This document shows positions 1 to 62,135 of a stretch of 62,135 nucleotides of DNA, piece by piece. A program made the position numbers and the translations under genes. The stretch's first letter is position 1; every line of letters begins with the position of its first letter. The notes beneath the pieces were generated by a model. It saw nothing but the letters and a program-made list of their open reading frames with translations, had not been told where the DNA came from and made no database searches. The stretch is from the sequence record DRR723986_4010; one strand, 5' to 3'.

Positions 1-1316
1 TCGCCCATGCCGTGCAGGCGCTGGAACTCGAATGCGGTCACGCCCATGGAGTCCGCCATAAGGTCCACTGTCGCCAGCGTGTGGGCATTGTGGGTCGCGA
101 ATTGCGGATAAAGGACCGGGCTCGCCTCCAGCAGCTGTTTGGCGCAGGCAAGATAGTGGAAGTCGGTGCCCTGCTTCGTCGTGAAGACCGGGAAGTTCGG
201 GAAACCTTCGACCTGGGCGTGTTTGATCTCGCTGTCCCAGTAAGCGCCTTTCACAAGGCGCACCATGAAACGCCGGCGGGTGTCGCCAGCCAGCTGCTTC
301 AGCTTCTCGATCACGCCTCGGGCGCGTTTCTGATAGGCCTGCACGGCAATGCCGAGACCGTTCCAGCCTTTCAGGGACGGTTCGCGCGCAAGAGCCTCCA
401 TCAGCTTTAGCGAGATGACCAACCGGTCAGCTTCCTCCGCATCAAGACAAAGATTGATGTTCGCATCCGCCGCCTGTTGGCAGAGTCCCAGCAGGCCGGG
501 ATAGATCTCCTCCATTACGCGGGCCTCATTGACCGCCTCATAGCGCGGGTGCAGCGCGGAGAGCTTGACCGACACGCCATTGGACGCTTCCGGCGCAACA
601 GACTTGTCCTTGCTGGCCGCGACCTGTTCGATGGCACTCTGATAGGCTTTCAGATAGCGTTCGGCATCGGCGGCGGTGCGGGCGCCCTCCCCCAGCATGT
701 CGAAACTGAAATTCGCCGCATCCCCCTGGCGCACCATCCGGCTGCCGCGCTTCAGCGCGTCCTTCACGTTCCGGCCAAGGACGAACTGCTCCCCCATGAT
801 CCGCATGGCCTGCATCATGGCGGCGCGGATCACAGGCTCGCCGCTTTCGCGCACGAGACTGGAGACAAAATGGCCAGGACCTTTTTTGGCCGCTGCAGGC
901 ACACCGATCACACGGCCCGTCAGCATCAGCCCCCAGGTGGACGCATTGACCAGCCAGGATTCCGACTGCCCCTGATGCGCGCCCCAGTTTCCTGAGCGGA
1001 TCTTCTCGGCGATCAGATCATCGCGGGTTTCGGCGTCCGGCACGCGCAGCAGCGCCTCGGCAAGGCACATGAGGGCGAGGCCTTCAGCGTTCGAGAGGCC
1101 GAACTCCTCCAGGAAACTCTCCATCATGCCCTTGCGGCGCCCGGTGGCCCGCGCCGTTTCGACGAGGTCGAGCGCCCGCCGCATGGCCGCCTGTCGCAGA
1201 TCGTCACTGACGGGTGTCTCCTTCAGGAGATCCTCCAGCAGCGCTTCTTCATCCACAAATTTGTTGGAATCGAGCGCGTCCCAGACGAACCGAGTGGCGG
1301 CAAGGGTGTCGGACAT
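1..1316 (-). CDS. putA: Bifunctional proline dehydrogenase/P5C dehydrogenase PutA, N-terminal part (runs off window)
   Basis: Minus-strand frame from ATG 1316 (MSDTLAATRFVWDALDSNKFVDE...) is open to the window edge and ends in FEFQRLHGMG, the PRODH signature. It also contains ALMCLAEALLRVPD and FDMLGEGART. Confidence 0.93.
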   Translation of the reverse strand, partial: MSDTLAATRFVWDALDSNKFVDEEALLEDLLKETPVSDDLRQAAMRRALDLVETARATGRRKGMMESFLEEFGLSNAEGLALMCLAEALLRVPDAETRDDLIAEKIRSGNWGAHQGQSESWLVNASTWGLMLTGRVIGVPAAAKKGPGHFVSSLVRESGEPVIRAAMMQAMRIMGEQFVLGRNVKDALKRGSRMVRQGDAANFSFDMLGEGARTAADAERYLKAYQSAIEQVAASKDKSVAPEASNGVSVKLSALHPRYEAVNEARVMEEIYPGLLGLCQQAADANINLCLDAEEADRLVISLKLMEALAREPSLKGWNGLGIAVQAYQKRARGVIEKLKQLAGDTRRRFMVRLVKGAYWDSEIKHAQVEGFPNFPVFTTKQGTDFHYLACAKQLLEASPVLYPQFATHNAHTLATVDLMADSMGVTAFEFQRLHGMG

Positions 1317-1519
1317 AAATAGAGTTCCCTTCTGGCAATGGTTTTGGCACAAAAACGTACTAACGGGGCAGGACTTGTACGGGTTCCACCGAATTCAGGG
1401 AAAATCTATATCGACTTCGACGGCCGGTTGCGAGGGGAGTGGACAGCGTTTCAGGCCTTTACCATACCGCCCAAGCCCGCCATGTTGCGCTCGGCTGCGT
1501 GGCATTGATGGGAGTCCAC

Positions 1520-2698
1520 ATGCGGATCATGCTCGTGACAGACGCCTGGGACCCTCAGGTCAACGGCGTCGTGCGCACCATGAAGCGCGTCATCGCCGAA
1601 TCAGAGGCGCTGGGCCATGAATGGGAGATCGTGCATCCCGGTCAGGGGTTCATGACCATGCCGCTTCCGACCTATCCCGAAATCAAGCTGGCCCTGTTCG
1701 CCCGGGGTGAAATCGAGGAACGGTTCAACGAATTCGAGCCTGACGCCATCCATATCGCGACCGAGGGCACGCTGGGCATGGCGGGCCGCGCCATGTGCCT
1801 GAAGATCAAGCACCCCTTCTCGACCGCCTATCACACCCGGTTCCCGGAATATGTCAGCGCTCGCCTGCCGATCCCGATCTCCTGGGGCTACAATTTCGTC
1901 CGCTGGTTCCACAAGTATTCTGGCAAGGTCATGGTACCGACGCCTTCCATGGTGGAGGAGCTGCGGGTCAAGAACTTCATCAACCTCGTCGCCTGGGGCC
2001 GCGGGGTGGATACGGACCTTTTCAATCCGTCCCGCCGGATAGAGGAAGGCCAGCCTGGCGACCCCTTCGAGGGCATGGAGCGCCCGATCTTCCTGAATGT
2101 CGGCCGCGTGGCGGTGGAGAAGAATATTGAAGCCTTTGCCGAGCTCGACCTGCCCGGTACCAAGGTGATCGTCGGCGACGGCCCGCAGCGCGAAGAACTC
2201 CGGAAACGCTATCCGGATGTCAAATTCCTCGGCGCGCGGTTCAACGAGGACCTCGCCACCGTCTATGCCAGCGCAGACGTGTTCGTGTTCCCCAGCCTGA
2301 CAGACACGTTTGGCCTGGTCGTTCTGGAAGCCATGTCGTCCGGCACCCCGGTGGCGGCCTACGATGCCACCGGCCCGCGCGATGTGATTCCGGGATCAAA
2401 TGCCGGCACAATCACGCCTGTCGGCGGGGATCTTGCCGCAGGCGCGATCGCCTGCCTCGATCTCGACCGCGAGACGTGCCGCAAATATGCCGAAGGCTAT
2501 AGCTGGCGGGCTTGCGCAGAAGCGTTCATAGAAAACCTGCAGCCCCTGCCCGCCCCGGCGCGGAAACGTTTTTGGCAAAAGATCCGCCTACGGCGCCGCA
2601 AGAAGCCGCTGGAGCTGGTGATCCCGCCGCTGCTGGACCTCAGCCCGAAACCGAAGGAAGCCCCGAAACCTTCCGAAGAGCCGGACGAAAAGTCCTAG
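1520..2698 (+). CDS. Glycosyltransferase family 4 (GT-B), probably lipid glycosyltransferase
   Basis: MRIMLVTDAWDPQVNGVVRT N-terminus, VGRVAVEKNIE and DTFGLVVLEAM motifs; GGAG RBS upstream of 1520. Confidence 0.9.
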   Translation: MRIMLVTDAWDPQVNGVVRTMKRVIAESEALGHEWEIVHPGQGFMTMPLPTYPEIKLALFARGEIEERFNEFEPDAIHIATEGTLGMAGRAMCLKIKHPFSTAYHTRFPEYVSARLPIPISWGYNFVRWFHKYSGKVMVPTPSMVEELRVKNFINLVAWGRGVDTDLFNPSRRIEEGQPGDPFEGMERPIFLNVGRVAVEKNIEAFAELDLPGTKVIVGDGPQREELRKRYPDVKFLGARFNEDLATVYASADVFVFPSLTDTFGLVVLEAMSSGTPVAAYDATGPRDVIPGSNAGTITPVGGDLAAGAIACLDLDRETCRKYAEGYSWRACAEAFIENLQPLPAPARKRFWQKIRLRRRKKPLELVIPPLLDLSPKPKEAPKPSEEPDEKS

Positions 2699-2707
2699 GC
2701 GAAGGCC

Positions 2708-3817
2708 CTAGTCTGCGGGCACGTCTTTCAGCTCTGCCGCGCGCGCCTGTTCGATTGCACGGTCTTCATCGGTCATCGGAATCAGACCCTTTTCCAGCAA
2801 GTATCCATCCGGCCCCATGGCGCCGTCCGACACGAATTCCTGCACGAACTCGGCAATCCCGGGCACGACGCCCAGATTCTCGCGCTTCACATAGATGTAA
2901 AGCATGCGGGAGAGGCCGTACTCCCCATCCTTGATATGCACGAAGTCCGGCGAAACACCGGACAGGAGCCCGGCTTTCACACGGTCTGAGTTCTGCTCAA
3001 GGAAGGAAAAGCCAAGAATGCCTATGGCCGCTGGCGTCTTGGTCAGCGCCTGCACGACCGCCGCATCATTTTCGCCGAAATCGATCCAGGCGCCATCGGT
3101 GCGGATCGTCCGGGCACGTTGCAGGAAGGCCGTCTCGTCCTGCTCGCGCAGTGCGGCCATCTGCGGATCCTCCAGCGCACCATGCTCCATGCCGAGTTCG
3201 ACGAAAGCGTCGCGCGTGCCGGAGGTTGGCGGCGGACCGAAGACGAGGATCGGCTCATCCGGGAGAGACGGGCTCACCTCGTTCCACGACTTGTACGGAT
3301 TGGGCACGAAACCGCCTTCGCCGTCCGGCAGTTCCATGGCGAGCGCGCGGTAGAGCTCTGCCTTGGTGATGTCGAAATCAGGCCCGGACTTGGAATTGGC
3401 GATGACGATGCCATCATATCCGACGCGGATTTCGGCGGGATTGTTGACGCCATTGGCAGCACAAAGCGCCCGCTCCCCTTCCTTGATCGGGCGGGACGCG
3501 TCCGAGATGGAAGGCTGCGACGGCCCCGTGCCGAGACAAAAGGCCTTGAAGCCGCCGCCCGTCCCGGTCGTCTCCACCACCGGCGTCGGCCATTTGGTGA
3601 CTGCGCCAAACTGTTCGGCCACCGCCGTAGCAAAGGGAGAGACGGTGGAAGAGCCGACAATCTTTATCTTTTCGGCATCCACGCCGGTGATGGATGGCGT
3701 GACGATCCGGTCGCCCACTTCCAGCTTTGACAGGTCCGTGCGTCCGCACGCCGCCGCCAGCAACAAGGCCGCTGCGGCGAGGATTGGCGCAAAGCCTGAA
3801 GAGAGTGCGCGTGTCAT
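2708..3817 (-). CDS. pstS: Phosphate-binding periplasmic lipoprotein (PstS family)
   Basis: GSSTVSPF, TGTGGGFKAFC, PPPTSGTRDAF motifs; lipobox LAAAC. Confidence 0.85.
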   Translation of the reverse strand: MTRALSSGFAPILAAAALLLAAACGRTDLSKLEVGDRIVTPSITGVDAEKIKIVGSSTVSPFATAVAEQFGAVTKWPTPVVETTGTGGGFKAFCLGTGPSQPSISDASRPIKEGERALCAANGVNNPAEIRVGYDGIVIANSKSGPDFDITKAELYRALAMELPDGEGGFVPNPYKSWNEVSPSLPDEPILVFGPPPTSGTRDAFVELGMEHGALEDPQMAALREQDETAFLQRARTIRTDGAWIDFGENDAAVVQALTKTPAAIGILGFSFLEQNSDRVKAGLLSGVSPDFVHIKDGEYGLSRMLYIYVKRENLGVVPGIAEFVQEFVSDGAMGPDGYLLEKGLIPMTDEDRAIEQARAAELKDVPAD

Positions 3818-3957
3818 GCTTGACTCTTTCCCAGTTGCGCCTGCCTCTATCCGGAATCCGGGCCGGCGCCAAACAAGGTAGGACTTCTTCAGTAACTGCT
3901 ACAGGCCGGGACGAAGAAGGTTTCGTGAAAAATTTCAGTCCCGGCCCAAAAATTCAC

Positions 3958-4094
3958 TTGCACGCCCGGATATAGTCCATTACATGCCCCTTCGAAATAA
4001 AGAGATGTGGCGGACACTCTGCGCTAACCCACTCGGTGGGGGCCCCCGTACTAACGCCCAAAGCTGGTTAAAAGCCCTTTGGAGGTTAGGTGTC
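3958..4094 (+). ncRNA. Sigma70-like promoter plus candidate speF leader RNA
   Basis: TTGCAC-N17-TACATG followed by a ~100 nt leader (ATGCCCCTT...GAGATGTGGC) before ornithine decarboxylase. This is the genomic position of the alphaproteobacterial speF motif; the resemblance is from memory, not a covariance search. Confidence 0.5.
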
Positions 4095-5288
4095 ATGCAC
4101 TCCTATGCGACTCCCATTCATGTTGTTCGTGCGTCCCAGCCGGACCTGCCCGTATGGTGTTTCCGTCCGGAGCGCGTCACTGCGGCCGCGAAATGGTTCC
4201 GTGACTCGTTCTCGGCCGAGCCGTTTTACGCCGTGAAAGCAAACCCGGCAGAGCATGTCCTGGACGCACTCTGGGCCGGCGGCGTGCGCAGTTTCGACTG
4301 CGCCTCCGACACGGAAGTCGAACTGATCCGTACCCGGTTCCCGGAAGCCCGTATTGCGTTTCTGCACCCGGTGAAGAACCGCCGTGCCATCGCCCGTGCC
4401 TACAAGGAATTCGGCGTGCGCATCTTCGTCACCGACACGATGACGGAGCTGAACAAGATCCTCGAGGAAACCGGCTACGCGACAGACCTGACGATCATCG
4501 TCCGTGTTGCTGTGTCTTGCGATGGCGCGGCCCTGCCGCTGGCCGGCAAGTTCGGCGCTGGCGCAGACGATGCTGCAGAGATCCTGCGTGAAGCGCGCCG
4601 TCATGCAGACGAGCTGGGCGTGTCGTTCCACGTGGGCAGCCAGGCGATGCAGCCAACGGCATGGGCAACCGCCATGGCCGACGTCTCCCGCATCATCATC
4701 ACCGCGGGTGTCACGGTCGACATCGTCGATGTCGGCGGCGGCTTCCCGTCGATCTATGCGGACAATGCCCCGCCTTCGCTGGACGCTTATGCCGCCATGG
4801 TCGAAGCTTCGTTCGAAAACATGTTCGTTCTCGAAAACGCCGAGCTGTGGTGCGAGCCGGGCCGTGCGCTCTGCGCCGAGTCGGAAAGCCTGCTGTGCCG
4901 TATCGAACTGGCGAAAGACGGTGCGCTCTACATCAATGACGGCTCCTATGGCGCCCTCTACGATGCGGTGCACGAGCGCTGGAACTTCCCGAAGCGCGCC
5001 ATTGCCGGCGACGGCCGCAAGCTGCACGGCATGACGGCTTACACCGTGTACGGCCCGACCTGCGATTCGACCGACAAATTCCCGGAAGAGATCATGTTGC
5101 CGGCGGGCCTGGCCGAGGGCGACTATATCGAGTTCGGCAATCTCGGCGCCTATGGCCGCGCGATGTCCAGCCGCTTCAACGGCTTCGGCGAAACCGAAGT
5201 GGTGGAAGTGCAGGACGCCCCGTGGCCGACGCTCTACGGGTCGATCGGCGCCGAAGTCGTGTCCATCGGGTCGATGGCAACGCGCTGA
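4095..5288 (+). CDS. Ornithine decarboxylase (fold type III PLP enzyme)
   Basis: FYAVKAN (PLP lysine), SFHVGSQ, DVGGGF, EPGR and GPTCDS motifs; GGAGG RBS at 4081. Confidence 0.92.
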   Translation: MHSYATPIHVVRASQPDLPVWCFRPERVTAAAKWFRDSFSAEPFYAVKANPAEHVLDALWAGGVRSFDCASDTEVELIRTRFPEARIAFLHPVKNRRAIARAYKEFGVRIFVTDTMTELNKILEETGYATDLTIIVRVAVSCDGAALPLAGKFGAGADDAAEILREARRHADELGVSFHVGSQAMQPTAWATAMADVSRIIITAGVTVDIVDVGGGFPSIYADNAPPSLDAYAAMVEASFENMFVLENAELWCEPGRALCAESESLLCRIELAKDGALYINDGSYGALYDAVHERWNFPKRAIAGDGRKLHGMTAYTVYGPTCDSTDKFPEEIMLPAGLAEGDYIEFGNLGAYGRAMSSRFNGFGETEVVEVQDAPWPTLYGSIGAEVVSIGSMATR

Positions 5289-6103
5289 AGTTCCGGAAAA
5301 CCGTATCGCCTGAGGACGAGCGCGAGATCCGCCTCGTCTTCGGGCGAACTCGTCAGGAAGGCCTGGCCGCCGATGCCGCGCGCCTTCGTCTCCACCGGGA
5401 GCACACGGATCGTCTGGCGGGCGATGGCCGCGCCTGAGTCGACATAGCTGACAGGCTGGGGCGCGCTGGCGATCAGCTGGCCGCGCACCAGCGGGAAATG
5501 AGTGCAGGCGAGCACGATCGTATCGATCTTTTGCCCGCCCGGTACCTCGAACAACGGCGCCTGCACTTCGGCAAACCGGTCGATATGGATGTCCTCGCCG
5601 CGCGCATGCGCTTCGGCCAGGCGGACAAGTTCGATACTGCCATGCATGATGACGTGCAGGTGTCCGGCGAATGTCTCGATCAGTTCGGATGTGTAGGCCC
5701 GGCGGATCGTGCCGGGCGTTGCCAGCAGGCCGACCGTGCCAGTGCGGGTGAGCTGGGCAGCTGGCTTGATCGCTGGCACGGTGCCGACAACCGGGATGTC
5801 GAGCACCGCGCGTACGTCAGACAATGCCAGCGTCGAGGCGGTGTTGCAGGCGATGACGAACACATCCGGCTTTACCCTGTCGCACAGCGCCTTGGCCACT
5901 TTCGGCAGGCGTTCTCGCAGGGCTTCGTCTGACTTGTCGCCATAGGGAAAGAAACCGGAATCGGCGGCGTAGTGCACACCGAGCGCCGGGCCGAGCGCGC
6001 GGATCTCCTCCGCCACGGTCAGGCCCCCGACCCCGGAATCGAAGACGAGCACCCGCCCACGAGCGGGAGACGGAACGAAATTGCCAGGCAGTGTCTCAGG
6101 CAT
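5234..6103 (-). CDS. murI: Glutamate racemase
   Basis: FDSGVGGLTV, ACNTAS, LACTHFP and DSG motifs. Confidence 0.95.
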   Translation of the reverse strand: MPETLPGNFVPSPARGRVLVFDSGVGGLTVAEEIRALGPALGVHYAADSGFFPYGDKSDEALRERLPKVAKALCDRVKPDVFVIACNTASTLALSDVRAVLDIPVVGTVPAIKPAAQLTRTGTVGLLATPGTIRRAYTSELIETFAGHLHVIMHGSIELVRLAEAHARGEDIHIDRFAEVQAPLFEVPGGQKIDTIVLACTHFPLVRGQLIASAPQPVSYVDSGAAIARQTIRVLPVETKARGIGGQAFLTSSPEDEADLALVLRRYGFPELQRVAIDPMDTTSAPIDP

Positions 6104-6297
6104 GGTGCAAGCCTATTCGCATTCGCAGGCGGCGAAAACGGGGCAGAATTCAGCTCCATTTTCAGACTCAACACGCATCGATGTCCTACCCGCCCGGCGC
6201 AACCCGCACCGCAAAGTTATTTTGAAAACATCCCGGAGGGTGCTTATCTGGTCCGGAACACGCTCCCGGCCAGCCGGGAGCCCCGCAGGCAGTGAGC

Positions 6298-6696
6298 ATG
6301 GTCATTCTGAGATCCTTCTTCCTGGCAGGCCTGGCCCTGTTCTTCGCTGCCCAGCAGGCGCTCTGCGCCTGCGATGCGCCGCAGGTACAGGCACCGGCTG
6401 CAATGGAAATGGCGCACAGCATGCCAGCCGGGCATGCCTGCGATGAAGCCCAGACGCCGCATCATGACAAATCGGCCTGCCCGCATTGCAATGCTGACCA
6501 TGACCTGATCGCCAAGGCCGCGCAGGCGATGGCCACTCCCCTGCTGCCTGTCAGCGCGGCCCCGGCGGTGTTCCTGCCGTCCGAGGCATTCAGGGTCTCG
6601 GTGCCCCCCATGCGGCCACCGAAATACATGCTCTACGAAGCGTCCGGCCCGCCACGGCTGACGCCGCTCCAGCTGAAAACCCGCCTCCTGAATTGA
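6298..6696 (+). CDS. Small Cys/His/Met-rich membrane-anchored protein upstream of copAB (CopL/DUF2946-like)
   Basis: N-terminal hydrophobic helix, CAC, His/Met-rich segment, CPHC, Pro-rich linker, SGPP near the C-terminus. Confidence 0.65.
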   Translation: MVILRSFFLAGLALFFAAQQALCACDAPQVQAPAAMEMAHSMPAGHACDEAQTPHHDKSACPHCNADHDLIAKAAQAMATPLLPVSAAPAVFLPSEAFRVSVPPMRPPKYMLYEASGPPRLTPLQLKTRLLN

Positions 6697-6772
6697 GACC
6701 GGCCCGGTAGGCTGCGCCTTTGCGCGCGCGACGCCTATGCCGTTTCCCCCTCAATTCAAAAGGATCATTCCC

Positions 6773-8767
6773 ATGTTCAATCGACGTCATTTCCTGCAGG
6801 GCAGCGCCCTGATGGGGCTTTCGTCCATGCTGCCCGCCGCCCTGTTGCCGGCCTGGGCCCGCAGCGCCAGTGACGGCAATACCGGTCTCCCCAAGGAGAC
6901 CGCCACAGAGTTCAATCTTTCCGTCGGGCGCTTCCCCGTGCGGATCGACGGACGTGTTGGCGAAGCCGTCGGCGTCAACGGCACGCTGCCCGCGCCGCTG
7001 ATCCGTTTCCGCGAAGGCGACGAGATCACGCTCAACGTGACCAACATGCTGGACGAGGACACAAGCATCCACTGGCATGGCCTGCTCGTGCCGTTCCAGA
7101 TGGACGGTGTGCCGGGCGTCACTTTCCCCGGGATCCGGCCGGGCGAGACCTTCACCTACAAGTATGCCGTGCCGCAATCGGGCACCTATTGGTACCACTC
7201 CCATTCCGGCCTGCAGGAGCAGGAAGGGCACTACGGCCCGATCATCATCGATCCGCATCATCACGACCCGGTCGCCTATGACCGGGAATATGTGCTGGTC
7301 CTTTCCGACTGGAGCTTCGAGAGCCCTTACCGGATCTTCGCAAAGCTCAAGAAGATGAGCGATGCCTACAACTATCAGCAGCGCACCATGGGCGACTTTC
7401 TGAAGGATGCGCAGGAACGCGGCCTCGGCGCGGCGTGGAATAAGCGCGCCATGTGGGGCCGGATGCGGATGTCGCCGCGGGACATCGCAGACGTGACCGG
7501 CGCGACCTATCATTATCTGATCAACGGCCATTCGACCGCCGACAACTGGAACGGCGTGTTCAAGCCGGGCGAACGCGTGCGCCTGCGTATCATCAATGCC
7601 TCGGCGATGACGATCTTCAATGTGCGCCTGCCGGGCCTGCCGATGACCATTGTCGCCGCTGACGGCCTGAACGTTCAGCCGCTGGAAGTCGACGAGTTCC
7701 AGATGGGTGTCGCCGAGACTTATGATGTCATCATCGAGCCGAAGGACCAGCGTGCCTATGCCTTTGTCGCGGAGAGCATTGACCGGTCCGGACAGGCAGT
7801 TGCGACCTTCGGGCCCCAGCCCGGCATGCGCGCCGAAGCCCCTGCCCTGCGGGCGGTGCCGACACTGACCATGAAGGACATGGGCATGGATCATGGAGCC
7901 ATGGATCATGGCGGCATGGACATGAGCGAGATGGACCATTCCGAAATGGATCACGCCGCAATGGGCCATGACATGAGCGGAATGGAAATGTCCGGTCATG
8001 AAGGCCACGACATGAGTGGCCATCAGATGGGCGAAATGGCCATGGATCTTTCCGCACACGGCATGACTGAGGATGCCGGCTGGCCAGTTGAAAAGAAAAC
8101 CATCAAACGCGGCCCCGGTGTCGCGAATATCGCCATGATGCCGATGAGCCGTCTCGACGAGCCGGGCATCGGCCTTGAAGACGTCGGCCACCACGTCATG
8201 CGTTATTCCCAGCTGCGCAGCCTGACCCGCAATCCGGACCTGCGTCCGCCGGGCCGCGAGATGGAGATCCACCTCACCTCCAACATGGAACGCTACATGT
8301 GGAGTTTCGACGGAGTGAAATTCTCCGAAGTGACAGAGCCCATCATCTTCCATGAAGGCGAGCGCCTGCGCGTGACACTGATCAACAATACGATGATGCC
8401 GCACCCGATTCATCTGCACGGCATGTTCTTCGATCTCGTCAATGGCGGCGGCGACCATAAGCCCCGCAAGCACACGGTGATCGTGAAGCCGGGCGAGAAG
8501 CTCTCCTTCGACGTCTCGGCCGATCATGTCGGCGACTGGGCGTTCCACTGCCACCTGCTCTACCACATGCATGCCGGCATGATGCAGGTCGTCTCCGTCC
8601 TGCCGTCTACGGACAAAAAGCCGATGGATCATGAGCACATGGATCACGAAACAATGGACCATGAGATGATGGGCCATGACATGCCGATGGAGCACGAAAT
8701 GCCGATGGATCATGACATGATGGATCATTCTGCCATGGGCCATGACAAGCACGGGGAGATGAAGTGA
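6773..8767 (+). CDS. copA: Copper-resistance multicopper oxidase
   Basis: Tat signal (NRRHFL); Cu motifs HWHG, WYHSH, HPIHLHG and HCHLLYHM; Met/His-rich inserts. Confidence 0.96.
   Translation: MFNRRHFLQGSALMGLSSMLPAALLPAWARSASDGNTGLPKETATEFNLSVGRFPVRIDGRVGEAVGVNGTLPAPLIRFREGDEITLNVTNMLDEDTSIHWHGLLVPFQMDGVPGVTFPGIRPGETFTYKYAVPQSGTYWYHSHSGLQEQEGHYGPIIIDPHHHDPVAYDREYVLVLSDWSFESPYRIFAKLKKMSDAYNYQQRTMGDFLKDAQERGLGAAWNKRAMWGRMRMSPRDIADVTGATYHYLINGHSTADNWNGVFKPGERVRLRIINASAMTIFNVRLPGLPMTIVAADGLNVQPLEVDEFQMGVAETYDVIIEPKDQRAYAFVAESIDRSGQAVATFGPQPGMRAEAPALRAVPTLTMKDMGMDHGAMDHGGMDMSEMDHSEMDHAAMGHDMSGMEMSGHEGHDMSGHQMGEMAMDLSAHGMTEDAGWPVEKKTIKRGPGVANIAMMPMSRLDEPGIGLEDVGHHVMRYSQLRSLTRNPDLRPPGREMEIHLTSNMERYMWSFDGVKFSEVTEPIIFHEGERLRVTLINNTMMPHPIHLHGMFFDLVNGGGDHKPRKHTVIVKPGEKLSFDVSADHVGDWAFHCHLLYHMHAGMMQVVSVLPSTDKKPMDHEHMDHETMDHEMMGHDMPMEHEMPMDHDMMDHSAMGHDKHGEMK
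7871..8064 (+). repeat. Met/His-rich MDH-type repeat linker within CopA
   Basis: MDHGAMDHGGMDMSEMDHSEMDHAAMGHDMSG..., with roughly 15-nt ATGGAYCAY units. Confidence 0.85.
8624..8764 (+). repeat. C-terminal Met/His repeat tail of CopA
   Basis: MDHEHMDHETMDHEMMGHDMPMEHEMPMDHDMMDHSAMGHDKHGEMK. Confidence 0.85.
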
Positions 8768-9576
8768 TGCAGAGGACGCTCTTTTCCGCATTCGCCGCGC
8801 TCGCCTTCGCAGCCGGCGCCTCGGCCCAATCGCATGACCATCATGGCGCCTCTCCGGAGGAAAAGCCCTGGTCGCAGGCTGACGCCTATTTCGACCCGGC
8901 CGAAATGGACGCGGCCCGCGCGCATGTGCAGGCTCATTCCGGCGGCTCGCCATTTGCCATGGTCCGGTTTGACCGGCTGGAAGCTCAGTCGTCTGACGGG
9001 GAAACCACCGTTGTCTGGGATGCTGACGCCTGGTATGGCGGCGACATCAACAAGATCTGGCTGAAAACCGAAGGCGAATATTCCTTCGAGGAAAACGACC
9101 TGGAAGAGGCCGAAGTCCAGCTGCTCTGGTCCCGCGCCATATCGCGCTACTTCGACCTGCAGACCGGCGTGCGGTATGATTTCGAACCGAAGGGACAAGC
9201 CCATGCCGTGCTGGGCGTCCAGGGGCTCGCCCCCTACTGGTTCGAAGTGGACGGCGCCGCCTTCCTGAGCGAGTCAGGCGATCTGACCGCCAGCTTCGAA
9301 GCCGAATACGAACTCCTTCTCACCAACCGGCTGATCCTCCAGCCCCGGCTGGAAGCGAACTTCTCGGCGCAGGACATTCCGGAACAGGAACTTGGCTCAG
9401 GCCTGACCGATCTGCAGGCTGGCTTGCGATTGCGTTACGAAATCCGCCGGGAGTTCGCCCCCTATATCGGCGTCGAATACCAGAGCGCCTTCGGCGGAAC
9501 GGCCGACCGGATTGAGGCCAGCGGCGGGGAGGCCGACGACACACGTTTCATCATCGGCGTCCGAACCTGGTACTGA
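8767..9576 (+). CDS. copB: Copper resistance outer-membrane protein B
   Basis: TGATG coupling to copA; signal peptide; GLAPYWFEVD and RYEIRREFAPYIGV motifs; aromatic C-terminus. Confidence 0.95.
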   Translation: MQRTLFSAFAALAFAAGASAQSHDHHGASPEEKPWSQADAYFDPAEMDAARAHVQAHSGGSPFAMVRFDRLEAQSSDGETTVVWDADAWYGGDINKIWLKTEGEYSFEENDLEEAEVQLLWSRAISRYFDLQTGVRYDFEPKGQAHAVLGVQGLAPYWFEVDGAAFLSESGDLTASFEAEYELLLTNRLILQPRLEANFSAQDIPEQELGSGLTDLQAGLRLRYEIRREFAPYIGVEYQSAFGGTADRIEASGGEADDTRFIIGVRTWY

Positions 9577-9608
9577 GCCGGCCGTTCCAGGCCGCCCAAA
9601 AAGCAGAA

Positions 9609-9634
9609 CCCTTTGATTCTATTGAATTAAAGGG
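9609..9634. terminator. AT-rich inverted repeat after copB (terminator or operator)
   Basis: CCCTTTGATTC-TATT-GAATTAAAGGG. Confidence 0.4.
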
Positions 9635-9662
9635 CTCCCAATCGCCTATGGCATGAGTCTTG

Positions 9663-9678
9663 TTGTGCAATGCAGCAT
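9663..9678 (+). promoter_or_regulatory. PhaR-like binding site
   Basis: TTGTGCAATGCAGCAT resembles the TGC-rich PhaR sites found upstream of alphaproteobacterial phasin/PHA genes. Confidence 0.45.
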
Positions 9679-9718
9679 AGAGGCGTACTGTTCAGGTCAG
9701 AAAAGGGATACAGGACTG

Positions 9719-10021
9719 ATGGAATATTGGCTCATGCCTTGGCGTGCGACGCTGACTGTTGCCGCTGCCACGCTCGAAACCACGCTGGTCATGCAGAAAA
9801 GCCTCGCCGGCCTGACGGGAATGGGCGGCCTCGAGGCGATGGACGAGAACCGTCTGCGCGATGCCTTCCATGCCGCTGCCGACGTGAACCTGCGCCGCTG
9901 GGGCGATGCGGCGGAAATGCTGCAGAACCTGCCGGGCTGGTACCGGGATCTCGGCCGCATGCCGGGCGACCTGATGACTGACTGGTTCGACGCGCGTCAC
10001 CGGTCGGCGACGGCAGACTGA
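9719..10021 (+). CDS. Hypothetical helical protein, possibly PHA-granule associated
   Basis: 100-aa ORF with AGGA RBS, amphipathic helical composition and a PhaR-like box upstream. Confidence 0.6.
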   Translation: MEYWLMPWRATLTVAAATLETTLVMQKSLAGLTGMGGLEAMDENRLRDAFHAAADVNLRRWGDAAEMLQNLPGWYRDLGRMPGDLMTDWFDARHRSATAD

Positions 10022-10031
10022 CCGGGCCGTC

Positions 10032-11429
<1,398 letters not shown>

Positions 11430-11552
11430 GCGGTTTCCCGGTGGGACCCCTTCCACACACACGTAGGTTTTAGGCGCTATCGCGACAGCGCGAAGATGCC
11501 AAGCCCTGCATCCGCGCAAGCCTTCCCTTGCGTAAGCCCCTTACCTGCATGT

Positions 11553-11573
11553 AATTATTGAAAATCGATAATT
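11553..11573. promoter_or_regulatory. Palindromic operator just upstream of the RND operon -35
   Basis: AATTATTGA-AAA-TCGATAATT, followed by TTGACA (11579)-N17-TAACTC. Confidence 0.6.
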
Positions 11574-11640
11574 TCTCGTTGACAGTCGAATAGAGCGCGC
11601 GTAACTCGCTGCATATACAGACAGGAGCAATGCCTAAGGC

Positions 11641-13095
11641 ATGAAACGATCAATCCTCTTCGCGGGCACGGCATTTCTTGCAGCGTGCGCCTCTTCTCCG
11701 GCAAATCTTGGCGGTCTGGCAGGCGAACGCGTTGATTTCTTTGCGCAAGCACCCGATGCACCCGCCGAATGGATAGCAAGCGGCGTCGCCGGAAAGGCGC
11801 CCAAAGGCGACTGGCTGAGTCAGTTCAACGACCCGATGATGCTTTCGCTGGTGTCGGAAGCGCTTGCAAACAATCCGAGCCTGAAATCCCGCGCGGCCAC
11901 GATGCGCGCCGCTGAAGCGGCCACCCGAACAGCACGCTCGGCTGGCCGGCCGAGCCTCGATGCGTCGGTGTCTGCCGGCGCCTCGTCGACCGGCGTGAAG
12001 ACGGCAACAGGCACTGACCGGATCGACAGCGAAATCTATGGCGTCGGGCTCGATGCCAGCTGGGAGCTGGACCTGTGGGGCCGCATCGGCGCGTCCGTGA
12101 ACGCGGCAGAGGCAGACTATGCCGCATCCGAGGCAGATCTGGCCGCAGCGGAACTATCACTGGCGGCCCAGACAGCCATCGCCTGGATCAACCTGAACGA
12201 GGCAATGGCCCAGGAACGCGTGGCCGAACTGACCTATGATGCGCGCGACCGTGTGCGCCTGCTGACGGAGCGCCGCTTCCAGCGCGGCCTGGTTGACGCG
12301 CTCGACGTGCGGACCGCCCGCTCGGCCCTGGCGAATGCGGAAGCCGCGATCGCAACGCGCCGCCAGATCACCGGCGAATCTGCCCGCCGGCTCGAAATCC
12401 TGCTTGGCCGTTATCCGGCCGCCGAGATTGCCGCATCGGCAGAGCTGCCGGCCCTCGGCCCGCTGCAACCGGAGGGCAATCCTGCCCTTCTGCTGTCGCG
12501 CCGGCCAGACATCGCCGCATCCGAAGCCCGGATCGAAGCCGCCGGCATGCGTGCCGAGACCGCCCGGCTGGCCATGCTGCCCTCCTTCGTCCTGTCGGCC
12601 AGCGCATCGACCAGCGAAAGCGACCTCGCCGACGCGTTCGACCCGGAACTGATCGCGGCCCGCCTCGTCGCAAACCTCATCGCGCCGATCTTCAAAGGCG
12701 GACGCCTCGATGCCCAGCGTGATGCTGCGGTGGCGCAGGCAGAAGCCGCTGTCGCCAACTATGCCAGTGCCGCGCTGTCGGCCTGGGGCGAAGTCGAGAA
12801 TGCCGTCGCAGCGGACACGTATCTTGCCGATCAGGAAGAAGCCCAGGCCCGGGCACTGGAAGAAGCCCGGCTGGCCGAAGACCTTGCCCTTCGCAAGTAC
12901 ACGACCAGCGGCACACTGACGATCTTCAACCTGATCGACGCCCAGACCCGGCGCCTGACAGCGGAGAGCCAGCTGATCTCCGTCCGCGCCAGCCGCGCCA
13001 CCAACCGTATTTCCTACCACATCGCCCTCGGCGGCGGCCTTCCGGTCCAGACCGCCATGACTGAAACGACGCCCACCGAAGCCGCCGCAGAGTAA
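11641..13095 (+). CDS. Efflux outer-membrane factor lipoprotein (OprM/NodT family)
   Basis: Lipobox FLAAC; SWELDLWGR and LLSRRPDI motifs. Confidence 0.92.
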   Translation: MKRSILFAGTAFLAACASSPANLGGLAGERVDFFAQAPDAPAEWIASGVAGKAPKGDWLSQFNDPMMLSLVSEALANNPSLKSRAATMRAAEAATRTARSAGRPSLDASVSAGASSTGVKTATGTDRIDSEIYGVGLDASWELDLWGRIGASVNAAEADYAASEADLAAAELSLAAQTAIAWINLNEAMAQERVAELTYDARDRVRLLTERRFQRGLVDALDVRTARSALANAEAAIATRRQITGESARRLEILLGRYPAAEIAASAELPALGPLQPEGNPALLLSRRPDIAASEARIEAAGMRAETARLAMLPSFVLSASASTSESDLADAFDPELIAARLVANLIAPIFKGGRLDAQRDAAVAQAEAAVANYASAALSAWGEVENAVAADTYLADQEEAQARALEEARLAEDLALRKYTTSGTLTIFNLIDAQTRRLTAESQLISVRASRATNRISYHIALGGGLPVQTAMTETTPTEAAAE

Positions 13096-13113
13096 GCCCC
13101 AGGAGTTCCATCC

Positions 13114-14385
13114 ATGGCCCGTATCATCGCCATCGCTGCCCCCATCGCCATCATTGCCGTTCTTGGCGTCGGCGGAACCGTCGTCCTGCAGAACCTCAAG
13201 CCGGAACCCGAGAAGGCTGAAGAAGCCCGCATCGGTCTGAATGTCTTTGCCGAACAGGTTCGCCGCGGCAATCTTGAAATCACGGTTGAAGCGCAAGGCG
13301 AAGTGCGCCCTCGCCGCGAAATCGTGGTGGCCCCGCAGATCTCCGGACGTATTGCCTATGTCTCGCCTGACTTCATCGATGGCGGCTTCATCAAGCAGGG
13401 CCAGCTCCTGGTTCGTGTCGAAGCGGCTGATTATGAACTGGCTGTGGTGCGCGCCCGTTCCGGCGTAGCCTCTGCCGAACAGGGCCTGACCCGTGAAATC
13501 GCAGAAGCCGAGCTGGCACAGCAGGATATCGAGGACCTCGGCATTTCCGATGTCTCCCCGCTGGCCCGCCGCGAACCGCAACTGGCCCAGGCCCGTGCCG
13601 CCCTCGACGCCGCCAAGGCACAGCTGAAAGATGCCGAGCTGGCGCTGGAACGCACCGCGGTCTACGCCCCCTTCGCCGGCCGGGTGTGGGAGCGCAATGT
13701 CGATATCGGCCAGGTCGTTGCGACCGGCCAGTCGCTGGGACGCATCTTCGCGAACGACGTCGTCGAAGTTTCGCTGCCGCTGGATGACGAGGAAATGGGC
13801 CGCCTCGGCCTGCCGCTCGCCTTCGCGGCAAGCGAGCAGCAGCCCGGCCCGAAAGTCGACTTCTCGGCGACGGTTGGCGGCATCGAACGGCACTGGACCG
13901 GCGAAGTTGTCCGGACGGCTGCCGCGGTCAATTCCCAGACCCGCCAGATCAATGTGATCGCCGAACTGAAAGACCCTTACGGCAAAGGTGCCGATGGCGG
14001 TGCGCCCATGGCGCCAGGCCTGTTCGTCAATGCCGTGATCCACGGCGACACCATACCCGATGTCCTGATTGCGCCGCGCGCCTCCCTGCGTGGGGACGAC
14101 CGGATCTTCATCGGCGATACCAAGAAAGGCACGCTGTCGATCCGCACCGTCGACCTGATCTATTCCGATCCGCACGGGGCCTATGTCCGCACCGGCATCG
14201 ACGCGGGAGAGTTCGCTATCACCTCCCCGATCCAGGCCGCCTTCGACGGCATGAACATTACCGTGATGGAACGCATGCCGGACGGCACCATCAAGACCTA
14301 CGAACCGGTGGAAGACACATCGGACGGGGAAGACGTTGAGGAAACAGCCATGCGTCTCTCCAGCGCAAAGGGAGCCTCTGAATGA
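13114..14385 (+). CDS. RND efflux membrane fusion protein
   Basis: N-terminal TM, PQISGRI, APFAGRV and PGLFV motifs. Confidence 0.92.
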   Translation: MARIIAIAAPIAIIAVLGVGGTVVLQNLKPEPEKAEEARIGLNVFAEQVRRGNLEITVEAQGEVRPRREIVVAPQISGRIAYVSPDFIDGGFIKQGQLLVRVEAADYELAVVRARSGVASAEQGLTREIAEAELAQQDIEDLGISDVSPLARREPQLAQARAALDAAKAQLKDAELALERTAVYAPFAGRVWERNVDIGQVVATGQSLGRIFANDVVEVSLPLDDEEMGRLGLPLAFAASEQQPGPKVDFSATVGGIERHWTGEVVRTAAAVNSQTRQINVIAELKDPYGKGADGGAPMAPGLFVNAVIHGDTIPDVLIAPRASLRGDDRIFIGDTKKGTLSIRTVDLIYSDPHGAYVRTGIDAGEFAITSPIQAAFDGMNITVMERMPDGTIKTYEPVEDTSDGEDVEETAMRLSSAKGASE

Positions 14386-17300
14386 ACGGGATCGTCGCCT
14401 GGTTCGCCCGCAACGCGGTTGCCGCAAACCTTCTCATGATCGTCTGCTTCGTCGGGGGCATCTTCGGATATACCGCGATGGAACGGGAAATGTTCCCGAT
14501 TGGCACATTCAACGGCGCTACCGTGTCGATGTCCTGGCCGGGCGCGTCACCGCAGGACGTTGAGGAACAGATCGTGACACGGATCGAAGAAGCCGTGGCT
14601 GATCTGGATGGTATCAAACGCATCACGTCCACAGCGGCCGAAGGATCCGGCTGGGTCAATATCGAAGGCCAGAACGACATCGACATGATGGAGTTCCTGG
14701 ACGAAGTGAAACTTCGTGTCGATCAGATCAACAACCTGCCGCAGGCGGCGTTCCAACCTCAGGTTCGGCGCTGGGAACAGCGCGGACAATTCATGGGTCT
14801 GGCCATCCATGGCAAGGTCGACGGACGGGAACTGAAGCGTCTGGGAGACCGCGTTCGGGATGACATTGCCCAGCTGCCCGGCGGTGAACTTGCCGAACTG
14901 CAGGGAACGCTGGACGAACAGGTGAACATTGAAGTCACCGAGGAATCCCTGCGCCGGTTCGGCCTCAGCTTCGCCGATGTGGCCAATGCCATCCGGCAGT
15001 CATCCCTGAACTCATCTGGCGGCCGCATCGAGTCCTCTACCGGAGACGTCGCCATCACGGCCCGGCAGCTGGCCGACACGGAAGACCAGTTCAATCGAAT
15101 CATCATCCGGCAGACGACGGCGGAAGGCACCGTTCGGGTCGAAGACGTTGCCAATGTCATCGACGGGTTCGTGTCGGATAAGTTCAGCGCGCTTTATGGC
15201 GGTGAACCGACAGCCTTCGTCATGATTCCCGCCCCGGACAAGATGGATGTTGTCAAATACACTGAAGGCTTCCGGAACTATGTGGAACGGGCCAATGATC
15301 CCAGAAACGGAATCCTGCCCCAGGGAGTGAAGATCGACATCCTTTGGGACGATTCCGAAGCGTTCAACGACCGCATGAACCTGATCATGTCGTCTGCCCT
15401 GCAGGGCGCGGCGCTGGTGCTGATCGTCCTCCTGCTGTTCCTTCGTCCGATGGTGGCCTTCTGGGTGACAATCGGCATCATGACCGCATTCGCCGGCGGC
15501 ATCCTGATCCTGCCTTATCTAGGTGTGTCCTGGAACGTCCTGTCGACCTTTGCTGTGCTGCTGGTGATCGGAGTGATCGTGGATGACGCGATTGTGGTGG
15601 GTGAGAACATCCACAAGGAAGTCGAAAGCGGCCGGCGTGAAGGGCTGGACGCTGCGATTGTCGGTACCCAGCTGGTGATGAAACCGATCATCTTCGGTGT
15701 TCTCACAACAATTATTGCCTTCCTTCCGTGGGCTTTCCTCAGCGGACCGGAGCGCCAGTTCACTCAGCAGATCACATTTGTGGTTGTCGCGGCACTGGCC
15801 TTCTCGATCATTGAGTGCATGCTGATCCTGCCGGCACACCTGGCCCACATGAAAAAGCAGAGCTTTGACGGCCCAAGCGGTGCGCTCATGCGTATGCAAC
15901 GCCGGATCGCTGACAGCCTGCTATGGTTTGCCAACAACATCTACAAACCCGCGCTCGAGTTTGCGCTGAAGTTCCGCTACGCGACGACCGCCCTCTTCTT
16001 CTGCCTCTTCTACCTGGCCTTCAGCCTGTCCAGCATGAAAATTGTGCCGTTCAAGTTCATGCCGGAGATCGAAGCGGACCTGATCCAGGTGCAGATCGAA
16101 ATGCCCGATGGCACGCCTTACGAACGTCTGATTCAGGTCCGCGACCAGCTGCAGGCTGGGATCGAAGTCAGCGAGCAACAGACAAAAGACGAGCATCCTG
16201 AAATCGAGGACGGATTGATCCGAGACGCGTCAGTGATCGCCTACGGCACCAATGTTCGCGCGTTTGTCGGCCTCGCACCCCCGGAGGACCGCCCGAACAC
16301 AATCCGTTCGAAAGACCTCGCGGAATTGCTGCGCGAGAATGTCGGCGAAATTCAGGATGCTGAAGAGATCAATTTCGCCTTCACGTTCAATGACAATGAC
16401 ACAGGCGTCCGGTTCGCCCTCAGCAATGAGAATCTCGACCGCCTGCGCGAAGCAGCCGAAATGGTGAAGGTGCAACTGGCGACATATTCCAACGCCTATG
16501 ACGTGGGGGACAACCTGTCCTCCGCCGCCGAGGAGATCCGCATCAGCATGAAGCCGGGAGCCGAGACGCTCGGCGTTACGTTGGCCGACGTCTCCCGCCA
16601 GCTGCGCCAGGCCTATTATGGCGAGGAAGTCCAGCGCCTGCCCCGCGAAGGGGAAGATGTGCGCGTGATGGTGCGCCTTCCTGAATCGGCACGTGAAAAC
16701 CTGGACAGCCTGAATTCTCTCCGTGTACGCACGGTGGATGGTCGCGAAATTCCGGTAACGCAGGTCGCCGACTTCTCCTACGCCCCCGGCATCAACCGCA
16801 TTCAGCGGCGCGACCGGATGCGCTCGGTCTATGTCTTCGCCGAAGTGAAGGGCGAAGGCGGCCGCGGAGAAATCATGGCGGACATGGAAGCAAACTTCTG
16901 GCCGGAATTCCAGAAGCAGTTCCCGGATGTGAAACGCGGCGAAGCGGGCGGCTTCGAGGAAGAAAGCCAGTTCATGAGCGAAATCGGCCGGCTGACCCTG
17001 ATGGCCATCGGTGCCATGTACATCCTGCTGGCAATTGCCTTCCGGTCCTATGCGCAGCCTGTGCTGCTGATGATGGCCCTGCCCTTTGCCTATGCCGGTG
17101 CCCTGTTCGGCCTCTGGTTCTTTGACACGCCGATGGCACTGTTCTCCTTCTTCGGGATCGCTGCGGCCGCGGGGGTCGTCATCAACGACAACCTTGTGTT
17201 GATCGACTATGTCAACAAACGCCGGGACGAAGGAGCGGGCGCCGTTCAGGCGCTGGTCGACGCCGGCGTGTCGCGCTTCCGCCCGATCCTGCTGACGTCG

Positions 17301-17603
17301 CTGACCACCATGGTCGGGATCCTGCCCTTGCTGTCACAGCGCTCGGTGCAGGCCCAGTTCCTGAAGCCAATGCTGGTTGCGCTTGGGTCAGCCGTCGGGT
17401 TTGCGATCTTTATCTCGCTGTTCCTGGTGCCGGCGCTTTACGTCATCGGGGCTGAAGTCAAACGGATCTTCGCCTGGACCTGGGGCGGCCAGCCCTTCCG
17501 TCACATTGGCGACGGATACTCCGGTCATGTCACGATCGACGAGGAAGAATTGATCGGCACGAGCGGAGGGAGTGGCAGTCCGCCTATGGCACCGGCGGAA
17601 TGA
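14382..17603 (+). CDS. RND permease (AcrB/AcrD/AcrF family)
   Basis: 1073 aa; VDDAIVVGEN and RFRPILLTSLTT motifs; ATGA overlap with the MFP gene. Confidence 0.95.
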   Translation: MNGIVAWFARNAVAANLLMIVCFVGGIFGYTAMEREMFPIGTFNGATVSMSWPGASPQDVEEQIVTRIEEAVADLDGIKRITSTAAEGSGWVNIEGQNDIDMMEFLDEVKLRVDQINNLPQAAFQPQVRRWEQRGQFMGLAIHGKVDGRELKRLGDRVRDDIAQLPGGELAELQGTLDEQVNIEVTEESLRRFGLSFADVANAIRQSSLNSSGGRIESSTGDVAITARQLADTEDQFNRIIIRQTTAEGTVRVEDVANVIDGFVSDKFSALYGGEPTAFVMIPAPDKMDVVKYTEGFRNYVERANDPRNGILPQGVKIDILWDDSEAFNDRMNLIMSSALQGAALVLIVLLLFLRPMVAFWVTIGIMTAFAGGILILPYLGVSWNVLSTFAVLLVIGVIVDDAIVVGENIHKEVESGRREGLDAAIVGTQLVMKPIIFGVLTTIIAFLPWAFLSGPERQFTQQITFVVVAALAFSIIECMLILPAHLAHMKKQSFDGPSGALMRMQRRIADSLLWFANNIYKPALEFALKFRYATTALFFCLFYLAFSLSSMKIVPFKFMPEIEADLIQVQIEMPDGTPYERLIQVRDQLQAGIEVSEQQTKDEHPEIEDGLIRDASVIAYGTNVRAFVGLAPPEDRPNTIRSKDLAELLRENVGEIQDAEEINFAFTFNDNDTGVRFALSNENLDRLREAAEMVKVQLATYSNAYDVGDNLSSAAEEIRISMKPGAETLGVTLADVSRQLRQAYYGEEVQRLPREGEDVRVMVRLPESARENLDSLNSLRVRTVDGREIPVTQVADFSYAPGINRIQRRDRMRSVYVFAEVKGEGGRGEIMADMEANFWPEFQKQFPDVKRGEAGGFEEESQFMSEIGRLTLMAIGAMYILLAIAFRSYAQPVLLMMALPFAYAGALFGLWFFDTPMALFSFFGIAAAAGVVINDNLVLIDYVNKRRDEGAGAVQALVDAGVSRFRPILLTSLTTMVGILPLLSQRSVQAQFLKPMLVALGSAVGFAIFISLFLVPALYVIGAEVKRIFAWTWGGQPFRHIGDGYSGHVTIDEEELIGTSGGSGSPPMAPAE

Positions 17604-17626
17604 TCTACTAACAAACAACCACAGGA

Positions 17627-17655
17627 CATGCCCCTCGCGCGCTGCGGGGGGCATG
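17627..17655 (+). terminator. GC hairpin between the RND gene and the M13 peptidase gene
   Basis: CATGCCCC...GGGGCATG stem with a weak U-tract. Confidence 0.45.
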
Positions 17656-17680
17656 GGATTTGAGCAAGGAGAAACTCAGG

Positions 17681-19867
17681 ATGAAACATCTTCTGATGGG
17701 CACAGCGGCCATTGCATTGCTGGCCGGGTGTACGCCCAAGGCGTCCGCGCCTGCAGAAGGCGACAAGGTCGCTGTCGTAGAAACCACGCCGCCGGTCGCC
17801 AATGCGGACGGAAAGTATGAAACCAGCGAAGGCCTGCTGCTCTCGGCTCCTGACTATTGGGGCAGCTGGGGGATCGACCTCAGCGTCCAGGACACCAATG
17901 TCAAACCAGGCAATGACTTTTACGCGTGGACCAATGGCAAGTGGCTGGATTCCTTCGAGATCCCGTCAGACCGCTCGCGCTACGGCTCGTTCGACCTGCT
18001 GGCTGAGAAATCCGAACAGCGCGTCCGCAAAATCATCGACGACCTAGCCGCACAAAAGCCGGCCATTGATACGCCGGAAGGCAAGATCGGCGCCTATTAC
18101 AACGCCTATCTCGACACCGATGCCATCAATGCCGCCGGCCTTGCGCCAGCGCAGCCCTATCTCGACAAAATCAACGCGATCCAGTCACAGGACGACCTCG
18201 CGACCCTGTTTGCGACGCCAGGGTTCAGCGCACCGATCGGCGGATTCGTCTTTGCCGACGACAAGGATCCGGACACGAACATCTTCCAGATGCGCATCAG
18301 CGGCCTCGGCCTGCCGGACCGTGACTATTATCTGAAGACGGATGACAAATCGGTAGAGATTCGCACCAAATATCTCGACCTGCTCACCTTCATGCTTGAA
18401 AAGGCCGGCTATGAAGATGCTGCCGGAGAAGCGCAAAAGGTGCTGGATCTCGAAACCGAGATTGCCAGAACCGATTGGGACCGCGCCCTCGCCCGCAATC
18501 CGGAGATCACCTACAACAAGGTGAGCAAGGATGAGCTCGTGGCAATGGCGGGCGACTTTCCGCTTATCCGTGCGCTCGACACGATGGGTCTCGGGGGCGA
18601 GAGTGAATTCCTCGTCGCAGAAGTTCCGCCCACGGCGGAAGAACTGGATGCCGCCGGTATTTCCGATGAAGATGCGGCCAAACTCGGCGGTGGTTTCCCG
18701 GCCATGTTCGAAGTGGTCAGCGAAACACCGCTCGATACCTGGAAAGCCTACCTCACTGCGCATTTCCTGTCGGACTTTGCCAGCGTACTGCCCAAGGAGA
18801 TCGATGACGCCAACTTCGCGTTCTACGGCACTACCCTGCGCGGCCAGCCGGAACAGCGCGAGCGCTGGAAGCGGGCCGTGCAGGCAACTCAGGGCACACT
18901 CGGCGAAGCCATCGGCAAAGTATTTGTCGCGCGCTATTTCCCGCCGGAGAACAAGGCGGCGATGGACGATCTTGTCGCCAATCTCCGCAAGGCCATGGCC
19001 GCAAATCTCGAAGACCTCGGCTGGATGAGCGAAGCGACCAAGGTGAAGGCCGAAGCAAAGCTCGACGCCTTTACGCCGAAGATCGGCTATCCGGACGAGT
19101 TCGAGACCTATGACACGCTCGTCGTGGGCAACAATGCGCTCGACAACGCCATCGCAGCGCAGAAATGGGCAACCGAGGACAATCTCGCAGATCTCGGCCA
19201 GCCCGTGGACCGCACGCGGTGGTTCATGACCCCGCAGACGATCAACGCCTACTACAACCCTTCCTTCAATGAGATTGTGTTCCCGGCCGCCATCCTGCAG
19301 CCGCCTTTCTTCAACATATCGGCGGACCCAGCCGTGAACTATGGTGCCATCGGCGGCGTCATCGGGCATGAAATGGGCCATGGCTTCGACGACCAGGGCG
19401 CCAAATATGATGGCGAAGGCGTTCTCAAGAACTGGTGGACAGAAGAAGACCTCGCCGCCTTCCGCCAGCTGGGCGATGCGCTGGCCAAGCAATATTCAGC
19501 CTATTGCCCGCTGGATGATGGCGAGACTTGCGTGAACGGCCGCCTGACGCTGGGCGAGAACATTGGCGACCTTGGTGGCCTGTCCCTCGCCTACCGGGCT
19601 TACAAGATGTCGCTGAATGGCAAGGAAGCCCCGGTGATCGACGGGCTGACTGGCGACCAGCGCTTCTTCATGGCCTGGGCCCAGGTCTGGAGATCGAAGT
19701 ACCGGGATGAGGCGACCCGCCAGCAAATGCTGACGGACCCGCACTCGCCGCCCGGCTTCCGCGTCAATGGCGTCGTCCGGAACCTGAACGCATGGTACGA
19801 TGCCTTCGATATCCAGCCTGACGACGCGCTCTACCTCCCGCCGGACGAACGCATCCATATCTGGTAA
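17681..19867 (+). CDS. M13 family (neprilysin/PepO-like) metallopeptidase, lipoprotein
   Basis: Lipobox LLAGC; NAYY, HEMGH, GENIGD and DPHSP motifs. Confidence 0.95.
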   Translation: MKHLLMGTAAIALLAGCTPKASAPAEGDKVAVVETTPPVANADGKYETSEGLLLSAPDYWGSWGIDLSVQDTNVKPGNDFYAWTNGKWLDSFEIPSDRSRYGSFDLLAEKSEQRVRKIIDDLAAQKPAIDTPEGKIGAYYNAYLDTDAINAAGLAPAQPYLDKINAIQSQDDLATLFATPGFSAPIGGFVFADDKDPDTNIFQMRISGLGLPDRDYYLKTDDKSVEIRTKYLDLLTFMLEKAGYEDAAGEAQKVLDLETEIARTDWDRALARNPEITYNKVSKDELVAMAGDFPLIRALDTMGLGGESEFLVAEVPPTAEELDAAGISDEDAAKLGGGFPAMFEVVSETPLDTWKAYLTAHFLSDFASVLPKEIDDANFAFYGTTLRGQPEQRERWKRAVQATQGTLGEAIGKVFVARYFPPENKAAMDDLVANLRKAMAANLEDLGWMSEATKVKAEAKLDAFTPKIGYPDEFETYDTLVVGNNALDNAIAAQKWATEDNLADLGQPVDRTRWFMTPQTINAYYNPSFNEIVFPAAILQPPFFNISADPAVNYGAIGGVIGHEMGHGFDDQGAKYDGEGVLKNWWTEEDLAAFRQLGDALAKQYSAYCPLDDGETCVNGRLTLGENIGDLGGLSLAYRAYKMSLNGKEAPVIDGLTGDQRFFMAWAQVWRSKYRDEATRQQMLTDPHSPPGFRVNGVVRNLNAWYDAFDIQPDDALYLPPDERIHIW

Positions 19868-19933
19868 TCCAGAATTGAAAATCGTGTGATCTGGAGGCGG
19901 CGCTACAGTTAGCGCCGCCTCTTGCATATGTGT

Positions 19934-19948
19934 TCAACAGGATATTAA
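19934..19948. promoter_or_regulatory. CtrA-like box
   Basis: TCAA-N7-TTAA, one mismatch to TTAA-N7-TTAA, upstream of a PilZ gene. Confidence 0.35.
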
Positions 19949-20014
19949 AGGTTCTGGCCCATATTTTGCGACTTGAGTGGAGTTCGTTAGCGATTGGAGC
20001 GCTTAGACTACGCC

Positions 20015-20371
20015 ATGAGCATGAAGCCGCGCCTCTTTGGGACAAAAAAACCTGACGGTCCCGATCCGGGACGGATTCAACGTACGCTCCAGAACTCTGT
20101 GACGGCGATCGCCTCGCGTACGGATCATCAGAACATGACCCGCGCCGAACGGGCCAAAGTGTACCGTGAGGCCGCTGTCGCCTACGATTCCGGATATCGA
20201 CGCAAAGGCATCGTTCTGGATTATACGAGCAAAGGTGTTCGTCTGCGCTTCCCGACCAATGAGAGCCTGCCCCCGACGATTTATCTCTATGCTGGCGCCA
20301 TCGGCCTTGAGGGACCTGCCCGGGTCGTCTGGCAAAGCGGATCAGAAGCCGGGCTTGCGCTGGACAGCTGA
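20015..20371 (+). CDS. PilZ domain protein
   Basis: RAERAK (RxxR-like) and DYTSKG (DxSxxG-like) motifs, with a C-terminal ARVVW..GL. Confidence 0.7.
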   Translation: MSMKPRLFGTKKPDGPDPGRIQRTLQNSVTAIASRTDHQNMTRAERAKVYREAAVAYDSGYRRKGIVLDYTSKGVRLRFPTNESLPPTIYLYAGAIGLEGPARVVWQSGSEAGLALDS

Positions 20372-20567
20372 TCCGTCATTCCGGCCGCTTCTGGCCTAGT
20401 GATTCTGCAGTTCGCCCCGGATTCTGAGTTGCTTTTCGGCACTCTTTCGCCCCTGCCCCAGTTTGCCGCACCACTTCTGACCTTTTGTCGGGCTTGACGT
20501 GCCCCCTTGTCAGGCGCTTTGTGCCATCCGAAGTAAGACAGCACGCAGTTGCAGCAAGGAGACGCAC

Positions 20568-21749
20568 ATGGCTGACCAGGATCCGGTCGTAATCGTTGGC
20601 ATGGCCCGCACCCCGATGGGTGGCCTTCTCGGAGACCTCGCCGGTTTCAGCGCGAATGAGCTTGGCGCCATCGCCGTCGAAGCCGCGGTGAAAGAGGCCG
20701 GCCTCAAACCCGGTGAAGCCAATGAAATCATCATGGGCAACTGCCTGCCCGCAGGCCAGGGCCAGGCTCCGGCCCGTCAGGCTGGTTTCAAGGCTGGCCA
20801 GGACAAGGGCCTGGAAGCTGTCACCATCAACAAGATGTGCGGCTCCGGCATGCAGGCCGCCGTCATGGGCCGCAATGCCATTCTCGCCGGCGATGCCGAC
20901 ATCGTTATCGCGGGCGGCATGGAATCCATGACCAACGCCCCGCACCTGATCAATGCCCGCAAGGGCCACAAGTACGGTACGATGGCTGCGGAAGACCACA
21001 TGGCCCTCGACGGCCTGTCCGATGCCTATTCCAAAGGCCCGATGGGCCTCTTCGCCGACAAGATCGCCGGTGAGTACCAGTTCACCCGCGAACAGCAGGA
21101 CGCTTACGCCATCGAAACGCTGAAGCGTGCACAGGAGGCCACGGCATCCGGCAAGTTCAAGCGTGAGATCGCGCCGGTCACCGTGAAGACCCGCAAGGGC
21201 GAGTCGGTGGTCGATGTCGACCAGCTGCCGCGTGAAGCCAAGCCGGAGAAAATCCCGGATCTGCGCCCGGCCTTCTCGAAAGACGGCACCGTGACCGCCG
21301 CCAACGCATCGGCCATCTCCGACGGCGCTGCCGCACTTGTCCTGATGAAGAAGTCCGAAGCCGAAAAGCGCGGCCTGAAGCCAATCGCCACGATCGTCTC
21401 GTCTTCCAGCCACGCACATGAGCCGGAATACTTCACGACAGCACCGGTGCCGGCCATGCAGAAGGCGCTCGCAAAGGCAGGCTGGGGGGTCGAGGAAGTC
21501 GAACTCTGGGAAGTCAACGAAGCCTTTGCGGTTGTTCCGATGATCGCCATGAAGGAACTCGGCATCAGCCACGACAAGGTCAACGTGAACGGCGGCGCCT
21601 GCGCTATGGGTCACCCGATCGGTGCATCCGGTGCCCGCGTAATCGTTACGCTTCTGGCGGCCATGGAAGACCGCGGCGCCAAGAAAGGCGTGGCCTCGCT
21701 TTGCATCGGAGGCGGCGAAGGTATCGCCATGTGTCTCGAGCGCGCCTGA
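20568..21749 (+). CDS. Acetyl-CoA C-acyltransferase (thiolase)
   Basis: NKMCGSG, NEAFA, GHPIGASG and CIGGG motifs. Confidence 0.95.
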   Translation: MADQDPVVIVGMARTPMGGLLGDLAGFSANELGAIAVEAAVKEAGLKPGEANEIIMGNCLPAGQGQAPARQAGFKAGQDKGLEAVTINKMCGSGMQAAVMGRNAILAGDADIVIAGGMESMTNAPHLINARKGHKYGTMAAEDHMALDGLSDAYSKGPMGLFADKIAGEYQFTREQQDAYAIETLKRAQEATASGKFKREIAPVTVKTRKGESVVDVDQLPREAKPEKIPDLRPAFSKDGTVTAANASAISDGAAALVLMKKSEAEKRGLKPIATIVSSSSHAHEPEYFTTAPVPAMQKALAKAGWGVEEVELWEVNEAFAVVPMIAMKELGISHDKVNVNGGACAMGHPIGASGARVIVTLLAAMEDRGAKKGVASLCIGGGEGIAMCLERA

Positions 21750-21773
21750 TCCGTCTGATAACTGAAGAACAGG

Positions 21774-21810
21774 AAGCCCGCCGGCGTTTATTGCTCCGGC
21801 GGGCTTTCTT
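21774..21810. terminator. Intrinsic terminator between convergent genes
   Basis: AAGCCCGCCGG...CCGGCGGGCTTTCTT. Confidence 0.75.
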
Positions 21811-22900
21811 CTGCGTACAATCGAGCGAGCTGGAAGTTCAGGGCAACAATCGCAGCAGCCGCATCTTTGCTGTAGCTGTTCGAGTTGACGATCACGACCA
21901 GTCCGTCGTCCGGAAACACGCGCACGGAGGAAGTCCACATCGTGTTGGACCCATTGTGCGCATAGACCGTTCCAAAATCGGGGACCGTGTCCACAATCCA
22001 CCCCAGGGCATAATCGGAGGATGTGTCCGGAAAAGGTCTCAGGAGTTTCGCTTCTGTGTCGTCCTTCGCAAGAAAGTCTGACAAAAAGCGGGCATGCGCT
22101 GCCAGCGGCACGTGGAGTGTTCCCGCAGGTGCCAAAGCAGGCGGATTGTCTGCGCCCAGGCCTTTGCCCCGCGGCTTCAAACCGAAGAAACCTTCGGCGT
22201 GTCCTTCAATCCCCTCTGGCGGCGGACCAAAGCCCCAGCCCTCCCGGTCTGGTACGAGGCGGGTCAGAAGCAGCGATTCATAATCTTGCTCACCAAGGCG
22301 CATGGCAATGCGGTCCAGGACAGCCCCGACGATCATGTAACCCAGATTGCTGTACTCAAACTTTCCCGGCGTGCCGGATGGCGGCTCCGCGAGAAACCCC
22401 TCTGCGAGCGAAGTTCGCTGGGATTTCGCATCTTCCTTCGAAGACCTCGCCATCATGAACCATAAGGTGCCTGGATTGGCTCTGAGACCACTGCGATGCG
22501 CCAGAAGGTGCTCGATGGTGATGTTCGTCCAGGCAGGATCCATTCCGTCCACAAGGTCTGGAAGCAGCTCAGGCAAGGTCGCGCCCCATTCCGCCTCTCC
22601 CTGTTCGACGAGGCGGCCATAGAGCAGCGCGGTCAGCATCTTTGTGTTGGAGCCGATATGCCAGGCATCTTCCGGCAAGGCGGGATCAGCGCTGCCCTTC
22701 CGCCGCTCGCCCGAAACAGCCAGCCCCAGTATCTCGCCTTCCGAATTCGCAACGACCGCCCCGAGCGCAACAAGGCCCGCTTCCTTGCGGGCGTCATCCA
22801 CTTTCTGCTGGAGATCTTCCTGTGTCGGCAGGGCGGTGGCTGGTGCCACCATGATCAACAGGAACGTGGCGATGATGAGGACTAATCTGAAACTATGCAT
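21788..22900 (-). CDS. Secreted serine hydrolase, beta-lactamase class C-like family
   Basis: Signal peptide; SNTK (SxxK), YSN and HNG motifs. Confidence 0.88.
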   Translation of the reverse strand: MHSFRLVLIIATFLLIMVAPATALPTQEDLQQKVDDARKEAGLVALGAVVANSEGEILGLAVSGERRKGSADPALPEDAWHIGSNTKMLTALLYGRLVEQGEAEWGATLPELLPDLVDGMDPAWTNITIEHLLAHRSGLRANPGTLWFMMARSSKEDAKSQRTSLAEGFLAEPPSGTPGKFEYSNLGYMIVGAVLDRIAMRLGEQDYESLLLTRLVPDREGWGFGPPPEGIEGHAEGFFGLKPRGKGLGADNPPALAPAGTLHVPLAAHARFLSDFLAKDDTEAKLLRPFPDTSSDYALGWIVDTVPDFGTVYAHNGSNTMWTSSVRVFPDDGLVVIVNSNSYSKDAAAAIVALNFQLARLYAEESPPEQ

Positions 22901-22990
22901 AGGACTGCTCCGGTATCACCTGACTGATTAGTCCGCCGGACCGGAACTTTCTTACATGACCGGACCAAACATTTTGCCTATCAGATTCCC

Positions 22991-23449
22991 ATGATCATTA
23001 AGCCCGGCGATTTCGATGAACCGCAGATAAGGGAACTCCTGCGCCAGCACCTGCAGGGTATGGCCGAGACGTCTCCGCCCGGCCACAGCTTCGCATTGGA
23101 TCTGAGCGGCCTGCAGCGGCCGGATGTGACCTTCCTGTCCGTATGGGACGGCGAGACCTTGCTGGCGATCGGCGCGATGAAAGAACTGGCCGCAGATCAC
23201 GGCGAACTGAAATCCATGCGGACACGGAGAGACAGTCTGCGCCGGGGGGCCGCGACCGCAATGCTGGAAGCGCTTCTGGATCTGGCGCGCCAGCGCGGCT
23301 ACCAGCGGGTCAGCCTGGAAACCGGCTCGGGCGAGGCTTTCGAGCCGGCGCTCGCGCTATACCGCAAGCACGGGTTCCGGAGTGGAGACGCCTTTGCCGA
23401 TTATGTCGGCAGCGACTTCAATCAATTCCTGCATCTCGACCTGGCCTGA
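22991..23449 (+). CDS. GNAT N-acetyltransferase (YedL-like)
   Basis: GELKSMRT, RRGAA and SLETG motifs. Confidence 0.88.
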   Translation: MIIKPGDFDEPQIRELLRQHLQGMAETSPPGHSFALDLSGLQRPDVTFLSVWDGETLLAIGAMKELAADHGELKSMRTRRDSLRRGAATAMLEALLDLARQRGYQRVSLETGSGEAFEPALALYRKHGFRSGDAFADYVGSDFNQFLHLDLA

Positions 23450-23462
23450 CCGGCCAGGCGCA

Positions 23463-23948
23463 TTACTTGACGTTTTCGACGAGGTCGAGCGGCAGGGCCG
23501 TCGTGCGCTTTGCCACGCGGATCACAATGCGCGATTGCACATCGGAGACGAGCGCCGACCCGAGCAGCTTGTCGCGCAGGAAATTGTCATAGGCATGCAT
23601 GTCGGTCGTTACGACATGGATCATGTAGTCCACCTGCCCCGTCACCGTCATGACCTCGGTCACTTCCGGCCAGGCAAGCACCATGTCTTCGAATGCCTGA
23701 AGGTTCTCCCGGTTCGGCAGGGCGAGCTTCACGCTGGCGATCACCTCGAAGTTCAGCCCAAGCGCAAAATTGTCGAGAATCGTGACACGTCCCCGGATGA
23801 AACCAGCTTCTTCCATCCGTTTGATCCGGCGCCAGCAAGGAGAGGAAGAAAGTCCCACGCGATCGGCGATTTCCGCAACGGAAAGCCCGGCGTCCCGCTG
23901 GATGATGTCAAGAATCTTGGCATCGACTGAGTCTATTTCTTGGGCCAA
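23463..23948 (-). CDS. Lrp/AsnC family regulator
   Basis: VGLSSSPCWRRIKRME HTH; TTG start; divergent from IOR. Confidence 0.92.
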   Translation of the reverse strand: MAQEIDSVDAKILDIIQRDAGLSVAEIADRVGLSSSPCWRRIKRMEEAGFIRGRVTILDNFALGLNFEVIASVKLALPNRENLQAFEDMVLAWPEVTEVMTVTGQVDYMIHVVTTDMHAYDNFLRDKLLGSALVSDVQSRIVIRVAKRTTALPLDLVENVK

Positions 23949-24075
23949 TTTTCTAATTTCCTCGCAGATTTGGGCATGATTTGCCCCTATCTACCAAATT
24001 TGGCGCAAGAAAGGCAAGCTTTTTCGTGAATTTTGTCGAATAATCTTCCAGTTCCTTGGAGCGGACAGATTACCC

Positions 24076-27000
24076 ATGCATCATCGTGAAGTTACGCTGA
24101 ACGACAAATACGATCTTGTCGAGGGCAAGGCGTATATGACTGGTATTCAGGCACTGGTCCGCCTGCCTCTTGATCGAAAACGTCTGGATCTGCGCAATAA
24201 TGTGAACACGGCCGGATTTGTATCCGGATATCGTGGGTCTCCCCTTGGTGGCTATGACCAGCAGCTGCGCGCGGCGCAGAAATGGCTGGACGAACATGAC
24301 ATCAAATTCTGGGAAGGTCTGAACGAAGACCTCGGCGCTACCGCCGTCTGGGGCAGCCAGCAGCTCGGCCTGTTCCCGGGCGCAAAATATGATGGCCTGT
24401 TCGGCATCTGGTACGGCAAGGCGCCAGGCGTCGACCGGACGGGCGACGTGTTCAAGCATGCCAACGCAGCAGGCTCGTCCGCACTCGGCGGCGTGCTCGC
24501 CATTGTCGGTGACGACCACAATTGCAAATCCTCCACCCTGCCTTCGCAGTCCGAATTCGCGATGATGGACGCCGAGATCCCGGTGCTGAACCCGGCCTCG
24601 ATCCAGGACGTACTGGACTACGGCATCCATGGTTGGGAGATGAGCCGTTTTTCCGGTGCCTGGGCTGGCATGGTGGCGCTGGCCGATACAATGGATTCCG
24701 GATCCGTCGTCGGCGTTGACCTCGGTCGCTTCAATATCGTCCAGCCGGACTTCGCTCTGCCTGAAGAAGGCGTACATATGCGCCGGGGTGATGCGCCACT
24801 TTTGAAAGAACAGCGCCTGCGCCAGGTGAAGCTGCCGGCTGCACAGGCCTATGTCCGCGCCAACCGGCTGGACCATGTCATTCTGCCATCGCCCAAACCG
24901 CGCGTCGGCATCATCGTCACCGGACAGGCCGCCCGCGACGTGTTCGAAGCGCTGGCCGCGCTTGGCCTTGATCCGCAGGAAGCCGGCCGCCTGGGCCTGG
25001 CTGTCTACAAGGTTGCCATGCCCTGGCCGCTGGAACCGGAAGGCGTGCGCGAATTCTGCACCGGGCTCGACCGCGTGCTGGTGATCGAACACAAGCGCCC
25101 GCTGATCGAAGACCAGCTCCGCTCCGCCCTCTACCGCCTGCCGGACAACCAGCGCCCCTATATCGAAGGCAAGTTCGACCGGGACGGCAAACGCCTCCTC
25201 TCCGACATTGCCTCCATCACCATTCCGGAAATGGCGGCTGCCCTGATGCAGGTCGTCCCGGAAGGCTGGGACACCTCCCGCGCCGATGCTTATTTCGACC
25301 GCGTGGGCCGCGCCGGCGAAGCCGCGCGCTCAAACGCCTCACCGACTATCCGTACCCCGCACTTCTGTTCGGGCTGTCCACACAACACTTCCACCGTCGT
25401 GCCGGAAGGTTCCCGCGCGCTGGCAGGCATTGGCTGCCACTATATGGCGAACTTCATGCCGGACCGGCACACGGACATGACCAGCCAGATGGGCGGTGAA
25501 GGTATCGCCTGGGTTGGCCAACACTGGGCGACCGATGAGCCGCACGTTTTCGTCAATCTCGGCGACGGCACCTATTCGCACTCCGGCAGCCTTGCTATCC
25601 GCGCCGCGGTCACCTCCGGCGCGAACATGACCTACAAGATCCTCTATAATGATGCAGTCGCCATGACCGGCGGCCAGCATGTGGAATCCGGTCAGACCCC
25701 GGCGCAAATCGCCCAGCAGGTCCGCGCCGAGGGTGCGCGCACCATCGTCATCGTCACCGAGGACACCACCCGCTATGCGAACGTCAAAGGCCTGCCCGGC
25801 GGCGTGAAGATTTATGACCGTGACGATCTGGAAGACGTGCAGCTGAAGCTCCGCGAAACCCCCGGCGTGTCGGTCATCATCTATGACCAGATCTGCGCAA
25901 CCGAGAAACGCCGCCGTTCCAAGCGCGGCCTGCGCGCCCCGGACCGCACGCGCGTCATTATCAATACCGAGGTCTGCGAAGGCTGCGGCGATTGTTCGGT
26001 GAAGTCGAACTGTCTCTCGGTGGAGCCCGTTGAAACCAATCTTGGCCGCAAGCGCCGGATCAATCAGTCCACCTGCAATACGGACCTCTCCTGCCTCAAG
26101 GGCTTCTGCCCAAGCTTTGTCACCATCACCGATGGCGAACCGGCCTGGGAAGACCAGGAGCGCCCGGCCTTCAGTGCCGACGGCCTGCCCCTGCCCGAAA
26201 CGCCGAGCCTCGCGCAGCCTTACAACGTGCTGTTCACCGGCGTCGGCGGCACTGGCGTGACGACGGTTGCCGCAGTGCTCGCCATGGCCGCGCATGTGGA
26301 CGGCCATGCCGCCTCCAGCCTCGACATGACCGGCCTTGCCCAGAAGGGCGGCCCGGTCCTGTCGCACATCCGCTTTGCACGGGAGCCGGAGCAGATCTCG
26401 ACCGGCCGGGTGCCACCGGCCAGCGCCGATGTCGTCATTGCCTGTGACCTTGTCGTGGCCGCTGGCGGCGATGCACTGAACCTGATGGATGGAGACCGCA
26501 CCGCGGCCTATGCCAACAGCGATGTGACTCCGACCAGCGAGTTCATCCGCAATCGGTCGAAGCGTTTCGAAAGCGATCTCCTCTCTGCCCGCGTCAAGCG
26601 GCAGGCGAGCGAGTTCAGCGCCTTCGATGCCGAAGCGCTCGCCGTCGGCTACCTGCACGACGCGATCTACACCAACATGATCATGGCCGGCTTTGCCTGG
26701 CAGAAGGGACGCCTACCCGTCTCGCTGCGCGCGCTCTATCGCGCCATCCGACTAAACGGCACCAAGGTCGATGACAACATGGCCGCCTTTAATATCGGCC
26801 GGATCGCTGCAGCAGACCCGGACCGTCTGATCCGGCAGCAGGATCCGCGCGGTGATGTGCCGGAGCAGACGCTTGAGGAACTGATTGAAGATCGCGCCGC
26901 GCGCCTGACGGCCTACCAGAACGCCGCCTATGCAGACCGCTACCGCGAGATCGTCGAACAGGTGCGCACGGCTGAGAAAGCCGTTAGCAGCGATGAGAAG

Positions 27001-27534
27001 CTGACCCGTGCCGCCGCCTTTTATGCCTTCAAGGTGATGGCCTACAAGGACGAGTATGAAGTCGCCCGTCTCTACACGGACGGAAAATTCGCCGAACAAC
27101 TCGCCAGCCAGTTCAAGGGCGGCAAGCTCCGCTTCTGGCTCGCGGCGCCGATGATCGCGAAAAAGGATTCGCACGGCCACCTGCAGAAAAAGCATTTCGG
27201 CCCGTGGATGATGCTGGGCTTCAAATTGCTGGCGAAGTTCAAGGGCTTGCGCGGCACGCGGTTCGATGTCTTTGGCTACACCGAGGAGCGCCAGCATGAG
27301 CGCAAGCTGCGCGATGATTATATCGCCGGACTGGCGCGCATCACGTCTGAGCTGACGGAGAAGAATCTGGAACTGGCCATCGCCATTGCCCGCGTGCCGG
27401 ACGACATCCGCGGCTTCGGTCATGTGAAGGATGCCGCCCTGCAGGCAGCGAAGGTGACTGAAGCGGAGCTCTGGAAAGGCTGGCCGGAAGGCAAGCTGCC
27501 GACCGCAAAAACAACGCTGATCGCCGCAGAATAG
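24076..27534 (+). CDS. Fused indolepyruvate:ferredoxin oxidoreductase family protein
   Basis: GYRGSPLGG, FCSGCPHN, GDGT TPP motif, CEGCGDC Fe-S motif, GLAQKGG and YKDEYEVARL. Confidence 0.95.
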   Translation: MHHREVTLNDKYDLVEGKAYMTGIQALVRLPLDRKRLDLRNNVNTAGFVSGYRGSPLGGYDQQLRAAQKWLDEHDIKFWEGLNEDLGATAVWGSQQLGLFPGAKYDGLFGIWYGKAPGVDRTGDVFKHANAAGSSALGGVLAIVGDDHNCKSSTLPSQSEFAMMDAEIPVLNPASIQDVLDYGIHGWEMSRFSGAWAGMVALADTMDSGSVVGVDLGRFNIVQPDFALPEEGVHMRRGDAPLLKEQRLRQVKLPAAQAYVRANRLDHVILPSPKPRVGIIVTGQAARDVFEALAALGLDPQEAGRLGLAVYKVAMPWPLEPEGVREFCTGLDRVLVIEHKRPLIEDQLRSALYRLPDNQRPYIEGKFDRDGKRLLSDIASITIPEMAAALMQVVPEGWDTSRADAYFDRVGRAGEAARSNASPTIRTPHFCSGCPHNTSTVVPEGSRALAGIGCHYMANFMPDRHTDMTSQMGGEGIAWVGQHWATDEPHVFVNLGDGTYSHSGSLAIRAAVTSGANMTYKILYNDAVAMTGGQHVESGQTPAQIAQQVRAEGARTIVIVTEDTTRYANVKGLPGGVKIYDRDDLEDVQLKLRETPGVSVIIYDQICATEKRRRSKRGLRAPDRTRVIINTEVCEGCGDCSVKSNCLSVEPVETNLGRKRRINQSTCNTDLSCLKGFCPSFVTITDGEPAWEDQERPAFSADGLPLPETPSLAQPYNVLFTGVGGTGVTTVAAVLAMAAHVDGHAASSLDMTGLAQKGGPVLSHIRFAREPEQISTGRVPPASADVVIACDLVVAAGGDALNLMDGDRTAAYANSDVTPTSEFIRNRSKRFESDLLSARVKRQASEFSAFDAEALAVGYLHDAIYTNMIMAGFAWQKGRLPVSLRALYRAIRLNGTKVDDNMAAFNIGRIAAADPDRLIRQQDPRGDVPEQTLEELIEDRAARLTAYQNAAYADRYREIVEQVRTAEKAVSSDEKLTRAAAFYAFKVMAYKDEYEVARLYTDGKFAEQLASQFKGGKLRFWLAAPMIAKKDSHGHLQKKHFGPWMMLGFKLLAKFKGLRGTRFDVFGYTEERQHERKLRDDYIAGLARITSELTEKNLELAIAIARVPDDIRGFGHVKDAALQAAKVTEAELWKGWPEGKLPTAKTTLIAAE

Positions 27535-27590
27535 TCACGGACTCCCCGCAAGAGTGATAGGGTCAACGAAAGACCCTATGGAGGACTCTC

Positions 27591-28910
27591 ATGCGCCGTT
27601 CGATTGTTCCCGCGCTCACCGCCTTTGCATTTCTTGGTGCATGCCAGCAGCCAGCCGCAGCGCCAGAACCGGAAGCGCCTGCGCCGGCGGACGCCAGCAC
27701 AGCGCCTGAAGAGGACCCGTCGCCCGTGCCAGTTACCGTGCCCCTGGAAGCCACCGCCCCCCTCGCCCAGGGCAATAATCTCTTTGCCTGGTCGCTCTAT
27801 GACACGCTGGACGGCGAGCCCGGCAACATCTTCGTCTCGCCTGCCTCAATCAGCGAGGCGTTCGCCCTGCTCTATCCCGGCGCGGCGGGGGAAACTGCGT
27901 CGCAGATGGCGAGCCTGTTTGGCTATGACGGTGTCCCGGCAGGCGCGTTTGCCGCGACCCAGAACGTCCTGAACAATGCGGTCACGGCGGACACGGAGAA
28001 AACCAAGCTGACCGTGGCGAATGCCGCCTGGCTGCGAGAAGGGTCGATCTTTCAGGCGCCCTACCGCGAAGCCGTGGAAGGCATCATGAAAGCAAAGGTC
28101 GCGCTTGTGGACTTCACCCAGCCGGCCGCGGCTGCGAAGCTGATCAACAGCTGGGTCGAAGACCATACGAACGACAAGATCCACGACCTGATCCCGCCAA
28201 GCGCGATCCGCCCCGGCCTGACCGAACTGATCCTGACAAATGCCGTCTGGTTCAAGGCCGACTGGAAAAACCCGTTCAAGGCCGAGGCGACACAGGACGG
28301 AACGTTCTATTCGCCGTCAGGTGAGATCACCGCACGCCTGATGAGCCAGACGCTGAAGAAGGCCCGTTACCTCTCCCGCGATGGCTATGCAGCGCTCGAT
28401 CTCGACTATGCCGGGGATGACTATGCCCTCACCGTGATCCTGCCGGATGCGCAGGACAGCCTGCCGGGCGTCACCTCGGCCATGACGCCGGAGAGTTTCA
28501 CCTCGCTCCTGTCGGACATGGACACCGCTGAGGGAAAGCGGGTGCATCTCGTGCTGCCGAAAGTCTCGATCGAATCCGATTATGAGCTGAACGATCCGCT
28601 GATCGCGCTCGGCCTCAGCGATGCCTTCACCGGCGCGGCGGATTTCTCCCGCCTGATCGAAGGGGCCGGCCCCGGCGACCTGGTGATCAGCAAGGTGCTG
28701 CACAAGACCTTCCTCGACATTGACGAGAAAGGCACCGAAGCAGCCGCGGCAACGGCGATCGTGATGGAACGCACAGCGATCTTCATTCCGGATGAGGAAC
28801 CGGTCGAGTTTCGCGCCGACCATCCCTTCCTGATCGCACTGCGCCACAAGCCAACGGGCACGGTGATGTTCATGGGCCGGGTGGAGGCACCGCCGCCGGC
28901 TGAAGAATAG
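27591..28910 (+). CDS. Serpin family lipoprotein
   Basis: Lipobox FLGAC; NIFVSPASI, NAVWFKADW, EKGTEAAAAT hinge and FRADHPF motifs. Confidence 0.93.
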   Translation: MRRSIVPALTAFAFLGACQQPAAAPEPEAPAPADASTAPEEDPSPVPVTVPLEATAPLAQGNNLFAWSLYDTLDGEPGNIFVSPASISEAFALLYPGAAGETASQMASLFGYDGVPAGAFAATQNVLNNAVTADTEKTKLTVANAAWLREGSIFQAPYREAVEGIMKAKVALVDFTQPAAAAKLINSWVEDHTNDKIHDLIPPSAIRPGLTELILTNAVWFKADWKNPFKAEATQDGTFYSPSGEITARLMSQTLKKARYLSRDGYAALDLDYAGDDYALTVILPDAQDSLPGVTSAMTPESFTSLLSDMDTAEGKRVHLVLPKVSIESDYELNDPLIALGLSDAFTGAADFSRLIEGAGPGDLVISKVLHKTFLDIDEKGTEAAAATAIVMERTAIFIPDEEPVEFRADHPFLIALRHKPTGTVMFMGRVEAPPPAEE

Positions 28911-28925
28911 GATCCGCCAGGGGGA

Positions 28926-29252
28926 TCAGCCGGCGGGCGAGACTTCGACGTCGACGATCTTGCCTTTCTTGCCGAGCTTTTTCAGCTCACGCTCAAGGTT
29001 TTTCTTCTTGATCGTTTTGCGTGTGTGCTTGCCGTTCTTGTAGGTCACGTCGAGGCGGACATGCTCGTCCGGCCCGTCCAGCGCATCGCCGGTCACGCGC
29101 ACCGCCGTGCCGCCGACCCAGATCACGCTCTTGCCCGCGACGCCTACAACACCGACCGCAAAGCCAACCGGCGCGGTTACGACCTTGGAGGCAGCGCAGG
29201 CCGGGGCAAAGATGAAGACGGCCGCAATCAGGATGGCCCGGATGATGCGCAT
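28926..29252 (-). CDS. Small basic putative lipoprotein
   Basis: Signal peptide with APAC, Val/Gly-rich segment and Lys-rich C-terminus. Confidence 0.7.
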   Translation of the reverse strand: MRIIRAILIAAVFIFAPACAASKVVTAPVGFAVGVVGVAGKSVIWVGGTAVRVTGDALDGPDEHVRLDVTYKNGKHTRKTIKKKNLERELKKLGKKGKIVDVEVSPAG

Positions 29253-29324
29253 GTCTGGTCTCCCCGTTTTACGGGGGAGACTAGATCAGGCAAATGTTGA
29301 GGGCACCTTACGACGCCGCAAGTC

Positions 29325-30917
29325 TCAGCCGCGCGCCAGCGATTCGTCAATCAGGCGGGCGGTGTTGTCCTTGCCATAAAGCGCGGCGAAGCTACCGAAG
29401 CGCGGACCCTGCTCCTGTCCCAGAAGCACTTCGTAGAGCGCCTTGAACCAGTCGCGGAGGTTTTCGAAATGGTGGTCCTTGCCGATGGTGAAGGTCAGCG
29501 TCTGCAGGTTCTCCGAGGTCGGCTCGTCCGCGAAGGCCTTGAGATGGGCTGACAGGTCTTCCATGGCCGTACGCTCCTGCTCCGTCGGGACGCGATAGGT
29601 CTTCTGCGGCAGGATGAAGTCCGTGTAGTAGCGCATCGCATAACCAGCGAGTTCATCCAGCAGCGGGTGCGTCTCCGGCGTCGCATCCTGTGCATAGCGG
29701 GTGATGAAGCCCCAGAGCTGGCTCTTGTCTTCCGGATTCGCCACCGCGACGAGGTTCAGCAGCAGCGCGAAGCTGACTGGCATGTCGGCGACGGGCGGAT
29801 TGCCATTGTGGATGTGCCAAACCGGGTTCTCGATCTGCCGGGCCGGTTCCTCCGACGGGTATTTCTCGAGGAAGGTCAGGTATTCGTCGACCGTCTTCGG
29901 GATGACGTCGAAATAGAGCTTCTTCGCCACGCGCGGCTTCTGGAACTGGAACAGGCTGAGGCTCTCGTCCGGCGCATATTTCAGCCAGTCCTCGACCGAG
30001 ATGCCATTGCCCTTGGTCTTCGAGATCTTCTCGCCTTTTTCGTCGAGGAACATCTCGTAGACGTATTGTTCCGGTGGACGCTTGCCGAGGATCTTGGTGA
30101 TCTTCGAATAGATCGGCGCATTGGCCTGATGGTCCTTGCCGAACATCTCGAAGTCGACGCCAAGGGCCGCCCAGCGCATGCCGAAGTCCGGTTTCCACTG
30201 CATCTTCACATGCCCGCCGGTGACCGGCAGCGTGAATTCCTTGCCCTGCTCGTCGTCGAACGTGATCGTGCCTTTTGAACCGTCGACGGATTTCATCGGC
30301 ACATAGAGGACGTGGCCGGTTTCCGGATGGATCGGCAGGAACGGGCTGTAGGTTGCCCGGCGTTCCTCACCCAGCGTTGGCAGCATCACGTCCATGATGT
30401 CCTGATACTTCTGCACCGCGCGCTTCAGCATCTCGTCGAAGCGACCGGACTTGTAGCAGTCGGTCGCCGACAGGAATTCGTACTGGAAGCCGAACTGGTC
30501 GAGGAAGGCACGCAGGCGCGCATTCATGTGTTTGCCATAGGACTCATGCGTGCCGAACGGATCCGGCACCGCGGTCAGCGGCATCTGGAGATACGGCTCC
30601 AGCTTCTCCGGGTTCGGCACGGTCGGCGGCACCTTGCGCATGCCGTCCATGTCATCAGAGACACAGATCAGGCGCGTCGGGATCTCGCCCTTCGTCAGCA
30701 CTTCAAAGGCATGGCGCACCATGGTCGTGCGCACGACTTCGCCGAACGTGCCGATATGCGGCAGGCCGGACGGGCCATAACCCGTTTCGAAGATCACGGG
30801 GTCGCCCGGCTTTCGCTGGCCGGCTTTCTCCTGCTGCTCAACACGCTGTTTGAGTTTCCGCGCCAGCTCGAAGGGCCATGCCTTGGCGGATTCGGCGAGG
30901 ATGGAGAAATCGGTCAT
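29325..30917 (-). CDS. lysS: Lysine--tRNA ligase, class I
   Basis: [12 protein letters not shown] (HIGH), KISKTKGN (KMSKS) and QGPRFGSF motifs. Confidence 0.96.
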
Positions 30918-31009
30918 TTCGGTCTGGGTCTCCCGGTGGGTAAATAAAGGAAGCCGACGGTCGCGTCTTGCGAACGCCGGCTACCGGTGAAGCGGTTTGT
31001 TGTCTGGCC

Positions 31010-31243
31010 TCAGTTAAACGTGCTCGGGTTGGCGAGACGCTTGTGAATGGGCCACTCGGCAAAGGCCAGATACAGAAAAGCGATCAGATTGACCAGTGGT
31101 ACCAGCATCAGCAGCGACCAGGCCCCGTTGAACCCCGCCTTGCTCCAGATTTTCCAGTAGGCGACGATAAACAGGATGATCATCGCCAGGTAAACGACGC
31201 CGACCACAATCATCATTGTGCCGGCTGCAGCATCGTTGGACAT
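31010..31243 (-). CDS. Small membrane protein
   Basis: GGAGGA RBS; WKIWSKAGFNGAWSLLMLVPLVN with two TM helices. Confidence 0.75.
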   Translation of the reverse strand: MSNDAAAGTMMIVVGVVYLAMIILFIVAYWKIWSKAGFNGAWSLLMLVPLVNLIAFLYLAFAEWPIHKRLANPSTFN

Positions 31244-31340
31244 GTATTCCTCCCTCCTTTTCAGGACCGTCAGCCTAGGACGGAACCTCTCTTTGCTCAA
31301 ATGCAAACCCGCCGGAGTGGATTCCCGTCGCGGAAACCTG

Positions 31341-31402
31341 TGTAAGAAATCTTTGACATGTCAAAAATATTTTACTACATGGGGTGTAAGATATTTTTGA
31401 CA
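31341..31402. promoter_or_regulatory. Triple operator upstream of the membrane protein-XRE operon
   Basis: TGTAAGAAATCTTTGACA, an inverted copy TGTCAAAAATATTTTAC, and TGTAAGATATTTTTGACA. Confidence 0.75.
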
Positions 31403-31418
31403 TCGAAAGGGACGCAAA

Positions 31419-31841
31419 ATGTCATTCCGTGAGAAAACGGCCTGGGCCATGGGCGCTGTCCTGATTGCCGCCGGGATATGGTATTTCCAGCGGGTCATCG
31501 GCCTGTCGGAAGCGCTGGGCGAGACGGCGGCGCCAAACATGCGGTTCGTGATCGGCTACATCATTCTGGTCATACTGGCCTCCATCCTCGTCAACGTGAT
31601 CATCGCCAGCGCCGCAGGAAAGGAAGCCGAAGCGCCAGCCGATGAGCGCGAACGGGCGATCCTCGACAAGGCAGGGCATTGGTCGGGCTATGTCCTGGCC
31701 GTGGGCGCCGTCGCAGGCCTCTGGCATTTCAGCTGGCTGCATGACGGCAACCTCCTGTTCCACATCATCTTCGGCGCACTGATGGCCAGCCAGATCGCGG
31801 AGTACGCCTTCCAGATCTTCCTGTTCCGCCGGGGCGTTTAA
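31419..31841 (+). CDS. 4-TM membrane protein (DUF2178-like)
   Basis: MSFREK N-terminus, DERERAI loop, four hydrophobic segments. Confidence 0.75.
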   Translation: MSFREKTAWAMGAVLIAAGIWYFQRVIGLSEALGETAAPNMRFVIGYIILVILASILVNVIIASAAGKEAEAPADERERAILDKAGHWSGYVLAVGAVAGLWHFSWLHDGNLLFHIIFGALMASQIAEYAFQIFLFRRGV

Positions 31842-31843
31842 CC

Positions 31844-32071
31844 ATGGCCAAGCGCCCTCCCATTGGGAATCGTATCCGTGAGCTGCGAGAGCAGCATGAC
31901 AATATGAGCCAGGCGGCCCTCGCCGAAGCGATCGGCGTGACCCGCCAGACCGTGATCGCCATCGAACAGGGCCGCTACTCCCCTTCCCTCGAAAGCGCCT
32001 TCCGGATTTCCCGCGTGTTCGGCACCGGCGTGGAAGACGTGTTCAGCTGGCTGGAACCCCAAGATAGCTGA
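31844..32071 (+). CDS. XRE/Cro-like HTH transcriptional regulator
   Basis: NRIRELR..SQAALAEAIGVTRQTVIAIEQGRYSPSL. Confidence 0.92.
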   Translation: MAKRPPIGNRIRELREQHDNMSQAALAEAIGVTRQTVIAIEQGRYSPSLESAFRISRVFGTGVEDVFSWLEPQDS

Positions 32072-32660
32072 GCACGGCGTGGCGGATACGGGCCTTCAAC
32101 TGGTCCGGATCGGTTTCGCCATAATCCCCGGCAAAGTCGCACATGCCGTGCACCATGCCGAACAGGTCCTTCGCGACCACATCGAGGTCGAACGGCCGGC
32201 CGACCCGGTTGGCGACGAGAAGTTCCCGGATCAGCGCCAGCACGGAGTCGTGCTTGGCCTCCAGCGCCGGATCGGTTGCCAGCCGATGTTCTTCCACATC
32301 GATCAGCCGGGCCAGCGCCGGCCTGTCGAGCTGGTGGGCCACGACGACATCGATCAGTGCATTCAGCTGCATCCGGAAATCCTGCCCGGCGGTCGCCTCG
32401 GCCGCAGCATAGACATTGTCATGCAGCTGCATCGCATCCGCCATGACGAGGGCCGCCGTGACCGCGTCCTTGTTGGGGAAGTACTGGTAGAGCGATCCGA
32501 TCGACACGCCCGCCCGCTTTGCGATGGCATTGGTGGTGTAGCCCTCGAATCCCTCGCTTTCGAGAATGCGAGCCGCCGCCTCAAGGATCGCGTCCACCGT
32601 CGCGGCAGAGCGGGCCTGTACTGGTGATTTCCGGGGCCTGGGGATGGTGGTCTGGGTCAT
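32043..32660 (-). CDS. TetR/AcrR family regulator
   Basis: RKSPVQARS..TTNAIAKRAGVSIGSLYQYFPNK. Confidence 0.93.
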   Translation of the reverse strand: MTQTTIPRPRKSPVQARSAATVDAILEAAARILESEGFEGYTTNAIAKRAGVSIGSLYQYFPNKDAVTAALVMADAMQLHDNVYAAAEATAGQDFRMQLNALIDVVVAHQLDRPALARLIDVEEHRLATDPALEAKHDSVLALIRELLVANRVGRPFDLDVVAKDLFGMVHGMCDFAGDYGETDPDQLKARIRHAVLSYLGVPAS

Positions 32661-32677
32661 GGGCAAATGCGAGTTTC

Positions 32678-32699
32678 AATATGAGCTATTACTCATATT
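32678..32699. promoter_or_regulatory. TetR operator palindrome
   Basis: AATATGAG-N6-CTCATATT between the divergent tetR and methyltransferase genes. Confidence 0.75.
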
Positions 32700-32738
32700 T
32701 TTAAACGGTAGGTGCTTTGGACAGGAAAGGAAAGCCCC

Positions 32739-33446
32739 ATGCCTTTCGATTGCAGGAATACCGACCATACGCTTAGCGGCCTGAACGATGCCGATGTGTC
32801 CCATACGCTGAAACAGCTGCACCATCAGGCATCCAGCCGGGACGCGATGGTCTTTGCCCGCGCCCTGCCCGCGATCATCTCCGGCAAGTTCACCGGCCGC
32901 TCAACCTTCGAGGCGGCAGAGCCTTATCTCTCCACGGCCTTCATCCCGGTGTCAGAAGAGTTCGGCCGCTTGATGTACCTGACGGCCCTGTCGCGCGGCG
33001 CCCGGAACATTGTCGAGTTCGGCTCGTCCTACGGCATTTCCTCCATCTACCTGGCCGCCGCGGCACGGGAGACCGGCGGTTTCTTCACCGGGACCGAGAA
33101 GGACAGCGCCAAGGCGCAGGTCGCGCTGGAAAACCTGAACGCAGCCGGCCTGTCACGCTGGTCGGACATTCGCGAAGGCGATGCGCTGGAAAGCCTCGCC
33201 CCGCTGGAAGGGCCGGTCGACTTCCTCTTCCTCGATGGCTGGAAGGATCTCTATATTCCCGTGCTGAAGCTGATGGAGCCGAAACTCGCACCGGGCGCCA
33301 TCATCTTTGCGGACAATATCAAATCCTTCCGCAAGACGCTGAAGCCCTTTGTGGACTACATATCGGACATATCGAACGGCTATGAGACGACGATCCTTGA
33401 CGTCGGCAGCGGCGTGTCGCTGTCAGTCTGGCGGAAGGCGCACTGA
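32739..33446 (+). CDS. Class I SAM-dependent O-methyltransferase
   Basis: VEFGSSYGIS, GDALESL, FLDGWK and ADN motifs. Confidence 0.88.
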   Translation: MPFDCRNTDHTLSGLNDADVSHTLKQLHHQASSRDAMVFARALPAIISGKFTGRSTFEAAEPYLSTAFIPVSEEFGRLMYLTALSRGARNIVEFGSSYGISSIYLAAAARETGGFFTGTEKDSAKAQVALENLNAAGLSRWSDIREGDALESLAPLEGPVDFLFLDGWKDLYIPVLKLMEPKLAPGAIIFADNIKSFRKTLKPFVDYISDISNGYETTILDVGSGVSLSVWRKAH

Positions 33447-33464
33447 GCTACGCAAAAATCCGTA

Positions 33465-33500
33465 TTGACAATCATTCGCAGTGCTTGCAAATGGTTCTCA
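33465..33500 (+). promoter_or_regulatory. bfd promoter with tandem Fur-alpha/iron-box-like sites
   Basis: TGACAATCATTCGCA (33466-33480) and TGCAAATGGTTCTCA (33486-33500) overlap TTGACA and the start codon. Confidence 0.65.
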
Positions 33501-33700
33501 TGATCATTTGCGTCTGCAATGCCCTGAACTGCAAGAGCGTGCGCGCGGCCGTCGAGGCCGGTGCGGACAGCCCGAAGGCTGTGCAGGCGCATCATGGCTG
33601 CCGGTTCCAGTGCGGCAAATGCCGGTCCTCGATCGGCGAAATGATCGCGGACACTGACATTGATCGCGGGCCCGCCCCGTCCCTGATGGCCGCAGAATAG
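33500..33700 (+). CDS. bfd: Bacterioferritin-associated ferredoxin
   Basis: MIICVCN...CGKC [2Fe-2S] motif, directly upstream of bfr. Confidence 0.92.
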   Translation: MIICVCNALNCKSVRAAVEAGADSPKAVQAHHGCRFQCGKCRSSIGEMIADTDIDRGPAPSLMAAE

Positions 33701-33738
33701 GGCAACCTTCTGGTATTGCTGGATTTTCCGGGACAGTC

Positions 33739-33753
33739 TGAGACTGTTTCGCA
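33739..33753. promoter_or_regulatory. Fur-like box upstream of bfr
   Basis: TGAGACTGTTTCGCA. Confidence 0.5.
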
Positions 33754-33853
33754 CTCTCATATGCAATTGATTTAATTGGATTTTTCTTGCGGCGCAGGCC
33801 CAATCGGCCTATCTGCTACGTATATTCACGTAACCGATTGAAGGAGCTCTCCC

Positions 33854-34342
33854 ATGAAAGGCGACAAGAAGGTCATCGAATACCTGAACAAGGCGCTGAA
33901 GAACGAGCTCACCGCCATCAACCAGTATTTCCTGCACTCCCGGATGCTGCACGACTGGGGCGTCTCAAAGCTCGGCGACAAGGAATACAAGGAATCGATC
34001 GAGGAGATGGAGCATGCCGACTGGCTGATCCAGCGCGTCCTGTTCCTTGGCGGCCTGCCGAACCTGCAGGATCTCGGCAAGCTGCACATCGGCGAAAACG
34101 TCCAGGAAATCCTGGAATGCGACCTGAAACTCGAGAACGCGGCCATCCCGCTGCTGCGCGAGGCCATGGCCTATAGCGAGTCGGTTCAGGACTATGTGAG
34201 CCGCGACCTGTTCGGGAAAATCCTCCACAATGAGGAAGAACATGTCGACTATATCGAGACCCAGTTCGAGCTGATCGAGCGCATCGGGATCGAACGCTAC
34301 ACCATGCTCCAGTCCGAGGCGAATGCGTCCCCGGAAGGCTGA
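33854..34342 (+). CDS. bfr: Bacterioferritin
   Basis: ELTAINQYFLH, EEMEHAD (heme Met) and EEEHVD motifs. Confidence 0.97.
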   Translation: MKGDKKVIEYLNKALKNELTAINQYFLHSRMLHDWGVSKLGDKEYKESIEEMEHADWLIQRVLFLGGLPNLQDLGKLHIGENVQEILECDLKLENAAIPLLREAMAYSESVQDYVSRDLFGKILHNEEEHVDYIETQFELIERIGIERYTMLQSEANASPEG

Positions 34343-34368
34343 TCGGCCCGGCTCGAATCTCGGCCCGA

Positions 34369-34426
34369 AACACGATCGGGAACACGATAAAGAATACAAT
34401 ATACGGACAATATATACACGATATAG
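34369..34426. repeat. Degenerate ~11-12 nt tandem repeats
   Basis: AACACGATCGGG AACACGATAAAG AATACAATATACG GACAATATAT ACACGATATAG. Confidence 0.55.
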
Positions 34427-34451
34427 AGGCGCCTCCCGGGGCGCCTCTTTT
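34425..34451 (+). terminator. Intrinsic terminator after bfr
   Basis: AGAGGCGCC-N6-GGCGCCTCT-TTT. Confidence 0.75.
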
Positions 34452-35266
34452 CATTCAGCGCAGGCAACCAGTGCGGCATTGAACGCCGCCTGAGGCAGGG
34501 ACGCGTTCTCCCGCACGCAGGCATCGACCCGCGCCTTTGCGTGCACTTCCTCGAAACGGCCCTCCCCTGAGATACGCTTCCGCAGGTACAGCGCCCGGTC
34601 GGCGTCGCCTGTCAGGATGAAAGCCGGGTGCCAGGGAATGTCCGCCGCCTTGGCGAGTTCGTTCGTGCAGTTGGAGGTCAGCGTGTTGTAGAAACGCGGG
34701 CGTTCTTCGATGGAGACCGTCTTTTCCAGCAGCGAAGTGAGATAGGCTTCCGCCTCCGCCTGGCTGAGCGCCAGCGGATACATGTAAAGCTCGCGGTCCA
34801 TCATCACCGCACGGCGGGTCATCAGGTCCCGCGGGCTGGCCCAGTAATACATGAGTTCGAACTTGTTGAAGGTGCCGCGAAACGCCGAATAGGTTTCGCG
34901 CGTTTCCTTGCGCGCCTCGATGGTGAGACCGACAAGATCCCCTTCCCCGAATTCGAACAGCACGAAAGTATGCGCCATGACGGTGAGGCCCGGATGCGGC
35001 TCCATCACGAACCACACACGGCGCACATCCGAAATGCGATGCGGCGGCACAACGCTCCACACCATCTCGTCCGGATCATTTTCTGTATACGTCCAGTCAC
35101 CATAGGGTGCGATGGAGAAGGCGCCGTCTTGCAACGTCACATACGGCAGGCGCGAAAGATGCGGATACCAGTCCCGGTCATGCCGCGGCTGCTTGGTGAT
35201 AACGGCCAGCAGGAAGACGCCGAACGCCGCAAGCGCCGCCACTAGGATCGGAGAGATCCAGCGCAC
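34451..35266 (-). CDS. DUF4105/Lnb-like periplasmic domain protein
   Basis: AHTFVLF, TIEARKE and FYNTLTSNCT motifs; N-terminal TM; GTG start estimated. Confidence 0.8.
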   Translation of the reverse strand: MRWISPILVAALAAFGVFLLAVITKQPRHDRDWYPHLSRLPYVTLQDGAFSIAPYGDWTYTENDPDEMVWSVVPPHRISDVRRVWFVMEPHPGLTVMAHTFVLFEFGEGDLVGLTIEARKETRETYSAFRGTFNKFELMYYWASPRDLMTRRAVMMDRELYMYPLALSQAEAEAYLTSLLEKTVSIEERPRFYNTLTSNCTNELAKAADIPWHPAFILTGDADRALYLRKRISGEGRFEEVHAKARVDACVRENASLPQAAFNAALVACAE

Positions 35267-35271
35267 CGGCG

Positions 35272-36864
35272 CTAATAGCCTGCCGGCTTGAAACTGTCTG
35301 CCTGCGCCATCGCCCATTCGCTGGCAAGATGCGTCCCGGCCGCGTCCGCCAGCAACTGGCCGCGATGCAGCAGGTCATAAGCCTCATCCGCCGGGCGGAC
35401 GATGTCTTCCGTCACCCGGTGCATGATGTGGCGCGGCGTCAGTTCACCGGGATGCTTGCAGCCCGCCGCGCCGACGACTTCCATCAGCGCCTTCACCGTG
35501 TTGCGGTGGAAGTTCGTGACGCGTACCGCCTTGTCTCTCACATCCAGCCCGTGCTGGCGCGTTGGGTCCTGCGTCGCAATGCCGGTCGGACAATGATTGT
35601 TGTGGCAGTTCAGCGACTGGATACAACCAAGCGCGAACATGAAGCCGCGCGCCGTGTTCACCCAGTCCGCACCGAGCGCCATGGAGGACGCAATCGCGAA
35701 GGCGCTGATCTGCTTTCCGGAACAGGCAAGGCGCACTTCATCCTTCAGGCCCGTGCCGACCAGTGCGTTCCGTGTCAGCACGAGGCCCTGACGCAGCGGC
35801 GCGCCGACATGGTCCAGGAATTCCGCCGGCGCGGCGCCCGTGCCGCCTTCCCCGCCATCGACGACCATGAAGTCCAGGAGGACGCCGGTCTTCAGCATCG
35901 CCTTGCAGAGCGCGAGCACTTCCCAGCGATTACCAACCGCGAACTTCGCGCCGACCGGCTTGCCGCCGGACAGCTCGCGCAGCTTGGCCACGAACTCCAT
36001 CATTTCGATCGGTGTCGAGAAGGCCGAATGCGCAGGTGGCGACACACAGGTCTCGCCCACCTTGATGCCACGCGCCTCTGCAATGGCTTCGGTCACTTTC
36101 GCACCGGGCAGCACGCCGCCATGGCCAGGCTTTGCGCCCTGGCTGAGCTTGATCTCGATCATCTTGATCTGCGGGTCGGCAGCAACGTCCTTGAACCGCT
36201 CCGGATCGAAACTGCCGTCAGACGCGCGGCAACCGAAATAGCCGGAGCCAAGTTCCCAGACGAGATCCGCCCCGCCCTTGCGGTGATAACGCGAGACGGA
36301 GCCTTCGCCCGTATCGTGATAGAAACCGCCTGCCTTTGCCCCTGTCGACAAGGCTTCGATGGCGTGGGCGCCAAGAGATCCGAAACTCATTGCGGAGATG
36401 TTGAAGATGCTTGCCGAATATGGCTTTGACGTGCCCGGCGCGCCGACCATCACACGCGGATCTGTTTCATCGCAATGCACCGCGGCCATTGAGTGGGCAA
36501 GCCATTCATAAGGCGGACGATCGATTTCCAGATGACTGCCGAACGGTTCGACAGACGTGACGTCTTTCGCGCGCCTGTAGATCATCGAGCGTTCTTCGTG
36601 ATTGAAGGGTTTGCCTTCCGTTTCGCTCTCCACAATGTAGGAGCGCAGGAAGGGCCGCATCTCTTCTGCCAGCCAGCGGACACGCGACAGGAGCGGATAG
36701 TTGCGCCACAGCGTGTGCCGCCTCTGGATCAGATCAGAAATGCCAAGCAGTGTAATGAGACCGGCAATGATGGCGGTGCTTTGTGCAACCGCGCCTGTCG
36801 GCCAGAAATAGATCCCTGCCGCAAAAACCAGCGCGACAATGATCAGGACTGAATAACGTGACAT
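35272..36864 (-). CDS. FMN-binding glutamate synthase family protein (membrane-anchored)
   Basis: SAMSFGSL, EIKLSQGAKPGHGG, DGGEGGTGAAP and CIQSLNCHNNHCPTG motifs. Confidence 0.93.
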   Translation of the reverse strand: MSRYSVLIIVALVFAAGIYFWPTGAVAQSTAIIAGLITLLGISDLIQRRHTLWRNYPLLSRVRWLAEEMRPFLRSYIVESETEGKPFNHEERSMIYRRAKDVTSVEPFGSHLEIDRPPYEWLAHSMAAVHCDETDPRVMVGAPGTSKPYSASIFNISAMSFGSLGAHAIEALSTGAKAGGFYHDTGEGSVSRYHRKGGADLVWELGSGYFGCRASDGSFDPERFKDVAADPQIKMIEIKLSQGAKPGHGGVLPGAKVTEAIAEARGIKVGETCVSPPAHSAFSTPIEMMEFVAKLRELSGGKPVGAKFAVGNRWEVLALCKAMLKTGVLLDFMVVDGGEGGTGAAPAEFLDHVGAPLRQGLVLTRNALVGTGLKDEVRLACSGKQISAFAIASSMALGADWVNTARGFMFALGCIQSLNCHNNHCPTGIATQDPTRQHGLDVRDKAVRVTNFHRNTVKALMEVVGAAGCKHPGELTPRHIMHRVTEDIVRPADEAYDLLHRGQLLADAAGTHLASEWAMAQADSFKPAGY

Positions 36865-37013
36865 GGATGTTCGGCGCCTCCCGACCGCGTCCCTATTCCG
36901 CAAGCCTAGCTGCGTCGGCCCGCAGGGGGAAGACTCCTGTGCAGGCTTATCTTTTTCTTTATGTGCCGAAACAGACCGCACAGCCGTATTTTACAGCTCA
37001 GATCTTTCGCAAG

Positions 37014-37042
37014 TTGACATAAAATCCGAATACGGATTAAAT
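37014..37042 (+). promoter_or_regulatory. Sigma70 promoter with a palindrome in the spacer
   Basis: TTGACA-N17-TTAAAT, with AATCCG-N4-CGGATT at 37023-37038. Confidence 0.6.
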
Positions 37043-37196
37043 AAAAATGGTCACCCTTGTTCGATTCCTGATCGCCAAGGGTTGTTTCCTTGTGGAAATC
37101 GTGGCTTGGGTGTTTTGCGTTTCGTTTTGATTCGTGAACAGTGCTGCGTAATCTGAAAACACGCCCGTCCGTCGGGCCCATAGAGGAGACACTCCC

Positions 37197-37619
37197 ATGG
37201 CAAAAGCTACCAAGAAAAAAGCAGCGGCGCCGAAAAAGGCCGCTGCTCCGGCAGTGACCAAGCCGGTAAAAGAGCCGTCGAAAAAAGAAGTCCTGATGGA
37301 GAAGTATGTCGCCGACCTCAAAGAGAAGGTTGGTGAAGCTCGTCCGGACATGGCGCTTCTCGAAGGCGCCGTGAAGGCTTGCGGCCCGGCCATCTACAAA
37401 TCCGACTCCGCAACGGTTGCCGCTTCGTCGAAAGACGAAATGGCCCGCATCAAGAAAACCTTCATCGCGAAGAAGCTTGGCGTCACTGACGAAGCCAAGG
37501 CGGATGCGGCGCTTGCCGAAGCGATCGAGAAGTATGGCCGTTCGGTTCGCGCCAAGCACCGTCCGGTTGTCTACTACCTCGTCGCAAAGGCTCTGCGTAA
37601 AGGTGCTGCTCTGAAATAG
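37197..37619 (+). CDS. DUF2853 family protein with Lys/Ala-rich N-terminus
   Basis: CGPAIYKSDSATVA..E.ARIKKTFIAKKLG..KHRPVVYYL; strong GAGGAG RBS. Confidence 0.8.
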   Translation: MAKATKKKAAAPKKAAAPAVTKPVKEPSKKEVLMEKYVADLKEKVGEARPDMALLEGAVKACGPAIYKSDSATVAASSKDEMARIKKTFIAKKLGVTDEAKADAALAEAIEKYGRSVRAKHRPVVYYLVAKALRKGAALK

Positions 37620-37637
37620 GCAGTCTTCCGGAAACGG

Positions 37638-37677
37638 AAAAAGCCGGGCCAGCTTTCGCTGCGCCCGGCTTTCTTTT
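37638..37677. terminator. Bidirectional intrinsic terminator
   Basis: AAAAAGCCGGGC...GCCCGGCTTTCTTTT. Confidence 0.8.
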
Positions 37678-37698
37678 GTCTCGCGTTTGCCGCCTGGC

Positions 37699-38835
37699 TT
37701 AGTAGCCGTTCAGCTTCGCATAGCGGTCGCGGTGCCAGCTGGCAGAACCATACATGGCTTCCTGCGCGCGGGCGCGCTTCATGTAGAGACCGGGATCTGC
37801 CACATCGGTCATACCGATGCCGCCATGCATCTGGACACATTCGTTCGAGACAAGATGCACCAGCTCGCTGGCTTTCGCTTTTGCGAGGCTGGCGAGTTCG
37901 GCAACATTGGTCTTGCCTTCATCGACCGCCGACAGGGCCGCCGCGACGCAGGACCGCGTCATCTCTAGCTCGGTGAACATCTTCGCGGCGCGGTGCTGCA
38001 GCGACTGGAACGAGCCAATCAGCTGGCCGAACTGTTTGCGGCTCTGCAGGTATTCCAGCGTCATGTCGAACGCGGCCTGCGCCGAGCCCAGCATTTCGGC
38101 TGCCTGTCCGATCGCGGCCCGGTCCAGCACCGGCTCCAGAACGTCTGCGCCTTCATCGGCGGCGCCGATCAGTGCGCCTTCGCCCACCATCACATCGGTG
38201 AAGGTGATGTGCGCGGCGCCGTGACTGTCTGCCGTCTTCAGTTCCTGGATGGAGACGCCCTTGGCTTCTGCCGGTACGAGGAACAGCGACAGGCCGTGAC
38301 GGTCACCCGCCTCGCCGAAGGTCCGCGCGACGACAATCAGCATGTCGGCATGATGGCCGTCCGGCACATAACGCTTCTCGCCATTGATCGTGTAGCCCTG
38401 CCCGTTGCGCTCGGCTTCGGTGGCGACGTTCAGCGGAGTGAAGTGTGCGCTCTCGTCGAGAGCGAGCGCGAAAGTGACCTCGCCGCCGGCGATCTTCGGC
38501 AGCCATTCGGCCTGTTGTGCCGGCGTGCCACCGAGCTGGATCGCACTGGCGCCGATCAGGGCCGTTTGTAGCAGCGGCGTGGCAGCCAGCGTGCGGCCCT
38601 GCGCCTCCAGGATCTGGCCGAGGCCCACCAGGCCGAAATGTTCGCCGCCCGGCTCTTCCGGCACGATCACGCCAAAGAAGCCGAGCTCTGCCAGTTTCTG
38701 GCGGGTCGCCGGGTCCTTGCCATTGGCACCGCTGTCGCGAAGGGCACGCAGGTGCGTCACCGGCAGTTCATCACGCGCAAACGCCATGGCGGTGTCGCGC
38801 AGCATTTCCTGATCTTCAGTCAGTAGAAAAGTCAT
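37699..38835 (-). CDS. Acyl-CoA dehydrogenase family protein (heteromeric partner subunit)
   Basis: RKQFGQLIGSFQSLQH and QMHGGIGMT motifs. Confidence 0.93.
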   Translation of the reverse strand: MTFLLTEDQEMLRDTAMAFARDELPVTHLRALRDSGANGKDPATRQKLAELGFFGVIVPEEPGGEHFGLVGLGQILEAQGRTLAATPLLQTALIGASAIQLGGTPAQQAEWLPKIAGGEVTFALALDESAHFTPLNVATEAERNGQGYTINGEKRYVPDGHHADMLIVVARTFGEAGDRHGLSLFLVPAEAKGVSIQELKTADSHGAAHITFTDVMVGEGALIGAADEGADVLEPVLDRAAIGQAAEMLGSAQAAFDMTLEYLQSRKQFGQLIGSFQSLQHRAAKMFTELEMTRSCVAAALSAVDEGKTNVAELASLAKAKASELVHLVSNECVQMHGGIGMTDVADPGLYMKRARAQEAMYGSASWHRDRYAKLNGY

Positions 38836-39200
38836 TGTGGATTACCTTTTAAGCATTCGCTGAGCGCGCGGGGCTCTGCGGCCCCAAGCGTTCCCTGCGA
38901 GTCATACATTTCGAGCATACCATCGGCCCGAAGGATCACTCCGTCACCGGACGGACTTCCCACCACGCCGTATTCATTGATGCCAACGGATTTCAGCGGA
39001 TAGACCAGGTCTTCTTCCCCAGCCGTCTTCTGCACCATGGAATACTGGCCAGTGTCGGACCGCAGGATCATGGTTGCCGAGTTGGGAGTGCCTTCGACAT
39101 CCGAAGGCTCCCAGCACCATGTTCCAAGTTCCAGGTCTTCCGCCTGTGCAGCGCCAGCCGGCACCGCGAGGAGAAGTCCGATGGCAAGCAACGCTCGCAT
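38832..39200 (-). CDS. Secreted hypothetical protein
   Basis: Signal peptide (AQA cleavage), two Cys; translationally coupled to both flanking genes. Confidence 0.75.
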   Translation of the reverse strand: MRALLAIGLLLAVPAGAAQAEDLELGTWCWEPSDVEGTPNSATMILRSDTGQYSMVQKTAGEEDLVYPLKSVGINEYGVVGSPSGDGVILRADGMLEMYDSQGTLGAAEPRALSECLKGNPQ

Positions 39201-40415
39201 TTATTTATGGTCCTTCAGACCAAGCACGCGCTTGGAGATGACGTTGAGGTTGATCTCGCTGGTACCGCCCTCGATCGAGTTACCCTTCGAGCGCAGCCAC
39301 TGGCGGGTGACTTTCTTGGCGGTCGGGTCGAAGCCCTCCCCTTCCCAGCCGAGCCCTTCGGTGCCGAGTGCCTCGATCAGAAGCTCGTGACGGTCCTGGT
39401 TCATCTTGGCCGCGCCGTATTTCAGGATGGACGCGGTGTGGCTGACGGCCTGTCCGGCCTTGGCCTGTTCAGCCTGGCGCTGGACGGTCAGGCTGAAGGC
39501 CTTGGCGTACATCTTGTGATCGGTGATGCGGCCGCGCAGATCGCCATCGAGGAGACGGCCATCGCTGTCGGTGCCGATATGCTGCTTGGCATAGTCTTCC
39601 GGTCCCATGATGCCGGAACCGCCCGTGCCGCCAAAACCGCCGGCGGAAATCGAGGAGCGTTCGAACTGCAGCAGGCGCTTGGCGATCTGCCAGCCGCCAT
39701 TCACTTCGCCGACCAGCTGGTCCTTCGGCACTTTCACATCGGTGAAGAAGGTTTCGCAGAACGGGCTTTCGCCCGAGATCAGCAGGATCGGGCGCGCTTC
39801 GACGCCGGGGCTTTCCATGTCGAACAGGATGAAGCTGATGCCTTCATGCTTCACGCTGGTGTCGGTCCGCACGAGGCAGAAGATCCAGTCGGCCTTGTCG
39901 GCATAGGAGGTCCATACCTTCTGGCCGTTGATCAGATAGTGATCGCCCTTGTCTTCGCACCGGGTCTGCAGGTCAGCCAGGTCAGAGCCGGCGCCCGGCT
40001 CGGAATAGCCCTGGCACCAGCGGGTGCGGCCATGAATGATGTCCGGGATAAAGCGCTGCTTCTGCTCTTCATTGCCGAACTCAAGGAGGGCCGGGCCGAA
40101 CATCCAGAGGCCGAACGAGAACAGCGGCTGGCGCGCCTTGATGCGGCTCATCTCCTGCTGCAGCACACGGGCTTCGGCCGGGGAGAGCCCGCCGCCACCA
40201 TACTTCTTCGGCCATTGCGGCGCGGTCCAGCCCTTTTCGGCCATCCGCTCCAGCCAGACTTTCGATTCCGGATTCTTGAATTTCTCCCGCTTGCCGCCCC
40301 AGACGATCTCATCGTCCTTCATTGGCGTGCGCATGGAGGGCGGGCAATTTTCCTCGAGCCAGCTGCGCGTCTCTGCGCGGAAGGTCTCGAGCTCGTCGAC
40401 GGCAGTGTCGGCCAT
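39201..40415 (-). CDS. Acyl-CoA dehydrogenase family protein
   Basis: WCQGYSEPGAGSDLA, NGQKVWTS and SIEGGTSEI motifs. Confidence 0.95.
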   Translation of the reverse strand: MADTAVDELETFRAETRSWLEENCPPSMRTPMKDDEIVWGGKREKFKNPESKVWLERMAEKGWTAPQWPKKYGGGGLSPAEARVLQQEMSRIKARQPLFSFGLWMFGPALLEFGNEEQKQRFIPDIIHGRTRWCQGYSEPGAGSDLADLQTRCEDKGDHYLINGQKVWTSYADKADWIFCLVRTDTSVKHEGISFILFDMESPGVEARPILLISGESPFCETFFTDVKVPKDQLVGEVNGGWQIAKRLLQFERSSISAGGFGGTGGSGIMGPEDYAKQHIGTDSDGRLLDGDLRGRITDHKMYAKAFSLTVQRQAEQAKAGQAVSHTASILKYGAAKMNQDRHELLIEALGTEGLGWEGEGFDPTAKKVTRQWLRSKGNSIEGGTSEINLNVISKRVLGLKDHK

Positions 40416-40489
40416 GGCGGTCTCCCTATCAGATATGACAGGTGAGACCCTATTCCCCCGCAGCGGCGGAGCCAAGCGCTACCGCTAGG

Positions 40490-41914
40490 TCAGATATGCG
40501 GTGTCTTGGCCCAGTAGTGCGGCGTGCGCACAAGGCTCCACAGGGCACGCATCATGGCGAGGGACTGCAGGGGCCAGTAAAGCGGCAAGGTCAGGATGTC
40601 GCCAACGCGCTGCCAGCTCCAGCGGCCTGGGGCCAGGCTGGCCGACAGGGCACCGGTGAAAAGCGACAGGCCGAGGGCGCTGAGCCCGAACGTGCCGAGG
40701 GATACGTCTGGAAACAGAAGGCAAGTGAAGCACCACAGGGCCCAAGGGCCATGCACTATCGCAGACAGGATCGCCGCGCCAAGCGTCATCTGGACGGAGA
40801 AGAAATCGACCGGCCTCAGGCCGCGAATTTCGGTTCGCCCGCGCATCAGCACGAGCCAGGTCTGCATATAGCCTTTCAGCCAGCGTGACCGCTGAGCCCG
40901 CCATACGCTTCCCGTCTCGGGCGGCGCCTCGAGTGTCGGAGAGCGGATTGCGCCGACCCGGTGGCCGAGCCGCGCGAGGCGCAGGCCAAGGTCTGCATCC
41001 TCAGTCACGTTCCAAGCATCCCATCCGCCCGCAGCGACCAGTGACGTGCGGCGGAAGTGATTGCTGGTCCCGCCGAGCGCCACAGGCAAGCCGAGCCAGG
41101 CCAGCGCCGGCACCAGAAGGCTGAACTGGATCGCATATTCCAGCGCCCATTGCCGCGCGATCCAGCTGCCTTTCGCCGGCGTGCCCACCAGTGGCGCCTG
41201 CACGCAGGCAAGCTCGGTGTTCTGGGCATTGAATGCACGAACCGCCGCCTTCAGCTGGCCCGGGTGGGGACGGTCTTCGGCATCATAGACGACAACATAA
41301 GTTCCCCTCGCCCGGGCGAGGCCGTAATTGAGCGCGCGCGGCTTGGTCTGCGGCTGGCCCGCCGGAACCACCAGCAGCTCCGTACCCATCGGCCAGACCT
41401 GTGCGCGGACGGCCCTTTGCGTGCGCACGTCTGTCTCTTCCACCAGCAATTTGAGGTCGATCCTGTCCTTCGGATAGTCGAGCGCGGCCACGGCCCTTGC
41501 CAGCTGCGGCATGACGGCAATCTCGTTCTTCAACGCGATGAGGATTGTATAGACCGGCAACAAGGGGGTCGCGCCGCTATTGTCCGGCAGGTCCTCCTGG
41601 CTGAGCCGTGCCGCCACGGTCAACAGGAACAGACGGAAAAGGATGATCGCCACGAAGATTGGCGGGATGATCACGGCCGCCAAGAAGCCGGGCAGCTCCG
41701 GCATGAGCAGGGTGAGAACGCCACATATCTTCAGAAGGCGGATGGCAAAGACACGCTGGCCCCGGTTGAGAGTGTGGCGGGCGGACAGACCGGGCGCCTG
41801 GCGCTCAAGCTGGTGTGCGGCTTCAAGGGCGAGTCGGATATCGGGCCGCGGACAGCTCAGGGGCGCGCGCAAATGCGCGCGGCCAGTACCGCCGTTGAAC
41901 CCCTCGCCACCCAT
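40490..41914 (-). CDS. Membrane glycosyltransferase family 2
   Basis: TKPRALN, YDAED, TEDADLG and QRSRW motifs with flanking TM helices; start uncertain. Confidence 0.88.
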   Translation of the reverse strand: MGGEGFNGGTGRAHLRAPLSCPRPDIRLALEAAHQLERQAPGLSARHTLNRGQRVFAIRLLKICGVLTLLMPELPGFLAAVIIPPIFVAIILFRLFLLTVAARLSQEDLPDNSGATPLLPVYTILIALKNEIAVMPQLARAVAALDYPKDRIDLKLLVEETDVRTQRAVRAQVWPMGTELLVVPAGQPQTKPRALNYGLARARGTYVVVYDAEDRPHPGQLKAAVRAFNAQNTELACVQAPLVGTPAKGSWIARQWALEYAIQFSLLVPALAWLGLPVALGGTSNHFRRTSLVAAGGWDAWNVTEDADLGLRLARLGHRVGAIRSPTLEAPPETGSVWRAQRSRWLKGYMQTWLVLMRGRTEIRGLRPVDFFSVQMTLGAAILSAIVHGPWALWCFTCLLFPDVSLGTFGLSALGLSLFTGALSASLAPGRWSWQRVGDILTLPLYWPLQSLAMMRALWSLVRTPHYWAKTPHI

Positions 41915-42120
41915 AGCCTTATGAAGCCTTTGGTTAACACTGGCACCACAAATCACAGGTTGATTTTGTTACGATAACGAAACGTTTCTCCCCGAAAGAG
42001 AGAGGATTCCCCACAAAGAAGAGCCCGGCGTACGGCCGGAAGCGATACACAGAGATATTCACAGGCCGGAATCTCCCGTCGACTTTACCCATCCGAAAAC
42101 CCGTCTGAAATACAAGGGAC

Positions 42121-42154
42121 TTGCCAGACCTCCTCGGATGTTCTATTTTTGTTC
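42121..42154 (+). promoter_or_regulatory. Promoter with alphaproteobacterial LexA (SOS) box
   Basis: GTTC-N7-GTTC at 42140-42154 overlaps the -10 of TTGCCA-N17-TATTTT; ATG at 42156. Confidence 0.8.
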
Positions 42155-42155
42155 C

Positions 42156-43715
42156 ATGGGTAACGTCCATCTCATCTGGTTCCGTCGCGATCTGAGGGTG
42201 CACGATCATGCCGCCCTCGCTGCCGCTGTGGCCAGCGGTGCGCCGGTCTTGCCGCTCTATATATTCGAGCGGGGCGCATGGGCCCTGCCGGAGCATTCGC
42301 GCCGCCAGTTCGACTTCCTGATGGACTCCCTGACAGAGCTGGACGAAGCCCTGACCGGGCGCGGTGCCCGGCTGATCGTCCGCAAGGGCGATGCGCTGGA
42401 CATTCTGGCAGACCTGCACCGCCGGCACGGCATCGAAGCAATCCACATGTATGAGGAATCCGGCCTGCCCTGGATGCGGGCGCGGGACCGGGCCGTTCGC
42501 CGCTGGGCCGTGCAGGCCGGCATCTCGCTGCGCGAGCAATCGCAGCCCGGCGTGCTCCGCGGCCTCAAGGAACACGATGACTGGGCGGCCCGCTGGGCGG
42601 AAACGCTGAACGCGCCCCGCATCAAGGCGCCGGACACGATCCGCGCGGCGACACAGGCTGCGGGCCCATGGCCTATCGCGGAAGACTTCTGCCTCGGCCC
42701 CGATGACTGCGCCGGCCGCCAGAAAGGCGGACGCACAGCCGGGGTGGAATTGCTGAGGAGCTTCCTCGCCGGACGCGGACGCCGCTACCGGCAGGATGTC
42801 GACAGGCCGGTCACGGCAGAGACAGCAGGCTCGCGCCTGTCGCCGCACCTCGCCTTCGGCACCGTCTCCGTCCGCGAAGCGTGGCAGGCCGCGGCCCGCG
42901 CCCGCGCGGCCTTCCTGCAGGACGGCGACACGACCTACGCCGCCTCGCTTTCCGAATTCCTCGAGCGGCTCGAATGGCGCGCCCGGTCGATCCAGGCCTT
43001 TGAAGACCGTCCCCTGCCCCAGACCGGCAGCGGCGAAGACCTCCGCCAGGAAGTTGCGGCAGACGATCCTCGTCTTGCTGCATGGATCGAAGGGCGGACC
43101 GGCTTCCCGCTGATCGATGCCAGCATGCGCGCGCTGCGCGAGACCGGCTGGCTCAATTTCCGCATGCGGGCCATGCTGATCGGGTTCGCCGCCTGCCAGC
43201 TCTGGATGGACTGGCGCCTGCCGGCAGAAAAGCTCGCAGCACTTTTCACCGATTTCGAACCGGGCATTCACTATCCGCAGGTCATCGCCCAGGCAGGCCT
43301 GCGCGGCCGGCGCCTGCCAACGGTTCACAACCCGGTCCGGCTCTCGCTGCAGCTCGACCCGGATGGCGCCTTTATCCGGCGCTGGGTGCCGGAACTTGCG
43401 GCCTTGCCTGACAATTATCTTCATGCCCCCTGGGAGGCACCGAAGGCAGAGCTCGCCCGGGCCGGCGTGATTTTCGGCCAGACTTATCCGATGCGCATGG
43501 TCGATCACGTCGCCGCCGCGCGTGAAGCCCGCGCGCGGATTGCCAGCGTGCGCCATCCCGGCCGGCCTGAACCGGTCCGGACGGCCCCGAAGCAGGCTGA
43601 TCTCCCGTTCCGGGCGCCGCGGCCAGGCAGACTCCGCCGGCCCGCCAGGGGCCCGGTCCAGCTGAGCTTCGATCTCGGTCAGCCGCCGTCTATGCCGGAA
43701 AGCCAGTCCGCCTAG
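42156..43715 (+). CDS. Cryptochrome/photolyase family FAD-binding protein
   Basis: WFRRDLRVHDH, SRLSPHLAFG, GRTGFPLIDASMR, GWLNFRMRAML and DPDGAFIRRWVPEL motifs. Confidence 0.9.
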   Translation: MGNVHLIWFRRDLRVHDHAALAAAVASGAPVLPLYIFERGAWALPEHSRRQFDFLMDSLTELDEALTGRGARLIVRKGDALDILADLHRRHGIEAIHMYEESGLPWMRARDRAVRRWAVQAGISLREQSQPGVLRGLKEHDDWAARWAETLNAPRIKAPDTIRAATQAAGPWPIAEDFCLGPDDCAGRQKGGRTAGVELLRSFLAGRGRRYRQDVDRPVTAETAGSRLSPHLAFGTVSVREAWQAAARARAAFLQDGDTTYAASLSEFLERLEWRARSIQAFEDRPLPQTGSGEDLRQEVAADDPRLAAWIEGRTGFPLIDASMRALRETGWLNFRMRAMLIGFAACQLWMDWRLPAEKLAALFTDFEPGIHYPQVIAQAGLRGRRLPTVHNPVRLSLQLDPDGAFIRRWVPELAALPDNYLHAPWEAPKAELARAGVIFGQTYPMRMVDHVAAAREARARIASVRHPGRPEPVRTAPKQADLPFRAPRPGRLRRPARGPVQLSFDLGQPPSMPESQSA

Positions 43716-43838
43716 ACAGTCCGCCTAGGCAGGCCTTCCAGCCTGCAGCGGACCCCTGCGCCCGCGAATCTTTCCGATTCTTGCCTATTCTGGCGCCGAC
43801 TCCCGGCAAAAAGCTTTCATGAACCGCAATTAATTGGT

Positions 43839-43866
43839 CTTGAAGGGCCCGTTTGGCGTACCATAT
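43839..43866 (+). promoter_or_regulatory. Sigma32-like promoter
   Basis: CTTGAA-N16-CCATAT. Confidence 0.4.
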
Positions 43867-43904
43867 CGATATTCAACAAGACGAAAGACCTTGAAATTCT
43901 TCAT

Positions 43905-43944
43905 AATTATTGTTTTTCGATAATTTTGTATTGATTTTCGATAA
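43905..43944. promoter_or_regulatory. Tandem operator (21-nt period)
   Basis: TATTGTTTTTCGATAA and TATTGATTTTCGATAA; the first copy is AATTATTGT-TTT-TCGATAATT. Confidence 0.65.
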
Positions 43945-44017
43945 GATCTGTCCTATCTTGAGGATGTCGGCGGCGGGATGGTCCCGCCAAGACAACAACC
44001 AAGAAGGACTTTCGAAT

Positions 44018-44200
44018 ATGACCCCCCGCGCCCGTCAGTATGACCACGAGATCGCCGCGACCGCCGCGCCGATGGCAAGCGCCATCCTCACCGGCAGCCC
44101 GACGCTGCTGTCCCGACCGGCAAACGATGTGGCCGACCGGGGCCGCCCGAACCTCCTGGTCCGCCGCCGCCGTCGTTCCCTCCGCCGGGACACGCACTAA
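44018..44200 (+). CDS. Putative 60-aa leader/small protein with Arg-rich C-terminus
   Basis: CAAGAAGGAC RBS context identical to that of the downstream gene; ends RRRRRSLRRDTH. Confidence 0.45.
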   Translation: MTPRARQYDHEIAATAAPMASAILTGSPTLLSRPANDVADRGRPNLLVRRRRRSLRRDTH

Positions 44201-44310
44201 GCCACCAGGACGGCGCTGCCCACAAAAGCCTTGCCCCCCTCTTGGCTCGCAGCGCCGTCCACCCTCCTCACAACCCTCAAGCCAGAACTCTCAAGAAGGA
44301 CCCTCTCGTC

Positions 44311-44622
44311 ATGATCCGTACCATTATCGCCGCCACCGCCCTTTCCATCGCCGCCATGCCGGCCCTGGCCAGCACGTCTGATCAGTTCGAAATGAGTGTG
44401 AACATCGACCGCAGCACGCTTCAGACCACCGAAGGTGCCCAGCAGGAATTTTCGAAGCTGAAGCAGGATATCCACGAACGCTGCGTCACCGAATCGTCCG
44501 AATGGGCCTTCGCCACCAACTACGCCGTCAGCTTCTGTGAAAGCCGCACCCTGAAAAGCGCCGTGACCACGATCAACGAACCTGCCCTGACGGCCGTCTA
44601 CACAGCGTCGCTCTCCAAATAA
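44311..44622 (+). CDS. UrcA family secreted protein
   Basis: Signal peptide, L.T.EG motif, two Cys, ~100 aa. Confidence 0.7.
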   Translation: MIRTIIAATALSIAAMPALASTSDQFEMSVNIDRSTLQTTEGAQQEFSKLKQDIHERCVTESSEWAFATNYAVSFCESRTLKSAVTTINEPALTAVYTASLSK

Positions 44623-44683
44623 GCGGCCACCAAGTTCGCGGGCGCCCCCTGCCTCTCCATAACCCGGTATCCCGCGCTCTGCC

Positions 44684-44717
44684 GCCCTGCCCGTTTCTCC
44701 CGGGCAGGGCTTTTTTT
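44684..44717 (+). terminator. Intrinsic terminator
   Basis: GCCCTGCCCG-N7-CGGGCAGGGC-T7. Confidence 0.88.
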
Positions 44718-44728
44718 GTGCAGGCAAG

Positions 44729-45253
44729 TCAGGCCGTGGCCGTGCGGTAGTCCTTGGCGCGGAGCACGTTCGACAGGCGGAAAAGCACGGGCACGAAGCT
44801 GCCCTCATCTTCCCGCTCGAACATGGCGACACAGCTGGTCGGGAATTTCTCGGCCAGACGCTGGGAGGCATAGTGGTCGAGGCTACCGCCGTCGCGCAGG
44901 ATATCGAGCGCGAAATCATGCATGCCGGGATTGTGGCCGATGACCATCAGCGTGCCGGCGCCATCATTCTGCTTCACCGCTTCGGCAAGGCCCCGCGCGC
45001 CGCACAGATAGAGCGACTCCATCGGACGCACCTTCTCGCCTTCGAACACGCGTGCCGCTTCCGAACAGGTTTCGCGTGCCCGGCGCGCCGTGGAGACCAG
45101 GATCCGTTCCGGGCTCCAGCCCAACGCGACAATTTCCTCGGCGATCCGCTTGGCATCACTGTGCCCCTGATCGGTCAGCGCGCGGCCAAAATCGTCGATG
45201 CCTTCCCCGAAGGGTTCGGTCTTGGCATGCCGCATCAGGATCAGGCGCTTCAT
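44729..45253 (-). CDS. SixA-like histidine phosphatase
   Basis: LMRHAK, R.LT..G, STARRARET and VIGHNPG motifs. Confidence 0.88.
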   Translation of the reverse strand: MKRLILMRHAKTEPFGEGIDDFGRALTDQGHSDAKRIAEEIVALGWSPERILVSTARRARETCSEAARVFEGEKVRPMESLYLCGARGLAEAVKQNDGAGTLMVIGHNPGMHDFALDILRDGGSLDHYASQRLAEKFPTSCVAMFEREDEGSFVPVLFRLSNVLRAKDYRTATA

Positions 45254-45367
45254 TGGCAGGTCCGGAGATTAGAAATTCTGATCGACACCTTCAGGCACCG
45301 CTCATTGGCTCAGTCTCTCTTAGGCACCATTTTCGCCCTCGAAATCAAGTCACAGGAGACGGTTTAA

Positions 45368-46003
45368 ATGAGCTTGCTGATCGGCGACGTTGCGCCCGAC
45401 TTTGAAGCGGATACGACAGAAGGCCCGATCCGGTTCCATGAATGGGCCGGGGATGACTGGGTGGTGTTTTTTTCCCACCCGGCCGACTTCACCCCCGTCT
45501 GCACGACAGAGCTCGGTTATACAGCTCGCCTGAAAGACGAATTCGCCCGCCGGGACGCCAAGGCGCTCGTCATCTCCGTCGACAGTGTCGAGGATCACAA
45601 GCGCTGGATCGAGGATATCGAAGAGACGCAGGGCGCCAGCGTCGAATTCCCGATCATTGCCGACCCCGGCCGCAAGGTGGCGACGCTCTACAACATGATC
45701 CACCCAAACGCCGACCCGAAGGTGACCGTACGGGCCGTCTATGTGATCGACCCGAACAAGAAGATCCGCGCCTCCATCATTTATCCGCCGAGCGCCGGAC
45801 GGAACTTCGATGAGGTGCTGCGCCTGATCGACAGCCTGCAGCTGACTGACGGCCACAAGGTGGCAACGCCGGTGAACTGGATCGATGGCGAAGACGTCAT
45901 CGTCGTGCCGAGCCTGTCGGACGAGGAAGCCGGGAAGCTGTTTCCGAAAGGCTTCAAGACCGTGAAGCCCTATCTGCGCTACACGCCCCAGCCGAACAAA
46001 TAA
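45368..46003 (+). CDS. 1-Cys peroxiredoxin (Prx6)
   Basis: FSHPADFTPVCTTE and ATPVNW motifs. Confidence 0.95.
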   Translation: MSLLIGDVAPDFEADTTEGPIRFHEWAGDDWVVFFSHPADFTPVCTTELGYTARLKDEFARRDAKALVISVDSVEDHKRWIEDIEETQGASVEFPIIADPGRKVATLYNMIHPNADPKVTVRAVYVIDPNKKIRASIIYPPSAGRNFDEVLRLIDSLQLTDGHKVATPVNWIDGEDVIVVPSLSDEEAGKLFPKGFKTVKPYLRYTPQPNK

Positions 46004-46005
46004 GC

Positions 46006-46034
46006 AAAAAAGGCGGCCCGCGGGCCGCCTTTTT
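46006..46034. terminator. Bidirectional terminator
   Basis: AAAAAGGCGGCCCGCGGGCCGCCTTTTT palindrome. Confidence 0.88.
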
Positions 46035-46059
46035 CATGTCTTCCGGATACGGACTACGC

Positions 46060-46944
46060 CTAGAGCGCCACCTCGATCTTGCCGTTGACCAGCGCCGAAT
46101 AGTCGTTGACCAGCGCTTCGGAGATCTGGCCCGGCTTGTAGGTGTATTCGCCGATTTCGGCGACCGGGGTGATCTCGGCGGCCGAGCCTGTAATGAAGCA
46201 TTCCGAGAAGGTCGGCAGCTCATCCGGCATGATGGCGCGTTCGATCACTTCGATCTGGCGTTCCTTTGCCAGCTTGATCGCCGTCTGGCGCGTCAGGCCA
46301 TTGAGGAAGCAGTCCGGCGTCGGCGTGTGCAGCGCGCCGTCGCGCACGAAGAATATGTTCGCGCCAGTCGCCTCGGCCACCTGGCCGCGATAGTCCAGCA
46401 TCAGCGCGTCGGCATAGCCATCCCGTTCGGCCGCATGCTTGGAAAGCGTGCAGATCATGTAGAGGCCGGCGGCCTTCGCATGGCAGGGCGCGGTGTCCGG
46501 TGCCGGACGGCGCCACTGGGCATGCGTCATGCGGATGCCCTTCATCTTGTCGGCAAAGTAATCGCCCCAGTGCCACACGGCGACGGCCAGGTGGATGGAG
46601 TTATGCTGGGCTGACACGCCCATCATTTCCGACCCGCGCCAGGCGATCGCACGCACATAGGCGCTGTCGAGCCCGGACTTGGCCAGCGCCTCGCGCTTCA
46701 CCTCTTCGATCTGCTCAACGCTGAACGGGATGTCGAAGCCCATGATCCGGGCCGAATTGTGCAAGCGCTTGGAATGGTCCAGCGAGCGGAAGATTTTGCC
46801 GTTATAGGCGCGCTCGCCTTCGAATACCGCGGAGGCATAGTGCAGCGCATGCGTCAGGACGTGTACCTTGGTATCACGCCATGGCACAAATTCGCCGTCC
46901 ATCCAGATGTAGCCATCGCGGTCGTCGTATGCGGTTCCGGCCAT
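46060..46944 (-). CDS. ilvE: Branched-chain amino acid aminotransferase
   Basis: LHYASAVFEGER, KAAGLY, EATGANIF and TGSAAEITPV motifs. Confidence 0.93.
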   Translation of the reverse strand: MAGTAYDDRDGYIWMDGEFVPWRDTKVHVLTHALHYASAVFEGERAYNGKIFRSLDHSKRLHNSARIMGFDIPFSVEQIEEVKREALAKSGLDSAYVRAIAWRGSEMMGVSAQHNSIHLAVAVWHWGDYFADKMKGIRMTHAQWRRPAPDTAPCHAKAAGLYMICTLSKHAAERDGYADALMLDYRGQVAEATGANIFFVRDGALHTPTPDCFLNGLTRQTAIKLAKERQIEVIERAIMPDELPTFSECFITGSAAEITPVAEIGEYTYKPGQISEALVNDYSALVNGKIEVAL

Positions 46945-46999
46945 CGTATCTCAGCGCTCCTCGCTTGCACTTCTTGGAATTTCGCGTTCATTTCACCGG

Positions 47000-47464
47000 A
47001 TGGCCCCTGACGTCAACCTGAACCGCCCGTTCGACCCCCGCCTCTTCCTGATGGATCAGGAGCTGGATCGCGGCGTCGGCCTCCTGCTGGCCGGAGCATC
47101 CGAGCTCACCAGAGCCGCCGAAGCCGCCCGGCGCAAGGCGGGCCTGAGCAAGCCAGAGATGCAAATTCTCATGACCATCCGCTACTGGCCCGGCCAGACT
47201 GTCTCGGCCCTGCGGGACTCTCTGGGCATGACCGTGCCGACCTTTGCCCGCATCCTGGGCCAGCTGGATCAACGGAATTTGATCGAAAAGGAAGTCGGCA
47301 GCCAGGATGCCCGCCAGCGCAAGCTGACCCTGTCGGACGCTGGCGTGACGCTGACGACGCAGCTGACAATTGTGCTGCGCGAGCGCCTGCGCCTTGCCTA
47401 CCGCAGTGCCGGACCGGACGCCGTGGAAGGCAACCGCCGCGTGCTCGACGCCCTGGTGCGCTGA
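47000..47464 (+). CDS. MarR family regulator (PetP-like)
   Basis: wHTH with DARQRKL; conserved ilvE/MarR/OmpR/kinase arrangement. Confidence 0.88.
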   Translation: MAPDVNLNRPFDPRLFLMDQELDRGVGLLLAGASELTRAAEAARRKAGLSKPEMQILMTIRYWPGQTVSALRDSLGMTVPTFARILGQLDQRNLIEKEVGSQDARQRKLTLSDAGVTLTTQLTIVLRERLRLAYRSAGPDAVEGNRRVLDALVR

Positions 47465-48144
47465 TGCCTGAAGCCGCTCATATCCTTGTCGTCGATGACG
47501 ACGACCGTATCCGCGACCTGCTGAAACGTTTTCTCAGCCGTGAGGGCTACCGCGTAACGGCGGCATCGGATGCGGAGTCGGCCCGCCGCCTGATGGGGAC
47601 CATGGCGTTCGACATGGCGATCCTCGACGTGATGATGCCGGGCGAAGACGGCTTGTCCCTCCTCTCCGGCATCCGCGACGGCGTCTCGCGGGAAACACCT
47701 GTCCTGTTGCTGACGGCGCGGGGCGAAGCCAGCGACCGGATCGCGGGACTGAAGCGCGGCGCCGACGATTATCTCGCCAAACCGTTCGAGCCGGAGGAAT
47801 TGTCCCTGCGCTGCGCGGCGATCCTGCGCCGGTCCCAAAAGGAAGCGCCTCCGGAAGAGATTGAGATGTCGGGCCTCGTATTCAATTCGGCGCGCGGGGA
47901 ACTGAAATCCGGCGACGATCGCGTCCGCCTCACCGATGCCGAACTGCAATTGCTGACGGCCCTCGCCGCCCGGGCGGGTGAGCCGGTCAGCCGTGAGGAA
48001 CTCGCCCAGATCACGTCTGCGGGCATGGAGCGCTCGGTCGATGTTCAGGTCACGCGCCTGCGCCGCAAGATCGAGCCGAATCCGAAAGAGCCGATCCATA
48101 TCCAGACTGTGCGCGGTATCGGCTACCGCCTGATGCCGGACTGA
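47464..48144 (+). CDS. OmpR-family response regulator
   Basis: VVDDD, LDVMMPG, KPF and RSVDVQVTRLRRKIE motifs. Confidence 0.95.
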   Translation: MPEAAHILVVDDDDRIRDLLKRFLSREGYRVTAASDAESARRLMGTMAFDMAILDVMMPGEDGLSLLSGIRDGVSRETPVLLLTARGEASDRIAGLKRGADDYLAKPFEPEELSLRCAAILRRSQKEAPPEEIEMSGLVFNSARGELKSGDDRVRLTDAELQLLTALAARAGEPVSREELAQITSAGMERSVDVQVTRLRRKIEPNPKEPIHIQTVRGIGYRLMPD

Positions 48145-48151
48145 GAGACCC

Positions 48152-49447
48152 ATGTTCCGCCTGCGCGACATCACCCCCCGCGGCCTCTATGCCCGCAGCC
48201 TGCTCATGGTGGTGCTGCCGGTCGTACTGATCCTGACCGTGACGACCTGGTATTATTACGACAGCCATATCGCCGAGGTGAACCGGAAGCTCGGCCAGTC
48301 CATCGCGCGGGATGTCAGTGTGGTGCAGGATTATTGCGAGCGGCGGTCCGCATCGCCGATTGCGCGGGACGTGATTGCCAGCCGGCTGGACCTGACTTTT
48401 AGCTGCGATGCCCCGGAGGCCACACCGGAAGCGGAAGGCTTCCTCGAAGCCTTCTCCTATCGCAATGTCCTGCGGCAGGAATTGCGCACACGCCTTGGCG
48501 TGCCGGTCCTCGTCGGCCTCAGCCCGAACGACTCCCTCATCCATATCCGCTTTCCCGCCGCCAGCCGGACCGTGGAAGTGCTGATCGAGCGCAAACGCGC
48601 CGTGACGATCACCTCGCACTTTTTCATCGTCTGGGTGATCATCTTCAGCCTTCTGATGATTGCACTGGCAGTCGCCTTCCTGAACCAGCAGGTGCGCTCC
48701 ATCCTCAGCCTGTCCAAGGCGGCCCGTGCCTTTGGCCGGGGCCGGGACGTGCCGGATTTCCGTCCCTCCGGTGCAAACGAAGTACGTGAAGCGGCCCGCG
48801 CCGTGATCGACATGAAGAACCGCCTGACCGCCTTTGCGGAGCAGCGCACCGCCATGCTCGCCGGCGTCAGCCATGATCTGCGTACGCCGCTGACCCGCCT
48901 GAAACTCTCCCTCGCCATGATGGACGAGACCGACGAGATCCGCGCCATGAAGGCGGACCTCGACGATATGGGCATGATGCTGGAAGGCTATCTCGCCTTC
49001 GCCAAGGGTGAGGAAGGTGACGAACAGGTCGAGTTCAACTTCGCCGACCTGGTGCGCGAGGCCGCGGCCGGCTTCAGCGAAGATGTTCCCGTCACCGGCC
49101 CGGAAACGATCCCGGTCAAGGGCCGGCGCCTCGCCATCAAGCGGGCGCTGATCAATCTCATCTCCAATGCCCTGAAGTTCGGGGACATTGTACAGGTGAC
49201 GATGGTGGACGGCCCGCACGCAGCTGAAGTCCATATCGACGATGACGGCCCCGGCATACCGAAGGAACAGCACGAGGACGCCTTCCGCCCCTTCTCCCGG
49301 CTGGACGAGGCGCGCACGCAGAATACATCCGGCATCGGCCTCGGCCTGACGCTGGCCCGCGACACCGCCCGGGCACATGGCGGCGACCTGCGCCTGTCCG
49401 AAAGTGCGCTTGGCGGCTTGCGCGCCAGCCTTCGCCTGCCACATTGA
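48152..49447 (+). CDS. EnvZ-like sensor histidine kinase
   Basis: 2 TM, HAMP, SHDLRTPLTR, DDGPGIP and GLGL motifs. Confidence 0.93.
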   Translation: MFRLRDITPRGLYARSLLMVVLPVVLILTVTTWYYYDSHIAEVNRKLGQSIARDVSVVQDYCERRSASPIARDVIASRLDLTFSCDAPEATPEAEGFLEAFSYRNVLRQELRTRLGVPVLVGLSPNDSLIHIRFPAASRTVEVLIERKRAVTITSHFFIVWVIIFSLLMIALAVAFLNQQVRSILSLSKAARAFGRGRDVPDFRPSGANEVREAARAVIDMKNRLTAFAEQRTAMLAGVSHDLRTPLTRLKLSLAMMDETDEIRAMKADLDDMGMMLEGYLAFAKGEEGDEQVEFNFADLVREAAAGFSEDVPVTGPETIPVKGRRLAIKRALINLISNALKFGDIVQVTMVDGPHAAEVHIDDDGPGIPKEQHEDAFRPFSRLDEARTQNTSGIGLGLTLARDTARAHGGDLRLSESALGGLRASLRLPH

Positions 49448-49503
49448 CACTCTCTCAATCCGCTTGTGGCAGACAGAGCGGAAACCCGATCAGGTAAACA
49501 GAC

Positions 49504-51054
49504 ATGGCCGACAAACCCGCCAAACTTATCGTCCGGAACGCCGAAGTCCGCGACATCCCCGGCATTATGGAAGTGTCCGAACGCGTTTACGGCCCAGGCA
49601 TGGGGTATGCGCGAAGCGAGCTGATTGGCCAGCTGAACCGGTTCCCGGATGGCCAGTTCGTGGCCGAGTATGAAGGTGTCATCGTCGGCTATTGTGCGAC
49701 CTTCATGATCTCGAGCGATGTCGCGCTGAAGCCGCATACCTGGAACGAGATCACCGGCGTGGGCTTCGCCGCCCGGCACGACCCGGAAGGCGACATGCTG
49801 TACGGCATGGACGTAATGGTGCATCCGGACTACCGGCGCCTGCGCATCGGCGAACGCTTCTACCGGGTACGGAGAGAGCTCTGCCAATGGCTGGAACTGA
49901 AGGGCATCGTCTTTGGCGGCCGCATGCCCGGCTATGCCCGCCATGCGAAGGAATATCCGAACCCGAAAGACTATGTCGCTGCGGTGGTGGACCAGAAGCT
50001 GAAAGATCCAGTCATCAATTTCCAGCTGCGCCAGGGCTTCAAGCCAATCGGCGTACTGAAGAACTATCTGCTGGGGGACGCACAGTCGAAGGATTGCGCG
50101 ACGCACATGTTGTGGGAAAACCCGCTGGAGCAGGATAAGATCAAGGCGAAGCCGGGACTTGGCGACACGTCCCTACCCGAACGGGTGCGCATCGCCACCG
50201 TCCAGTTCCAGATGCGCAAGATCAACTCCATCGACGAGTTCGAGCAACAGATCGAGTATTTTACCGACATCGCCTCCGACTACAAATCGGACTTTGTCGT
50301 TTTCCCGGAACTCTTCACGCTGCAACTCCTGTCGCTGGAACACCGGCCGCTCGGCCCGGTGGAGGCAATCGAGAAGATCAGCGAGTACACGCCCCGCTTC
50401 ATCGAGTTCATGGAGAAGCTGGCCGTCTCCTACAACGTCAACATCATCGGCGGGACGCATCCGAGCATGATGGAGAACGGGGATATCCTGAACATCTCCT
50501 ATGTCTTCCTCCGCGACGGCTCGGTCCATACCCAGCAGAAGCTGCACCCCACTCCGTCAGAGCGGATGTGGTGGAACATCAAGGGCGGCAAAGGCGCCCT
50601 CGCAATCCAGACCGATTGCGGCCCGATCGGCGTGATGATCTGCTACGATTCCGAATTCCCGGAACTTGCCCGCCACCTGGTGGACCAGGGCGCACTGATG
50701 CTGTTCGTCCCCTTCTGCACCGATGAACGGCGCGGATACCTGCGCGTGCGCTATTGCTGTCAGGCCCGCGCGGTCGAGAACCAGTGCTATGTCGCCCTCT
50801 CCGGCGTGGTGGGGAACCTGCCAAATGTGGAGAACATGGACATCCACTATGCGGAAAGCTGCATCCTGACCCCGTCGGACTTCCCCTTCGCCCGCGATGG
50901 CGTCGCCGCCGACACAGCGCCGAATACCGAGACCATCGCGCTGGCCGATCTCTCCCTTTCGGATCTGCTGACCGCCCGCCAGTCCGGCGCCGTGCAGAAC
51001 CTGAAGGACCGCCGATTCGACCTCTATTCGGTGAACTGGAAGAAACGCCGCTGA
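49504..51054 (+). CDS. GNAT acetyltransferase / carbon-nitrogen hydrolase fusion
   Basis: N-terminal GNAT (VHPDYRRLRIG); C-terminal nitrilase E-K-C triad (FPEL, QKLH, ICYDSEFPE). Confidence 0.92.
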   Translation: MADKPAKLIVRNAEVRDIPGIMEVSERVYGPGMGYARSELIGQLNRFPDGQFVAEYEGVIVGYCATFMISSDVALKPHTWNEITGVGFAARHDPEGDMLYGMDVMVHPDYRRLRIGERFYRVRRELCQWLELKGIVFGGRMPGYARHAKEYPNPKDYVAAVVDQKLKDPVINFQLRQGFKPIGVLKNYLLGDAQSKDCATHMLWENPLEQDKIKAKPGLGDTSLPERVRIATVQFQMRKINSIDEFEQQIEYFTDIASDYKSDFVVFPELFTLQLLSLEHRPLGPVEAIEKISEYTPRFIEFMEKLAVSYNVNIIGGTHPSMMENGDILNISYVFLRDGSVHTQQKLHPTPSERMWWNIKGGKGALAIQTDCGPIGVMICYDSEFPELARHLVDQGALMLFVPFCTDERRGYLRVRYCCQARAVENQCYVALSGVVGNLPNVENMDIHYAESCILTPSDFPFARDGVAADTAPNTETIALADLSLSDLLTARQSGAVQNLKDRRFDLYSVNWKKRR

Positions 51055-51121
51055 CATTCCGCCCTGTTGCAGGCAGGGCGCGCGCTTCCTAGTATTCCCC
51101 CATCCTGGAGGAGGATACCGC

Positions 51122-52984
51122 ATGACCCGCATACGCGCCGTTGCCATGGCCACATTGCTGGCAATCCTTGCGGCCTGCGCCACCCCGCAGCCGGAAGCGC
51201 CTCCACAAGCCCAGCCGCCCCGTGACCTGCTGGTCGAACTGGGCGATGCCGAAGCGGCGGGTGACCGGGATGCCATGCTGAGGCTCGCGGCGGAACTGAT
51301 GGCGGAACCATCAACCGACATGGCGCTTCAGCAAGACCTCGCAGACCTGATGGCCCGCGAAGGAGACACCGCAAGCGCCCTTGCCGCCTATGAGCAGCTG
51401 GCCAACGCAGAAGCCGCCGCGCCGGAACCGGACTGGGCGCGCCTCATCAATCTCGAAGCCCGGATGGCCGAGATCGCCGCCGCCGCAGGCGACACCTCCA
51501 CCGCCACGGAACATGCCGGCCGGGCTGTCGGTCTCGTGGCAGATCATCTGGGCGTCGATCATCCGCGCATGGCGCCCCTGCTCGCTTTCGCGAAAGCCAA
51601 TGGACTGGACATGACCGCCATCGCCATGGCCGGCGGCTTTGCGACGCTGGAAGAGATGGAACTCGCCCTCAGGGACGCCATCGAGCGCAGCCGCGATACC
51701 GGCGCCGCCATGCCGGCAGGCCGCCGTCTGGCCCCGCGGGTGTTCGGGGAAGAGCCGGACTTCGATCTCGTGAAAGTCTTCTACGGCACAGACCGCGCGC
51801 CAGACCCCGGCCAGATGCTGGTCGTCGATGGCGAACCGGTCCTGGATGCCCGCACCTATTACGGCGCGGAGCGCGGAAAACTGGAGACCGGCACAGTGAT
51901 CGTGTCGGTGCCGCGCAACCGCGCGCTTGGCGAGATCCCGAAACCGAGCGTGCTTCGCTTTGACGTGCGCCCGGACCCGGCGCGCCATGTCATTATCGGC
52001 GACATGAAGATCCATCCGGACATGGAAGCCTTTGTCCGCGAGATGAAACTGGAACTAGCCAAGTCCAAGCGCCGCGAGATCTTTGTATTCATCCATGGCT
52101 ACAATACGAAGTTTGACGCTGGGATCGAACGCGCGGCGCAGCTTTCCGTCGACCTCGAAATCGACGGTTCGACCGTCTTTTATTCATGGCCGTCAGCCGG
52201 CAGCCTCTTCGGCTACAAGGCGGACCGGTCCCAGATCACCGAAGAGGCCGTACAGGACCTTGAAGACTTCCTGCTCGTCCTGGCAGACAAGACCGGGGCC
52301 GAACGCATCAGCGTTGTCGCGCACTCCATGGGCAATGAGTTCCTGACGCTGGCCCTCGAACAGATGACGCGTGACCGGCCCGGCGAAAAACTGTTCAATG
52401 AAGTCGTCTTCGCCTCCCCCGATGTCGATGCGGATGACTTCATCGAGCGCGTCTCCGCCATCGACAGCCTCGCCGACGATTTCACGCTGTACGCCAGTTC
52501 CAAGGACCGGGCGCTTCAAGCCTCCCGGCGCTTCAACGGCACAGGCCGGCGTGCCGGGGATTCTGCTGAACCGGTTCTGCTGCCCGTGCTGAACACGATC
52601 GATACGTCCGCGGTCTCCGATGGCGGGCTTGGCCATTCGGACATTTTCGGCGGTGCCTTTACGGACTTCCAGGCCATCCTGTGGCTGAGCCTCGAACCGG
52701 ACCAGCGCTGCCTGCTCGGCCGGCGCGAAGAAGGCAATGCGGTCGCCTGGGTGCTGGGCACGCCGCGCACGGAATTCTGCGGCCAGCAGGCTTTCTCCAC
52801 CGCAATGACCACGATGCGCCGTGTCGGCATGGAAGAGTCCGCGCTGGTCCTGTCCGAACAGGTCGCCGAAGCGGAATCTATCGGTTCACCCGACGCCCCG
52901 CTCTGGCAGTCAGCGCTCAGGATCGTTCAGTGGCTGGGCACCGCCGGCCGGTTCATGCCTGAGACGGCGACGGCGCCTCAGTAA
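51122..52984 (+). CDS. Lipoprotein alpha/beta hydrolase (DUF900-like) with helical N-terminal domain
   Basis: Lipobox LAAC; FYGTDR, FIHGYN, AHSMG and GHS motifs. Confidence 0.85.
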   Translation: MTRIRAVAMATLLAILAACATPQPEAPPQAQPPRDLLVELGDAEAAGDRDAMLRLAAELMAEPSTDMALQQDLADLMAREGDTASALAAYEQLANAEAAAPEPDWARLINLEARMAEIAAAAGDTSTATEHAGRAVGLVADHLGVDHPRMAPLLAFAKANGLDMTAIAMAGGFATLEEMELALRDAIERSRDTGAAMPAGRRLAPRVFGEEPDFDLVKVFYGTDRAPDPGQMLVVDGEPVLDARTYYGAERGKLETGTVIVSVPRNRALGEIPKPSVLRFDVRPDPARHVIIGDMKIHPDMEAFVREMKLELAKSKRREIFVFIHGYNTKFDAGIERAAQLSVDLEIDGSTVFYSWPSAGSLFGYKADRSQITEEAVQDLEDFLLVLADKTGAERISVVAHSMGNEFLTLALEQMTRDRPGEKLFNEVVFASPDVDADDFIERVSAIDSLADDFTLYASSKDRALQASRRFNGTGRRAGDSAEPVLLPVLNTIDTSAVSDGGLGHSDIFGGAFTDFQAILWLSLEPDQRCLLGRREEGNAVAWVLGTPRTEFCGQQAFSTAMTTMRRVGMEESALVLSEQVAEAESIGSPDAPLWQSALRIVQWLGTAGRFMPETATAPQ

Positions 52985-53963
52985 CCGTCCGGTGAGGATC
53001 GGAGTGGTTCCACTCCGCCAGCATGGTGCGCAGCGCGGCGATGAAGGCGATGGGCTGGTCCAACATGACATGATGATCTGCATGCGGAATGGAAATGAAC
53101 GGCACCTGATAGCCGAGCAACTTCCGCATATATTCGCGCACATCGTCCGGCATCAGTGAGCTGGTCTCTCCCCGGATGATCGCCACCCGGCAACGCGCGG
53201 CCTGAAGCAGGGCGCCGGGGTCCTTGCCGGGATCGAAATGTTTCCAGATCATCGGGTCGAACTTCCAGGTCCAGCCGCCTTCGTCCGCCTTCCGGAGGCT
53301 CCAGCGGGCAATGTAGTCGACGGCATAGAGGTTCTCGCACAGTTGCGGCGGCGCAAGACGGAACCGGCTGAGTGCGGAGGCGAGGTCGGGATAGACCCGG
53401 TTCGGGCGGCCCTTGCGGTCCGGACCGCGGTGCGGGCGCTCCGGCGGGTTTACCGGGCTGTCGACAATGACCATGCCGTCAAACCGGTCGCCATATTTCG
53501 CGCCTGTCACCAGCGTGACGAAGCCGCCGAAAGAGTGTGCCACAATGATCGGCTTGGTCGGCCCGTCGAACAGGCCGGCGGCCTCGGCCACGGCAACTTC
53601 CTCCTCGGCGAAAGTCGCCATGTCGTAGCTGTCGCGGAAGTCGCTGTCGCCCATGCCGGCGAAAGTGATCGCGGCGACGTTATATTCCTCGGCAAAGTAA
53701 GGCGCGATGAAATCCCACCAATGGGCATGGGCGCCGTTGCCGTGGACCAGCAGGAGGCCCGGCGCGCCACGCTTGCCCCAGCGCTGGTAGGTGACGTTCG
53801 CGCCCTTAACCTCAACCGAGCCCGTTTCATAAGGCGTGGCGACCGCCTTGCGGAACCATTCCGGCGCGGGCGGCACCGCGCCCTTGAACTCGGCCAGCGG
53901 CCCGCCCTCCGAAGGAATCTCCGGCGGCTGGTCCCTGACGATGCCCTTGCTCTCCCCGCTCAT
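52953..53963 (-). CDS. Alpha/beta hydrolase
   Basis: HGNGAH, AHSFGG and HHVMLDQP motifs. Confidence 0.9.
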   Translation of the reverse strand: MSGESKGIVRDQPPEIPSEGGPLAEFKGAVPPAPEWFRKAVATPYETGSVEVKGANVTYQRWGKRGAPGLLLVHGNGAHAHWWDFIAPYFAEEYNVAAITFAGMGDSDFRDSYDMATFAEEEVAVAEAAGLFDGPTKPIIVAHSFGGFVTLVTGAKYGDRFDGMVIVDSPVNPPERPHRGPDRKGRPNRVYPDLASALSRFRLAPPQLCENLYAVDYIARWSLRKADEGGWTWKFDPMIWKHFDPGKDPGALLQAARCRVAIIRGETSSLMPDDVREYMRKLLGYQVPFISIPHADHHVMLDQPIAFIAALRTMLAEWNHSDPHRTVTEAPSPSQA

Positions 53964-54082
53964 TCATTTCTTTCCTTTTTTCTGAATTCTGGGACGGGGC
54001 TTCTCATCTGGCAAGTCCGGCCCTCGGGGCATATCCGGCATGGCTTTTGCGCCGAATGTCCCAAAAAGGGACAGGACGGCCC

Positions 54083-54583
54083 ATGTTGAAACAGATCAGT
54101 CTCGCTTCTGCACTCGCGCTCATGGCCGGTTCCGCCTCCGCCAGCCCGGAACTCGCCGAGCTTTGGGGCGCGAAAGCCGCTGCCCTCGCCGGAGACTCTG
54201 CGCCTTTGCTGGACACCGCCCGGCAAGGCCGCCTGCCGGTGCTCGACGAAGATTACGTAATCGAGGTGGAGCGGTTCGCCTACAATGCCACGAGGCTGGG
54301 TAACTGGACGGTGCAGGCCGGTGTGCCGGCGGCGATCGGATGCAGTTTCCGCAGCCTTGGCGCAGAGGCCGAGATCGAACTTGAGGCGCTGGAAGGTGCC
54401 CGGTCGGCGCGCGCCTCGGCGGACGCTCTGAATGGTCTCATGAGCCTGTTCGCAGACGCCCGCACGCTGTCAGCTGCCGCTGCCTGGACTGCCCGGCAGG
54501 GTAGCGGCCACCCGGTCGCGCTCGGCACGCCCGCGGCCTGTCCGGAAACACCTGCCCGTCTCGACCGTGTGGCGGTGCGCTGA
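54083..54583 (+). CDS. Secreted hypothetical helical protein
   Basis: Signal peptide (ASA), two Cys, AGGA RBS. Confidence 0.65.
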   Translation: MLKQISLASALALMAGSASASPELAELWGAKAAALAGDSAPLLDTARQGRLPVLDEDYVIEVERFAYNATRLGNWTVQAGVPAAIGCSFRSLGAEAEIELEALEGARSARASADALNGLMSLFADARTLSAAAAWTARQGSGHPVALGTPAACPETPARLDRVAVR

Positions 54584-54586
54584 CCC

Positions 54587-55489
54587 TCAGGGCCGGAACA
54601 CAGCCGCCGGGTCTTCCAGCAACTCATAGGCGACATGCGCCTTCAGCTTTTCGGTGAGCGAAACTGCGTCTCCTTGCAGCATCTCCGGATCGATCATCTG
54701 GCCGAACGTCATCCGCATTTTCGAACCCTGCTTGTTCAGCAGCTCGTGGAACAGAGTGATATCGCGCAGTTCGCCGCTGAGATTGCAGAGCAGGTAATAA
54801 AGTCGCGAATTCCACGCATCGAGGTTCAACGGCAGGATCGGCGCCTTCTGTTTCTTGGCGAGGCCGATGACGGTGGAGAACCAGTCCTTCTCGATCAGTC
54901 GGTCACCTTCCTTCCGCGCGAGGCGCCCGGACGGGAAGATGACGACGCACTTCTCTTCTCCGAAGGCTTCCCCTGCCCGTTTTAGCGTTTCGCGCGCCTT
55001 GGCGGGGGAGCGTTTCTCCATCACCCATTCGACCGGGATGATCACATCCTCGAACTTCGGATTGACGCGGATCGCATCGGCATTTGCGAAAAAGATGATG
55101 TCGTCGCGCACCCGCTTCAGCAGGTCCCAGACGGCGACCCCGTCGGCGAGACCGGTCGGATGGTTCGCGGCGACGATCAGCCGGCCTTCGCGCGGCATCC
55201 GTTCGATGCCCTCGACGGTCAGGTCAAAGGCGAGCTGACGGGAGAGCCGGTCAAAGGAGTCGCGGCCATTCAGCTCGACGATCTCGTCAGCCATACGCCG
55301 GGCCTTGTCGTAGCCGAGCATGGAATAGAGTACCGGGCGGAGCAGCGGCCAGGCCGGGCTTGCCCGCAATTTCGGGCATCGCTCCTCGATCAGCACATCC
55401 ACAATGTGCAGGTCATCCGGCGTGTCGACATCCAGGAAAGCCGACGTCCGCGGCGCCAGATTTTTTTGTGGGAGCGTTTCGTCACTCAT
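54587..55489 (-). CDS. Phospholipid/glycerol acyltransferase (PlsC-like)
   Basis: NHPTGLAD (HX4D) and IFPSG motifs. Confidence 0.85.
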   Translation of the reverse strand: MSDETLPQKNLAPRTSAFLDVDTPDDLHIVDVLIEERCPKLRASPAWPLLRPVLYSMLGYDKARRMADEIVELNGRDSFDRLSRQLAFDLTVEGIERMPREGRLIVAANHPTGLADGVAVWDLLKRVRDDIIFFANADAIRVNPKFEDVIIPVEWVMEKRSPAKARETLKRAGEAFGEEKCVVIFPSGRLARKEGDRLIEKDWFSTVIGLAKKQKAPILPLNLDAWNSRLYYLLCNLSGELRDITLFHELLNKQGSKMRMTFGQMIDPEMLQGDAVSLTEKLKAHVAYELLEDPAAVFRP

Positions 55490-55747
55490 TTTCAGGCGTT
55501 TCTCCAGAAATCCAGCATAAGCCAAGCCGGAAACCTGCGGAAGCGCCGCAAACAGCCCCTTTTTACAAGGGGATTCAGGCCATTTCCGGCCCCGTTTGCG
55601 CGTTGCACCGGCAATCGCAATTCATTGAGTTTTCAACACTTCTGAAAGGAACGCTTTACTAAGCCGTAAGCTGCGCGTGGCAAAGTGAACGCACATCGGG
55701 GGCAGGTTAAGGGCCAGCCACACAGGAAAGGCATCGGGGTAGATTTT

Positions 55748-56191
55748 ATGAAAGTTCTCTGGGTTGAAGATCACGCGCCGGTGCGCGACATGCTGGCCAT
55801 CGCTGCGGACAAGGCTGCCCGCTCGCGCGTGCAGGTCGACCTTGTCATGGCGCCGACGCTGATGGCTGCGGAATCGCGCCTGCGTCTTGAGCGTTTCGAC
55901 CTCGTCGTCCTTGACCTCGGCCTGCCGGACTCCATGGATCCGGACATGACGATCGCCCGAATCGCCAACATGGGCAAATACCGGATCGCTGTCGTTTCCT
56001 CGATGGATACGCGCGACCAGGCCGTCGAAGCGGCCCTGCGTTGCGGCGCCAACATCCACCCGGAAGCCATTTTCAAGGCTGGCCTGCCTTTCAACCGCTT
56101 CATCCAGCGGCCGGACAGCTTCGAGGATTTCCTCATGGACCTGATGCCGACAGCCGCCGACACGCCGGCCATGCGCGTGCGGGCCGCCTGA
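55748..56191 (+). CDS. Stand-alone receiver domain protein
   Basis: VLWVED, LDLGLPD, VVSS and late Lys (IFK). Confidence 0.8.
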   Translation: MKVLWVEDHAPVRDMLAIAADKAARSRVQVDLVMAPTLMAAESRLRLERFDLVVLDLGLPDSMDPDMTIARIANMGKYRIAVVSSMDTRDQAVEAALRCGANIHPEAIFKAGLPFNRFIQRPDSFEDFLMDLMPTAADTPAMRVRAA

Positions 56192-56291
56192 TCCCTTATG
56201 CTTGCCCTTCGGGGCCAGAGCTTGCTAAGCCGCTCGGAACCACTTCCGGGCGGTTTTCTTTCGCCTATCACTGACGGGAAACAGCCTCGGC

Positions 56292-56906
56292 ATGGATTTC
56301 TTCACTTCAGCGCCGATCACGTCCAGCCTGCTGCTGGCCAATATTGTCGCCAGCATGATCGGCTTCGGCGCGACGGATTTCATCAACCAGAACTCACTCT
56401 GGATCCAGCCGATCCGCGAACAACGCCAGTGGCACCGCGTGCTCACTTCCGGCTTCCTGCATGTGAACGGCATGCACCTCTTCGTGAACATGCTGACGCT
56501 CTATTATTTCGGCCCGCCACTGGAGAGCGTTTTCGGCAGCACCGGGTTTGCGATCCTCTATTTCGGCTCCCTGCTGGGCGGGTCCTTCTGGGAAATCATC
56601 GATAAAAGCGGCCAGCCGGAATATCGCGCGATCGGGGCTTCCGGCGCCATTTCGGGCCTGATGTCTGCTGTCGGCATCCTGTTTCCCTTCGCGACGATCT
56701 ACCTGATGTTCGCCCTGCCGATCTGGGCCGGACTCTATGCCCTGCTCTTCATCGTCATCAGCTTCATCTATTCCCAGCGCGAGAACACGATGATCGCCCA
56801 TGGCGCCCACCTTGGCGGCGCAGTCGCCGGGATTTTGCTGACGCTGGTCCTGAAACCTGATGCGTTCGGCAGGCTGATGGACCAGATCGCCCGGCAGTTT
56901 GGCTGA
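56292..56906 (+). CDS. Rhomboid intramembrane serine protease
   Basis: HLFVNM, GASG and AHLGG motifs. Confidence 0.92.
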   Translation: MDFFTSAPITSSLLLANIVASMIGFGATDFINQNSLWIQPIREQRQWHRVLTSGFLHVNGMHLFVNMLTLYYFGPPLESVFGSTGFAILYFGSLLGGSFWEIIDKSGQPEYRAIGASGAISGLMSAVGILFPFATIYLMFALPIWAGLYALLFIVISFIYSQRENTMIAHGAHLGGAVAGILLTLVLKPDAFGRLMDQIARQFG

Positions 56907-56913
56907 ACCATTC

Positions 56914-58041
56914 ATGGGAAACGTGCTCCGCCAGTACAGGGAACGTGTGGACGCAGGTCTGCTGACCAATGACCCCGTACAGGCAGAAGCCGCCGAATTG
57001 CTGGACGACCTCGCCCGTCGCCTGGCCGATCCGCCGAAGGGCGGCTGGTTCTCGAAGCCGGAACCCGTGCGCGGCCTCTACCTGTGGGGCGGGGTCGGGC
57101 GCGGCAAGTCCATGCTGATGGATCTGTTCTTCGAGGATGCCGCCCCGAAGGCGAAACGCCGCGTGCACTTCCACGAATTCATGGCCGAAATCCAGGACCG
57201 GCTGGACACCTGGCGCAAGATGCCGGAGGCCGACCGCAAGCGCTCGCCATGGCGCGTGAAGGGCGCGGGCGACGATCCGATCCCGCCGGTCGCCAAACAG
57301 GTCGCCGCCGATGCGCAGCTGCTCTGTTTCGACGAATTCCAGGTGACGCAGATCGCCGATGCGATGATCCTCGCCCGCCTGTTCGACCAGCTGTTCTCGC
57401 GCGGTGTGACCATGGTGGCGACCTCCAACCGCGTGCCGGATGATCTTTACAAGGACGGTATAAACCGCCCCCTCTTCCTGCCTTTCATCCAGCACCTGAA
57501 AGAACGGTGCGACATCTTCCACCTGGCCTCTGACCGGGACTACCGGCTGGACCGGCTGATCGCTGCGCCGGTCTGGTATGCGCCGCTCGGCCCGGAAGCC
57601 GATGCGTCTCTGGAAGAAGTGTGGACGCGGCTTACCTCCGGCGCGCATGCCCAGCATGTCACGCTGACGGTGAAAGGGCGCAAGCTGGAGGTCAGCCGAG
57701 AGGCGGCCGGCGTCGCGTGGTTCACATTTGAAGAACTCTGCGCCCGCCCGCTCTATTCGCGTGATTACCTGACCATCGCAGCGAACTTCCACACGATCAT
57801 CCTTCGCGGCATTCCGCAGCTCGGCGCCGACAAGCGCAATGAAGCAGCCCGCTTTGTCGCCCTGATCGATGCGCTCTATGAAGCAAAGATCAAACTGGTG
57901 GCCAGCGCAGCCGCAGAACCGGAAACGCTGTATCCGGAAGGGGACGGTGCCTTCGAATTCGAGCGGACAGTCAGCCGCCTGCACGAGATGCGCTCGACTG
58001 ATTACCTTGCCGAAGAACGCGTCGAGATCAGCGTCGACTGA
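56914..58041 (+). CDS. zapE: AFG1/ZapE family ATPase
   Basis: GGVGRGKS Walker A, CFDEFQV and SRLHEM motifs. Confidence 0.92.
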   Translation: MGNVLRQYRERVDAGLLTNDPVQAEAAELLDDLARRLADPPKGGWFSKPEPVRGLYLWGGVGRGKSMLMDLFFEDAAPKAKRRVHFHEFMAEIQDRLDTWRKMPEADRKRSPWRVKGAGDDPIPPVAKQVAADAQLLCFDEFQVTQIADAMILARLFDQLFSRGVTMVATSNRVPDDLYKDGINRPLFLPFIQHLKERCDIFHLASDRDYRLDRLIAAPVWYAPLGPEADASLEEVWTRLTSGAHAQHVTLTVKGRKLEVSREAAGVAWFTFEELCARPLYSRDYLTIAANFHTIILRGIPQLGADKRNEAARFVALIDALYEAKIKLVASAAAEPETLYPEGDGAFEFERTVSRLHEMRSTDYLAEERVEISVD

Positions 58042-58972
58042 CGCGGCGCTTCGGCTCCTTGCCGTCGCCGCTCAGCAGGTCTTCAGCAACAGCACGCATG
58101 ACCTTTCCCATTTCGGTCATCGGTTCGGATAGCGGCGATCCTTCCCGCCAGATCAGCCCGATCTTGCGGCGGGCGAGCTTGTGCCGGATCGGCCGAACGA
58201 CCTGGGTCGGATCGCGCTGAGCCTCCACCACGGCATAGAGGTTCGGCAGGATGGCCACCCCCTCCCCCATGCTCGCGGTCTGGCGCACGGCGTCCAGCGA
58301 CGTGCCTTCATATTCAGTACTGATGTGCGCGCCCGCGGCATCTGCGAGCTGCTGGATGATCAGGCTGAGCCGGTGGCCGGGACCAAGGCTCAGCAATTCC
58401 CGCCCGCGCAAGGCTTCCACATCGACTGGTCCTTCCTTGGCGGACAATTCGTCTTCCTGCGCGGCGCAGACAAACAGCGTCTCCTCGAACAGTTCCATGA
58501 AAGCGCTGCTGGCATGGTCCTCCGGTGTCGAGATGATCATGTCGAGCCGGCCATCGTTCAGGCGCTCATTGAGGTCTGCCATCCGGGATTCATGCACACT
58601 CATGCGCAGTTCCGGAAACAGACGGTGAAGTTCCCGGACGGCGCCCGGCAGAAGGTATGGCCCGATGGTCGAAACCGTGCCCAGCCGATAACGCCCGGCC
58701 ACCTCCCCTGCCGGCCTCAGGGTGAACGCCTTCAGGTCTTCCACCTGGATCAGGATCGCCCGCGCCCGGCGGACGACCTCCTCCCCCAGCGGGGTCATGA
58801 AGGCGCCATGACGGCCGCGCTCGACGAGCACGGCGCCCAGCTGCTGCTCGGCTTCAGCGATCTGGGCCGACAGGCTTGGCTGAGACACGTTCAGCCGGCG
58901 CGCCGCTTCATGGAATTTCCCGGTATCGGCCACGGCGACCAGGTATTGCAGCTGTCTAAGCGTTGGGCGCAT
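58028..58972 (-). CDS. LysR regulator, OxyR-like but lacking the redox cysteines
   Basis: HTH (VSQPSLSAQI), TIGPYLLP and GTSLDAVRQ; GHRL in place of GHCL. Confidence 0.88.
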   Translation of the reverse strand: MRPTLRQLQYLVAVADTGKFHEAARRLNVSQPSLSAQIAEAEQQLGAVLVERGRHGAFMTPLGEEVVRRARAILIQVEDLKAFTLRPAGEVAGRYRLGTVSTIGPYLLPGAVRELHRLFPELRMSVHESRMADLNERLNDGRLDMIISTPEDHASSAFMELFEETLFVCAAQEDELSAKEGPVDVEALRGRELLSLGPGHRLSLIIQQLADAAGAHISTEYEGTSLDAVRQTASMGEGVAILPNLYAVVEAQRDPTQVVRPIRHKLARRKIGLIWREGSPLSEPMTEMGKVMRAVAEDLLSGDGKEPKRRVSRR

Positions 58973-59006
58973 TGGAGATTCCCTGTCCTGAAGCGCGTCA
59001 TTATTG

Positions 59007-59056
59007 ATAGTTTTTTATTATTGAAACAAGAGAGTTTTTATATTGGAACTATCTAT
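59007..59056. promoter_or_regulatory. OxyR/LysR-type binding region
   Basis: ATAG-N7-TTAT (59007-59021) and ATTG-N7-CTAT (59042-59056) in the AT-rich divergent intergenic region. Confidence 0.6.
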
Positions 59057-59261
59057 TGCGCCACGCCAGATTGTAGCCTTCAGACCCAAGGAGCTTGCTT
59101 TCTGTGTACATACTGATGGCATTTGATCTGAGTGCGTGTCGTCACTACAGTGAAGTGACCCGGTCTGTTGTGGATCCACCGTCCACATACTGAGCGCTCA
59201 CCACGCACGTTTCCTCCCTCCTCCAATCCAGTATCCATCCAAGCATCGAAAGGAGTTTCGC

Positions 59262-59933
59262 ATGCCGCGCTTTGCAGCAGGCGTTGTCCGCTTCCAGAAC
59301 AATGTCTACCCTGAAAAACAGGGACTTTTTGAAGAGCTCAGCAAGGGCCAGTCCCCTGAGGCGCTTTTCATTGCCTGTTCCGACTCCCGCGTCGAAACGG
59401 CCATGATCACCCAGACCGAGCCGGGTGAGCTGTTCATTTGCCGTAATGCCGGCAACATCGTTCCGCCGCATACGGAAAATACCGGCGGCATGACGGCGTC
59501 CATCGAGTATGCGGTCGCCGTCCTGAAAGTTCCGCACATTGTGGTCTGCGGCCACACCGAGTGCGGCGCCATGAAAGGCGCGATGAATCCGGAAGGCCTC
59601 AGCGGCCTGCCGCACGTCGCAAAATGGCTCGGCTACTCCAAGGCTGCCGTGGATGTTGTTGACAGCATCGCTGAAGACGACACCTCCCCGGAAGAGCGCA
59701 TGAGAATGCTGATCCAGCAGAACGTCCTGCTCCAGCTGCAGCACCTGCGCACCCATCCGAGCGTTGCCGCCGCCCTCGCAAAAGGCACGACCGAGCTGCA
59801 TGGCTGGGTCTATGACATCCGCACCGGCGAAGTCGAAGCCTGGGACGAGGCCGAAGGCAAATTCATCACCATCGACTCCCGTTACGCCGCCCAGATCCGC
59901 GAACTCGCGGGCGAACATACCTGCGCGGCATAA
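59262..59933 (+). CDS. Beta-class carbonic anhydrase
   Basis: CSDSR, RNAGN and GHTECGA Zn ligands. Confidence 0.96.
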   Translation: MPRFAAGVVRFQNNVYPEKQGLFEELSKGQSPEALFIACSDSRVETAMITQTEPGELFICRNAGNIVPPHTENTGGMTASIEYAVAVLKVPHIVVCGHTECGAMKGAMNPEGLSGLPHVAKWLGYSKAAVDVVDSIAEDDTSPEERMRMLIQQNVLLQLQHLRTHPSVAAALAKGTTELHGWVYDIRTGEVEAWDEAEGKFITIDSRYAAQIRELAGEHTCAA

Positions 59934-59962
59934 CCGGGTCCTGACAGAACGGATCCAGACAT

Positions 59963-61633
59963 ATGTCTTCTTCCAAAACTGCTGCGCCCGGCGGGCGCAG
60001 CCCCTTCTTTGATCTCTCGAACATGAGAGGCGACCTGTTCGGCGGCCTGACCGCCGGCATCGTCGCCCTGCCGCTGGCGCTTGCCTTCGGTGAAGCCTCG
60101 GGCGCCGGCCCCATCGCGGGCCTCTGGGGCGCCATTTTCGTTGGTTTCTTCGCTGCCATCTTCGGCGGCACCGGCTCGCAGGTCTCCGGCCCGACCGGCC
60201 CGATGGTCGTCGTCTTCGCCGGCCTTTATGCGGCGCTCGGCGGCAACCCGACGCTGGTCTTCGCGGCCGTCGTCCTTGCCGGTATCCTGCAGATCGGGTT
60301 CGGCGTGCTGAAGTTCGGCCAGTACGTGAAACTGGTGCCCTACCCGGTGATCTCCGGCTTCATGAGCGGCATCGGCGTGATCATCATCGCGCTGCAGCTC
60401 TCCCGCCTGTTCGGCCACGAGCCTGACGGCGGCGGCACCATCCCGGCGTTCACAGCGGTGCCCGGCGCCGTGATGGACCCGAACCTGATCGCCGTCGGCA
60501 TAGCCGCGATGACGCTGTTCATCGTCTTCACCTGGCCGAAGAAATTCGCCGCTTACGTCCCCGGCCCCCTCGCGGCGCTGGTGATTGGTACGGTGGTCAG
60601 CCTCTTCATTCCGGGCGCGCCTGTGCTGGGCGACATCCCGACTGGCCTGCCGCAGTTCGTCCTGCCGACCTTCAGCACGGATACGGCCCTCGTGGTGCTC
60701 GAAGCCGCCTTCATCCTGGCGGTCCTCGGCTCCATCGACAGCCTGCTGACCTCGCTGGTCGCCGACAACATGACGCGGACACGCCATGACTCCGACAAGG
60801 AGCTGATCGGCCAGGGTGTCGGTAACACGATCGCCGGCATGTTCGGCGCCATTCCGGGTGCCGGTGCAACGATGCGGACCGTGATCAACATTCGTTCGGG
60901 CGGCCGCACCCGCATCTCCGGCGCGACCCATGCGCTCGTGCTGCTGGCCATCGTGCTCAGCCTCGGCCCGCTCGCCTCGCAGATCCCGCACGCCGTGCTG
61001 GCCGGTATCCTGGTGAAGGTCGGCTTCGACACGATCGACATGTCCTACATCAAGCGTGCCCACAAAGGCCCGCGCTGGGACCTGGCCCTGATGGTGCTGG
61101 TGCTTGGCCTGACGGTCTTCGTCGACCTGATCACGGCTGTGGCCGTCGGTGTGGTCCTCGCGGCCCTCGCCTTCATCAAGAAGCTGGCTGACGACCAGAT
61201 CGCTTCTGTGCAGCATGAAGCACCGCCCCAATCCAGCGAAGAGGAAGTGACCCTTCTCTCCCGCTGCGGCGGCCGGGTGATGCTGTTCGACTTCGGTGGC
61301 CCGCTCAGCTTCGGCGCAGCGGCGGATCTTGGCCACCATGTCCGCAGCCGGGCTGGCGACAAGGTCGAGATCATCGTGCTGGACTTTGCCCGCGTGCCCT
61401 TCATCGACGTCTCCGCCGTCCGCGCGGTCGAGACGATCATCGAAGACGCAAACGACGCCGGCAAGGATGTCTACTTCACCGGCATGAGTGAGGAGGTCGA
61501 AGCCGTCCTCCACCGCTTCGCCGCCGACCAGGTGCCGGGCAGTGAGGATAAGCGTTTCGGCAAGCGCCGCGACGCCCTCACCGCTGCCCTCACCCGCCTA
61601 GATGAGAAGCCGACCCCCGTACCGGCCGAATAA
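59963..61633 (+). CDS. SulP/SLC26 anion (probably bicarbonate) transporter with STAS domain
   Basis: GIVALPLALAF, SGPTGPM, GATMRT and STAS (FIDVSA) motifs. Confidence 0.93.
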   Translation: MSSSKTAAPGGRSPFFDLSNMRGDLFGGLTAGIVALPLALAFGEASGAGPIAGLWGAIFVGFFAAIFGGTGSQVSGPTGPMVVVFAGLYAALGGNPTLVFAAVVLAGILQIGFGVLKFGQYVKLVPYPVISGFMSGIGVIIIALQLSRLFGHEPDGGGTIPAFTAVPGAVMDPNLIAVGIAAMTLFIVFTWPKKFAAYVPGPLAALVIGTVVSLFIPGAPVLGDIPTGLPQFVLPTFSTDTALVVLEAAFILAVLGSIDSLLTSLVADNMTRTRHDSDKELIGQGVGNTIAGMFGAIPGAGATMRTVINIRSGGRTRISGATHALVLLAIVLSLGPLASQIPHAVLAGILVKVGFDTIDMSYIKRAHKGPRWDLALMVLVLGLTVFVDLITAVAVGVVLAALAFIKKLADDQIASVQHEAPPQSSEEEVTLLSRCGGRVMLFDFGGPLSFGAAADLGHHVRSRAGDKVEIIVLDFARVPFIDVSAVRAVETIIEDANDAGKDVYFTGMSEEVEAVLHRFAADQVPGSEDKRFGKRRDALTAALTRLDEKPTPVPAE

Positions 61634-61663
61634 CAGGATAGACCCCCGTTCCTGACCTTTTCA

Positions 61664-61700
61664 CCCCGCGCCTCCTCTCTCCAGGCGCGGGGCTTTTTTT
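61664..61700 (+). terminator. Intrinsic terminator
   Basis: CCCCGCGCCT...AGGCGCGGGG-C-T7. Confidence 0.85.
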
Positions 61701-61914
61701 GCGCGGAGTTCCCCCGAAATTCCCCCAATAATCCCCTTGGCCTCCCCCCCTTCCCTAAGAAGGCCGCAATTCCTATCTATACTCGAGCGCGATGAAACTC
61801 ATGCGCATTCCGGTACAAGACGCCGCCGCCAGACGGGGCTAAACAGGTCCGGACATTCCAAATTGGAACCATCGCCGGTTTCACGGGATAGGTTCCGGAA
61901 GGAGGATTTTAGAT

Positions 61915-62135
61915 ATGGCAAACAAGATTGCTGCCAGTACGAGTATGACGCTGAGCCCGGAACAGGGCCTCAGCCGCTATCTCACCGAAATTCGCAAATT
62001 TCCGATGCTCGAAAAGAATGAGGAGTTCATGCTGGCCCGGCGCTGGCGCGAGCAGGAAGACACTGAAGCCGCCGAGAAGATGGTGACATCCCACCTTCGC
62101 CTCGTGGCCAAGATCGCCATGGGCTATCGCGGCTA
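61915..62135 (+). CDS. rpoH: RNA polymerase sigma-32 factor, N-terminal part (runs off window)
   Basis: GGAGG RBS; GLSRYLTEIRKFPML...VTSHLRLVAKIAMGYRG. Confidence 0.93.
   Translation, partial: MANKIAASTSMTLSPEQGLSRYLTEIRKFPMLEKNEEFMLARRWREQEDTEAAEKMVTSHLRLVAKIAMGYRG

Follow-up and report, generated by a model that had tools for sequence, protein, structure and literature searches.

The 62,135-nucleotide stretch of DNA analysed here (the window) carries on its plus strand a gene for a photolyase-like protein with a putative LexA box at its start codon and a candidate clamp-binding peptide near its C-terminus. This combination raises the question of whether the protein repairs DNA by light, senses light or handles damage at replication sites. 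The gene belongs with NewCRY, a large orphan branch that accounts for about 8% of a much-studied group of repair enzymes and photoreceptors, the photolyase/cryptochrome superfamily; light signalling is the sole published guess at the function of NewCRY. From the sequence we consider it probable that the protein is a LexA-controlled NewCRY-class flavoprotein, tethered to the clamp by its tail, that acts on or senses lesions at sites of damage.

The coding sequence (42156..43715, plus strand), defined by its open reading frame, Pfam and alignment, encodes 519 residues followed by a stop codon at 43713-43715. Pfam detected an N-terminal alpha/beta (antenna) domain, PF00875, at residues 6-129 (42171..42542; E = 1.8e-31), and a FAD-binding helical domain, PF03441, at residues 268-462 (42957..43541), whose pocket is altered in the alignment. 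AlphaFold2 predicted a photolyase fold with a pLDDT of 91.4, the PF00875 domain being modelled with high confidence. The two domains agree with the preliminary description of a photolyase/cryptochrome homolog, and the family to which it belongs is already named. Every NCBIfam photolyase/cryptochrome class model scored far under its cut-off: the class I/III CPD photolyase models reached 163 against 506 (NF007955) and 137 against 885 (TIGR03556), and the DASH cryptochrome model 143.7 against 317 (TIGR02765). H. neptunium has an ortholog, HNE_3082 (536 aa, corresponding to P0031), that shares 59% identity with the window protein; both HNE_3082 and V. cholerae VC1392 (VcCry2) are labelled 'classA' in Table S1 of Emmerich 2020 (PMC7736829). 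Grouping with VcCry2 in that network was thus established by proxy through HNE_3082, as the window protein is absent from the 2020 table. In the available text of the same paper, VcCry2 represents NewCRY and lacks E274 and N341. On these comparisons the window protein is a member of the NewCRY class, of the VcCry2 type, and not a classical photolyase; VcCry2 is the single NewCRY protein that has been purified. NewPHL was also considered as the family and rejected, as NewPHL proteins lack the N-terminal domain.

Homologs are named 'deoxyribodipyrimidine photo-lyase' in public annotations, in keeping with an ordinary CPD photolyase in which the LexA-like repeat and the tail motif are there by chance. 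We regard this explanation as very improbable. Besides the failure of every class model to reach its cut-off, the residues expected of such an enzyme are missing, as an alignment of 137 representatives to E. coli Phr revealed. Relative to the E. coli enzyme, the window protein has R271 for E274, F335 for N341, A339 for M345, H372 for N378, V376 for W382 and A378 for W384, while W306 of the Trp triad W382-W359-W306 falls in a gap; from the CPD pocket, N378 and the triad, only W277 and W359 are retained. Most of these changes are family-wide, with E274R in 127 of the 137 representatives, N341F in 123, M345A in 124, N378H in 131 and the W306 gap in 135; W384 is replaced by Met in 113 and by Ala in the window itself. 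The FAD contacts, on the other hand, are kept, namely Y222 (126 of 137), S235 (128), S238 (130), R344 (136) and D372 (136), and the contact residues in the window protein are Y211, S226, S229, R338, D366 and W332. Since E274, N341, M345, W384, the flavin-N5 residue N378 and two members of the Trp triad are all replaced, standard CPD photoreversal is improbable, and the window protein probably does not perform it. The earlier suspicion that this is possibly not a classical light-repair enzyme is supported by these family-wide replacements. In G001, the nearest genome, the ortholog shares 95% identity with the window protein. This genome already encodes a canonical paralog (L002) with all CPD-pocket, N378 and Trp-triad residues in place, as well as an FeS-BCP, which argues further against the ordinary-photolyase explanation.

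The upstream region was read directly and searched with a promoter scan. Only one sigma-70-like site was found in 41900-44300, where shuffles expect 0.4: a -35-like hexamer TTGCCA (42121..42126, plus strand) and a -10-like hexamer TATTTT (42144..42149, plus strand) separated by 17 nt. CTTGCC is retained at equal distance in loci L001 and L003-L006. The predicted LexA operator GTTCTATTTTTGTTC, a GTTC-N7-GTTC direct repeat at 42140..42154 on the plus strand, holds the TATTTT in its spacer and so covers the -10, exactly as the preliminary description placed it; its last base is at position -2 with respect to the start codon at 42156, with 1 nt between. The -10 ends 6 nt short of this ATG, and the six bases that follow it (TGTTCC) bring the predicted start site to about the A of the ATG, a geometry that agrees with a leaderless mRNA. 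A purine-rich Shine-Dalgarno sequence was absent from the 20 nt preceding the ATG, also as first described. The transcript thus probably starts at the ATG or within a few bases of it, as judged from this spacing. An in-frame ATG further upstream, at 42138, amounts to a translation of the box (MFYFCSM); it occurs in only four of the eight Hyphomonas-clade sequences (the window and seven loci), all eight of which carry the ATG that follows the box. The translated box also appears as an FY.CSM extension at the head of 47 of 120 homolog gene calls. Metatranscriptome contigs from environmental samples (four runs, two studies) cover 42164-43737, with starts at 42164-42196, that is 8-40 nt inside the reading frame, and none upstream; this may hint at a leaderless start, although assembled contigs cannot define a 5' end.

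With the -10 inside the operator, LexA would be expected to repress the gene and DNA damage to induce it. The bare GTTC-N7-GTTC pattern occurs twice in the whole window against 1.79 expected, which is not significant alone and is what a chance repeat beside an ordinary CPD photolyase would look like; the evidential weight of the box comes from its position and conservation. The box lies at the same place in all eight Hyphomonas-clade sequences, although the neighbouring genes upstream differ. Across 77 sequences the exact box occurs in 13, which fall into two separate clades, one Hyphomonas-like and one of Paracoccaceae, and is missing at the other 64 genome loci. On a quick IQ-TREE tree this distribution takes two changes, a number as low as which was reached in none of 500 shuffles, and the box of the Paracoccaceae clade appears as a second, independent origin. 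Conservation of the box among relatives, which the preliminary description had proposed to check, is thus seen in the window's own clade and, independently, in a second one.

The type of box is also the expected one, as the LexA consensus of Caulobacter is GTTCN7GTTC according to the available text of PMC12700426. In G001 we counted 109 boxes, compared with 66 for a reversed-pattern control. Those with AT-rich spacers precede lexA, imuA, ssb, rmuC, an mmcB-like gene and a radical-SAM gene, which supports the earlier identification of the repeat as the alphaproteobacterial LexA box. Among the three photolyase-family genes of G001, only the ortholog of the window gene has one. The recA gene of G001 has no exact box, indicating that exact matching undercounts real operators; it is likewise silent on affinity. 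Upstream of the non-alphaproteobacterial members, CTG-N10-CAG and GAAC-N4-GTTC showed no conserved placement. Loose CTG-N10-CAG gave only scattered far-upstream matches, alphaproteobacterial loci included, and was discounted. The V. cholerae member VC1392 is reported to be induced by blue light in the available text of PMC5241685, suggesting that SOS control is a lineage-specific overlay on the family.

The FAD domain is followed by a basic, Arg/Pro-rich C-terminal tail (residues 466-519; 43551..43712, plus strand) that varies among orthologs. AlphaFold2 gave it a pLDDT of about 41-51 from residue 471, falling below 50 at residues 476-498 and 510-519, in line with the disordered tail first described. 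The tail contains the candidate beta-clamp-binding hexapeptide QLSFDL (residues 502-507; 43659..43676, plus strand), identified by motif match and conservation. The preliminary description had put VQLSFDL at the very end of the protein; this has to be corrected, as 12 residues, GQPPSMPESQSA, follow the hexapeptide. Reference clamp motifs are QLSLF and, in E. coli Hda, QLSLPL (available text of PMC5397184). QLSFDL fits the QLxLxL or QL[SD]LF type, but with Phe at position 4, Asp at position 5 and a non-terminal location. Among 53 orthologs Q502 never changes, and conservation reaches at least 90% at L503, D506 and L507, while the flanks vary. A strict pattern was found in 109 of 118 close homologs. 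Of the 77 genome loci, 50 have it, and a loose pattern raises this number to 74. Among 125 representatives chosen at 50% identity the strict pattern was found in 35, compared with a mean of 0.096 and a maximum of 2 in 1000 shuffles; in 18 of these 35 it sits at the extreme C-terminus. Distant relatives from several phyla carry QLSLF, QLDLF, QLSLPL, QLSFDF and QxxFDF forms. In G001 the Hda-like protein has QMSFAF at its N-terminus, and DinB showed no obvious C-terminal motif for comparison. From its sequence and conservation, the most likely binding site of QLSFDL is the hydrophobic cleft of the sliding clamp DnaN, into which it would insert. The clamp tail is nevertheless not universal in NewCRY, since no motif was recognisable in roughly 60-70% of distant representatives (90 of 125 with the strict pattern, 77 of 125 with a broad one); these members stop after a KHGSRR-type motif. 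The conservation of box and motif is far above chance and, together with the replaced residues, already contradicts the ordinary CPD photolyase explanation at the level of sequence.

The window protein itself has diverged within its family. The stretches WRARSIQAFED and QVIAQAGLRG, singled out as diverged in the preliminary description, are real departures from the family's own consensus (WHCHFIQKLED and QAQMQSATTG) and are common only to the closest relatives of the window protein. The sub-lineage sits on a long stem branch (0.63 on the quick IQ-TREE tree) and has lost the family motifs WHCHFIQKLED, QAQMQSATTGINTPRIYNPVKQS and RHGSR, but it still has QLSFDL and the box. The long branch and the lost pocket and RHGSR motifs could reflect a changed or reduced enzymatic role. 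Carried further, the same observations would fit a catalytically reduced SOS clamp binder, in which the flavin domain serves as a scaffold and occupancy of the clamp cleft, for example, slows replication or manages polymerase access. This we consider unlikely, given that the FAD contacts and the DFEPGIHYPQ stretch are kept and that confidence in the predicted fold is high. The sequence is moreover under strong purifying selection: dN/dS is 0.106 against the G001 ortholog and 0.09 across residues 1-465.

Gene neighbourhoods bear on the remaining explanation, that of a light-signalling cryptochrome whose tail peptide binds a signalling partner, or serves as a degradation or regulatory tag, and whose LexA box provides a second input. 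Light signalling is the only role that 'appears currently feasible' given the missing E274 and N341, in the available text of PMC7736829. The blue-light induction of VC1392 (available text of PMC5241685) and the lack of the motif in many NewCRY members point the same way. Yet NewCRY genes often lie beside repair photolyases rather than regulators: of 69 loci, NewPHL is an immediate neighbour at 14, and FeS-BCP occurs nearby at 5 and a canonical photolyase at 1; in the nearest genome, G001, no NewPHL gene was found. LexA control appears to have been gained twice independently, and proteins from distant phyla end in the canonical clamp forms QLSLF, QLDLF and QLSLPL. Furthermore, the blue-light transcriptional response of V. 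cholerae persisted when cry1, cry2 and phr were all mutated, again in the available text of PMC5241685. Weighing both sides, we think a purely signalling role quite unlikely for the window protein.

The LexA-controlled, clamp-tethered flavoprotein that we favour would operate as follows. LexA would repress the gene through the operator enclosing the -10, and DNA damage, by RecA-stimulated LexA cleavage, would switch it on. The QLSFDL of the tail would then tether the protein to DnaN clamps that remain where a fork has stalled or where a primer borders a lesion-bearing ssDNA gap, and there the flavin domain would act on, or sense, the lesion. The clamp-type tail, the two SOS recruitments and the adjacency of NewPHL suggest work on damaged DNA at replication sites. 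More tentatively, NewCRY as a whole might be a clamp-tethered damage enzyme rather than a light sensor, wired into the SOS response in some alphaproteobacteria. On DnaN at stalled forks or post-replicative gaps it would handle lesions in ssDNA or at primer-templates that are out of reach of canonical photolyases, and in many cases NewPHL, the ssDNA photolyase, would work beside it. If this is true, a flavoprotein joins the docking partners of the bacterial sliding clamp, direct damage handling would be coupled to replication in a new way, and NewCRY would be the first case of a photolyase-fold protein that is both replication-coupled and LexA-controlled. The R/F/A/H/M pocket would then stand for a new substrate or chemistry.

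Among known systems, NewCRY as described in PMC7736829 is the closest: like the window protein it has two domains and lacks E274 and N341, and it shares the 'classA' label through HNE_3082. Like the ortholog of the window gene in G001, it co-occurs with canonical and (6-4) photolyases. The available text of that paper proposes light signalling and contains no clamp motif, SOS control or operon context, and the window sub-lineage departs further from the NewCRY consensus in pocket and tail. In the literature searched, no clamp motif or SOS control for NewCRY was found. Class III PhrA of Agrobacterium tumefaciens (4u63), the best solved relative (166.7 bits, 28% identity; Foldseek E = 3.6e-30, TM 0.77-0.83), and the plant cryptochromes are the best sequence and fold matches. 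They have no clamp-type tail, and the window protein does not share their CPD pocket, N378 or W382/W306. NewPHL, an inverted-topology ssDNA-specific CPD photolyase (PMC7736829), is like NewCRY an 'extra' bacterial member of the family; unlike NewCRY, it has no N-terminal domain but still possesses the residues for CPD repair. Its role on ssDNA agrees with a role for NewCRY at gaps and forks. The splB-like radical-SAM 'photolyase' of alpha- and betaproteobacteria (Sanchez-Alberola 2012, PMC3323433) is likewise related to UV lesions and has an alphaproteobacterial LexA box. The splB-like gene of G001 has its box at the start codon, but the protein has an unrelated radical-SAM fold and is not a photolyase-family flavoprotein.

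Clamp-tethered, SOS-regulated DNA-damage proteins include Pol IV/DinB, Pol V/UmuC and the ImuA-ImuB-DnaE2 mutasome. These proteins and Hda are polymerases or AAA+ regulators, unlike the window flavoprotein, and the literature searched yielded no photolyase-fold flavoprotein among the clamp-tethered SOS proteins. The imuA operator in G001 is of the same LexA-box type as that of the window gene, and the QLSLPL of E. coli Hda (available text of PMC5397184) is letter-identical in several NewCRY tails. Like the window protein, the clamp-tethered SOS proteins and Hda have a flexible terminus with a short peptide of the Q-L-x-L/F-x-L/F kind.

The 519-aa product of the gene at 42156..43715 (+) contains both photolyase domains according to Pfam, and it scores far under cut-off with all curated class models (class I, 8-HDF type, DASH, plant cryptochrome and class II). 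Its closest solved structure is class III PhrA (4u63; 166.7 bits, 28% identity). Among 1.84 billion representative proteins there are 1,066 matches at E <= 1e-30, and the best 150 of these all reach 268 bits or more, so that no solved class is as close to the window protein as they are. The homolog P0031, which HNE_3082 of H. neptunium (536 aa) matches, is 59% identical to it, and the label 'classA' in Table S1 of Emmerich et al. 2020 is common to HNE_3082 and VC1392 (PMC7736829). The window protein is a member of NewCRY, a named but uncharacterised class. As described in the available part of PMC7736829, NewCRY accounts for 8% of the superfamily and is spread over bacteria and haloarchaea; its members, represented by VcCry2, are without E274 and N341 and used to be annotated as CPD photolyases.

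Using E. coli Phr, with the literature numbering verified, and 137 representatives clustered at 50% identity, we aligned the pocket residues. Replacements are family-wide: E274R in 127, N341F in 123, M345A in 124, N378H in 131 and W384M in 113 of the 137, together with W382 to V/I/L/F, R226 to I/M/L and a gap at W306 in 135/137. The window protein has R271, F335, A339, H372, V376 and A378 at replaced positions. The FAD-contact residues are kept, namely Y222 (126), S235 (128), S238 (130), W338 (107, with Y in 22), R344 (136) and D372 (136). All canonical residues are kept in L002, the second photolyase-family gene of the nearest genome, G001. The replaced pocket and the class models under cut-off bear out the suspicion in the preliminary description that this is possibly not a classical light-repair enzyme. 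Light signalling is the only role deemed feasible for NewCRY by Emmerich et al., as far as the available text goes (PMC7736829); VC1392 is induced by blue light, and the blue-light transcriptional response is kept in a cry1 cry2 phr triple mutant (PMC5241685, available in part). The AlphaFold2 model has a mean pLDDT of 91.4 and is confident to about residue 466, with a disordered tail. The dN/dS against the 95%-identical G001 ortholog is 0.106, and 0.09 in the folded domain, indicating purifying selection.

Two segments that had seemed diverged on first reading are true departures from the family's own consensus. In the window sub-lineage, WHCHFIQKLED...TSIE.RNLHPAYDG has become WRARSIQAFEDRPLPQT-GSGED with a four-residue deletion, and the family's QAQMQSATTGINTPRIYNPVKQS has become QVIAQAGLRGRRLPTVHNPVRLS. 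The tail motif IQ.RHGSR..GIPFRG is reduced to DLPFR. These changes are common to the closest relatives only, graded from P0002 to P0012 among the homologs, and in a quick IQ-TREE tree the stem leading to the window protein and the G001 ortholog measures 0.63. The box, DFEPGIHYPQ and QLSFDL are kept despite the changes. Family tails can carry a further conserved motif, [KR]HGSR[KR], often in the form IQxRHGSRRAGIPFRG, placed after the folded domain and before the clamp-type motif (e.g. P0021-P0032; 72/125 representatives); it is lost from the window sub-lineage.

Re-reading the sequence upstream of the gene gave the same layout of promoter, box and ATG as first described. On the + strand, a -35-like TTGCCA (42121-42126) is separated by 17 nt from a -10-like TATTTT (42144-42149), the direct repeat GTTCTATTTTTGTTC, a candidate LexA operator, occupies 42140-42154, and the ATG at 42156 opens a frame with its stop at 43713-43715. 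No purine run resembling a Shine-Dalgarno sequence precedes this ATG. A consensus scan found the TTGCCA/TATTTT site as the sole sigma-70-like promoter in 41900-44300 (shuffles, 0.4). GTTC-N7-GTTC occurs twice in the window against an expected 1.79, so the bare pattern is not significant alone and the weight of the box rests on placement and conservation. The second exact copy, GTTCGTCCAGCGTTC at 14905-14919 (-), has a GC-rich spacer and is probably a chance match. A longer ORF from the ATG at 42138 starts MFYFCSM, which is the box read as protein; this ATG is found in 4/8 clade sequences, the one after the box in 8/8. The translated box, FY.CSM, heads 47/120 homolog gene calls.

The gene is present in RNA libraries, with metatranscriptome contigs from four runs of two studies covering 42164-43737. 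One 1,602-nt contig from a relative (~93% identical) takes in the complete ORF, stopping at 42164 without a loose end, and depth over 41900-42155 is zero in all four runs. Because contigs cannot define transcript ends, this hints only weakly that the transcript begins on or close to the ATG at 42156.

The repeat agrees with the Caulobacter LexA consensus, GTTCN7GTTC (PMC12700426, available in part), and its conservation in orthologs, named at the outset as a point to check, is seen in two separate clades. The exact box is found at -150 to +15 of the start in 13/77 sequences. Eight are Hyphomonas-like (the window, L001 and L003-L008), where the box abuts CC-ATG with CTTGCC at -35 distance, and five are Paracoccaceae. 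Four of the latter (L054, L055, L063 and L072) have the ATG inside GTTCCATGAATGTTC, directly after the -10 GCTACATC, and in L036 GAAC..GAAC lies at -33. A quick IQ-TREE tree, made without the paralog L002 and the fragments L024, L025, L027, L049 and L060, places the carriers in exactly two clades; this requires 2 changes, and 0/500 label shuffles needed so few. The box stays while the divergent neighbour varies between a GT2 glycosyltransferase (window, G001), an acyl-CoA dehydrogenase (L003) and an amine oxidase (L004, L005, L008). The L005 contig is labelled Candidatus Sulfopaludibacter (Acidobacteriota), and its Hyphomonas-type gene and box nest in the Hyphomonadaceae clade, likely a binning error. 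We infer that LexA control is a new element of NewCRY genes, acquired twice.

G001 contains 109 boxes versus 66 for a reversed-pattern control. Those with AT-rich spacers precede lexA, rmuC, ssb, an mmcB-like gene, a radical-SAM gene and imuA, several abutting the start codon. Of its three photolyase-family genes (canonical photolyase, NewCRY and FeS-BCP), only the NewCRY gene is preceded by a box. Boxes at L120/L161 (imuA), L122 (radical SAM), L123 and L119 (mmcB-like) abut or overlap the start codon, at -23 to +3 nt; operator-covered, possibly leaderless starts may thus be usual for SOS genes in this lineage. A GC-rich-spacer GTTC-N7-GTTC in the stretch that separates dnaN from a divergent ORF, about 100 nt before dnaN (G001:C1:492672-492686; L085, position 2731), is likely a chance match.

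For 69 loci (L001, L006, L035, L048, L055, L066, L068 and L072 left out of 77) we also examined the flanking ORFs, taking the largest on either side. In 14/69 the neighbour is a protein of ~400 aa with PF03441 only and a C-terminal W...GFF, the signature given for the Z-domain of NewPHL, a class of ssDNA-specific photolyases (PMC7736829). This NewPHL-type gene lies upstream of NewCRY in L010, L011, L013, L016, L018 and L022 and downstream in L019, L040, L044, L053, L058, L061, L074 and L078. The gap is often 0-3 nt, which suggests translational coupling of the adjoining genes. The available part of PMC7736829 gives a co-occurrence of 14%, at species level only. Other neighbours in the 69 loci are FeS-BCP (PF04244; 5), a canonical photolyase (1) and a Y-family polymerase (1), the last a PF00817 gene after NewCRY in an unclassified Pseudomonadota MAG (L075:3784-4500).

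At the C-terminus, the clamp-type motif first noticed, QLSFDL, is present at residues 502-507, but the protein does not end there, as 12 residues follow. Conservation of the motif in homologs, likewise a point to check, is evident: the tails of 53 orthologs, otherwise variable in length and sequence, always have Q502 and keep L503, D506 and L507 at 90% conservation or more. A strict pattern (Q[LM]x[LF]x[LF] or Q[LM]xLF in the last 25 residues) occurs in 109/118 full-length close homologs. In 77 genome sequences the strict, broad and loose patterns occur in 50, 63 and 74, the loose one missing L029, L047 and L052. Among representatives at 50% identity, 125/149 passed a heuristic for a complete C-terminal region, and 35/125 have the strict pattern (1000 tail shuffles: mean 0.096, maximum 2), in 18/35 at the very C-terminus. 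Such a motif is missing from about 60-70% of the distant representatives (strict 90/125, broad 77/125), in which a KHGSRR-type motif precedes the end. Organisms with the motif include Acidimicrobiia, Marinobacter, Saliniradius, Pokkaliibacter, Psychrosphaera, Cyanobium and many alphaproteobacteria. In a single case, a NewPHL neighbour (L058:3010-4338 (-)) ends in the clamp-like hexapeptide QVHLPL.

In the available part of PMC7736829, 'operon', 'SOS' and 'clamp' each have 0 occurrences. The name NewCRY turned up in one relevant paper. Our search of the openly available literature found nothing relevant linking photolyase/cryptochrome to a clamp-binding motif or the DnaN sliding clamp, and for a photolyase with a LexA/SOS box in alphaproteobacteria it gave only splB, a radical-SAM gene under SOS regulation (PMC3323433, available in part). 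The original observation of an SOS-boxed photolyase homolog with a clamp-like tail is confirmed, and we infer, as first interpreted, a damage-inducible protein recruited to the replisome or ssDNA gaps. The clamp-type tail, widely conserved in NewCRY, appears to be a new element, with DnaN binding as a candidate role. Its forms include QLSLF, QLDLF, QLTLF, QLELF, QLSLPL, QLSLDL and QLSFDF, and an N-terminal QMSFAF is present in the Hda-like protein of G001. In the accessible part of PMC5397184, the conserved clamp-binding motif is given as QLSLF, and the E. coli Hda peptide observed in the cleft of the clamp is QLSLPL, a form that several NewCRY tails share.
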